From Escherichia coli (GTDB lineage Bacteria > Pseudomonadota > Gammaproteobacteria > Enterobacterales > Enterobacteriaceae), in NCBI RefSeq assembly GCF_003334255.1, contig NZ_QOWU01000007.1: DNA of 64,000 bases; one strand, given 5' to 3'. Below are positions 1-64,000 of the stretch, piece by piece (the stretch's first letter is position 1; each line of letters starts with the position of its first letter). A model generated the notes under the pieces. It ran no database searches. It saw only the letters and a list, made by a program, of their open reading frames with translations, and was not told where the DNA came from. A program made the translations under genes and the position numbers.

Positions 1-106
1 AGCGCGGTGGTCCCACCTGACCCCATGCCGAACTCAGAAGTGAAACGCCGTAGCGCCGATGGTAGTGTGGGGTCTCCTCATGCGAGAGTAGGGAACTGCC
101 AGGCAT
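1..106 (+). rRNA. rrfA: 5S ribosomal RNA, 3' portion (5' end lies upstream of window)
   Basis: Matches the conserved enterobacterial 5S rRNA 3' region (...CCGAACTCAGAAGTGAAACGCCGTAGCGCCGATGGTAGTGTGGGG...GGGAACTGCCAGGCAT) and is followed by rrn T1/T2 terminators. Operon assigned as rrnA because mobB/mobA follow. Confidence 0.9.
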
Positions 107-107
107 C

Positions 108-153
108 AAATAAAACGAAAGGCTCAGTCGGAAGACTGGGCCTTTCGTTTTAT
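108..153 (+). terminator. rrn operon terminator T1 (GC-rich hairpin plus T-run)
   Basis: AAACGAAAGGCTCAGTCGGAAGACTGGGCCTTTCGTTTTAT: perfect stem-loop followed by a U-tract, directly after the 5S end. Confidence 0.85.
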
Positions 154-282
154 CTGTTGTTTGTCGGTGAACGCTCTCCTGAGTAGGACAAATCCGCCGG
201 GAGCGGATTTGAACGTTGCGAAGCAACGGCCCGGAGGGTGGCGGGCAGGACGCCCGCCATAAACTGCCAGGCATCAAATTAA

Positions 283-314
283 GCAGAAGGCCATCCTGAC
301 GGATGGCCTTTTTG
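283..314 (+). terminator. rrn operon terminator T2
   Basis: GAAGGCCATCCTGACGGATGGCCTTTTTG hairpin plus T-run. The region 186-280 between T1 and T2 is also highly structured. Confidence 0.75.
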
Positions 315-375
315 CATTGGCGCAGAAAAAAATGCCGGATGCGACGCTGGCGCGTCTTATCCAGCCTACTCTTGC

Positions 376-903
376 TTATCCGTTCTGCTTTTGCATCCAC
401 TCCACCACAAAATCAGCCAGCCCCTCAACATCATTAATATCCAGTAATGCGACATCAAGATTAAGCGGCACATCACTGGCTACAGCAATAACATGCCTGT
501 CTATCACTAATTCTTCAGGTCGATGTCCGGCTCCATCGCGAAACAGCACAATCTTTGCGATCTCTTCATGCTTAAACCCTTCGACCAGAATCAAATCCAG
601 CTTTGAGGTATCCATTCGACTTGCGAGAAACTGTAGATCCAGCTCTTCTTCGTCTGGTGTTTCCGTCATCAAGGCCCATCGTTGCTGGCTGGCAACGATG
701 GTTTGTGCCGCGCCAGCCTTGCGCAGCTCATAGCTATCTTTGCCTGGCTTATCAACATCCATATCATGGTGCGTATGCTTAATCAGCCCTGGACGGATCC
801 CTCTGGCGCATAATGCCGGGATCAGTTTTTTCAAAAGCGTAGTTTTTCCGGTACCACTCCACGCGGCAAAGGCGAGTAACGGTATCATCGTTTTTCCTGC
901 CAT
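376..903 (-). CDS. mobB: Molybdopterin-guanine dinucleotide biosynthesis adapter protein MobB
   Basis: 175-aa track ORF with a P-loop (AWSGTGKTT). An alternative ATG at 888 forms an ATGA overlap with the mobA stop. Confidence 0.9.
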
Positions 904-1469
904 CGGGCAAGCTCCTCTGGCGTATTCACGTTAACAAATGCATCTTTATGATCGCTGAAATCAACCGCATGACCGCCAGCCAGACGCATAAATACCATTA
1001 CCCGGCGTTCTCCTGCTTGCAGATATTCCAGTAATAAAGGCTCAATAGCGCGGTTTACCAGAGCAATAGTCGGGTGATCGCGTTCACCGTCATGGACCCA
1101 CACGACAGGCGCATCTTTGCGCTGATGATTAAGCCTGGCTGCTAAATCAGGGGGAATGTAAGGCGTATCGCACGGGCAAAACAAAAACCACTCACCAGCT
1201 TCCTGCTGCATTACTGAAAGCATTCCTGCCAGAGGGCCTGGGTAATCCGCCAGTGAATCTTCAATCACTTTCAGACCGCTTGCCTGATAGATTTCCTGAT
1301 GACGATTAGCATTAACCACGACGTGAGAGAGCTGCGTCATAAGCGCGTCAGCGACATGTTGCCATAATGGTTTGCCGTTTAATTCAAGCAATCCTTTATC
1401 TACGCCGCCCATTCGTCTGGCTTTACCGCCTGCCAGCACAACGCCTGTTATCGTCGTCATCAGATTCAC
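885..1469 (-). CDS. mobA: Molybdenum cofactor guanylyltransferase MobA
   Basis: 194-aa ORF with the N-terminal [11 protein letters not shown] nucleotide-binding motif typical of MobA. Overlaps the mobB start. Confidence 0.92.
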
Positions 1470-1538
1470 CGATATCGCCTCTTTTATTGTGGGATTGACC
1501 CTGCTAACGTGTCTGTCTCAAGAGTAAGGAGCATCACT

Positions 1539-1808
1539 ATGAAATGTAAACGTCTGAATGAAGTTATTGAACTCCTCCAGCCAGCCTGGCAAAAAGAGCC
1601 AGACCTTAACCTGCTGCAATTTTTGCAGAAACTGGCGAAAGAGTCAGGTTTTGACGGCGAACTGGCGGATTTGACGGATGACATTCTGATCTATCACCTG
1701 AAAATGCGTGATTCCGCGAAAGATGCGGTGATCCCGGGTTTGCAGAAAGATTATGAAGAAGACTTCAAAACGGCGCTGTTACGCGCTCGCGGCGTAATTA
1801 AAGAGTAA
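1539..1808 (+). CDS. yihD: Small conserved protein YihD (DUF1040)
   Basis: Track ORF 1509-1808 trimmed to the internal Met ([14 protein letters not shown]...), giving 89 aa. Confidence 0.8.
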
Positions 1809-1884
1809 AAGCTTGTAAGCGGCGCCACCAAAATCATCGTGAAATGATATCCTTCGTCATTCGTAATGTTTTCCGGATGATGGG

Positions 1885-2871
1885 ATGAATAACAGCGCTT
1901 TTACTTTCCAGACACTACACCCGGATACCATCATGGACGCTCTGTTTGAGCATGGGATCCGGGTGGATTCCGGTCTTACCCCGCTTAACAGCTATGAAAA
2001 CCGTGTCTATCAATTTCAGGACGAAGATCGTCGACGTTTTGTCGTCAAATTTTATCGCCCTGAACGTTGGACAGCCGATCAAATCCTCGAAGAACATCAA
2101 TTTGCGTTGCAGCTGGTAAATGATGAAGTTCCGGTCGCAGCACCTGTGGCCTTTAACGGTCAGACTTTATTGAATCATCAGGGATTTTATTTCGCTGTTT
2201 TTCCAAGCGTCGGTGGTCGCCAGTTCGAAGCTGATAATATCGATCAGATGGAAGCGGTTGGGCGTTATTTAGGGCGTATGCACCAGACGGGGCGCAAACA
2301 GCTTTTTATCCATCGCCCGACCATCGGTTTGAACGAATATCTCATTGAGCCACGCAAGCTGTTTGAGGACGCTACACTGATACCTTCCGGGTTGAAAGCG
2401 GCATTCCTGAAAGCGACAGATGAGCTGATTGCCGCCGTTACAGCACACTGGCGGGAAGATTTCACCGTTCTGCGGCTACATGGAGACTGCCACGCCGGGA
2501 ATATTCTCTGGCGCGATGGTCCAATGTTTGTTGATCTGGATGATGCACGTAATGGTCCAGCCGTTCAGGATTTGTGGATGTTGCTCAATGGCGATAAAGC
2601 CGAGCAGCGGATGCAACTGGAAACTATTATTGAAGCTTATGAAGAATTTAGCGAGTTCGACACCGCTGAAATCGGACTGATTGAACCTTTACGCGCCATG
2701 CGTTTGGTTTATTATCTTGCCTGGCTAATGCGGCGTTGGGCTGATCCCGCGTTCCCGAAAAATTTCCCGTGGTTAACCGGGGAAGATTACTGGCTGCGAC
2801 AGACGGCGACTTTTATAGAACAGGCAAAAGTTCTACAAGAACCCCCTTTGCAATTAACACCTATGTATTAA
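1885..2871 (+). CDS. srkA: Stress response Ser/Thr protein kinase SrkA (RdoA/YihE)
   Basis: 328-aa ORF with a kinase-like fold (HGDCHAGNILW catalytic loop, DLDD). Confidence 0.9.
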   Translation: MNNSAFTFQTLHPDTIMDALFEHGIRVDSGLTPLNSYENRVYQFQDEDRRRFVVKFYRPERWTADQILEEHQFALQLVNDEVPVAAPVAFNGQTLLNHQGFYFAVFPSVGGRQFEADNIDQMEAVGRYLGRMHQTGRKQLFIHRPTIGLNEYLIEPRKLFEDATLIPSGLKAAFLKATDELIAAVTAHWREDFTVLRLHGDCHAGNILWRDGPMFVDLDDARNGPAVQDLWMLLNGDKAEQRMQLETIIEAYEEFSEFDTAEIGLIEPLRAMRLVYYLAWLMRRWADPAFPKNFPWLTGEDYWLRQTATFIEQAKVLQEPPLQLTPMY

Positions 2872-2887
2872 TCGGAGAGAGTAGATC

Positions 2888-3514
2888 ATGAAAAAGATTT
2901 GGCTGGCGCTGGCTGGTTTAGTTTTAGCGTTTAGCGCATCGGCGGCGCAGTATGAAGATGGTAAACAGTACACTACCCTGGAAAAACCGGTAGCTGGCGC
3001 GCCGCAAGTGCTGGAGTTTTTCTCTTTCTTCTGCCCGCACTGCTATCAGTTTGAAGAAGTTCTGCATATTTCTGATAATGTGAAGAAAAAACTGCCGGAA
3101 GGCGTGAAGATGACTAAATACCACGTCAACTTCATGGGTGGTGACCTGGGCAAAGATCTGACTCAGGCATGGGCTGTGGCGATGGCGCTGGGCGTGGAAG
3201 ACAAAGTGACTGTTCCGCTGTTTGAAGGCGTACAGAAAACCCAGACCATTCGTTCTGCTTCTGATATCCGCGATGTATTTATCAACGCAGGTATTAAAGG
3301 TGAAGAGTACGACGCGGCGTGGAACAGCTTCGTGGTGAAATCTCTGGTCGCTCAGCAGGAAAAAGCTGCAGCTGACGTGCAATTGCGTGGCGTTCCGGCG
3401 ATGTTTGTTAACGGTAAATATCAGCTGAATCCGCAGGGTATGGATACCAGCAATATGGATGTTTTTGTTCAGCAGTATGCTGATACAGTGAAATATCTGT
3501 CCGAGAAAAAATAA
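2888..3514 (+). CDS. dsbA: Periplasmic thiol:disulfide oxidoreductase DsbA
   Basis: 208-aa ORF with a signal peptide ([19 protein letters not shown]) and the CPHC active site ([13 protein letters not shown]). Confidence 0.97.
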
Positions 3515-3531
3515 TTCAATGTAAATTACAT

Positions 3532-3562
3532 AAAGCCCGTGAATATTCACGGGCTTTTTTTA
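3532..3562 (+). terminator. Rho-independent terminator downstream of dsbA
   Basis: AAGCCCGTGAATATTCACGGGCTTTTTTT: perfect inverted repeat plus T-run. Confidence 0.8.
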
Positions 3563-3668
3563 TTATTTAATAAATATAAATACATTCTGATAATGCATCC
3601 TGCCGCTGGACATTATTTCAGCATAAGTGGATATTCAAAGTTTTGCTGTTTTATCAGGGAATATTTAT

Positions 3669-5099
3669 ATGATACGTAAGTCAGCTACAGGTGTTATTGT
3701 TGCGTTAGCCGTAATCTGGGGTGGTGGCACATGGTACACAGGTACGCAAATTCAGCCTGGTGTCGAAAAATTTATTAAAGATTTTAACGATGCTAAAAAG
3801 AAAGGTGAACATGCCTACGATATGACGTTAAGTTATCAAAATTTTGACAAAGGCTTTTTTAATTCCCGTTTTCAAATGCAAATGACATTCGATAACGGTG
3901 CACCCGATCTCAATATCAAGCCAGGCCAGAAAGTTGTATTTGATGTGGATGTTGAGCACGGTCCGTTGCCCATCACAATGTTAATGCATGGTAATGTCAT
4001 CCCAGCACTGGCAGCGGCAAAAGTGAACTTAGTGAATAATGAACTGACACAACCGCTATTTATCGCCGCGAAAAATAAATCGCCCGTGGAAGCGACATTG
4101 CGATTCGCGTTTGGTGGCTCATTCTCTACGACATTAGATGTTGCCCCTGCAGAGTATGGAAAGTTTTCTTTTGGTGAGGGCCAGTTTACTTTTAATGGTG
4201 ATGGTAGTTCATAGTCTAACCTGGATATTGAAGGCAAAGTCGAAGATATTGTTCTGCAATTATCACCAATGAACAAAGTAACGGCAAAAAGTTTTACCAT
4301 TGATTCTCTGGCGCGATTAGAAGAAAAGAAATTTCCGGTTGGTGAAAGCGAGTCGAAATTTAATCAGATTAACATTATCAATCACGGGGAAGACGTTGCC
4401 CAAATCGATGCTTTCGTTGCAAAAACCAGGCTGGATCGCGTTAAAGACAAAGATTATATCAATGTCAATCTCACCTACGAACTTGATAAGTTAACAAAAG
4501 GGAATCAGCAACTCGGTAGTGGTGAGTGGTCATTGATTGCTGAATCTATTGATCCCTCAGCAGTGCGCCAATTTATCATCCAGTATAACATTGCGATGCA
4601 GAAGCAGCTTGCTGCACACCCTGAGTTAGCAAACGATGAAGTTGCTCTGCAAGAAGTGAATGCTGCATTGTTCAAAGAGTATTTACCGTTATTACAAAAA
4701 AGTGAGCCGACCATTAAACAACCGGTAAGATGGAAGAACGCACTCGGCGAACTAAATGCCAATCTGGATATCAGTATTGCCGACCCAGCCAAATCTTCAT
4801 CATCCACAAACAAAGATATCAAATCGCTCAATTTTGATGTGAAGTTACCGCTTAATGTCGTCACAGAAACCGCAAAACAGCTTAATTTATCTGAAGGAAT
4901 GGATGCGGAAAAAGCGCAAAAGCAGGCTGATAAACAAATCAGCGGGATGATGACATTAGGTCAGATGTTTCAGTTAATCACGATTGACAACAATACCGCC
5001 TCGCTGCAGCTGCGTTATACACCGGGTAAAGTTGTTTTTAACGGACAGGAGATGAGCGAAGAAGAATTTATGTCTCGTGCCGGACGTTTTGTTCATTAA
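3669..5099 (+). pseudogene. yihF: DUF945-family protein YihF, reading frame interrupted by an in-frame TAG at 4212-4214
   Basis: Track ORFs 3627-4214 and 4269-5099 are in the same frame and separated only by one TAG (...FNGDGSS*SNLDIEGKVEDIVLQLSPMNKV...). Read through, the product from the Met at 3669 is 476 codons, the length I recall for intact YihF. No obvious SD precedes the ATG at 4269. Confidence 0.6.
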
Positions 5100-5105
5100 A
5101 ATACT

Positions 5106-5135
5106 CACTCGCCTCTGCTCATTCAGAGGCGAGTA
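5106..5135. terminator. Bidirectional terminator hairpin between convergent yihF and yihG
   Basis: CTCGCCTCTG-ctcatt-CAGAGGCGAG: 10-bp perfect stem lying between the two stop codons. Confidence 0.6.
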
Positions 5136-5139
5136 AAAC

Positions 5140-6072
5140 TTACTTATTCTGACGCTGTGATGACATGAGAGACGTCAGAAGCCGGTCTTTTTCCTGCCAC
5201 AATGAGTTCAGCCATTGCTGAAAATGGCGCTTAAAGCTTTTGTCATTGATGTAGTCGCCATGTAACTCATCGGCAATAGGCTGTAAATCCACATGTACGA
5301 CAATCCGCGTCAGTTTACCGCTTAACATATCGAAGAACGGCTGACGGTTATTGTCCGGATAACACAGCGTAACATTAAGCAGTTTATCGAATTGTTTACC
5401 CAGTACATTTAGCGCCATCGCAATGCCTGCCGCCTTTGGTGGCAACAAGTTTTGAAAAGTGGAGTGGGTTTGCTGATGTTTTTCTTGCGTGAAACGGGAG
5501 CCTTCAACGAAATTGACAATGGTGGTGGGATGCAGGCGAAACTTTTCACAAGAACGCCGAGTGGTTTCAACATCTTTACCACGTCGCTCCGGATGACGTA
5601 ATAAATAAGCGCGGGAATAACGCTTCATAAACGGCATATCCAGCGACCAGCACGCCAGGCCAAGAAATGGCACCCAGGCCAGCTGTTGCTTGAGGAAATA
5701 TTTATTCATCGGAATGTGCTTACGAAACAGCACGCACAGTACGACAATATCTGCCCAACTACGGTGGTTACAAATAAGCAGATACCAGTTCTTCTTACTT
5801 AACCCTTCCAGCCCGTGAACTTCCCATTGAAGGTGTGGGTTCAGATGCAGTAATACCGCCAGACCTTCACACCAGCAATACATCATAAAATCACAAAAAC
5901 GCGAAACCTTTCGCCAAATGACTGGCACAGGTAGCAATAGTTTTACAATCCCGGCAATGATGATCGGGACGGAACAAAAAATAGTGACCAAAATGGTCAA
6001 TACGATACTCAGCAAAAGGGTTATCGCAGCGAGTATTCTCGTCATAATGAATTTATTCAAAAGGTTAGCCAT
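5140..6072 (-). CDS. yihG: Putative lysophospholipid acyltransferase YihG (PlsC family)
   Basis: Track ORF 5140-6096 trimmed to the Met at MANLLNKF (310 aa). Contains the HRSWADI acyltransferase motif (HxxxxD) and N-terminal TM helices. Confidence 0.85.
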
Positions 6073-6435
6073 AGACAGTGCGCTAAAGAAGCGCAAGGCG
6101 CAGATTTTAGCAGAAAACGACCCAAATAACGGATGATCCTTAAGGAGAAAAATAATTCATATCTATCCACATTAGAAAAAATCCCATTATCTCAATTATT
6201 AGGGATGGATTTATTTTTAACTGCATGAAAAACAAAGACAAACATCATGCTGTAAAAAGCATGATAATAAATTAAAAGCGATGTAAATAATTTATGCACA
6301 AAGTTATCCACATGACGATTTGCGAGCGATCCAGAAGATCTACAAAAGATTTTCACGAAAAGCGGTGAAAAACTCATGTTTTCATCCTGTCTGTGGCATC
6401 CTTTACCCATAATCTGATAAACAGGCACGGACATT

Positions 6436-9222
6436 ATGGTTCAGATCCCCCAAAATCCACTTATCCTTGTAGATGGTTCATCTTATCTTTATCGCGCATA
6501 TCACGCGTTTCCCCCGCTGACTAACAGCGCAGGCGAGCCGACCGGTGCGATGTATGGTGTCCTCAACATGCTGCGCAGTCTGATCATGCAATATAAACCG
6601 ACGCATGCAGCGGTGGTCTTTGACGCCAAGGGAAAAACCTTTCGTGATGAACTGTTTGAACATTACAAATCACATCGCCCGCCAATGCCGGACGATCTGC
6701 GTGCACAAATCGAACCCTTGCACGCGATGGTTAAAGCGATGGGACTGCCGCTGCTGGCGGTTTCTGGCGTAGAAGCGGACGACGTTATCGGTACTCTGGC
6801 GCGCGAAGCCGAAAAAGCCGGGCGTCCGGTGCTGATCAGCACTGGCGATAAAGATATGGCGCAGCTGGTGACGCCAAATATTACGCTTATCAATACCATG
6901 ACGAATACCATCCTCGGACCGGAAGAGGTGGTGAATAAGTACGGCGTGCCGCCAGAACTGATCATCGATTTCCTGGCGCTGATGGGTGACTCCTCTGATA
7001 ACATTCCTGGCGTACCGGGCGTCGGTGAAAAAACCGCGCAGGCATTGCTGCAAGGTCTTGGCGGACTGGATACGCTGTATGCCGAGCCAGAAAAAATTGC
7101 TGGGTTGAGCTTCCGTGGCGCGAAAACAATGGCAGCGAAGCTCGAGCAAAACAAAGAAGTTGCTTATCTCTCATACCAGCTGGCGACGATTAAAACCGAC
7201 GTTGAACTGGAGCTGACCTGTGAACAACTGGAAGTGCAGCAACCGGCAGCGGAAGAGTTGTTGGGGCTGTTCAAAAAGTATGAGTTCAAACGCTGGACTG
7301 CTGATGTCGAAGCGGGCAAATGGTTACAGGCCAAAGGGGCAAAACCAGCCGCGAAGCCACAGGAAACCAGTGTTGCAGACGAAGCACCAGAAGTGACGGC
7401 AACGGTGATTTCTTATGACAACTACGTCACCATCCTTGATGAAGAAACACTGAAAGCGTGGATTGCGAAGCTGGAAAAAGCGCCGGTATTTGCATTTGAT
7501 ACCGAAACCGACAGCCTTGATAACATCTCTGCTAACCTGGTCGGGCTTTCTTTTGCTATCGAGCCAGGCGTAGCGGCATATATTCCGGTTGCTCATGATT
7601 ATCTTGATGCGCCCGATCAAATCTCTCGCGAGCGTGCACTCGAGTTGCTAAAACCGCTGCTGGAAGATGAAAAGGCGCTGAAGGTCGGGCAAAACCTGAA
7701 ATACGATCGCGGTATTCTGGCGAACTACGGCATTGAACTGCGTGGGATTGCGTTTGATACCATGCTGGAGTCCTACATTCTCAATAGCGTTGCCGGGCGT
7801 CACGATATGGACAGCCTCGCGGAACGTTGGTTGAAGCACAAAACCATCACTTTTGAAGAGATTGCTGGTAAAGGCAAAAATCAACTGACCTTTAACCAGA
7901 TTGCCCTCGAAGAAGCCGGACGTTACGCCGCCGAAGATGCAGATGTCACCTTGCAGTTGCATCTGAAAATGTGGCCGGATCTGCAAAAACACAAAGGGCC
8001 GTTGAACGTCTTCGAGAATATCGAAATGCCGCTGGTGCCGGTGCTTTCACGCATTGAACGTAACGGTGTGAAGATCGATCCGAAAGTGCTGCACAATCAT
8101 TCTGAAGAGCTCACCCTTCGTCTGGCTGAGCTGGAAAAGAAAGCGCATGAAATTGCAGGTGAGGAATTTAACCTTTCTTCCACCAAGCAGTTACAAACCA
8201 TTCTCTTTGAAAAACAGGGCATTAAACCGCTGAAGAAAACGCCGGGTGGCGCGCCGTCAACGTCGGAAGAGGTACTGGAAGAACTGGCGCTGGACTATCC
8301 GTTGCCAAAAGTGATTCTGGAGTATCGTGGTCTGGCGAAGCTGAAATCGACCTACACCGACAAGCTGCCGCTGATGATCAACCCGAAAACCGGGCGTGTG
8401 CATACCTCTTATCACCAGGCAGTAACTGCAACGGGACGTTTATCGTCAACCGATCCTAACCTGCAAAACATTCCGGTGCGTAACGAAGAAGGTCGTCGTA
8501 TCCGCCAGGCGTTTATTGCGCCAGAGGATTATGTGATTGTCTCAGCGGACTACTCGCAGATTGAACTGCGCATTATGGCGCATCTTTCGCGTGACAAAGG
8601 CTTGCTGACCGCATTCGCGGAAGGAAAAGATATCCACCGGGCAACGGCGGCAGAAGTGTTTGGTTTGCCACTGGAAACCGTCACCAGCGAGCAACGCCGT
8701 AGCGCGAAAGCGATCAACTTTGGTCTGATTTATGGCATGAGTGCTTTCGGTCTGGCGCGGCAATTGAACATTCCACGTAAAGAAGCGCAGAAGTACATGG
8801 ACCTTTACTTCGAACGCTACCCTGGCGTGCTGGAGTATATGGAACGCACCCGTGCTCAGGCGAAAGAGCAGGGCTACGTTGAAACGCTGGACGGACGCCG
8901 TCTGTATCTGCCGGATATCAAATCCAGCAATGGTGCTCGTCGTGCAGCGGCTGAACGTGCAGCCATTAACGCGCCAATGCAGGGAACCGCCGCCGACATT
9001 ATCAAACGGGCGATGATTGCCGTTGATGCGTGGTTACAGGCTGAGCAACCGCGTGTACGTATGATCATGCAGGTACACGATGAACTGGTATTTGAAGTTC
9101 ATAAAGATGATGTTGATGCCGTCGCGAAGCAGATTCATCAACTGATGGAAAACTGTACCCGTCTGGATGTGCCGTTGCTGGTGGAAGTGGGGAGTGGCGA
9201 AAACTGGGATCAGGCGCACTAA
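6436..9222 (+). CDS. polA: DNA polymerase I
   Basis: 928-aa ORF with 5'-3' exonuclease, 3'-5' exonuclease and polymerase domains (e.g. [17 protein letters not shown] motifs). Confidence 0.98.
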
Positions 9223-9368
9223 GATTCGCCTGAACATGCCTTTTTTCGTAAGTAAGCAACATAAGCTGTCACGTTTTGTGATGGCTATTAGAAATTCCTA
9301 TGCAACAACTGAAAAAAAATTACAAAAAGTGCTTTCTGAACTGAACAAAAAAGAGTAAAGTTAGTCGC

Positions 9369-9477
9369 GTAGGGTACAGAGGTAAGATGTTCTATCTTTC
9401 AGACCTTTTACTTCACGTAATCGGATTTGGCTGAATATTTTAGCCGCCCCAGTCAGTAATGACTGGGGCGTTTTTTA
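9369..9477 (+). ncRNA. spf: Spot 42 small regulatory RNA
   Basis: Exact match to the 109-nt Spot 42 sequence (GTAGGGTACAGAGGTAAGATGTTCTATCTTTCAGACC...GCCGCCCCAGTCAGTAATGACTGGGGCGTTTTTTA) including its intrinsic terminator. Confidence 0.95.
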
Positions 9478-9498
9478 TTGGGCGAAAGAAAAGATCCG

Positions 9499-9582
9499 TA
9501 ATGCCTGATGCGCTATGTTTATCAGGCCAACGGTAGAATTGTAATCTATTGAATTTACGGGCCGGATACGCCACATCCGGCA
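9499..9582. repeat. REP-type palindromic elements
   Basis: GCCTGATGCGCTATGTTTATCAGGCC and GCCGGATACGCCACATCCGGC hairpins of the REP family. Confidence 0.7.
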
Positions 9583-9602
9583 CAAGCATTAAGGCAAGAA
9601 AA

Positions 9603-10235
9603 TTATTCGCCGTCCTGCGTTTCTTCTACAGGCTGCATCTCGCTAAACCAGGTATCCAGTTTCTGCCGCAGCTTGTCCACGCCTTGTTTCTTCAACGAAG
9701 AAAACGTTTCAACCTGCACATCACCGTTAAACGCCAGTACAGCTTCACGCACCATATTCAATTGCGCTTTACGTGCGCCGCTTGCCAGTTTGTCCGCTTT
9801 GGTCAGCAGCACCAGAACGGCGATATTGCTGTCTACCGCCCACTCAATCATCTGCTGATCCAAATCTTTCAGCGGATGGCGAATATCCATTAGCACCACC
9901 AGACCTTGCAGGCTCTGACGTTTTTCGAGGTATTCGCCGAGCGCACGCTGCCATTTGCGCTTCATCTCTTCCGGGACTTCCGCATAACCGTACCCAGGCA
10001 AGTCAACCAGACGCTTGCCGTCAGCCACTTCAAACAGGTTGATAAGCTGGGTGCGCCCTGGGGTTTTTGAGGTACGAGCCAGGCTTTTCTGGTTAGTCAG
10101 CGTGTTCAGCGCGCTGGATTTACCTGCGTTGGAACGGCCTGCAAAAGCCACTTCAATTCCGGTATCGGAAGGTAGGTGGCGAATATCAGGCGCACTCATC
10201 ACAAAATGCGTCTGTTGATAATTCAAATTAGTCAA
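9603..10235 (-). CDS. engB: Ribosome biogenesis GTPase EngB (YihA)
   Basis: 210-aa ORF with G1 motif GRSNAGKSS and G3 DLPGYG. Confidence 0.95.
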
Positions 10236-10505
10236 AGCGGTCGTCTCCGTCAGTCAAAGCTTTGTGGCGATTATACCTGAACCATAATAAAAGGCGGATT
10301 TTTCGGCGTGAGCGTTGTAAGTAAAAGCCATACGCTTTGTGAGACATTGCCGATAGTCTTTATGCGAAATAGCAGAGAAAATTCTGCGATGCATGTCAAA
10401 TAAGCTATATAAATCAGTGAATTGCTTTTATATAAAACTCTGAAAATGTGCAAATACTGATGGCGGTTGATTGTTTGTTTAAAGCAAAGGCGTAAAGTAG
10501 CACCC

Positions 10506-10750
10506 ATAGAGCGAGGACGCTAACAGGAACAATGACTCAGGATGAGGGTCAGGAGCGCCAGGAGGCGAAGACAGAGGATTGTCAGGAAGACAAACGTCCG
10601 GAGACGTAATTAAACGGAAATGGAATCAACACGGATTGTTCCGGCTAAAGGAAAAACAGGGTGTGTTGGCGGCCTGCAAGGATTGTAAGACCCGTTAAGG
10701 GTTATGAGTCAGGAAAAAAGGCGACAGAGTAATCTGTCGCCTTTTTTCTT
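10506..10750 (+). ncRNA. csrC: CsrC small RNA (CsrA-sequestering)
   Basis: About 245 nt with many GGA motifs (AGGATGAGGGTCAGGAGCGCCAGGAGGCGAAGACAGAGGATTGTCAGGAAGACA...) ending in a strong terminator (GGCGACAGAGTAATCTGTCGCCTTTTTTCTT). Boundaries approximate. Confidence 0.85.
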
Positions 10751-10816
10751 TGCTTGCTTTCTGTTAGATTCCGCCGCAAATCTATACTGAATAAAACGGC
10801 TAAAAGACGAACCATT

Positions 10817-11326
10817 ATGAAACCATCATCTTCAAACTCACGCAGCAAAGGTCATGCAAAAGCGCGTCGAAAAACACGCGAGGAGCTGGATCAGGAAGCT
10901 CGTGATCGCAAGCGTCAGAAAAAACGTCGTGGTCATGCGCCGGGCAGCCGCGCAGCGGGCGGAAACACCACGTCAGGCAGCAAAGGCCAGAACGCACCAA
11001 AAGATCCACGTATTGGCAGTAAAACCCCTATTCCATTGGGCGTGACTGAAAAAGTCACCAAACAGCACAAACCGAAGAGTGAGAAACCTATGCTTTCACC
11101 GCAGGCGGAGTTGGAATTACTGGAAACGGATGAGCGTCTGGATGCGCTGCTGGAACGTCTGGAAGCAGGCGAAACCCTGAGTGCCGAAGAGCAATCCTGG
11201 GTGGATGCTAAACTGGATCGTATTGATGAGTTGATGCAGAAACTCGGCCTCTCTTATGACGATGACGAAGAAGAGGAAGAAGACGAGAAGCAAGAAGACA
11301 TGATGCGTCTGCTGCGGGGCAACTAA
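10817..11326 (+). CDS. yihI: Der GTPase-activating protein YihI
   Basis: Track ORF 10754-11326 trimmed to [13 protein letters not shown] (169 aa). Highly basic N-terminus and acidic C-terminal tail ([14 protein letters not shown]). Confidence 0.88.
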
Positions 11327-11514
11327 CGGATTGCCGCCGTGGGCCTTCCCGTTCTGCTGATAACCCTTCCGGTTATATGTTATCTGGTGTGGTTATTCGT
11401 TAAACTACAGCGGTTGTCGCGGCGACAAAAGTGGCTGCGCAACCGGCTGATGACCCGAAACGGGCATCCGCCGGTACGCCGTAGCCGCCAGAGACGCCAT
11501 CGGAAGGAGTGAGC

Positions 11515-12888
11515 ATGTCTGTACAGCAAATCGACTGGGATCTGGCCCTGATCCAGAAATATAACTATTCCGGGCCACGATACACCTCGTACCCGACCGC
11601 GCTGGAGTTTTCAGAAGACTTCGGCGAACAGGCGTTTTTACAAGCCGTGGCGCGCTATCCTGAGCGTCCATTATCTCTCTACGTACATATCCCGTTCTGC
11701 CATAAGCTTTGTTACTTCTGCGGTTGCAATAAGATTGTTACTCGCCAGCAGCACAAGGCCGATCAGTATCTGGACGCGCTGGAGCAAGAAATCGTCCATC
11801 GTGCACCGCTGTTCGCCGGGCGTCACGTCAGCCAATTGCACTGGGGCGGCGGAACGCCGACGTATCTGAATAAAGCGCAAATCAGCCGCCTGATGAAGCT
11901 GCTGCGCGAAAACTTCCAGTTCAATGCCGATGCGGAGATTTCGATCGAAGTCGATCCGCGGGAAATCGAACTGGATGTACTCGATCATTTACGCGCCGAA
12001 GGCTTTAATCGCCTGAGCATGGGCGTGCAGGACTTCAACAAAGAAGTGCAACGTCTGGTTAACCGCGAGCAGGATGAAGAGTTCATCTTTGCACTGCTTA
12101 ACCATGCGCGTGAGATTGGTTTTACCTCCACCAACATCGACCTGATTTACGGCCTGCCGAAACAGACGCCGGAGAGTTTCGCCTTTACCCTGAAACGTGT
12201 GGCGGAGCTGAACCCCGATCGTCTGAGTGTCTTTAACTACGCGCATCTGCCGACCATTTTTGCTGCTCAGCGCAAAATCAAAGATGCTGACCTGCCGAGT
12301 CCGCAGCAAAAACTCGATATCCTGCAGGAAACCATCGCCTTCCTGACGCAATCGGGCTATCAGTTTATCGGTATGGATCACTTTGCCCGTCCGGATGACG
12401 AGCTGGCGGTGGCCCAGCGTGAAGGCGTGCTGCATCGTAACTTCCAGGGCTACACCACTCAGGGCGATACCGATCTGCTGGGGATGGGCGTTTCCGCCAT
12501 CAGCATGATTGGCGACTGCTACGCGCAGAACCAGAAAGAGTTGAAGCAGTACTATCAGCAAGTGGATGAACAAGGCAATGCGCTGTGGCGTGGTATTGCG
12601 CTAACGCGTGATGACTGTATTCGCCGCGATGTGATTAAGTCGCTCATCTGCAACTTCCGTCTGGATTACGCCCCTATTGAGAAACAGTGGGATTTGCACT
12701 TCGCTGATTACTTTGCGGAAGATCTCAAGCTGCTCGCCCCGTTAGCAAAAGATGGGCTGGTGGATGTGGATGAGAAGGGAATACAGGTGACGGCGAAAGG
12801 TCGCTTGCTGATCCGCAACATTTGCATGTGCTTTGATACCTATCTGCGCCAGAAAGCGCGGATGCAGCAGTTCTCTCGGGTGATTTAA
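11515..12888 (+). CDS. hemN: Oxygen-independent coproporphyrinogen III dehydrogenase HemN (radical SAM)
   Basis: Radical-SAM CxxxCxxC motif (CHKLCYFCGC). Start set to the second Met of the track ORF, giving 457 aa. Confidence 0.95.
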   Translation: MSVQQIDWDLALIQKYNYSGPRYTSYPTALEFSEDFGEQAFLQAVARYPERPLSLYVHIPFCHKLCYFCGCNKIVTRQQHKADQYLDALEQEIVHRAPLFAGRHVSQLHWGGGTPTYLNKAQISRLMKLLRENFQFNADAEISIEVDPREIELDVLDHLRAEGFNRLSMGVQDFNKEVQRLVNREQDEEFIFALLNHAREIGFTSTNIDLIYGLPKQTPESFAFTLKRVAELNPDRLSVFNYAHLPTIFAAQRKIKDADLPSPQQKLDILQETIAFLTQSGYQFIGMDHFARPDDELAVAQREGVLHRNFQGYTTQGDTDLLGMGVSAISMIGDCYAQNQKELKQYYQQVDEQGNALWRGIALTRDDCIRRDVIKSLICNFRLDYAPIEKQWDLHFADYFAEDLKLLAPLAKDGLVDVDEKGIQVTAKGRLLIRNICMCFDTYLRQKARMQQFSRVI

Positions 12889-12995
12889 ATAGTGAATGGC
12901 GCTTCGTTTACAAAGTAGAAAACGAAAGCGCCATCAATGTGCTGAGAACAAGATTGCCTGATGCGCTGGGCAACAAAACCTGTTGAAATTATTGC

Positions 12996-13103
12996 TTTTG
13001 TAGGCCGGATAAGGCGTTTACGCCGCATCAGGCATCTGAGCATGATGCCTGATGCGGCGCTGGTCGCGTCTTATCAGGCCTACGACTTTCTCCGCATCCG
13101 GCA
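12996..13103. repeat. REP/BIME cluster
   Basis: Repeated GTAGGCCGGATAAGGCGTTTACGCCGCATCAGGC-type palindromic units in alternating orientation. Confidence 0.85.
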
Positions 13104-13116
13104 TAAACAACGAGCT

Positions 13117-13227
13117 TCAGCTAAACAGCCCAATCATTGCGGCACACAGCACGGCAGCAACGGCAGTTTGCGGTGTGTGGCTGTCAACTGCGCCACTCGA
13201 TACCAGATTAATTATTGATTCCAGCAT
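13117..13227 (-). CDS. yshB: Small protein YshB (36 aa, hydrophobic C-terminus)
   Basis: Reverse-strand ORF ATG...TGA encoding MLESIINLVSSGAVDSHTPQTAVAAVLCAAMIGLFS, preceded by GGGGAGAG about 6 nt upstream. Not in the supplied track (below its size cutoff). Confidence 0.7.
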   Translation of the reverse strand: MLESIINLVSSGAVDSHTPQTAVAAVLCAAMIGLFS

Positions 13228-13338
13228 AATGACTCTCCCCGTTTTCCGGGCAAGATCATACTGAACTTATCGGAACAGTAAAGCGTAAAATACCAGCAAT
13301 TTGCGCTCAATAATCAATCTTTACACACAAGCTGTGAA

Positions 13339-14748
13339 TCACTCCATCCCCAGCTCTTTTAACTTACGCGTCAGGGTGTTGCGGCCCCAGCCGAGTAGCC
13401 GCGCCGCTTCCTGTTTATGCCCCTGCGTATGTCGCAACGCGGTCGTCAGTAACGTCCGCTCCAGCTCTGGCTGCGCTTCGGAAAGCAGATTTTGATGACC
13501 GGAACGCAGCGCTCTGTCTGCCCACTGCGCAAGAAGCGTCGCCCAGCTGTCCGGTTGCATTTGCGAAGTACTCTCCGCAACCGTTGATTCAAACAGTTCG
13601 CCGGGCAAATCCTGAATCAACACTTCCTGCCCGGCGGCCATCACCGTTAGCCAGCGGCAGGTGTTTTCCAGCTGGCGCACGTTGCCTGGCCACGCCAGAC
13701 GCGTCAGAGCAGCTTCGGTTTCCGGATGCAGTAACTTCGCTTCTACGCCCAGTTCGCGCGCGGCAACCTGTAAAAAATGGCGCGCCAGACGGGGAATATC
13801 TTCCCGACGTTCGCGCAGCGGCGGCAGATGAACGCGGATAACGTTCAGGCGGTGGAACAGATCCTCACGGAACTTACCTTCCTGCACTCGCTGTTCGAGA
13901 TTCTGGTGAGTGGCAGCGATAATCCGCACATCCACTTTCACCGGCGCATAGCCGCCAACGCGGTAAAACTGACCGTCTGCCAGCACGCGCAGCAAACGCG
14001 TCTGCACATCCAGCGGCATATCACCAATTTCGTCGAGGAATAATGTACCGCCATCGGCCTGTTCAAAACGCCCCTGACGAATGGTATTCGCGCCAGTAAA
14101 CGCGCCTTTCTCGTGGCCAAACAGTTCTGATTCGATCAAATCTTTTGGGATAGCTGCCATATTCAGCGCGATAAACGGCGCTTTGGCGCGCGGACTGTGG
14201 CGATGCAGGGCATGAGCGACCAGTTCTTTACCGGTGCCGGATTCGCCGTTAATCAGCACGCTAATAGAAGAACGCGAAAGCCGACCGATAATACGGAACA
14301 CGTCCTGCATGGCTGGCGCTTCGCCGATGATATCGGTCGTTGGGCCGTTAAGCTGAACATTACGCGGCTGCTGCTGTTCCTGGTAATGACTGATAGCGCG
14401 CTCAACCAGCGCCACTGCTTCGTCGATATCAAACGGTTTGGGCAGATAATCAAACGCCCCTTGTTGATAGGCGCTGACGGCAGCATCCAGATCGGAATGT
14501 GCGGTCATAATGATGACCGGAAGCATTGGATGGCGCTGTTTAATCTGCTTGAGCAGCGCCAGCCCGTCCATTCCCGGCATACGGATATCTGAAAGCAGCA
14601 CATCCGGCGTTTTGCTCGCCAGCGCCTCCAGCACTTCTGCGCCGTTCTCAAACGTCGTACAGGTTAAACCTGCCCCAGCGAGCGCACGTTCAAGCACCCA
14701 ACGGATGGAACTATCGTCATCGACTACCCAGACTATCCCTCGTTGCAT
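13339..14748 (-). CDS. glnG: Nitrogen regulation response regulator NtrC (sigma54-dependent activator)
   Basis: Track ORF trimmed to [23 protein letters not shown] (469 aa). Receiver domain, AAA+ sigma54-interaction domain ([14 protein letters not shown]) and C-terminal HTH. Confidence 0.97.
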
Positions 14749-14759
14749 AAACGTCACCT

Positions 14760-15809
14760 TTATTTCCTGATAGGCAGGTAAACCGAGAACTCGGTATGCC
14801 CTGGCCAACTGGTAAATTCAATTTTGCCTGAATGCTGATCAATCAAATTACGAGCGATGGATAAGCCAAGCCCGGTGCCACCTTCGCGGCCGCTGACCAT
14901 CGGGTAAAACAGCGTATCCTGCAAATGAGGCGGAATGCCCGGCCCGTTATCTTCCACATCAATCCGCGCCGCCAGCCGGTAGCGCTCGCCGTGTAAGGTC
15001 AGTTGAAACGCGGTGCGGGTACGCAGAATGATTTCACCGCCTTCCGGCCCCAGCGCCTGTAGCGCATTGCGCACAATATTCAGCAAGACCTGTTCAATTT
15101 GATCCGGGTCGTGCGCCAGTTCCGGTAGGCTGGGATCGTAATCACGAATCAACCGCACGTTGTCCGGCAGTTCCATCGACACCAGCGTTACCACGCGTTC
15201 AGCCACTTTGTGAATACTTTCGGTAACGCGCGTACCGGGCAGCTGCGGCCCCAACAGACGGTCGACCAGATTTCGCAGCCGGTCCGCCTGTTCGATAATC
15301 ACTTTGGTATATTCGAGTAGTGATGGGTCAGGTAACGCTTTGCTGAGCAGCTGCGCCGCGCCACGTAAACCGCCAAGCGGATTTTTAATCTCATGTGCCA
15401 GGCCGCGCACTAAATCACGGGCAGCAACCTGCTGGGCGTGCTGTAGCTGTTCCTGACTTAAGCGGCGCTGGTTATCCATCGGAGCCATCTCCAGCAGGAT
15501 CATGCCGTCCGGCATACGCTGGGCCGTCACAGAAAGGATATGCGAGCGCCCGTCGATGACCAGCGTCACTTCGTTATCGGTAAAACCTTGCCCCGCCTCC
15601 AGACTTTCTTGCATCAGCTCGATATTTAATGAGAAGTAGCTCAACAGTTCCGGTAACGGTGTACCAAACAATTTGCGGGAGCTTTGGGCGAGCAGTTGTT
15701 GCGCGGCAGGGTTGGCGTAATGGATCGCCAGGTTGTCATCGATTAACAAAATACTGTTAATCAGCGAGTTGAGGATCTGCCCAGCATCGGGCTGCGTGCC
15801 TGTTGCCAT
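14760..15809 (-). CDS. glnL: Nitrogen regulation sensor histidine kinase NtrB
   Basis: 349-aa ORF with H-box ([11 protein letters not shown]) and ATPase G-boxes (GTGLGLSIA). Confidence 0.97.
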
Positions 15810-15828
15810 AAAGCAGTCTCCTGAACAG

Positions 15829-15845
15829 GTTGCACCATTTTAGTG
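15829..15845. promoter_or_regulatory. NtrC-type dyad site (TGCACC-N5-AGTGCA) at the glnL promoter
   Basis: TGCACCATTTTAGTGCA dyad immediately upstream of the glnL start. Confidence 0.6.
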
Positions 15846-15959
15846 CATTATAGCTTTTTACGGATAAAAAGCGCGAAGCATCAGAGAATTGACGGAGAAA
15901 AAAGCCCATGCAGAGATGGGCTACAGATAGCTGACAAACTTCACGTTGGAGAGCGACTC

Positions 15960-16027
15960 ACCTGCTCCGGCCTACCACATCATCACCGTGTAGGCCGGAT
16001 AAGACGCATTTGCGTCGCATCCGGCGT
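15960..16027. repeat. REP elements in the glnA-glnL intergenic region
   Basis: GTGTAGGCCGGATAAGACGCATTTGCGTCGCATCCGGCG palindromic unit. Confidence 0.8.
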
Positions 16028-16094
16028 GATGTGCTTGCCACCGATCCCAGGCCTGCCAGAGACAGGCGAAAAGTTTCCACGGCAACTAAAACAC

Positions 16095-17504
16095 TTAGAC
16101 GCTGTAGTACAGCTCAAACTCTACCGGATGCGGAGTCATACGCACGCGGTCATCTTCTTCGCGACGCAGAGCGATGTACGCATCAATTGCTTCGTCAGTG
16201 AACACGCCACCGGCTTTCAGGAACTCGCGGTCCAGATCCAGTTCGTTCAGTGCTTCTTCCAGAGAGCCTGCAACCTGTGGGATCTCTTTCGCTTCTTCTG
16301 GCGGCAGGTCATACAGGTTTTTGTCCATGGCTTCGCCCGGATGGATCTTGTTCTTGATACCATCAAGACCGGCCATCAGCAGGGCAGCAAAGCACAGGTA
16401 CGGGTTAGCTGCCGGATCCGGGAAACGTACTTCGATACGACGTGCTTTCGGAGAAGAAACCACCGGAATACGGATAGACGCAGAACGGTTACGCGCAGAG
16501 TAAGCCAGCATTACCGGTGCTTCATAGCCCGGGACCAGACGCTTATAAGAGTTGGTGGTCGGGTTTGCCAGGGCGTTAATCGCTTTAGCGTGTTTGATTA
16601 CGCCGCCAATGTAGTACAGCGCCTGCTCAGACAGACCTGCGTATTTGTCGCCTGCGAACAGGTTAACGCCGTTTTTAGACAGAGACATGTGGCAGTGCAT
16701 ACCGGAGCCGTTATCACCGAACATCGGTTTTGGCATAAAGGTCGCGGTTTTACCGAAGCGGTGCGCTACGTTGTGCACAACATATTTGTAGATCTGAATT
16801 TCGTCAGCTTTTTTGGTCATGGTATTGAAGCGGGTAGCCACTTCGTTCTGACCAGCAGTCGCTACTTCGTGGTGATGGGCTTCAACCACCAGACCCATCT
16901 GTTCCATCACCAGACACATTTCAGAACGAATATCCTGAGCCGAGTCTACCGGTGGAACCGGGAAGTAACCGCCTTTCACTGCCGGACGGTGACCTTTGTT
17001 ACCACCTTCGTATTGGGTGGAGGAGTTCCATGCGCCTTCGATATCGTCGATAGCAACGTGGGAACCGGAGATAGATGATCCGAAACGGATGTCATCGAAC
17101 AGGAAGAATTCAGGTTCTGGCCCGAACAGTACGGTGTCGGCAATGCCAGTGGAACGCAGGTAATCTTCGGCGCGCTTCGCAATGGAGCGCGGGTCACGGT
17201 CATAGCCTTGCAGGGTGCCAGGTTCAAGGATGTCGCAACGGATAATCAGGGTGGAGTCGGCGAAGAACGGGTCAATCACTGCGGTGGATGCGTCTGGCAT
17301 CAGCACCATGTCGGACTCGTTAATGCCTTTCCAGCCGCCAATCGAGGAGCCGTCAAACATTTTGCCTTCTTCGAAGAATTCAGCATTCACCTGATGAGCA
17401 GGGATAGTGACGTGCTGTTCTTTACCTTTAGTATCGGTGAAGCGCAAATCAACAAACTTCACTTCGTGCTCGTTCAGCATCGTCAGTACGTGTTCAGCGG
17501 ACAT
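16095..17504 (-). CDS. glnA: Glutamine synthetase (type I)
   Basis: 469-aa ORF with GS signatures and the adenylylation-site region (...NLYDLPPEE...). Confidence 0.98.
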
Positions 17505-17588
17505 ACTTTAACTCTCCTGGATTGGTCATGGTCGTCGTGGTAACGAAATCTGCAATTATTTTGGCCGTGTCGCCGTAAAAAAGATAAA

Positions 17589-17606
17589 GCGAAATCTGTG
17601 CCAACT
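17589..17606 (-). promoter_or_regulatory. sigma54 (-24/-12) promoter glnAp2
   Basis: Reverse strand reads TTGGCACAGATTTCGCT (GG-N10-GC spacing), about 85 bp upstream of the glnA ATG. Confidence 0.8.
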
Positions 17607-17635
17607 TTTAAATTGCCCCTAAAAGGCGTTATCAT

Positions 17636-17727
17636 GCGCACCATCGTGCAAAAGGGCTGCACCACGATGTGAATGTTGCACCAATATAGTGCTTCAATGG
17701 AAACATTAAGCACCATGTTGGTGCAAT
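17636..17727. promoter_or_regulatory. NtrC enhancer sites upstream of glnA
   Basis: Multiple TGCACC-N5-GGTGCA-like dyads (GCACCATGTTGGTGCA, TTGCACCAATATAGTGC, TGCACCACGATG). Confidence 0.8.
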
Positions 17728-17876
17728 GACCTTTGGATAACCCTTTTTATGCTCCGTGAAAGCGATCACAAAGGGACTCTGCAATACTTGTTTGCGGAGG
17801 ATGTTTGTGATCCTGTTTTGTAGTGCGATTAATCCGTGTACAATAACGCGCTATTTCTAATGCCTGAGGCAAAGTT

Positions 17877-19700
17877 GTGATCGAAAAATTGCGTAATATC
17901 GCCATCATCGCGCACGTAGACCATGGTAAAACCACCCTGGTAGACAAGCTGCTCCAACAATCCGGTACGTTCGACTCTCGTGCCGAAACCCAAGAGCGCG
18001 TGATGGACTCCAACGATTTGGAGAAAGAGCGTGGGATTACCATCCTCGCGAAAAACACCGCTATCAAATGGAATGATTACCGTATCAACATCGTTGATAC
18101 CCCGGGGCACGCCGACTTCGGTGGTGAAGTTGAACGTGTAATGTCCATGGTAGACTCAGTGCTGCTGGTGGTTGACGCATTTGACGGCCCGATGCCGCAA
18201 ACGCGCTTCGTAACCAAAAAAGCGTTTGCTTACGGCCTGAAGCCGATTGTTGTTATCAACAAAGTTGACCGCCCTGGCGCGCGTCCTGATTGGGTTGTGG
18301 ATCAGGTATTCGATCTGTTCGTTAACCTCGACGCGACCGACGAGCAGCTGGACTTCCCGATCGTTTACGCTTCTGCGCTGAACGGTATCGCGGGTCTGGA
18401 CCACGAAGATATGGCGGAAGACATGACCCCGCTGTACCAGGCGATTGTTGACCACGTTCCTGCGCCGGACGTTGACCTTGACGGTCCGTTCCAGATGCAG
18501 ATTTCTCAGCTCGATTACAACAGCTATGTTGGCGTTATCGGCATTGGCCGCATCAAGCGCGGTAAAGTGAAGCCGAACCAGCAGGTCACTATCATCGATA
18601 GCGAAGGCAAAACCCGCAACGCGAAAGTCGGTAAAGTGCTGGGCCACCTCGGTCTGGAACGTATCGAAACCGATCTGGCGGAAGCTGGCGATATCGTTGC
18701 GATCACGGGCCTTGGCGAACTGAACATTTCTGACACCGTTTGCGACACGCAAAACGTTGAAGCGCTGCCGGCACTCTCCGTTGATGAGCCGACCGTTTCT
18801 ATGTTCTTCTGCGTTAACACCTCGCCGTTCTGCGGTAAAGAAGGTAAGTTCGTAACGTCTCGTCAGATCCTGGATCGTCTGAACAAAGAACTGGTACACA
18901 ACGTTGCGCTGCGCGTAGAAGAAACCGAAGACGCCGATGCGTTCCGCGTTTCTGGTCGTGGCGAACTGCACCTGTCTGTTCTGATCGAAAACATGCGTCG
19001 TGAAGGTTTCGAACTGGCGGTATCCCGTCCGAAAGTTATCTTCCGTGAAATCGACGGTCGTAAACAAGAGCCGTATGAAAACGTGACTCTGGACGTTGAA
19101 GAACAGCATCAGGGTTCTGTAATGCAGGCGCTGGGCGAACGTAAAGGCGACCTGAAAAACATGAATCCAGACGGTAAAGGCCGCGTACGTCTCGACTACG
19201 TGATCCCAAGCCGTGGTCTGATTGGCTTCCGTTCTGAGTTCATGACCATGACTTCCGGTACTGGTCTGCTGTACTCCACCTTCAGCCACTACGACGACGT
19301 ACGTCCGGGTGAAGTGGGTCAGCGTCAGAACGGCGTACTGATCTCTAACGGTCAGGGTAAAGCGGTCGCGTTCGCGCTGTTCGGTCTGCAGGATCGCGGT
19401 AAGCTGTTCCTCGGTCACGGTGCAGAAGTTTACGAAGGTCAGATTATCGGTATTCATAGCCGCTCTAACGACCTGACTGTAAACTGCCTGACCGGTAAGA
19501 AACTGACCAACATGCGTGCTTCCGGTACTGACGAAGCCGTTGTTCTGGTTCCGCCTATCCGCATGACTCTGGAACAAGCTCTGGAGTTCATCGATGATGA
19601 CGAACTGGTAGAAGTGACTCCGACCTCTATCCGTATTCGTAAACGTCACCTGACGGAAAACGATCGTCGCCGCGCCAACCGCGCACCGAAAGACGATTAA
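17877..19700 (+). CDS. typA: Ribosome-associated translational GTPase BipA/TypA
   Basis: 607-aa ORF with a GTG start. EF-G-like GTPase ([21 protein letters not shown]). Confidence 0.97.
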
Positions 19701-19716
19701 TTTCGTTTTTTAGTCA

Positions 19717-19751
19717 TAAAAAACCTGCCAGCGATGGCAGGTTTTTTTTTG
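19717..19751 (+). terminator. Rho-independent terminator after typA
   Basis: AAAAACCTGCCAGCGATGGCAGGTTTTTTTTTG. Confidence 0.85.
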
Positions 19752-19916
19752 CCTGTCGTGAGCGCACACCAATGCGAGTATCTCCCTTATAAGTCTGTGG
19801 TTACGTCAATAGAGAGCTTTGTCACAATTATCTGCAAAGTCATACGCCGTTAATTGCTTTCTTTTTTGGCGTAAGCGTAAGATGCTTCATCTGGTTTAAA
19901 CCAAAAGGATTAAACA

Positions 19917-20627
19917 ATGGCGGAGAATCAATCCACCGTAGAAAATGCAAAAGAGAAACTGGATCGGTGGTTGAAAGATGGCATCACCACGCCGGGTGGA
20001 AAACTCCCTTCAGAAAGAGAGCTGGGAGAACTGCTGGGCATTAAACGTATGACGCTGCGCCAGGCGTTGTTGAACCTCGAGGCAGAATCCAAAATCTTCC
20101 GTAAGGATCGTAAGGGGTGGTTCGTGACCCAGCCGCGATTTAATTACAGTCCGGAGCTGTCGGCGAGCTTTCAGCGGGCCGCAATTGAGCAAGGGCGAGA
20201 GCCTTCCTGGGGGTTTACCGAGAAAAACCGTACCAGCGATATTCCCGAGACGCTCGCGCCACTGATTGCAGTGACGCCATCAACTGAACTCTATCGCATC
20301 ACCGGCTGGGGGGCGCTGGAAGGACATAAAGTTTTCTATCACGAAACATATATTAATCCTGAAGTTGCTCCGGGCTTTATTGAACAACTTGAAAACCACT
20401 CATTTTCTGCAGTCTGGGAAAAGTGCTACCAAAAAGAGACGGTAGTAAAAAAATTGATTTTCAAACCCGTCAGAATGCCGGGCGATATCAGCAAGTATCT
20501 TGGCGGTTCTGCGGGTATGCCAGCGATCTTAATTGAAAAGCATCGCGCCGACCAGCAAGGCAATATTGTCCAAATAGATATTGAATATTGGCGATTTGAG
20601 GCCGTAGACCTCATCATTAATCTGTAG
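19917..20627 (+). CDS. yihL: GntR-family transcriptional regulator (HTH plus UTRA effector domain)
   Basis: 236-aa ORF with an N-terminal GntR HTH (LPSERELGELLGIKRMTLRQAL). Confidence 0.85.
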   Translation: MAENQSTVENAKEKLDRWLKDGITTPGGKLPSERELGELLGIKRMTLRQALLNLEAESKIFRKDRKGWFVTQPRFNYSPELSASFQRAAIEQGREPSWGFTEKNRTSDIPETLAPLIAVTPSTELYRITGWGALEGHKVFYHETYINPEVAPGFIEQLENHSFSAVWEKCYQKETVVKKLIFKPVRMPGDISKYLGGSAGMPAILIEKHRADQQGNIVQIDIEYWRFEAVDLIINL

Positions 20628-20634
20628 GTGTTTT

Positions 20635-21615
20635 ATGGTGACAATAAATAACGCAAGAAAGATTCTACAACGTGTCGACACTCTTCCTCTTTATTTACAT
20701 GCTTATGCCTTTCATTTAAATATGCGGCTGGAAAGAGTGTTGCCTGCTGATTTACTTGATATCGCAAGTGAAAATAATCTACGTGGCGTCAAAATCCATG
20801 TTCTCGATGGCGAGCGTTTTTCTCTTGGTAATATGGACGATAAAGAACTCTCTGCCTTTGGGGATAAAGCCCGCCGTCTGAACCTTGATATTCATATTGA
20901 AACCAGCGCCTCAGATAAGGCATCTATTGACGAAGCCGTCGCCATCGCGTTGAAAACTGGGGCATCGTCCGTACGTTTTTATCCACGTTATGAAGGTAAT
21001 TTGCGCGACGTATTATCGATTATCGCTAACGACATTGCCTATGTACGGGAAACGTATCAGGACAGCGGCCTGACTTTTACGATCGAGCAGCATGAAGATT
21101 TAAAAAGTCATGAGCTGGTGTCGCTGGTCAAAGAAAGTGAGATGGAATCTCTTTCCTTACTGTTTGATTTTGCGAACATGATCAATGCAAATGAGCATCC
21201 CATCGACGCTTTAAAAACGATGGCACCGCATATTACCCAGGTCCATATCAAAGATGCCTTGATCGTTAAAGAACCGGGTGGCCTGGGTCATAAAGCCTGT
21301 ATTTCAGGTCAGGGTGATATGCCGTTCAAAGCGTTATTAACGCACCTTATCTGCCTGGGTGATGATGAGCCGCAGGTGACGGCATATGGCCTGGAAGAAG
21401 AGGTTGATTACTATGCGCCGGCGTTCCGCTTTGAAGACGAAGATGATAATCCGTGGATCCCTTATCGCCAGATGAGTGAAACACCATTGCCAGAAAATCA
21501 TTTACTGGATGCGCGGTTACGTAAAGAAAAAGAAGATGCAATTAATCAGATAAATCATGTGCGTAACGTACTACAACAAATCAAACAAGAGGCAAACCAT
21601 CTTCTGAACCACTAA
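20635..21615 (+). CDS. yihM: Sugar phosphate isomerase/epimerase (xylose-isomerase-like TIM barrel)
   Basis: 326-aa ORF, 8 bp downstream of yihL (operon). Confidence 0.8.
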   Translation: MVTINNARKILQRVDTLPLYLHAYAFHLNMRLERVLPADLLDIASENNLRGVKIHVLDGERFSLGNMDDKELSAFGDKARRLNLDIHIETSASDKASIDEAVAIALKTGASSVRFYPRYEGNLRDVLSIIANDIAYVRETYQDSGLTFTIEQHEDLKSHELVSLVKESEMESLSLLFDFANMINANEHPIDALKTMAPHITQVHIKDALIVKEPGGLGHKACISGQGDMPFKALLTHLICLGDDEPQVTAYGLEEEVDYYAPAFRFEDEDDNPWIPYRQMSETPLPENHLLDARLRKEKEDAINQINHVRNVLQQIKQEANHLLNH

Positions 21616-21716
21616 TAAGTTTTAACTCATACGCAGTTAATAAAACCATTCCATATGAATGGTCGGTATCTTATTGCCTTTAAAACAGTGATTTTAAAAA
21701 TCGCTTAGGGGATGTT

Positions 21717-22982
21717 ATGCTCACGAAAAAGAAATGGGCGTTATTTAGTCTATTAACACTGTGTGGCGGTACAATTTATAAATTACCGTCGCTGAAAGAT
21801 GCGTTTTATATCCCGATGCAGGAATATTTCCATTTGACCAATGGTCAAATTGGTAATGCTATGTCGGTAAACTCATTTGTCACCACAGTGGGCTTTTTTC
21901 TGTCTATTTATTTTGCCGATAAACTACCGCGCAGATACACCATGTCATTCTCACTCATTGCGACAGGATTACTGGGTGTTTATTTGACGACAATGCCGGG
22001 GTATTGGGGCATCCTCTTTGTCTGGGCGCTATTTGGCGTTACTTGCGACATGATGAACTGGCCGGTCTTGCTCAAGTCGGTAAGTCGATTGGGCAATAGC
22101 GAACAACAAGGTCGGTTGTTTGGCTTCTTCGAAACAGGGCGTGGCATTGTCGATACCGTGGTGGCATTTTCTGCGTTGGCAGTATTTACCTGGTTTGGCA
22201 GTGGCTTATTAGGTTTTAAAGCAGGCATCTGGTTCTATTCCCTTATTGTGATTGCCGTAGGCATTATTATTCTCTTTGTCCTGAATGACAAAGAAGAGGC
22301 ACCGTCCGTTGAGGTGAAAAAAGAAGACGGAGCATCGAAAAACACCAGTATGACCTCGGTGCTGAAAGACAAAACTATCTGGCTTATCGCTTTTAACGTC
22401 TTCTTCGTTTACGCGGTTTACTGTGGCCTGACATTCTTCATTCCATTCCTGAAAAACATCTATCTATTGCCCGTTGCGCTGGTGGGGGCTTACGGCATCA
22501 TTAACCAATACTGTCTGAAAATGATTGGTGGACCGATTGGTGGCATGATTTCAGATAAGATCCTGAAATCGCCAAGTAAATATCTATGCTACACCTTTAT
22601 CATTAGTACCGCTGCGCTCGTACTGTTGATTATGCTGCCGCACGAAAGTATGCCGGTCTATTTAGGGATGGCATGTACGCTGGGCTTTGGCGCGATAGTC
22701 TTTACACAGCGAGCCGTATTTTTTGCACCTATCGGCGAAGCAAAAATTGCTGAAAATAAAACAGGTGCGGCGATGGCGTTGGGTAGCTTTATTGGTTACG
22801 CTCCGGCGATGTTCTGCTTCAGTCTGTATGGCTACATTCTGGATTTAAATCCGGGGATTATTGGCTACAAAATCGTGTTTGGCATTATGGCCTGCTTCGC
22901 ATTCAGTGGTGCGGTGGTTTCCGTAATGCTGGTTAAGCGTATTAGCCAACGTAAGAAAGAGATGCTGGCGGCTGAAGCTTAA
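21717..22982 (+). CDS. yihN: MFS-family transporter
   Basis: 421-aa ORF with 12 predicted TM helices. Confidence 0.85.
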   Translation: MLTKKKWALFSLLTLCGGTIYKLPSLKDAFYIPMQEYFHLTNGQIGNAMSVNSFVTTVGFFLSIYFADKLPRRYTMSFSLIATGLLGVYLTTMPGYWGILFVWALFGVTCDMMNWPVLLKSVSRLGNSEQQGRLFGFFETGRGIVDTVVAFSALAVFTWFGSGLLGFKAGIWFYSLIVIAVGIIILFVLNDKEEAPSVEVKKEDGASKNTSMTSVLKDKTIWLIAFNVFFVYAVYCGLTFFIPFLKNIYLLPVALVGAYGIINQYCLKMIGGPIGGMISDKILKSPSKYLCYTFIISTAALVLLIMLPHESMPVYLGMACTLGFGAIVFTQRAVFFAPIGEAKIAENKTGAAMALGSFIGYAPAMFCFSLYGYILDLNPGIIGYKIVFGIMACFAFSGAVVSVMLVKRISQRKKEMLAAEA

Positions 22983-22987
22983 TTAAT

Positions 22988-23064
<77 letters not shown>

Positions 23065-23072
23065 GTTTCACA

Positions 23073-23765
23073 TCAGAAGAAATACTTCGTCCCGATACGG
23101 ATCTGGTTTTGCTCGCGGTGGTACGGTTCGACGTTGCGGTCTAACCAGCGCAATTCGAAATAAGGGAGCCAGTGTTCATTAATACGGTAACGGAAGGTGT
23201 TAGTGATTTCCCAATGATGATCTTTCCCGTTGCTACTATTAAAGTCATTCACTCGCATGAAGTAATGTGGCTCAAATGTATAGGAAAATTTATCGGTGAT
23301 TTTAAAATTCCAGTAGGTGCCAATTTCATAGGTGTCATTATTATCCAGTTCCCCGCTCAAATCTGTTGAACTATAGTTATTATGGTTATAGCGATTTCGT
23401 ACTGTCAGATTAAACCATGGTACAAATTTATAGTTGACGTCCAGATACACTGCACCACCCGAACCGATACTCTTATCATTAATTAAGCCACCGGGCTGGA
23501 TGGTTAATTTATCGGTTGGTTTAAATAACGGATACCAGCCTTCAATTTCGTTATATCCATGTTTTAGTTCATCTTCTCGCTGAAAGTTGTAGGTATTGGT
23601 TAACATAATACCCGCGCCCATATCGAAGTTATAACCCACACGTAGCATAACCTCGCCCTGATCGGAGGCAAGATTATATGCCTCCCTGTTTTCGACGTAT
23701 GCGCCAGCAAATACCGAGGCAGAGGTCAGAGAAGATAATAAAATTATTGCATTAATCTTTTTCAT
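23073..23765 (-). CDS. ompL: Outer membrane porin OmpL
   Basis: Track ORF trimmed to MKKINAIILLSSLTSASVFA (signal peptide), 230 aa. Ends with the C-terminal aromatic residue (...GTKYFF) typical of beta-barrel porins. Confidence 0.9.
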   Translation of the reverse strand: MKKINAIILLSSLTSASVFAGAYVENREAYNLASDQGEVMLRVGYNFDMGAGIMLTNTYNFQREDELKHGYNEIEGWYPLFKPTDKLTIQPGGLINDKSIGSGGAVYLDVNYKFVPWFNLTVRNRYNHNNYSSTDLSGELDNNDTYEIGTYWNFKITDKFSYTFEPHYFMRVNDFNSSNGKDHHWEITNTFRYRINEHWLPYFELRWLDRNVEPYHREQNQIRIGTKYFF

Positions 23766-23832
23766 AATAAGTCCATTTTTTAAACGTAGGGAGGCCGCCA
23801 CCCACCAGGATGGAAATAGCGGCTATTGACAT

Positions 23833-25236
23833 TTATAACGTTACGGAAGCCGTTTTTTCTTCTGTCGCCATCTCTTTATTTTTGCGTTGGTTGATTTCCT
23901 CAATAATCAATGCAAACCGTTTTTCATTGAGTGTGTAAAAGAATCCCATCGTCAATGCAGCAATAATTGCCAGTGCACAAGGCCAGATAAAAATGAGCTG
24001 ACGCAAACCCTGTAATGTCGCATCGCTTTGCGCGATGTTGGGAACATAACCAATTTGCGTCAGCATAATGCCTGGCAAGAAGCCAGCAAGTGCGGCAGAA
24101 ATTTTACGAAAGAAGGTATAACCGGTATAAACAGAACCTTCGGCACGAATACCGGTTTTCCATTCACCGTAATCTACGGTATCTGGTACCAGTGCCCAGT
24201 TCAGGCTGTTTACAAAGGCCGTGCCAAAAAAGGCGACACAAGAGAACATGACGAAAGTGAAAGAGTTACTTCCCCAGAAATAATTCAGTATATCACCCAC
24301 CGCCCACAGCACCATGCCAGCCAGATAAACCTGTTTTTTACCAAAACATTTTACAGTTAATGGCACCAGTAATACGCCGATGAGGATGCATCCCATACTG
24401 AAGAATCCCATCCACGACAATAAATTAATATCATTCAGCACATACTGGGTGTAATAGACCTGAATCGCCAGTTTGATATTAAATGCCGCCAGGGTACACA
24501 AGTTAGCAATGCATAAAACCAGCAATGGCGGATTCCGAAATATCGCGCAAAATGATTTGAGAATACTGGCTTTATGTCCGGTTGGCGTTGTGTCCACATA
24601 ATGCTCTTTGACGCCTCTGTAGCACAGCATCATAAAAATAAAGCCGCCAATGGAGAACATAAGTGCCGCACAGGCATAACCGACGGTTGAGTCAGAAAAA
24701 AGCGACTGCAACGGAATAAACGCCACGGTACAAATCAATAGCCCTATGGTTGCACCACCCTGGCGGTAAGCCGCGAGCTGCGCGCGCTCATTCGGGTTTT
24801 TGGTAATTGCCGGGATCATCGCACCATACGAGCAGTTCATCAGACTGTATGAAAGTCCAAACATCATAAACAGCGCGGTGGCAATCGTCGTTTTAACCGG
24901 CAAACAAAAGGTGGTGGCGATAAACTGGAGCGTTGCAATTAACGCCGCCGGAACCGCTGCATATAAAATAAAGGGACGAAATTTGCCTTTAGGCCCAATA
25001 TTTTTCCGCGAGTCGAGTAAAAATCCGGTGAGCATATCGGTAAACGCGGTAAAAAACTTCGCCACCAGAAAGATAATCCCGCCATAGTAAGCAGGCATCC
25101 CTAATTCATCGGTATAAAATTTGAGGAGATACAGAGTACCGATGCAGAGCATTAAATTCGAACCGACGTCGCCCATACCATAGGCGATTTTTTCCCGCAG
25201 ATTCAGTTTTAATGTCAGTGGATTATGGTCAGACAT
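23833..25236 (-). CDS. yihO: GPH-family sugar:cation symporter (sulfoquinovose/sulfoquinovosyl-glycerol importer candidate)
   Basis: 467 aa from MSDHNPLTLK. Polytopic membrane protein, paralog of the adjacent yihP. Confidence 0.9.
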   Translation of the reverse strand: MSDHNPLTLKLNLREKIAYGMGDVGSNLMLCIGTLYLLKFYTDELGMPAYYGGIIFLVAKFFTAFTDMLTGFLLDSRKNIGPKGKFRPFILYAAVPAALIATLQFIATTFCLPVKTTIATALFMMFGLSYSLMNCSYGAMIPAITKNPNERAQLAAYRQGGATIGLLICTVAFIPLQSLFSDSTVGYACAALMFSIGGFIFMMLCYRGVKEHYVDTTPTGHKASILKSFCAIFRNPPLLVLCIANLCTLAAFNIKLAIQVYYTQYVLNDINLLSWMGFFSMGCILIGVLLVPLTVKCFGKKQVYLAGMVLWAVGDILNYFWGSNSFTFVMFSCVAFFGTAFVNSLNWALVPDTVDYGEWKTGIRAEGSVYTGYTFFRKISAALAGFLPGIMLTQIGYVPNIAQSDATLQGLRQLIFIWPCALAIIAALTMGFFYTLNEKRFALIIEEINQRKNKEMATEEKTASVTL

Positions 25237-25278
25237 AATCACTCCTTATAACGCCCCGCAGGGCGTCGTTTATTATTA

Positions 25279-26664
25279 TTACGCCGTGCGTTTACGGGCT
25301 TCTATCTCTTCCACAATGCGGACATACATCTTCTCGTTCAGGCTGTAGAAGCAACCCATCGCCACAATGGTGACTACCGCCAGTGCGCTTGGGTAGATGA
25401 AGATCAACTGGCGTAACCCTTCAATGGTGTGGTCAGCCTGTGCGACGTTCGGCACATAGCCAATTTGCGTCAGCATCCAGCCGGGGAAGAAACCAGCCAG
25501 CGCCTGAGACACTTTGCGAAAGAAGGTAAAACCGGTGTAGACCGTTCCTTCCGAACGCACGCCGGTGCGCCACTCGCCGTACTCGACGGTGTCGGAAACC
25601 AGCGCCCAGTTCAGGCTGTTAACAAACGCTGAGCCAAAGAACGCCAGGCAGGAGAACGCCACGAAGCTGACCGAACCGCCGCCGAAGAAATAGTTGAGCA
25701 GATCGCCCAGCACCCAAATCAGCAGGCCGCCGATATAAACTTTCTTCTTGCCAAAACGTCTGACTGAGGCAGGCATCAGGAATACGCCGATGAAAATACA
25801 GCCCATGCTGAAAAATCCCATATACGACAACAGGATGGGATCGTTAAGCACGTACTGGGTGTAATAGACCTGGATGGCGAGCTTGACGTTAAACGCCCCT
25901 AAAGTGCAGAGGTTGGCAATGCACAGAATGAACAGCGGGCGGTTACCCGCAATTGCGCGGAAAGATTGCAGCAGGCCCGGCTTTTGCGCCGGATTAGCAG
26001 GCTGGGTTTCGACATAACGCTCTTTCACGCCCGAGTAGCAGATCCACATAAACAGCAGGCCAAACAGTGAAAACAGCGTGGCGGCGAAGATATAGCCAAG
26101 TTGCTGATTACCTTCGATAAGATTCATAACTGGCACGAATCCCACCGTGCACAGCAGCAGGCCCAGCGTAGCGCCGCCCTGACGCCATGCCGCCAGTGAG
26201 GCGCGTTCGTTGGGGTTTTTGGTGATAGCGGGAACCATTGCGCCGTAGGAGCAGTTCATCATGCTGAAAAACAGTCCGTAAAGCATAAACAGAATAGTGG
26301 CCATCACCGTTTTACCGGTGACATCAAACGGTGTGCCGACAAAGTTGGCGATCGCCAGTAAGGTGACCGGGAATGACGCATACAGAATAAAAGGACGGAA
26401 CTTACCTTTTGGACCGATCTTGCGTCGGGAATCCAACATAATGCCGGTACCCATATCGGTAAACGCAGTAAAGAATTTTGAAATCAAAAAGATAATGCCG
26501 CCATAGGTGCCTGGCAGCCCCAGAACGTCGGTATAAAACTTCAAAAGATAAAGCGTACCGATATCCAGCAGGATGTTAGAGGCCAGGTCGCCAATACCGT
26601 AAGAGAGTTTCTCTTTAAAGGGCAGGCGTAAAGTTGCTGGATCTTCCGTTGTGATGTGACTCAT
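25279..26664 (-). CDS. yihP: GPH-family sugar:cation symporter
   Basis: Track ORF 25279-26697 trimmed to MSHITTEDPATL (461 aa). Aligns along its length with YihO. Confidence 0.88.
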   Translation of the reverse strand: MSHITTEDPATLRLPFKEKLSYGIGDLASNILLDIGTLYLLKFYTDVLGLPGTYGGIIFLISKFFTAFTDMGTGIMLDSRRKIGPKGKFRPFILYASFPVTLLAIANFVGTPFDVTGKTVMATILFMLYGLFFSMMNCSYGAMVPAITKNPNERASLAAWRQGGATLGLLLCTVGFVPVMNLIEGNQQLGYIFAATLFSLFGLLFMWICYSGVKERYVETQPANPAQKPGLLQSFRAIAGNRPLFILCIANLCTLGAFNVKLAIQVYYTQYVLNDPILLSYMGFFSMGCIFIGVFLMPASVRRFGKKKVYIGGLLIWVLGDLLNYFFGGGSVSFVAFSCLAFFGSAFVNSLNWALVSDTVEYGEWRTGVRSEGTVYTGFTFFRKVSQALAGFFPGWMLTQIGYVPNVAQADHTIEGLRQLIFIYPSALAVVTIVAMGCFYSLNEKMYVRIVEEIEARKRTA

Positions 26665-26709
26665 CGATGTTCTCCCTTTGCCCATGAGTTTCCCCACGGG
26701 CGGATGTGA

Positions 26710-28746
26710 TTAGATGCTTTTTAACGACGCGAACAGTGCCGCCCATTCGCTATCGGCGCGATAAAAGACCGGCGGCTTGCCGATGGGCGCATTAACGGTA
26801 ACTTCCCCGCCCCGGAACGCTTCACCCGTCCAGGCGTGGACCCAGTTATCCTCCGGCAGATAGAGCGTCCAGTCGCTACGGCCTTCTTCATGCACCGGAG
26901 CGACCAGAATGTCGCGACCTAACAGGTACTGATATTTCAGGGTGTAAGTGTGCGCATCGTCTTCGTAATGCAGGAACAGCGGGCGCATAACCGGCAGGCC
27001 GGACTTCGCATTCAGCGCGACGGCCTCTTTCAGGTAAGGTTTCAGGGTGGTGAAGACGGTGGTCATACGGGCGAAATGGGCGATGGTTTCTGCGTCGCCG
27101 TCAAACTGCCAGTTGTCGCCAGGACGGTTACCTTCGTGGGTGCGCATCATCGGCGTGAAGGCGCTGAAATCGCACCAGCGCAGCAGCAGCTCTTTGCTGC
27201 GCTTCATCTCAAACAGGGTGGTGTAACCGCCAATGTCGCTGTGGTGCAGGCCATGTCCGGTCATTGCCAGCGACAGCGCCGCCGGGACAACCGACGCCAG
27301 GCCATCGTCGAGACTCCAGTCGACGTTCTGGTCGCCCGCCCACATCATGGTGGAGTATTTCTGGCTACCGGTAGAACCGGCGCGCATAAAGAAAAGGATC
27401 TCGCCGAGCTTGCCCGTTTCTTCAAGGGCTTCGTAGTTACACTTCGCCCACAGCGCAGGCCAGGCGTTATGCATAATTTCGGCACTGACGCCGTTATGCA
27501 GGTACGTGTCGGTGGGCAGATACTCGCCGAAGTCAGCCATCCAGCCGCCGCAGCCGAGTTCAATCATGTTCTTTTTGATCACTTCCTTGAACCAGGCGTA
27601 GGCTTCTGGATTAGTGAGATCGACAACGCCGCCGTAAAACTCGCCAAACTCCACCAGATAGTCACCGCCAGAGGCATCTTTTGCCAGATAGCCGTGTTGT
27701 GCCGCTTCTTCGCAGAGATCTTTATCGCTGGCAACATACGGGTTGATATAGGCCAGGAACTGCACGCCCTCCTGATTCCACTGCTTAATGCGTGAATCCA
27801 GTTGCGGGTAGTTTTCGCTGTTCCACTTCCAGTTCCACATCACGCGTTTGCCAAAAGAGGTCATACGAATACCGGACCAGTCCTGCGCCCAGATGCCGTT
27901 GACCTTCACGCCCGCGTTACGCATGGTGTCCAGTTTCTTCTGGCACACTTCCGTCCCGCCCTGAATGCCGAGCGTTACTCCGTCATAAATCCAGTCGGGC
28001 AGTTCTGGCTGGCGTCCCAGCAGGGCGGTTAATTTTTCCAGCAGGGAAATGTATGTGTCAGCACATTCAAAACGCAGCGTTGCTTTGTCTTCCCACAGCG
28101 CCAGTTCATGGTATTCCGGGGCACTAAAGTCGAAGTTCATATAGCAACTGTTATCAACATGGCAGTAATACTTCTGCGTGCTGACAAACGTAGGCTGTGG
28201 GAAGAAAGTCCAGTAATAGTCGCCGCCCGCATTTTCTTTGCAGTCGGCCTGCCAGGTGACATAGGTTTGTTTGTTGCGACCAACGCCTTGTTCACTGGTC
28301 CATAGCGGGAACGGTTTGCCACGCAGATCGAAGTAGGAAAACTGTTCGCCGCAGCCGTAGATATGGTCCTCTGGTTGAGCGGCAAGGCGCAGCCAGATAC
28401 GGTTGTGGTTAAGGTTGTCGTTTTGTAGTTCCAGCAATAAACGCCCCTGATCGTCGGCAGAGATATTCAGCGTGGCGCTAATGTCAGAACCACGGCTGAA
28501 ATGAATTAACCAACCATCCGGTGACTGGCTGACGATGGCGTCGGTAAGCGCAATTTTCTCCTGTAGTTTATCTTTAATGCTGAAATTACCGCGGAACATA
28601 TCGATATCCGCTATACCTGAGCCAATCCATAAACAAGGATTATCTTTGCTATGGGTTAAAATAAGACGTTGTTGAAAATGTAGGGTAAAACTGTCGTTAT
28701 TCTGATGAAATTGAAAATCTAATAACTGTGGACGTGGCGTATCCAT
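26710..28746 (-). CDS. yihQ: Sulfoquinovosidase (glycoside hydrolase family 31)
   Basis: 678-aa ORF with GH31 motifs (WMADFGE region). Confidence 0.92.
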   Translation of the reverse strand: MDTPRPQLLDFQFHQNNDSFTLHFQQRLILTHSKDNPCLWIGSGIADIDMFRGNFSIKDKLQEKIALTDAIVSQSPDGWLIHFSRGSDISATLNISADDQGRLLLELQNDNLNHNRIWLRLAAQPEDHIYGCGEQFSYFDLRGKPFPLWTSEQGVGRNKQTYVTWQADCKENAGGDYYWTFFPQPTFVSTQKYYCHVDNSCYMNFDFSAPEYHELALWEDKATLRFECADTYISLLEKLTALLGRQPELPDWIYDGVTLGIQGGTEVCQKKLDTMRNAGVKVNGIWAQDWSGIRMTSFGKRVMWNWKWNSENYPQLDSRIKQWNQEGVQFLAYINPYVASDKDLCEEAAQHGYLAKDASGGDYLVEFGEFYGGVVDLTNPEAYAWFKEVIKKNMIELGCGGWMADFGEYLPTDTYLHNGVSAEIMHNAWPALWAKCNYEALEETGKLGEILFFMRAGSTGSQKYSTMMWAGDQNVDWSLDDGLASVVPAALSLAMTGHGLHHSDIGGYTTLFEMKRSKELLLRWCDFSAFTPMMRTHEGNRPGDNWQFDGDAETIAHFARMTTVFTTLKPYLKEAVALNAKSGLPVMRPLFLHYEDDAHTYTLKYQYLLGRDILVAPVHEEGRSDWTLYLPEDNWVHAWTGEAFRGGEVTVNAPIGKPPVFYRADSEWAALFASLKSI

Positions 28747-28944
28747 AACTAATCTCCATAGAGTTGAGAACGAGATTGTTGCCTTCCTGTTATTACAGGC
28801 TTATGTAAAATGATTCTCATAAAACTGATATATAAAAACTTTACAGAAGCTGAGCTGTTTTTAACTTAATAAATTGAAGATACATAATGTTGCCTTTAGC
28901 GAGTGAAATGTTCTTCAATGATTTTGACTGCTAATCAATACAAG

Positions 28945-29871
28945 TTATTTTCTCTGTCCGTAAATATTAAAAAACAGGCGGTGCGGTTTTCCTGATTCCA
29001 GTAATAATAAGTCGATACCTGAATTAAAGGCGTTAGGCGGGCAACTCATAGGTTCAACTGCCAGTCCCTGACGCTGTAATTTTTCACCGCTATAAACCTG
29101 CACCCAGAGTTGATCGGAACAAAGGCTTACCGAAAGCGCCTGCTGTGGATGGGTAATGGTCATTTCCCACAAATCATTAGCGGTTTTAAAGGTGTGGTCG
29201 ATTTTTGTCGCGGCTATTTTTTTCGCCTGCGTGAAATTTAAATCCAGCTCATCAACGTGGTGAAGCGTTGTCGGATTCGCGTGCTCATCGACGGCATAAA
29301 CCTGGTTTGCCGGAAGCTGGAACAGATATTCATCAACAGATGTTAAGTTGCAGGTTAAATAAGGATGAATACCCACGCCATAAGGCGCTGCGACAGTGCC
29401 GATATTCTGGCTTGCGATCTCAACGGAAAGACCCGTGTGTGCGTTGAGCGAATAAACAACTTGTGAAGCCAGCATAAACGGATAGCCGTAACTGGGCGGC
29501 AGAAAAGCTGTCAGGGTAACGCTGGTGGCGGTTAATTCACTAATTTGCCAGTCTCGCCAGGCAAGCAGCCCGTGAATAGCGGCTTTTGAACTATGTTCAT
29601 TAATGGGTAACTGATATTCCTGCCCCTGATAGCGGTAACAGCCGTTGGCGATCCGGTTCGGCCACGGAATAAGCACTTTACCCAGATGCGCCAGCGGCAT
29701 CTCTTCGGGTTTGTGCGGGATGACTAAATGACAACCCTGAAAGGTTAATTCAGCCAGACCAGCACCGACGGTCACAATGGTCGCGTGATAATCCCCCGCG
29801 GCAAGTGAAACGGTCTGTCCACTGCAATGCATATTGGTGATTTGCATACAAGGCACCTTAATTAACGACAT
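28945..29871 (-). CDS. yihR: Aldose 1-epimerase-family protein (sulfoquinovose mutarotase)
   Basis: 308-aa ORF. Confidence 0.9.
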   Translation of the reverse strand: MSLIKVPCMQITNMHCSGQTVSLAAGDYHATIVTVGAGLAELTFQGCHLVIPHKPEEMPLAHLGKVLIPWPNRIANGCYRYQGQEYQLPINEHSSKAAIHGLLAWRDWQISELTATSVTLTAFLPPSYGYPFMLASQVVYSLNAHTGLSVEIASQNIGTVAAPYGVGIHPYLTCNLTSVDEYLFQLPANQVYAVDEHANPTTLHHVDELDLNFTQAKKIAATKIDHTFKTANDLWEMTITHPQQALSVSLCSDQLWVQVYSGEKLQRQGLAVEPMSCPPNAFNSGIDLLLLESGKPHRLFFNIYGQRK

Positions 29872-29879
29872 ACAGCCTC

Positions 29880-29980
29880 CCGTGAGGCTGATGTCAAACC
29901 CAAAAACTGCACCGGACGGTCCCCTCGCCCCTTTGGGGAGAGGGTTAGGGAGAGGGGAAAACCCGCACCCTATTTTCAGA
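29880..29980. repeat. GC-rich structured intergenic element (unclassified)
   Basis: CCCCTCGCCCCTTTGGGGAGAGGGTTAGGGAGAGGGG contains nested CCCCT/AGGGG inverted repeats. I cannot assign it to a named repeat family. Confidence 0.3.
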
Positions 29981-29984
29981 TCAG

Positions 29985-31226
29985 TTATTTCGCATTAATA
30001 TCCAGCAGACCCGCTGCAACCGCTGGAGCCATGCCGGGCGCTAACGGGATACGCGGGATCACCAGGCAATGCAGCAGGTGATAAATATCCTGTTTGCCGT
30101 CCCAGACTTTGGTGGTGACCTTATTGTCCGCATCCAGCTCCTGCCACCAGGAACCATTTTCATAGTCCATCAGGTACTTAATGCAGTACTCCCACCATGT
30201 TTGATACCAGGTTTCATACTGGCGATCGCCAGTGACGGTGTAGAGCGCGTAGGCCGTACCCATTGCTTCGACGATAGGCCAACGTACACGTTCGCGGACC
30301 ACCGGTTTTCCTTCCCAGTCAACGGTATAAACAATCCCGTCCGCGCCATCGGGTGCCCAGGCATCGCGCACGGTGGCGTTAAACAGACCTTTGGCATCTT
30401 CTAGCAGCCATGCTGGTGGTTGTTCGCAACGGGCTTCCAGGGCAGCATGGATGTGCAGCATTAAACGGCCCCATTCGATCCAGTGGCCTGGTGTACCTCC
30501 GAACGCGCGGAAGCGATGCGCCGGGTTATCTTTGTTGTAATCCGGCAGCGGATTCCACTGGGTATCGAAGTGTTCGTTAACGCGATAATGATTATTTCTG
30601 GCGACGTCGTGGATAATCACGGAAGCCACGCGAATCGCGCGATCCAGCCATTTTTTGTCGTGAGTGACGTCATAAACAATCAAGAAAGCTTCCACCGCGT
30701 GCATATTGGCATTGCCGCCGCGGTACTCTTCGGTTTTGCTGAAGGCTTCGTCCCAGGATTCCAGGCACATCTGCTCTTCTTCGCTCCAGAAATATTTCTC
30801 GATAATTTCAATGGTGTAATCGAGCAGCTTGCGCGCTTCCGGGTGACCCGTTGTGACGGCGCTGGCGGCACCCAGCAGAGCAAAGAAGTGTTGATAGCCC
30901 TGTTTGGAGGCATCCACCACGCCCTCGTCATTCACGCAGGCATACCAGCCGCCATATTTTTTATCACGCAGTGCGCCGTTCATGGCTTTGATACCGTGAT
31001 CAACCAACGAGTAAGCGCCAGGTCGACCCATCGCCGCAGCAACGGAATAAACGTGCAACATACGAGCGGTGATCCACAGATGGGTGCCCATCTCTTCTTT
31101 GATTTGCCCTTTATTGCCTAACCAGCCAAAACCAGTCGGCACTACGGAATTTTTACCAAAATCAAAGATGCGGTCGGTTTCCTGTTCCAGCCAACGGTTG
31201 TGGCTTAGGGTGTTAAACCATTTCAT
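29985..31226 (-). CDS. yihS: Sulfoquinovose isomerase (N-acyl-glucosamine 2-epimerase fold)
   Basis: Track ORF trimmed to [16 protein letters not shown] (413 aa). Confidence 0.92.
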
Positions 31227-31242
31227 TCCTTTTATCCTCATC

Positions 31243-32121
31243 TTAGCGGCGTTTAGCCATCATTTCGTCGACGATATCGCCAAGTTGTTGTAATTTCGGT
31301 GCGCAAACGTCACGCAGCATCAGCTCGTTGTCTGGTAAACCGACGACCGATGCCCAGACTGCACGGCCTGCCAGGAATCCCGATGCGCCCGCCGTCATTG
31401 CCACGCGTACGGCACGCGGGAACAGTTTTTCGTCGACACCGGAAGAGAGGATCACCCATGGCATATTGATATGGTCATTCAGACGTTGTGAAGCACAGAG
31501 AAGCTCTTGTTGCGGACCTTTGCCATAAAGCGGCATTTCAACTTTGTAGAGGTCAGCGCCACTGTCGCCCAGCTCTTTGGCGGCATCGATGATCGCTTGT
31601 TCGCGATCGAATTTATCGCCACGACGCGGTGGGCGGACGACTGGCTCAATGATGCTTACCAGACCGTGTGAGTGGCACAGTTCGTTGAACTCTTTCACCA
31701 TATCCAGACGTTGCTGCGCATCTTCATCACTACGCCACAGCACCAGCAGTTTTAAGGCTTTGCCACCGTCTTGTTTGATCTGTAGCGGATTGATTTTGCG
31801 GTCAATAACCACGCTATCGACCGGAATACCGTTGCCAGGAATGAACTCATCGGCGGCGACAATCATGGCGCAACTTTTGGCAATCGCGTTTTGCTCAACC
31901 ACCTGGCGGTAGCAGAATTGTTGATCTACCAGAATCGCCGAGGCATAAGGCGAGAGGGCCTTTGCAGCGTTAACTTTGAAATCAGTTAAAACGCTATCGG
32001 CTACCGGAGCGGGTGCCCCAGCCGCGGCAAACATCATGCGCATGGCTTCGCGCTGATCGACCGCCAGCATGGCAAAACCGCCCGATGCGCGCGTAATGTC
32101 GTTGATGGTGTACTTATTCAT
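31243..32121 (-). CDS. yihT: 6-deoxy-6-sulfofructose-1-phosphate aldolase (class I aldolase)
   Basis: 292-aa ORF. Confidence 0.92.
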
Positions 32122-32144
32122 TCATTTATTCCTTTATCCAGTCG

Positions 32145-42241: not shown

Positions 42242-45200
42242 TTACACCTTTTCCACATTCACAAGGAAGGACTTAAACTCCGGCGTCTGCGTGTTCGCAT
42301 CACCAACGAATGGCGTTAAAGTATTGGCAATAAAGCCTTTTTTAGCTACGCCTTCATAGCCCCAGTGAATCGGAATACCGATGGTATCGATATCTTTGCC
42401 GTTCGCTTTCAGCGTGCGAATACGTTTGGTCACCACCGCTTTGGCTTTGATATAGCCACGGTTGGAGGAGACTTTCACGGTATCGCCCTGGGCAATGCCA
42501 AGTTTATTCGCCAGCGACTCCCCGATTTCCACAAACTGCTCTGGCTGCAAAATCGCGTTCAACAGCGCGTGTTTGGTCCAGTAGTGGAAGTGCTCGGTCA
42601 GACGATAGGTGGTTCCGACATACGGGAACTTATCGGCTTTACCCAATGCTTCGGCGTCGTCTTTAAAGATACGTGCAGCCGGGTTCGAGATAACGTTTGG
42701 ATGCAGCGGGTTAGTTCCCAGCGGCGTTTCAAACGGCTCGTAGTGTTCCGGGAACGGACCTTCCGCCATCTTATCGAGGGCAAACAGACGCCCCATGCCT
42801 TCCTGCTGCATGATAAACGGCCCGACGCCGCTACCCGGAGGCGCTGCGCTGTAGTCCGGAATATCCCAGCCGGTCCACTTAGTGCCGTCCCATTTCAGCA
42901 ACTGACGCTTCGGATCCCACGGGTTACCCTGCGGATCTGCGGAGGCGCGGTTATACAGAATGCGGCGGTTAAGCGGCCATGCCCATGCCCAGCCCAGCGT
43001 GTTACCGAGGCCAGACGGATCGGCGTTATCACGGCGTGCCATCTGGTTGCCTTCCGGCGTCCAGCTACCGGCGAAAATCCAGCAGCCACAGGAGGTTGTA
43101 CCGTCATCGCGCAATTGGGCGAACGAACTAAGTTGTTGGCCTTTCTTGACGATAACCGCACCGGTTGCCGGATCGGTAATATCGGCCAGCGCCTTACCGT
43201 TGCTCTCCATCGCCACTTCTTCTGAAGATGGCTCATGCGGAATGGCGTAGTTCCATGTCATGTTGAGCACCTGGTCCGGGTTCGCGCCACCCTGTTCGGC
43301 ATACATCTTGCGCAAGCGCAGGAAGATACCGGAGAGGATCTCGCCGTCAGTCAGCGCAATCCCCGGGGCGTCCGCACCTTTCCAGTGCCACTGTAACCAG
43401 CGACCTGAGTTAACGATAGAACCGTTCTCTTCCGCGAAGCAGGTCGATGGCAGACGGAACACTTCGGTCTGGATCTTCGACGAGTCAACTTCGTTCAGCT
43501 CACCGTGGTTCTGCCAGAAGTTAGAGGTTTCAGTGTTCAGTGGGTCGATGGTGACGAGGAACTTCAGTTTCGACAGACAACCGATCACTTTGTTTTTGTT
43601 CGGGAATGAGGCAACAGGGTTAAAGCCCTGGCAGATATAGCCATTGACCTTGCCCTCTTTCATCATCTCGAAGTATTGCAGGACGTCGTAGCCTTTATCC
43701 CACTTCGGCAACCAGTCAAAGCCCCAGCTATTTTCCGCCGTCGCTTTATCACCAAAGAAGGCCTTCATCATAGAGACGAAGAATTTCGGGTAGTTGCCCC
43801 AGTAGTTTACCTGGCCTTCCAGCAGCGGTTTTGGCGTGTTGGCGGTAAGGTAGGTTTGCAGATCGGTCTGCTTCTCGCTTGGCAGCGTCATGTAACCTGG
43901 CAGGCTCTGCGACAGCAGCCCCAGGTCCGTCAGCCCCTGAATATTGGAGTGACCGCGCAGGGCGTTAACGCCGCCGCCTGCCATCCCCATATTGCCGAGC
44001 AGCAGCTGGATCATCGCCATCGTACGAATGTTTTGCGCACCAACGGAGTGTTGCGTCCAGCCGAGGGCATACAGGAACGAGGCAGTTTTATCGTGAGCAC
44101 TGGTTTCTGCGATGTATTCGCAGACTTTCAGGAACGCGTCTTTTGGCGTACCACAGATGTTTTCAACCACATCTGGCGTGTAGCGGGAAACGTGCTGTTT
44201 CAGCAAGTTCCACACGCAGCGCGGATGTTGCAGCGTGGTATCGCGTTTGGCGAAGCCGTTTTCGTCCAGTTCATAAGTCCAGGAGGATTTATCGTACTTG
44301 CGTTTTTCCGCGTCGTAGCCGGTGAACAGGCCATCTTCAAAGCCGTAATCCTCACGCACGATCAGGCTGGCGTTGGTATAGGCTTCGGTGTATTCGCGGT
44401 TGAATTTTTCATTGTTCAGCAGGTACAGCAATACGCCTGACAGGAAAGCAATGTCAGTACCGGAACGAATAGGGGCATAGTAGTCAGCTACCGCCGCCGT
44501 ACGCGTAAAGCGAGGATCGATCACAATCAGCTTCGCGCCGTTGTGAATTTTGGCTTCCATCGCCCAGCGGAACCCGACCGGGTGAGCTTCAGCGGCATTA
44601 CCGCCCATCACCACGACGAGGTTGGCGTTCTTGATGTCGACCCAGTGGTTGGTCATCGCACCGCGACCAAATGTTGGAGCAAGACTTGCTACCGTTGGTC
44701 CGTGTCAGACACGCGCCTGGTTGTCGACCGCGAGCATACCCAGCGCGCGGGAGAATTTTTGCGTTAAATAGCCGGTTTCGTTACTCGACGCGGAAGCACA
44801 CAGCATCCCGGTGGAGAGCCAGCGGTTAACAGTCACGCCTTCGGCGTTTTGCGCAATGTAGTTAGCATCGCGGTCTTCTTTCATCAGTTTGGCGATGCGA
44901 TCAAACGCCTCTTCCCAACTGATTTGCTGCCATTTATCAGAACCTGGCGCACGGTATTCCGGAAACTTCAGACGGCTTTCGGAGTGGATGAAATCCACCA
45001 GGCCAGCGCCTTTCGGACAAAGTGCACCGCGGTTGACCGGGTGATCCGGATCGCCTTCGATATGGAAGATAGATGCTTTGGCGTTTTTTGCTCCGTCACC
45101 GAGGCTGTACATCAACAGCCCACAGCCTACGGAACAATAGGTGCAGGTATTACGGGTTTCGCGGGTGCGCAGCAGTTTATACTGCCGGGTTTCCGCGAGT

Positions 45201-45292
45201 GCTACGCTGGGTGCAAAACCCAGTGCCGCTGCCGTGGTGCCTGCCATACCGCCAGCGCAGATCTTAAAGAACTGCCTTCTGCTGACCTGCAT
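42242..45292 (-). CDS. fdoG: Formate dehydrogenase-O catalytic subunit; selenoprotein with an in-frame UGA (Sec) at 44705-44707 and a Tat signal peptide
   Basis: Track ORFs 44705-45292 and 42242-44656 are in frame across one TGA (...DNQARV-U-HGPTVASLAPTFGRGAMTNHW...), 1016 codons in total. N-terminal twin-arginine motif (SRRQFFKICAGG). Confidence 0.95.
44655..44707 (-). other. Selenocysteine UGA codon plus downstream SECIS-like region of fdoG
   Basis: UGA followed by CACGGACCAACGGUAGCAAGUCUUGCUCC..., analogous in position to the fdhF-type bacterial SECIS directly 3' of the UGA. Confidence 0.65.
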
Positions 45293-45485
45293 GGATTGCT
45301 CCTTGTTTCGACATTGTCACGTCCCATTTACATTCGCTTGCTGCGTGTGCAGGGAGTGGGAGTTATTTTTCTTTGCGGAAGGGGCCGCAAAGGTCCAGAA
45401 TTGGCTCAATTTCCCTCCATCCAGGAAGGGTTTGTAACAGAATACCATAATGTTGGTGTGTGTGTTCTTATCTGGTTAAGAGAAA

Positions 45486-46319
45486 GTGAAAAAAACACAG
45501 CGAAAAGAAATCGAAAATGTGACAAATATCACAGGTGTTCGTCAAATTGAGTTATGGCGGCGTGATGATTTACAACACCCACGGTTAGATGAGGTCGCGG
45601 AAGAAGTTCCCGTTGCGCTGGTCTACAACGGCATTTCGCATGTGGTGATGATGGCGTCGCCCAAAGACCTTGAGTACTTTGCGCTCGGTTTTTCGCTTTC
45701 CGAGGGGATTATCGAAAGTCCGCGCGATATCTTCGGCATGGATGTCGTTCCTTCCTGTAATGGTCTTGAAGTACAAATTGAGCTTTCCAGCCGCCGCTTT
45801 ATGGGGTTGAAGGAGCGCCGCCGGGCGCTGGCGGGACGTACGGGCTGTGGCGTATGCGGCGTGGAGCAACTTAATGACATCGGAAAACCGGTGCAGCCGC
45901 TACCGTTCACCCAGACGTTTGATCTCAACAAACTGGATGATGCATTACGTCATCTCAACGATTTTCAGCCAGTGGGGCAACTGACTGGTTGTACTCACGC
46001 CGCTGCCTGGATGTTGCCATCTGGCGAACTGGTCGGCGGGCATGAAGACGTGGGTCGCCATGTGGCGCTGGACAAACTGTTAGGCCGCCGGTCACAAGAA
46101 GGGGAAAGCTGGCAGCAAGGTGCGGTACTGGTTTCCAGTCGTGCCAGTTATGAAATGGTGCAAAAGTCGGCGATGTGCGGCGTAGAGATTTTGTTTGCGG
46201 TGTCTGCCGCGACCACGCTTGCTGTAGAAGTGGCTGAGCGCTGTAATCTGACACTGGTAGGTTTTTGTAAACCGGGTCGGGCAACGGTTTATACCCATCC
46301 GCAGCGTTTGAGCAATTAA
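45486..46319 (+). CDS. fdhD: Formate dehydrogenase sulfurtransferase/accessory protein FdhD
   Basis: 277-aa ORF, divergent from fdoGHI. Confidence 0.95.
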
Positions 46320-46471
46320 TTAAAATAAGTCCTGCGAAATATATTAAATTGCAGGACTTATTCATTTCGTGAATTTTATTATTTTATTTATAAACAAAAT
46401 GCGTGTAGTGGCGTTTTCTTTTTTCATTTATTATGTTCACTCTCTTATCTATATATTTATAAGGCAATTAA

Positions 46472-47527
46472 ATGAAAAGGAATTTATTATCTTCCGCTAT
46501 TATAGTCGCCATCATGTCCCTCGGTCTGACGGGTTGTGATGATAAAAAAGCCGAAACAGAAACGCTCCCGCCTGCCAATAGTCAACCTGCCGCACCAGCT
46601 CCTGAAGCGAAACCTACTGAAGCTCCCGTTGCAAAAGCAGAAGCTAAACCTGAAACACCTGCGCAACCGGTGGTCGATGAACAAGCGGTTTTCGACGAAA
46701 AAATGGATGTCTATATCAAGTGCTACAACAAGTTACAGATCCCGGTACAGCGCAGTCTGGCGCGTTATGCTGACTGGCTGAAAGATTTTAAACAGGGGCC
46801 TACCGGTGAAGAGCGTACTGTTTATGGCATCTACGGCATTAGTGAATCCAACCTCGCTGAGTGTGAAAAAGGCGTAAAAAGTGCTGTGGCGTTAACGCCT
46901 GCGCTGCAACCAATTGATGGCGTGGCGGTGAGTTATATCGATGCTGCCGTGGCGTTGGGTAATACCATTAACGAAATGGATAAATATTACACCCAGGAAA
47001 ATTATAAAGACGATGCGTTTGCGAAAGGGAAAACGCTGCACCAGACATTCTTAAAAAATCTGGAAGCCTTTGAACCTGTAGCCGAATCTTATCATGCGGC
47101 GATTCAGGAAATTAATGATAAGCGTCAGCTTGCGGAATTGAAAAATATTGAAGAAAGAGAAGGGAAAACATTCCACTACTACTCTCTGGCAGTCATGATT
47201 TCAGCGAAACAAATTAATAACCTGATATCGCAAGATAAGTTTGATGCAGAAGCGGCAATGAAGAAAGTGTCTGAACTGGAAACGCTAGTGGCGCAGGCCA
47301 AAGAAGCGGATAAAGGCGGCATGAATTTCTCGTTTATTAATTCGGCAGGCCAGTATCAACTCGAGGCTAAAAAATACGTTCGCCGCATCAGAGATAAAGT
47401 CCCGTACTCTGACTGGGATAAAGAGCAACTTCAGGACGCAAACTCAAGCTGGATGGTCGAAGACTCTTTCCCGAGAGCATTACGCGAGTACAACGAAATG
47501 GTTGATGACTATAATAGCCTGCGTTAA
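46472..47527 (+). CDS. yiiG: DUF3829-family lipoprotein YiiG
   Basis: 351-aa ORF with a signal peptide and lipobox (LGLTGC), then a Pro/Ala-rich linker. Confidence 0.85.
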   Translation: MKRNLLSSAIIVAIMSLGLTGCDDKKAETETLPPANSQPAAPAPEAKPTEAPVAKAEAKPETPAQPVVDEQAVFDEKMDVYIKCYNKLQIPVQRSLARYADWLKDFKQGPTGEERTVYGIYGISESNLAECEKGVKSAVALTPALQPIDGVAVSYIDAAVALGNTINEMDKYYTQENYKDDAFAKGKTLHQTFLKNLEAFEPVAESYHAAIQEINDKRQLAELKNIEEREGKTFHYYSLAVMISAKQINNLISQDKFDAEAAMKKVSELETLVAQAKEADKGGMNFSFINSAGQYQLEAKKYVRRIRDKVPYSDWDKEQLQDANSSWMVEDSFPRALREYNEMVDDYNSLR

Positions 47528-47545
47528 ACGTTTTTGATGATAAAT

Positions 47546-47575
47546 GCAGTGTCGGATGCGGCGCATCCGACACAG
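47546..47575. repeat. REP-like palindromic hairpin between convergent yiiG and frvR
   Basis: GCAGTGTCGGATGCGGCGCATCCGACACAG. Confidence 0.7.
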
Positions 47576-47576
47576 T

Positions 47577-49325
47577 TCACCCCTTGTGAAGTAACTCCAT
47601 AAATGCCTCATATCCTGTTAACCCGGCAATAATCTCCGCCGGATGCTGACACAATATGCTTGCCAGATAGCTAAATATTTTTAGCTCATGACGCGCATCG
47701 GCGGCGGCGCAGGCGATCAAGACATGGTTAATGACTTCGTTATTCACCTCAACTGGTTGGGCGAGGGTAATAAAAAATCCACGAAAACGTCGCTCCTGTT
47801 CGCTCCAGCAATGTGGGATGGCGAGGCGATTAACAATCAGGTTTTCACCTTCGCCTTCGCGGGCGATGATGCGTTGTGCTTCATCGGCGGTAATATGGTG
47901 TTGTGCGACTAATTGCGCACAAATTTGCCGGGTAATATGTTGCCAGCTTTCACCGCGTACATTCGAATAATGAAAACTTCCGGGGGCAGAGAAAAAACGC
48001 TCCGGCTGTTGGCGAATAAATGCCGTCGCCAGAAAATGTTTTATTTGTTCGATACCGGCAGCCGTAATGATATTTTTTACGGTGATGTAATTATTTACCG
48101 CGTCATCCAGTAAATAATGGCTGTTGTTAATGATCAATAACGGCTCAATCTCTTCGCGAATGGCAACAAGTTCGCTTAAGCTACGGGCAATAATTACCCG
48201 ACAATTTAAAACATCGCGCTCAATGGCGAGCTGATTAATAGTGGCAATCGCGTTCTGGTCCGAGAGCAAAATGATCGGCTGGCGTTCGTTTTGATGCCGC
48301 TCCAGCGCACAGGCAAAATACAAACCGATCAGATCGCTGTCGAAAAGGGGAATATCGAGCTGTTCACGCAGTAGCGTAATAAAGTGCAGACTCATATCAA
48401 AGGCCGCAGGCCAGGCGGCTTTCAGGTTATTCATGCTGCTCTGGCGGTGCTCAGCAATCCACACTGGTGCGGCAAGGCAACGTAATAAATGCCCGGTAAT
48501 ATTCTCAACCAGCTGCGCATCAATAATATTCAATGACGCGATGCCCGGCACCCTTTGCAGCAACCCCTGCACATTATCGGCTGAAATTACCTGCGCTTGC
48601 TGATGCTGTTTCTCTATCAAACCCGTCAGGGTTCTTACAGCGTTATCACCAAGAAACAGACCGCTATGTTCAACGATTTGTTTTATCTCGTCACCGGGAT
48701 ATTGCGGCCACTCATCGGTCAGTTGATTACGCAGGGCGTAAATCGCCAGAATCAGGCTGGAGAGATAATCACCCTGCATGAGCGGCCAGCGGTGTTGGTT
48801 GTCGCAGGCCGTGGATAAATGCTGAAGGTTGTCTCGTGTTATGCCCGCCAGCGGAATTAAAAACGGATCTTTGCGCAGCAAGTTCGCCAGCAAGATAACG
48901 CGTTTCTCTTCTGTCTCATCAATGAAATGGCCCAAACCAGGGCGGCTGGCCAGGCAACAAGTGCGTTCATAACGCTGTTTTAACCGGGGCAGACGCTCTG
49001 CTACCCACGTTTCTGGCAAATTAAGCGCCGAGGCGAGTTGCGCACGGGGAGTGAAAGTATTCAGTAATAACAGCGCCAGCAGCCGATCGTCGTTATCGTG
49101 CTTTTGCAGCAACTGAAAAAAGCTGCGGCGCTCGAAGATTTCCAGCTGATAGCCCGCACTACCACTGGCGAAAATGCGGGCTTTGCCGTTAAGGGTGAAG
49201 TTGAGATAGTCAATATCACGCAGGATGGTCCTGCCTGAAACGCCAGTCTGTTGCGCCAGCTCGCCAGGCGTGCGCGGCTGTTGCTCCAGCAGATCGACAA
49301 TCTTTAACTGGCGTTCGTTTAGCAT
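47577..49325 (-). CDS. frvR: Transcriptional regulator of the frv operon (HTH plus PRD/PTS-regulatory domains)
   Basis: 582-aa ORF with an N-terminal HTH (LAQQTGVSGRTILRDIDYL). Confidence 0.88.
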   Translation of the reverse strand: MLNERQLKIVDLLEQQPRTPGELAQQTGVSGRTILRDIDYLNFTLNGKARIFASGSAGYQLEIFERRSFFQLLQKHDNDDRLLALLLLNTFTPRAQLASALNLPETWVAERLPRLKQRYERTCCLASRPGLGHFIDETEEKRVILLANLLRKDPFLIPLAGITRDNLQHLSTACDNQHRWPLMQGDYLSSLILAIYALRNQLTDEWPQYPGDEIKQIVEHSGLFLGDNAVRTLTGLIEKQHQQAQVISADNVQGLLQRVPGIASLNIIDAQLVENITGHLLRCLAAPVWIAEHRQSSMNNLKAAWPAAFDMSLHFITLLREQLDIPLFDSDLIGLYFACALERHQNERQPIILLSDQNAIATINQLAIERDVLNCRVIIARSLSELVAIREEIEPLLIINNSHYLLDDAVNNYITVKNIITAAGIEQIKHFLATAFIRQQPERFFSAPGSFHYSNVRGESWQHITRQICAQLVAQHHITADEAQRIIAREGEGENLIVNRLAIPHCWSEQERRFRGFFITLAQPVEVNNEVINHVLIACAAADARHELKIFSYLASILCQHPAEIIAGLTGYEAFMELLHKG

Positions 49326-50395
49326 TAATCCACCTGACGGAACTGGCTAAACGCGTTGACTTTCTCCGCAGTTAAGGTCGTCAGAAAACCCCGTATCAGC
49401 GTGAGCAGAGCTTCGTAATCGGCTTTTGAAATCATACCGCTGTTGGCGTGCAGATAACGAGTTGGCAGACACAGCGCGACAACCGGACGCCCGCCGCCCA
49501 TCACGTTGTAGCGCCCGCCATCCGTCGCACCGGTTTTCATGGTGGAAAATTGCAGCGGTAAATCGTTATGTGCGGCACAGCTTTTTAACGCTGCTACCAG
49601 TTTCTGGTTGGGGAAGTAGCGCTTGTCAAACAGCATCAGCCCCGGCCCCTGGCCCAGTTTCAGCGGGTATTTAATGTTATCAATGCCCGGAACATCGCCC
49701 GCTACGGCGGTATCCAACACGATCACGACGTCCGGTTTAATGTGTTCCGCCGAGGTTTGCGCCCCGCGTAGCCCAACTTCTTCTTCCACACTGCCAACGC
49801 CATACAGCGTAATTTCGGGATTATTCACCGTCTGCAATAGTTCAGCCATCATTGCGCAGCCGATGCGGTTATCCAACGCCTTGCCGACCACTTTATCTTC
49901 GCCCCAGCAGGCAAAATTGGCTTCCGGGCTAATAAAATTACCAATTTCCACGCCGCGCTTTTCCACCTCTTCGCGACTGTTCGCGCCAATATCAATGAAC
50001 ATCTCATCAAATGACAGCGGTTGTTGCTTTTGCTTTTCCGTTAACGCATGAGGCGCGACGGAACCAATCACACCAGGGATTTTCACTCCCTTGTGTGTGC
50101 GTATGGTTACCCGGTGGTTGAGCATCGACTGATTCCACCAGCCGCCAATGGTGGTAAAACGCAGAAAACCGCTCTCGTCGATGTGGGTGACCATAAAGCC
50201 GACTTCATCCATATGTCCGACAACGGCAACTTTTGGACCTTTATTCCCCTTACGGGCAACAAAGCTGCCCAGACCATCGAAGGTGATTTCATTCACGCAA
50301 GGTTCCAGCGTGTTTATCAGAATGTCGCGAACTTCCTGTTCATCGCCGCTGACGGCGCTGGCTTCGCACAACTGTTGCAGTAACTCAATGTTCAT
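49325..50395 (-). CDS. frvX: M42-family metallo-aminopeptidase-like protein FrvX
   Basis: Track ORF trimmed to MNIELLQQL (356 aa) with M42 metal-ligand motifs (HMDEVGF, VGSVEEEVGLRGA). Confidence 0.88.
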   Translation of the reverse strand: MNIELLQQLCEASAVSGDEQEVRDILINTLEPCVNEITFDGLGSFVARKGNKGPKVAVVGHMDEVGFMVTHIDESGFLRFTTIGGWWNQSMLNHRVTIRTHKGVKIPGVIGSVAPHALTEKQKQQPLSFDEMFIDIGANSREEVEKRGVEIGNFISPEANFACWGEDKVVGKALDNRIGCAMMAELLQTVNNPEITLYGVGSVEEEVGLRGAQTSAEHIKPDVVIVLDTAVAGDVPGIDNIKYPLKLGQGPGLMLFDKRYFPNQKLVAALKSCAAHNDLPLQFSTMKTGATDGGRYNVMGGGRPVVALCLPTRYLHANSGMISKADYEALLTLIRGFLTTLTAEKVNAFSQFRQVD

Positions 50396-51836
50396 GGACA
50401 AGCTCCTGTTGCGCGGCTTTCGCTTTGCGGCGTAACCACAATCCTTTCAGGACGATAATGAATGAAATGTTCAGCGCGAGGCCAATCGCCAGCACCAGAT
50501 AAAACGAACCCACCGGCGACATCAGGCCGATCAGCGGGTCAAAGATACCCAAACCAGGTGCCAGACGTTTGATTCCGAAAGCGATCACCAGCACGCCGGT
50601 AATGCCGCCCGCCAGCGTATTGGCGGTAATCATCGGCAACGGAGCTGCCAGAGCGTAAGGAATAGCCGGTTCGGTTGCGACTGTGGCACCGACCACAATG
50701 GCACTACTGGCAGCCTCTTTTTCCTGTCGGGTAAACAGTTTGGGCGCAATGAACGTCGCAAGACCCGCCGCGACGGGCGGCATCAGCGCGACAACGCCGA
50801 CGATGGCGTACCAGTCATAAATGTGTTTTTCCAGCAGTGAGAAGCAGAAGAACCAGGCGGTTTTATTGATGGGGCCGCCCATATCGAACGCCAGCATCGC
50901 ACCGACCAGAAACGCTGCCGCAAACTTCATTGATGGAGGAATGGTATTCAGGAAGTGGAGCAGCCCGCCCATGAGGTCGGACATCACCGGCCCGATAACG
51001 TAGTAAGTGAGCACGCCGAAAACCAGCAGAGTAACGAACGGGATCAGCATTGAACCGAGCAGCGGTTGTAATGCTTTGCCAAGGCGCACTTTGCGGAACC
51101 AGAAGACGAAATAGCCAATCGCCAGCCCCAGCACCACCGCGCCGAGGAATCCCGCACCCGACTGGGTGCCGAGCAGCGCTTTGTCGTTCGCCAGATAGCA
51201 AACCAGAAACGCCGGAGCGAAAGCCGGTTTATCGGCAATCGACGAGGCAATATAAGCGCCCATGATGGGGATCATAAAGGTGAAGCCAAGGTAACCGATG
51301 GATTCAACTACCCAGGTAAACGACGGCGCGCCTTTCGACATATCGGTATACGGCAAACCGAACTGCACCAGCATGTTGGCAAGCGCCACCAGGATACCAC
51401 CGCCGATGACAAACGGCAGCGCCGCAGAGACGCCCGCCATCAGGTGGCTCATCACGCTACCGCTTTGCACTTCCTGTTTGCCAAGCTTCACGCCGCTATC
51501 TGCGGCAAAAAGCTGCGAGTTTGTCGGTAATTCGCTGAAAATCTGGTCGATATTTTTCAACGCCTGGGAGATGGCAATCTCATAAACTTTCTTCCCGGCA
51601 AACCGCGCGCGATCATCACCGCTCAGGCCACGCCCGGTAGCGAGAATGACGTAATCGGCAGCGGCAATCTCTTCGCTGGATAAGCGGTTTTCAACGCCAC
51701 TGGACCCTTGAGTTTCCACTTTTATGGTATGACCGAGAGAACGGGCTTTCTGTTCCAGGGCTTCCGCCACCATGTAGGTGTGAGCGATCCCGGCGGGGCA
51801 GTTGGTGATCGCGACAATACGTAAGGATGACTCCAT
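50385..51836 (-). CDS. frvB: PTS fructose-like EIIBC component
   Basis: Track ORF trimmed to MESSLRIVAITNCPAGIAHT (483 aa). EIIB cysteine motif followed by a polytopic EIIC domain. Confidence 0.9.
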   Translation of the reverse strand: MESSLRIVAITNCPAGIAHTYMVAEALEQKARSLGHTIKVETQGSSGVENRLSSEEIAAADYVILATGRGLSGDDRARFAGKKVYEIAISQALKNIDQIFSELPTNSQLFAADSGVKLGKQEVQSGSVMSHLMAGVSAALPFVIGGGILVALANMLVQFGLPYTDMSKGAPSFTWVVESIGYLGFTFMIPIMGAYIASSIADKPAFAPAFLVCYLANDKALLGTQSGAGFLGAVVLGLAIGYFVFWFRKVRLGKALQPLLGSMLIPFVTLLVFGVLTYYVIGPVMSDLMGGLLHFLNTIPPSMKFAAAFLVGAMLAFDMGGPINKTAWFFCFSLLEKHIYDWYAIVGVVALMPPVAAGLATFIAPKLFTRQEKEAASSAIVVGATVATEPAIPYALAAPLPMITANTLAGGITGVLVIAFGIKRLAPGLGIFDPLIGLMSPVGSFYLVLAIGLALNISFIIVLKGLWLRRKAKAAQQELVHEH

Positions 51837-51846
51837 CGCCACTTCC

Positions 51847-52293
51847 TTATGAGCTGAGGGTTTGATTTAACAAGGCAAGCACCTGGTCGGTATCGCCCTG
51901 TTGCAGTTGATGAATAAATTCCTTGTGAATAATTTTGCGACACAGTGTGCCGATGATTTTGACCTGATCCTCTTCGCCGCTTTGCGGCACGCCGAGGCAG
52001 ATCCAGCAATTGACGTCTTCGCCATCGCTGGCTTTCCAGTCAATAGCCTGCGCTTTGCGGGCGAATAATACGAACGGTTGTTTAACGCAGGCGCTTTTAC
52101 CGTGCGGCACGGCGACACCGGAACCAAATCCAGTAGAGTGCATTTTTTCGCGCAGCAGCAGGGTTTGCAGGAACTGGTGTGAGTCGGTGATAAAACCGTT
52201 TTGTAACGCTATTGTCGCCAACTGCTTCAGAACGGAATAAGCGCCATTGCCCTGAATATTCAGGTCAATACAGCTTGCAGTAAGAGCTGCCAT
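51847..52293 (-). CDS. frvA: PTS fructose-like EIIA component
   Basis: 148-aa ORF. Confidence 0.9.
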   Translation of the reverse strand: MAALTASCIDLNIQGNGAYSVLKQLATIALQNGFITDSHQFLQTLLLREKMHSTGFGSGVAVPHGKSACVKQPFVLFARKAQAIDWKASDGEDVNCWICLGVPQSGEEDQVKIIGTLCRKIIHKEFIHQLQQGDTDQVLALLNQTLSS

Positions 52294-52593
52294 TAATCGG
52301 ACTCCATAAAATATATTTTAATCAATTGTAATGGTGGAGCGATTAAGTGATGAGAGGCGATATGTCGGTAAACAATGACAATTTGAGACAGAGTGAAAGG
52401 TCAGATTTGCGGAGTAATGCACATAATGGTTATTTAAATAAACCACATGAATCATTAATGGGTTATTCATTATTTTTGTGATTTACTCACAATGTATCAG
52501 GGAAATATAACTTACCGGGAGATGTAATATGTTTAATTTTTCAAATCGAAATTTAAAATATTGTGCCGGAGGCATCTCTGGCACATTGGGCAA

Positions 52594-52908
52594 TTACGGC
52601 AGGTAAAACACTTCTTGCAGCTCGCTACTCACCGGGCTGTTATCCGGGTTAGCGGGCATAACATCGGTCATATATTTCCACCAACGTTGGCAAACATCAG
52701 TGCTGGCAACCGCATTCCAGCGTTCTTCAGATTCAATCTCTACCATGGCAAACAGCAGATTACGCGCTTTGTCGAGATAGATGGCGTAGTTATGCGCACC
52801 GTGAGATTTCAGCACTGCTTCCAGTTCTGGCCAGATGGGATTATGCCGACGCTGATACTCTTCGTGGGCGTCGGGGTTTACCTGCATGACAAAGGCTTTG
52901 CGGATCAT
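52594..52908 (-). CDS. rhaM: L-rhamnose mutarotase
   Basis: 104-aa ORF ([30 protein letters not shown]...). Confidence 0.93.
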
Positions 52909-52917
52909 GTTTGCTCC

Positions 52918-64000: not shown

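Follow-up and report, generated by a model that had tools for sequence, protein, structure and literature searches.

The frvABXR operon of Escherichia coli is a self-contained, horizontally mobile module under purifying selection. It lies on the minus strand at positions 47577-52293 of the DNA stretch analyzed here (the window, 64,000 nucleotides), where it represents the named operon of that designation from E. coli K-12 and is thus not new. Comparison with related gene clusters suggests that its substrate is a conjugated sugar rather than a plain one. The full proposal, i.e., that this mobile and selected module is activated by FrvR and CRP, that FrvAB imports a sugar conjugated to an amino acid or peptide, and that FrvX trims the peptide part, is one to which we give about an even chance of being correct.

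Gene content and identity of the operon

The interval 47577-52293 is filled exactly by four co-oriented minus-strand open reading frames, being frvA (51847-52293), encoding a PTS EIIA of the fructose/mannitol/Ntr type (148 aa), frvB (50385-51836), encoding a fructose-family PTS EIIBC (483 aa), frvX (49325-50395), encoding a homolog of the M42 (TET-type) dinuclear metallo-aminopeptidases (356 aa), and frvR (47577-49325), encoding an MtlR-class regulator (582 aa); two of the gene starts were set by NCBIfam profiles and RefSeq. All four proteins score above the NCBIfam equivalog cutoffs, namely FrvA with 290 bits (NF007389, cutoff 151), FrvB with 1034 (NF008493, cutoff 806), FrvX with 844 (NF007367, cutoff 569) and FrvR with 1050 (NF007366, cutoff 426). 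The junctions, read directly from the sequence, are translationally coupled: frvA and frvB are separated by a 10-nt gap with an AGGAAG Shine-Dalgarno motif, frvX starts inside the end of frvB (11-nt overlap), and frvX and frvR overlap by 1 nt (TAATG). The identities and the tight packing proposed in a first-pass annotation of this DNA are thereby confirmed, as is its statement that the substrate and the role of FrvX are undefined, no definition having been found in the literature searched; a 2023 review still describes frvA and frvB as ‘putative, fructose-like’.

FrvA furthermore exceeds the cutoff of TIGR00848 (147 bits, cutoff 103.5), while FrvB exceeds those of TIGR00829 (103, cutoff 77) and TIGR01427 (196, cutoff 158). 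In EIIA proteins, the histidine of the conserved motif G-x-A-[IV]-P-H is the residue that becomes phosphorylated; FrvA His64 sits in this motif (GVAVPHG) and is predicted to be phosphorylatable, and Cys13 of FrvB, within NCPAGIAHT, occupies the position of the EIIB active-site cysteine. The phosphorylation motifs of both proteins are intact. FrvB falls below the cutoff as an equivalog of the fructose transporter FruA (NF007984, 271 bits against 793) and of MngA (255 against 763), and by profile score is assigned to a distinct subfamily of fructose-family EIIBC proteins, its roughly equal distance from FruA and MngA being uninformative as to a conjugate substrate.

FrvR is a reduced MtlR-class activator by predicted fold and colinear homology

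In the AF2 model of FrvR (pLDDT 88), residues 1-63 and 66-135 are predicted to form winged helix-turn-helix domains, 139-245 and 249-346 two helical domains resembling PRDs, 349-440 a domain similar to EIIB, and 451-581 an EIIA domain. Pfam matches are confined to HTH_11 (8e-10) and PTS_EIIA_2 (3e-13), with no PRD (PF00874) in E. coli FrvR even at E<=10; a PRD profile match at E<=1e-3 was obtained for just two of 34 family members, and no sequence relative of FrvR was found in the PDB. The second winged helix of the model is matched by Mga/HTH_Mga profiles in up to 10 of 34 relatives (E<=0.1). Foldseek searches with the model returned MgaSpn, the Enterococcus faecalis Mga-family protein 3sqn and AtxA (E 1e-10 to 1e-9, ~480 columns), with AcpB also among the fold matches; TM-scores were low (0.36-0.46), probably because domain orientations differ. 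In addition, FrvR aligns colinearly over its full length (BLASTP, 3e-16) with the canonical PRD regulator P0229, which has the organization HTH-Mga-PRD-PRD-EIIB-EIIA and carries PRD (1.6e-17), PTS_IIB and EIIA_2 matches. The earlier description of FrvR as PRD-containing therefore holds by fold (Foldseek 1e-10) and by the P0229 alignment, and does not hold by Pfam at E<=10.

Of note, regulators of the Mga/AtxA class stop after the EIIB-like domain and are without a C-terminal EIIA (PMC8560693). Assignment of FrvR to this class of virulence regulators was ruled out by its C-terminal PTS_EIIA_2 domain, which resembles EIIA-Ntr and EIIA-Mtl structures in Foldseek comparisons.

The predicted domain order of FrvR, i.e., HTH_11, Mga-type HTH, PRD1, PRD2, EIIB-Gat-like and EIIA-Mtl-like, is that of Bacillus subtilis MtlR (PMC8560693), although FrvR is ~100 residues shorter, is without a PRD detectable by Pfam and keeps only one PRD2 histidine (H279). 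The reference phosphorylation residues are two histidines per PRD, the EIIB cysteine and the EIIA histidine (MtlR H342, H399, C419 and H599). H279, at the first PRD2 position, and H505, in the EIIA domain, are invariant in the 34 family members, while the second PRD2 histidine position is Tyr336 and the EIIB cysteine position is Ser355, as mapped through P0229 and not through MtlR; two canonical phosphorylation residues of this closest canonical relative are thus replaced. By analogy with B. subtilis MtlR, the PTS may switch FrvR by phosphorylating His279 (PRD2) and His505 (EIIA), in which case induction would need both substrate and free general PTS.

Promoter, operator and terminators

A predicted sigma-70 promoter precedes frvA at 52325-52353 (minus strand), with the weak -35 hexamer TCATCA (52353-52348), a 17-nt spacer and the -10 hexamer TACAAT (52330-52325). 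A consensus promoter scan called no strong sigma-70 promoter upstream of frvA, which fits an activator-dependent promoter. The alignment of frvA promoter regions shows conservation of a TAnnAT hexamer and of a CTCAKC block, and the promoter blocks are retained in nine genera whose flanking sequences are otherwise unalignable. The predicted FrvR operator, here termed the Frv box (TTGTCATTGTTTACCGACAT, 52362-52381, minus strand), is an imperfect palindrome that ends 8 nt upstream of the predicted -35 and coincides with a block conserved in nine enterobacterial genera. The pattern TGTCA-N8-10-[TCG]GACA, for which the chance expectation is ~0.005 per region, occurs exactly in eight of nine enterobacterial and five of nine Bacilli cassettes, and with one mismatch in four further cassettes. 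The B. subtilis MtlR operator, TTGTCAC-N6-GTGNCAA, is of the same form (PMC3217849), and the palindrome precedes the predicted -35 in the Bacilli cassettes as well; unlike mtlAFD, the frv operon holds a peptidase and no sugar-phosphate dehydrogenase.

Further upstream, a putative CRP-like site (TGTGCATTACTCCGCA, 52408-52423, minus strand) matches TGTGA-N6-TCACA at seven of ten positions, and is thus weaker than the corresponding sites of Hafnia and Superficieibacter (nine of ten). All nine enterobacterial loci, and none of the Bacilli loci, carry the pattern [TC]GTG-N8-C[AG]CA at a distance of 42-43 nt on the upstream side of the Frv box. The right half of the E. coli Frv box (CCGACAT) is likewise weaker than in the other genera, and the weaker operator and CRP site together fit the low laboratory expression that the label ‘cryptic’ implies. 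In the proposed mechanism, FrvR would activate the frvA promoter via the palindrome TTGTCA-N8/9-TGACAA just upstream of the weak -35, and CRP would assist it.

The transcription unit is flanked by two hairpins. The first, located after rhaM and followed by a T-rich run (52562-52585, minus strand; -14.1 kcal/mol, z = -2.45), is likely the rhaM terminator, insulating frv transcription. The second, with an 11-bp stem (GTGTCGGATGCGCCGCATCCGACAC, 47549-47573), stands 4 nt past the frvR stop codon and separates the convergent genes frvR and yiiG; its fold gives z-scores of -3.0 (minus strand) and -3.9 (plus strand), and it is a putative terminator with a weak T-run.

Distribution, mobility and selection

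Complete frvABXR is present in ~77% of complete E. coli genomes. Hafnia carries the four genes, in unchanged order, between xdh-like genes and ispH, Enterobacter has them between azlCD and fimbrial genes, and Buttiauxella beside yet other neighbors. In Listeria newyorkensis, FrvX is 64% and FrvB 77% identical to the E. coli proteins (77-78% for the EIIBC of Listeria cassettes). The four-gene module thus relocates intact among unrelated neighborhoods and across phyla, and this strengthens the idea, raised in the first-pass annotation, of an undescribed PTS-coupled pathway.

It is highly improbable that frvABXR survives in E. coli as a silent relic of evolution that no longer has any function. 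Such a reading draws on the absence of frv from ~23% of complete E. coli genomes (in UTI89 a porin gene occupies the site), on variants with an IS insertion or with truncated or fused genes, and on the weaker operator and CRP half-sites together with the lack of a strong consensus sigma-70 call. Evidence against it is given by the dN/dS values, which lie at 0.03-0.14 for each of the four genes across Enterobacteriaceae, by reading frames that are all intact in thousands of genomes, and by the conserved promoter architecture. Furthermore, serum and Th17 reactivity to FrvX as an antigen is known from Crohn's disease (PMC6204372), and the FrvX-specific antibody and Th17 responses of patients imply that frv is expressed in the gut. 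The low dN/dS values, the coupled junctions and the promoter blocks conserved in nine genera indicate that frv function is maintained; as judged from these sequence comparisons the operon is not decaying, and the label ‘cryptic’, if taken to mean silent or decaying, lacks support.

FrvX retains the M42 catalytic center

The assignment of FrvX to the M42 family is borne out by its match to Peptidase_M42 (PF05343, 2e-102), and its structural relatives by sequence include PDB 1vhe (1e-86) and PhTET2 (1y0r, 4e-67). In the active-site comparison with M42 peptidases that had been suggested, all six PhTET2 residues were matched, H61, D175, E205, E206, D228 and H316 of FrvX aligning with H68, D182, E212, E213, D235 and H323. 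This set, comprising the metal ligands and the catalytic glutamate E205, is invariant in orthologs and paralogs (conservation having been judged over 87 M42 sequences or within the clade), and by alignment the catalytic and metal-binding center is complete. FrvX thus belongs to the same family, with the same six residues, as PhTET2, B. subtilis YsdC and YpdE, yet unlike these TET/M42 enzymes its clade is PTS-linked and carries fixed changes (Q to H94, R to K123 and H to N297) at positions with 96-97% conservation among 73 free-standing M42 proteins.

The pairing of an M42 enzyme with a PTS is no peculiarity of this locus, since in E. coli K-12 all three M42 paralogs (frvX, ypdE and sgcX) lie inside PTS operons. 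FrvX is 36% identical to YpdE and 29% to SgcX. The operons fryBC-ypdFE-fryA and sgcXBCQAER are, like frv, orphan PTS operons, each with an M42 paralog (YpdE and SgcX, respectively), and fry also encodes the Xaa-Pro aminopeptidase YpdF; they differ from frv in their PTS families (Gat for sgc), regulators and extra genes (sgcQ, sgcE and fryA).

It is conceivable, though unlikely, that FrvAB is an ordinary fructose-like sugar transporter and FrvX a general cytoplasmic aminopeptidase that is merely co-transcribed, for example to supply amino acids during use of that carbon source. The nearest relatives of FrvX are M42 enzymes of the free-standing, housekeeping type, B. subtilis YsdC (1e-86) being an example, and none of the 73 free-standing M42 genes, which are from other taxa, has a Fru- or Gat-type PTS neighbor. 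YpdE, the sole characterized E. coli M42 paralog, is reported to be an ordinary aminopeptidase (PMC3511314), which agrees with such a role and speaks against a conjugate pathway. A general role sits poorly, however, with the retention of frvX, overlapping start and stop codons included, through relocation and cross-phylum transfer, with the location of three unrelated M42 paralogs (29-36% identity) in PTS operons, and with the clade-specific changes H94, K123 and N297. Sibling cassettes, moreover, substitute another aminopeptidase family rather than losing the gene at random.

An M42 endocellulase is said to have been described in one report (PMC7054444), and database names such as ‘endoglucanase’ and ‘aminopeptidase/glucanase homolog’ persist, also in the PDB and in the product name of sgcX. 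That FrvX might accordingly be a glycoside hydrolase, as older annotation of M42 proteins (‘CelM/endoglucanase’) has it, cleaving a phosphorylated glycoside imported by FrvAB, is nevertheless very doubtful: FrvX carries the full dinuclear metallopeptidase center, the enzymes encoded alongside in sibling cassettes have amino acids or peptides as substrates, and M42 ‘cellulases’ have been characterized as aminopeptidases in a study that, by its title, regards the cellulase annotation as erroneous (PMC3511314).

FrvR-type cassettes suggest an amino-acid- or peptide-linked substrate

Among 11 non-redundant FrvR-type cassettes, the sole accompanying enzymes are MalY/PatB-like C-S lyases (8/11) and M42 or M20 peptidases (8/11), and a sugar-phosphate enzyme is found in none of the 11. 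The peptidases, all of clan MH, comprise four M42 and four M20 members, the two M20 proteins that were checked being PepT-like; the exchange of M42 for M20 is a non-orthologous replacement performing the same kind of step. Five of the six lyases that were scored exceed the TIGR04350 cutoff of 340 bits (362, 387, 380, 372, 365 and 325); they are 37-45% identical to MalY, which is the best PDB match, and S230, S232 and K233 (MalY numbering), with the PLP lysine among them, are invariant. Because the 11 cassettes carry only lyases and peptidases as enzymes, we infer from their gene neighborhoods a substrate with an amino-acid or peptide part. FrvAB would bring in and phosphorylate a sugar bearing an amino acid or short peptide, and FrvX, in the cytoplasm, would strip the N-terminal or aminoacyl residue(s) from the imported compound. 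In the Bacilli cassettes, degradation of the amino-acid part would be finished by a MalY/PatB-like PLP beta-lyase, often acting alongside an M42 or PepT-like M20 aminopeptidase.

The ORF list of 47577-52293 contains no MalY/PatB-like lyase gene. The E. coli cassette is also without a sugar-freeing enzyme, so that the encoded pathway is incomplete, a point that counts against the conjugate pathway. Another is that MalY is known above all for regulating MalT, and the cassette lyases could be regulatory rather than catabolic.

Indeed, FrvX and the sibling MalY-like lyases might be regulatory ‘trigger’ enzymes, which make or destroy an inducer or bind to FrvR directly, much as MalY does to MalT, and which are not catabolic, an explanation we consider improbable. 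According to the K-12 annotation, MalY is a cystathionine beta-lyase that also negatively regulates MalT activity, and a regulatory role of MalY is discussed in PMC5845896. The lyase gene directly adjoins frvR in all eight lyase-bearing cassettes, and the frvX and frvR genes of E. coli share 1 nt. On the other hand, conservation is strict both at the catalytic residues of FrvX and at the PLP lysine of the lyases, indicating that enzyme activity is under selection, and the cassettes hold no other enzyme able to act on the imported compound.

The catabolic reading of the cassettes has several parallels. The combination of a PTS with a peptidase or lyase recurs independently in fryBC-ypdF-ypdE-fryA, sgcX-sgcBC, malX-malY and a cluster of Lactobacillus sakei. 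The Bacilli cassettes resemble malX-malY and the L. sakei cluster (strain LT-13) in pairing a PTS with a MalY/PatB-family PLP beta-lyase; the latter cluster, with its Lac-family PTS and MalY, further encodes PRD regulators and two aminopeptidases (PMC5845896). Unlike frv, these systems employ Glc- or Lac-family rather than Fru-family transporters, and in contrast to them the E. coli frv cassette is itself without a lyase. As in the Bacilli cassettes, a peptidase is paired with a PatB-type C-S lyase in the thioalcohol pathway of Staphylococcus hominis, where a dipeptidase and then PatB degrade Cys-Gly-3M3SH, a secreted dipeptide conjugated through the cysteine sulfur, and no PTS is mentioned in the abstracts of the sources (PMC7385124, PMC11742315). 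The S. hominis genes, unlike those of the Frv-type cassettes, are not organized with an MtlR-class regulator. The closest logic for a Fru-family PTS plus hydrolase is that of mngAB, in which a fructose-family PTS takes in 2-O-alpha-mannosyl-D-glycerate and a dedicated cytoplasmic hydrolase cleaves this conjugate, although the hydrolase MngB is a glycosidase and not a peptidase.

More broadly, and tentatively, since we think it less probable than not, Frv-type cassettes could represent a PTS class for amino-acid- or peptide-linked sugars, in which an M42 or PepT-like aminopeptidase trims the peptide and elimination of the amino-acid moiety falls to a MalY-like beta-lyase, and which would also explain Fry/YpdEF, Sgc/SgcX, MalX/MalY and the L. 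sakei cluster. Example substrates would be S- or O-glycosyl cysteine/serine peptides and aminoacyl-amino-sugars.

Significance

The frvABXR operon is one of several named E. coli K-12 PTS operons without an assigned substrate, others including fry, sgc, frw and malXY, and a testable substrate class together with a predicted operator and predicted regulatory histidines in FrvR would make such orphan systems approachable. FrvX is in use as a Crohn's disease-associated E. coli antigen, and the timing of frv expression in the gut is therefore of some medical interest. Were FrvAB to take up a glyco-amino acid or a glycopeptide, the substrate range of the PTS would be widened and MalY-like lyases would gain a physiological role.

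Organization and boundaries of the frv operon

The frv genes form a co-oriented operon on the minus strand at 47577-52293, an observation of the first-pass annotation that is confirmed by four minus-strand ORFs, NCBIfam profile matches and direct reading of the gene junctions. NCBIfam equivalog models identify the four genes as frvA (52293-51847; 290 bits, cutoff 151), frvB (51836-50385; 1034 bits, cutoff 806), frvX (50395-49325; 844 bits, cutoff 569) and frvR (49325-47577; 1050 bits, cutoff 426), all on the minus strand, two of the four gene starts having been corrected by means of these profiles and RefSeq. As read from the sequence, frvA and frvB are separated by a 10-nt gap containing a Shine-Dalgarno sequence, frvB and frvX overlap by 11 nt, and frvX and frvR overlap by 1 nt (TAATG). 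The stretch is 100% identical by megablast to several E. coli chromosomes, where RefSeq places frvA, frvB, frvX and frvR between rhaM and yiiG. Since the annotation of every reference E. coli genome already includes the operon by name, the finding as stated was previously known.

A consensus scan called no terminators at the operon ends; folding revealed a hairpin and ensuing T-rich run 3' of rhaM (52585-52562), and an 11-bp hairpin (47573-47549) located 4 nt past the frvR stop codon and common to the convergent yiiG. An Rfam scan of 46000-53200 returned no match at E<=0.1. The 300-nt rhaM-frvA spacer (52294-52593) is AT-rich, with a G+C content of 33% as compared to 52.5% for the operon and 51% (50.6%) for the window. 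Nucleoid-protein silencing typically targets AT-rich tracts and, acting on this spacer, could add to low laboratory expression.

Elsewhere in the window, a 195-aa ORF on the minus strand (44705-45292) carries a twin-arginine signal, MQVSRRQFFKICAGG, and ends in an in-frame stop codon, in a region that RefSeq annotates as one CDS of 3051 nt for a formate dehydrogenase alpha subunit (labelled fdnG/fdoG). This stop within a single CDS fits selenocysteine (TGA) recoding, the gene having been broken by mechanical ORF listing.

Transporter components and the M42 protein FrvX

The phosphorylation motifs of the transporter are intact, with His64 of FrvA located in the EIIA motif GVAVPHG and Cys13 of FrvB in NCPAGIAHT. 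FrvB scores 271 bits against the model of the fructose transporter FruA (cutoff 793) and 255 bits against that of the mannosylglycerate transporter MngA (cutoff 763). It is thus roughly equidistant from both, and ‘fructose-like’, the description still applied to the ‘putative’ FrvAB in a 2023 review, is a family label that is uninformative with regard to substrate.

FrvX belongs to M42 over its full length (Pfam 2e-102), and its best matches among solved structures are B. subtilis YsdC (1e-86) and archaeal TET peptidases. Active-site comparison by HMMER alignment to PhTET2 matched FrvX residues H61, D175, E205, E206, D228 and H316 to PhTET2 H68, D182, E212, E213, D235 and H323, respectively, residues well established in the family as the catalytic base and metal ligands of PhTET2. 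All six are invariant in FrvX orthologs and in the K-12 paralogs YpdE and SgcX, and among 87 M42 sequences the conservation of five of them is 97% or higher. With these residues retained, FrvX very probably has metallohydrolase activity. A glycosidase role for FrvX, set against this match to M42 peptidases, is highly improbable.

Comparison of twelve PTS-linked sequences, ranging from Enterobacteriaceae to Listeria, with 73 free-standing M42 proteins revealed three fixed changes in the FrvX clade, i.e., Q to H94, R to K123 and H to N297, at positions otherwise nearly invariant in the free-standing proteins; the clade also possesses A317, adjoining the ligand H316. The fixed changes suggest that the PTS-linked clade represents a specialised subfamily. 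Variant forms were observed among proteins P0068, P0072, P0085, P0116, P0001 and P0074: Shigella dysenteriae and S. boydii variants of just 299-302 aa, an apparent frvB-frvX fusion of 488 aa in E. coli, and forms of 417-450 aa with additional N-terminal domains (PF18076, PF05063).

FrvR as a reduced MtlR-class regulator

The description of FrvR as PRD-containing in the first-pass annotation holds at the level of fold and fails at that of sequence profiles. The only Pfam matches of FrvR are HTH_11 (residues 5-60) and PTS_EIIA_2 (455-560); no PRD was matched even at E<=10, and a PDB sequence search returned nothing at E<=1. The question was settled by structure prediction, Foldseek and transitive alignment. 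The FrvR family is small, a search of 1.84 billion proteins yielding 195 cluster representatives at E<=1e-3, and the AlphaFold model, built on an alignment of 34 members, is confident (pLDDT 88). It comprises a pair of winged helices, helical domains at 139-245 and 249-346, an alpha/beta domain at 349-440 and an EIIA domain. Foldseek ranked highest the regulators MgaSpn, E. faecalis 3sqn, AtxA and AcpB (1e-10 to 1e-5), all of which contain PRDs, and matched the C-terminus to EIIA-Ntr and EIIA-Mtl. FrvR is furthermore colinear (3e-16) with P0229, a canonical PRD regulator of 643 aa in which Pfam recognizes HTH_11, Mga, PRD, PRD (1.6e-17), PTS_IIB and EIIA_2, this being the architecture of MtlR (PMC8560693). 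In the P0229 alignment, H279 of FrvR corresponds to the first PRD2 histidine and H505 to the EIIA histidine, and both are invariant across the 34-member family alignment; the second PRD2 histidine is replaced by Tyr336 and the EIIB cysteine by Ser355. Based on the Foldseek matches and this colinearity, FrvR is a reduced MtlR-class regulator, an assignment that is offered as a new lead rather than a discovery.

On one relative's contig (L097, 1-3672), a Frv-type cassette is adjoined by a second PTS (EIIB, EIIC), accompanied by a canonical HTH_11-PRD-EIIA_2 regulator of 638 aa, and full MtlR-class and reduced FrvR-type regulators thus coexist there side by side.

A conserved palindrome upstream of frvA

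A consensus sigma-70 scan of the rhaM-frvA spacer called no site, and alignment of the 330 nt 5' of frvA from nine enterobacterial genera was used in its place. Five blocks align across the nine genera, with unalignable flanks: a CRP-like block, TGTG-N8-C[AG]CA (52423-52408); an inverted repeat, TTGTCA-N8/9-GACAT (52381-52362), termed the Frv box; CTCAKC, located at the -35 position; a -10 hexamer, TAnnAT, which reads TACAAT in the window (52330-52325); and GGAG before the frvA start codon. The pattern TGTCA-N8-10-[TCG]GACA occurs by chance about once per 64-kb window in shuffled sequence, corresponding to ~0.005 per 330 nt, and was found in exact form 5' of the EIIA gene in 8/9 enterobacterial and 5/9 Bacilli loci, with one-mismatch versions at four more loci and an array of half-sites at L096 (Enterococcus). 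It is retained even though the corresponding regulators are only ~21-40% identical.

In form, the Frv box is the same as the MtlR operator of B. subtilis, TTGTCACAGTCATGTGCCAA, a palindrome located upstream of the -35 element whose mutation abolished PmtlA activity (PMC3217849). Given this shared form, FrvR is predicted, by analogy, to activate the frvA promoter from the Frv box, with CRP assisting in enterobacteria; the predicted operator is likewise a lead and not a discovery. Both E. coli sites are weaker than their counterparts in other genera; CCGACAT forms the right half of the Frv box, and the CRP-like site matches at 7/10 positions.

A second match to the pattern, TGTCAATCAGATTGCTGACA with N10 spacing, lies at 39453-39472 in an ORF-free stretch that closely follows a small ribbon-helix-helix-like ORF (39197-39439) and precedes REP-type repeats. 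It was treated as a chance occurrence, since about one match is expected per window.

Linkage of M42 proteins to PTS genes

The frv gene order is preserved in differing neighbourhoods, i.e., between xdh-like genes and ispH in Hafnia, between azlCD and fimbrial genes in Enterobacter, and in Buttiauxella, which shows modular transfer. A scan of species-representative genomes also located an FrvX of 64% identity in Listeria newyorkensis, beside FrvA, FrvB (77% identical) and FrvR. Between E. coli and two cross-phylum cassettes (L016 and L090), identity is 77-78% for FrvB, 60-64% for FrvX, 38-39% for FrvA and 32-36% for FrvR; this very uneven conservation reflects either unusual constraint on the FrvB transporter or its exchange at a later date than that of the regulator and EIIA.

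Adjacency to PTS genes is not a property of the M42 family at large: among the best 80 M42 loci of species-representative genomes, only seven have Frv-type neighbours, all at least 64% identical to FrvX. No Fru-, Gat- or Mtl-type PTS, the only types queried, such that Glc-, Man- and Lac-family systems would be missed, was found within 10 kb of the other 73 loci (~40% identity), and PatB- or PepT-like genes were not general M42 neighbours. The link therefore belongs to the FrvX clade. The pairing, proposed by the first-pass annotation to be unusual, is indeed so with respect to these 73 loci, but not within K-12, where all three M42 paralogs reside in PTS operons, the other two being fryB-fryC-ypdF-ypdE-fryA and sgcX-sgcB-sgcC-sgcQ-sgcA-sgcE-sgcR. 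As YpdE and SgcX are only 29-36% identical to FrvX, these associations are either old or independent. That FrvX is a generic peptidase hitchhiking in a PTS operon is rather unlikely.

Two MAGs, one of them from Zixibacteria (L043 11060-11911 and L047 11067-11915), carry an SgcQ-like gene directly 3' of an M42 gene that has no PTS in its vicinity, echoing the sgcX...sgcQ linkage of E. coli and hinting at an M42-SgcQ functional pair independent of PTS.

Enzyme repertoire of sibling cassettes

Tracing of FrvR-family representatives into contigs yielded 11 non-redundant cassettes, from a family with ~30 full-length clusters. EIIA, EIIBC and FrvR are present in 11/11. The accompanying enzymes are M42 in Enterobacteriaceae and Hafnia, M42 with a PatB-like lyase in two Listeria groups, the lyase alone in L092, L095 and L099, the lyase with an M20 peptidase in Granulicatella (L093), Enterococcus (L096) and L097, and M20 alone in L098, a short contig. 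The lyases score 325-387 bits against the PatB C-S lyase model (cutoff 340), are 37-45% identical to E. coli MalY, their best solved match, and retain an invariant PLP lysine; both M20 proteins checked are ‘peptidase T-like’. No kinase, isomerase, aldolase, dehydrogenase or glycosidase was present in the 11 cassettes. This restricted repertoire, limited in Frv-type PTS cassettes to enzymes of the aminopeptidase and MalY types, constitutes a further new lead, short of a discovery.

In K-12, malY follows the PTS gene malX. In L. sakei LT-13, two aminopeptidases and MalY cluster with PRD regulators and a Lac-family PTS (PMC5845896), and in Staphylococcus hominis the known route for the cysteine-conjugated dipeptide Cys-Gly-3M3SH runs through a peptidase and then a PatB lyase (PMC7385124, PMC11742315). 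A gene for an RDD-family membrane protein (L098, 577-1215) lies directly upstream of the L098 cassette, and the L. sakei cluster also contains an RDD-family gene (PMC5845896). The cassette lyases might instead be regulatory, as MalY is toward MalT; a regulatory role is, on balance with the catalytic residues retained in both enzyme types, unlikely.

Maintenance of the operon and proposed function

All four frv genes are under purifying selection, with dN/dS values of 0.03-0.14 (Nei-Gojobori; versus Citrobacter, Kluyvera, Superficieibacter and another enterobacterium), and the complete locus is present in 4185/5426 complete E. coli genomes, ~23% being without the cassette. FrvX is moreover an E. 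coli antigen to which serum reactivity is raised and Th17 responses occur in Crohn's disease (PMC6204372), which implies that it is made in the gut. These data do not support the earlier ‘cryptic’ designation: the operon is accessory but maintained, and its being a relic, despite its absence from some strains, is very unlikely. In UTI89 (L008, 5488-7924), a carbohydrate porin gene occupies the place of frv between a decayed, frameshifted yiiG and rhaM, identifying this site as a replacement hot-spot. In strain CH459 (NZ_CM166353.1), an IS4-like ISVsa5 transposase was observed within the frv region.

The literature searched contained no substrate assignment for the frv, fry, sgc, ypdE or MalY-PTS systems. 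Bacillithiol, Amadori compounds and S-/O-glycosyl amino acids were considered as FrvAB substrates; the data favour none above the others and none is claimed. A weak point of the model that we prefer, to which we give an even chance, is that the E. coli cassette has neither a lyase nor a sugar-releasing enzyme. According to this model, the operon would encode a PTS for a sugar to which an amino acid or a short peptide is attached, imported by FrvAB, from which FrvX would remove an N-terminal or aminoacyl residue, and FrvR would act like MtlR through H279 and H505.
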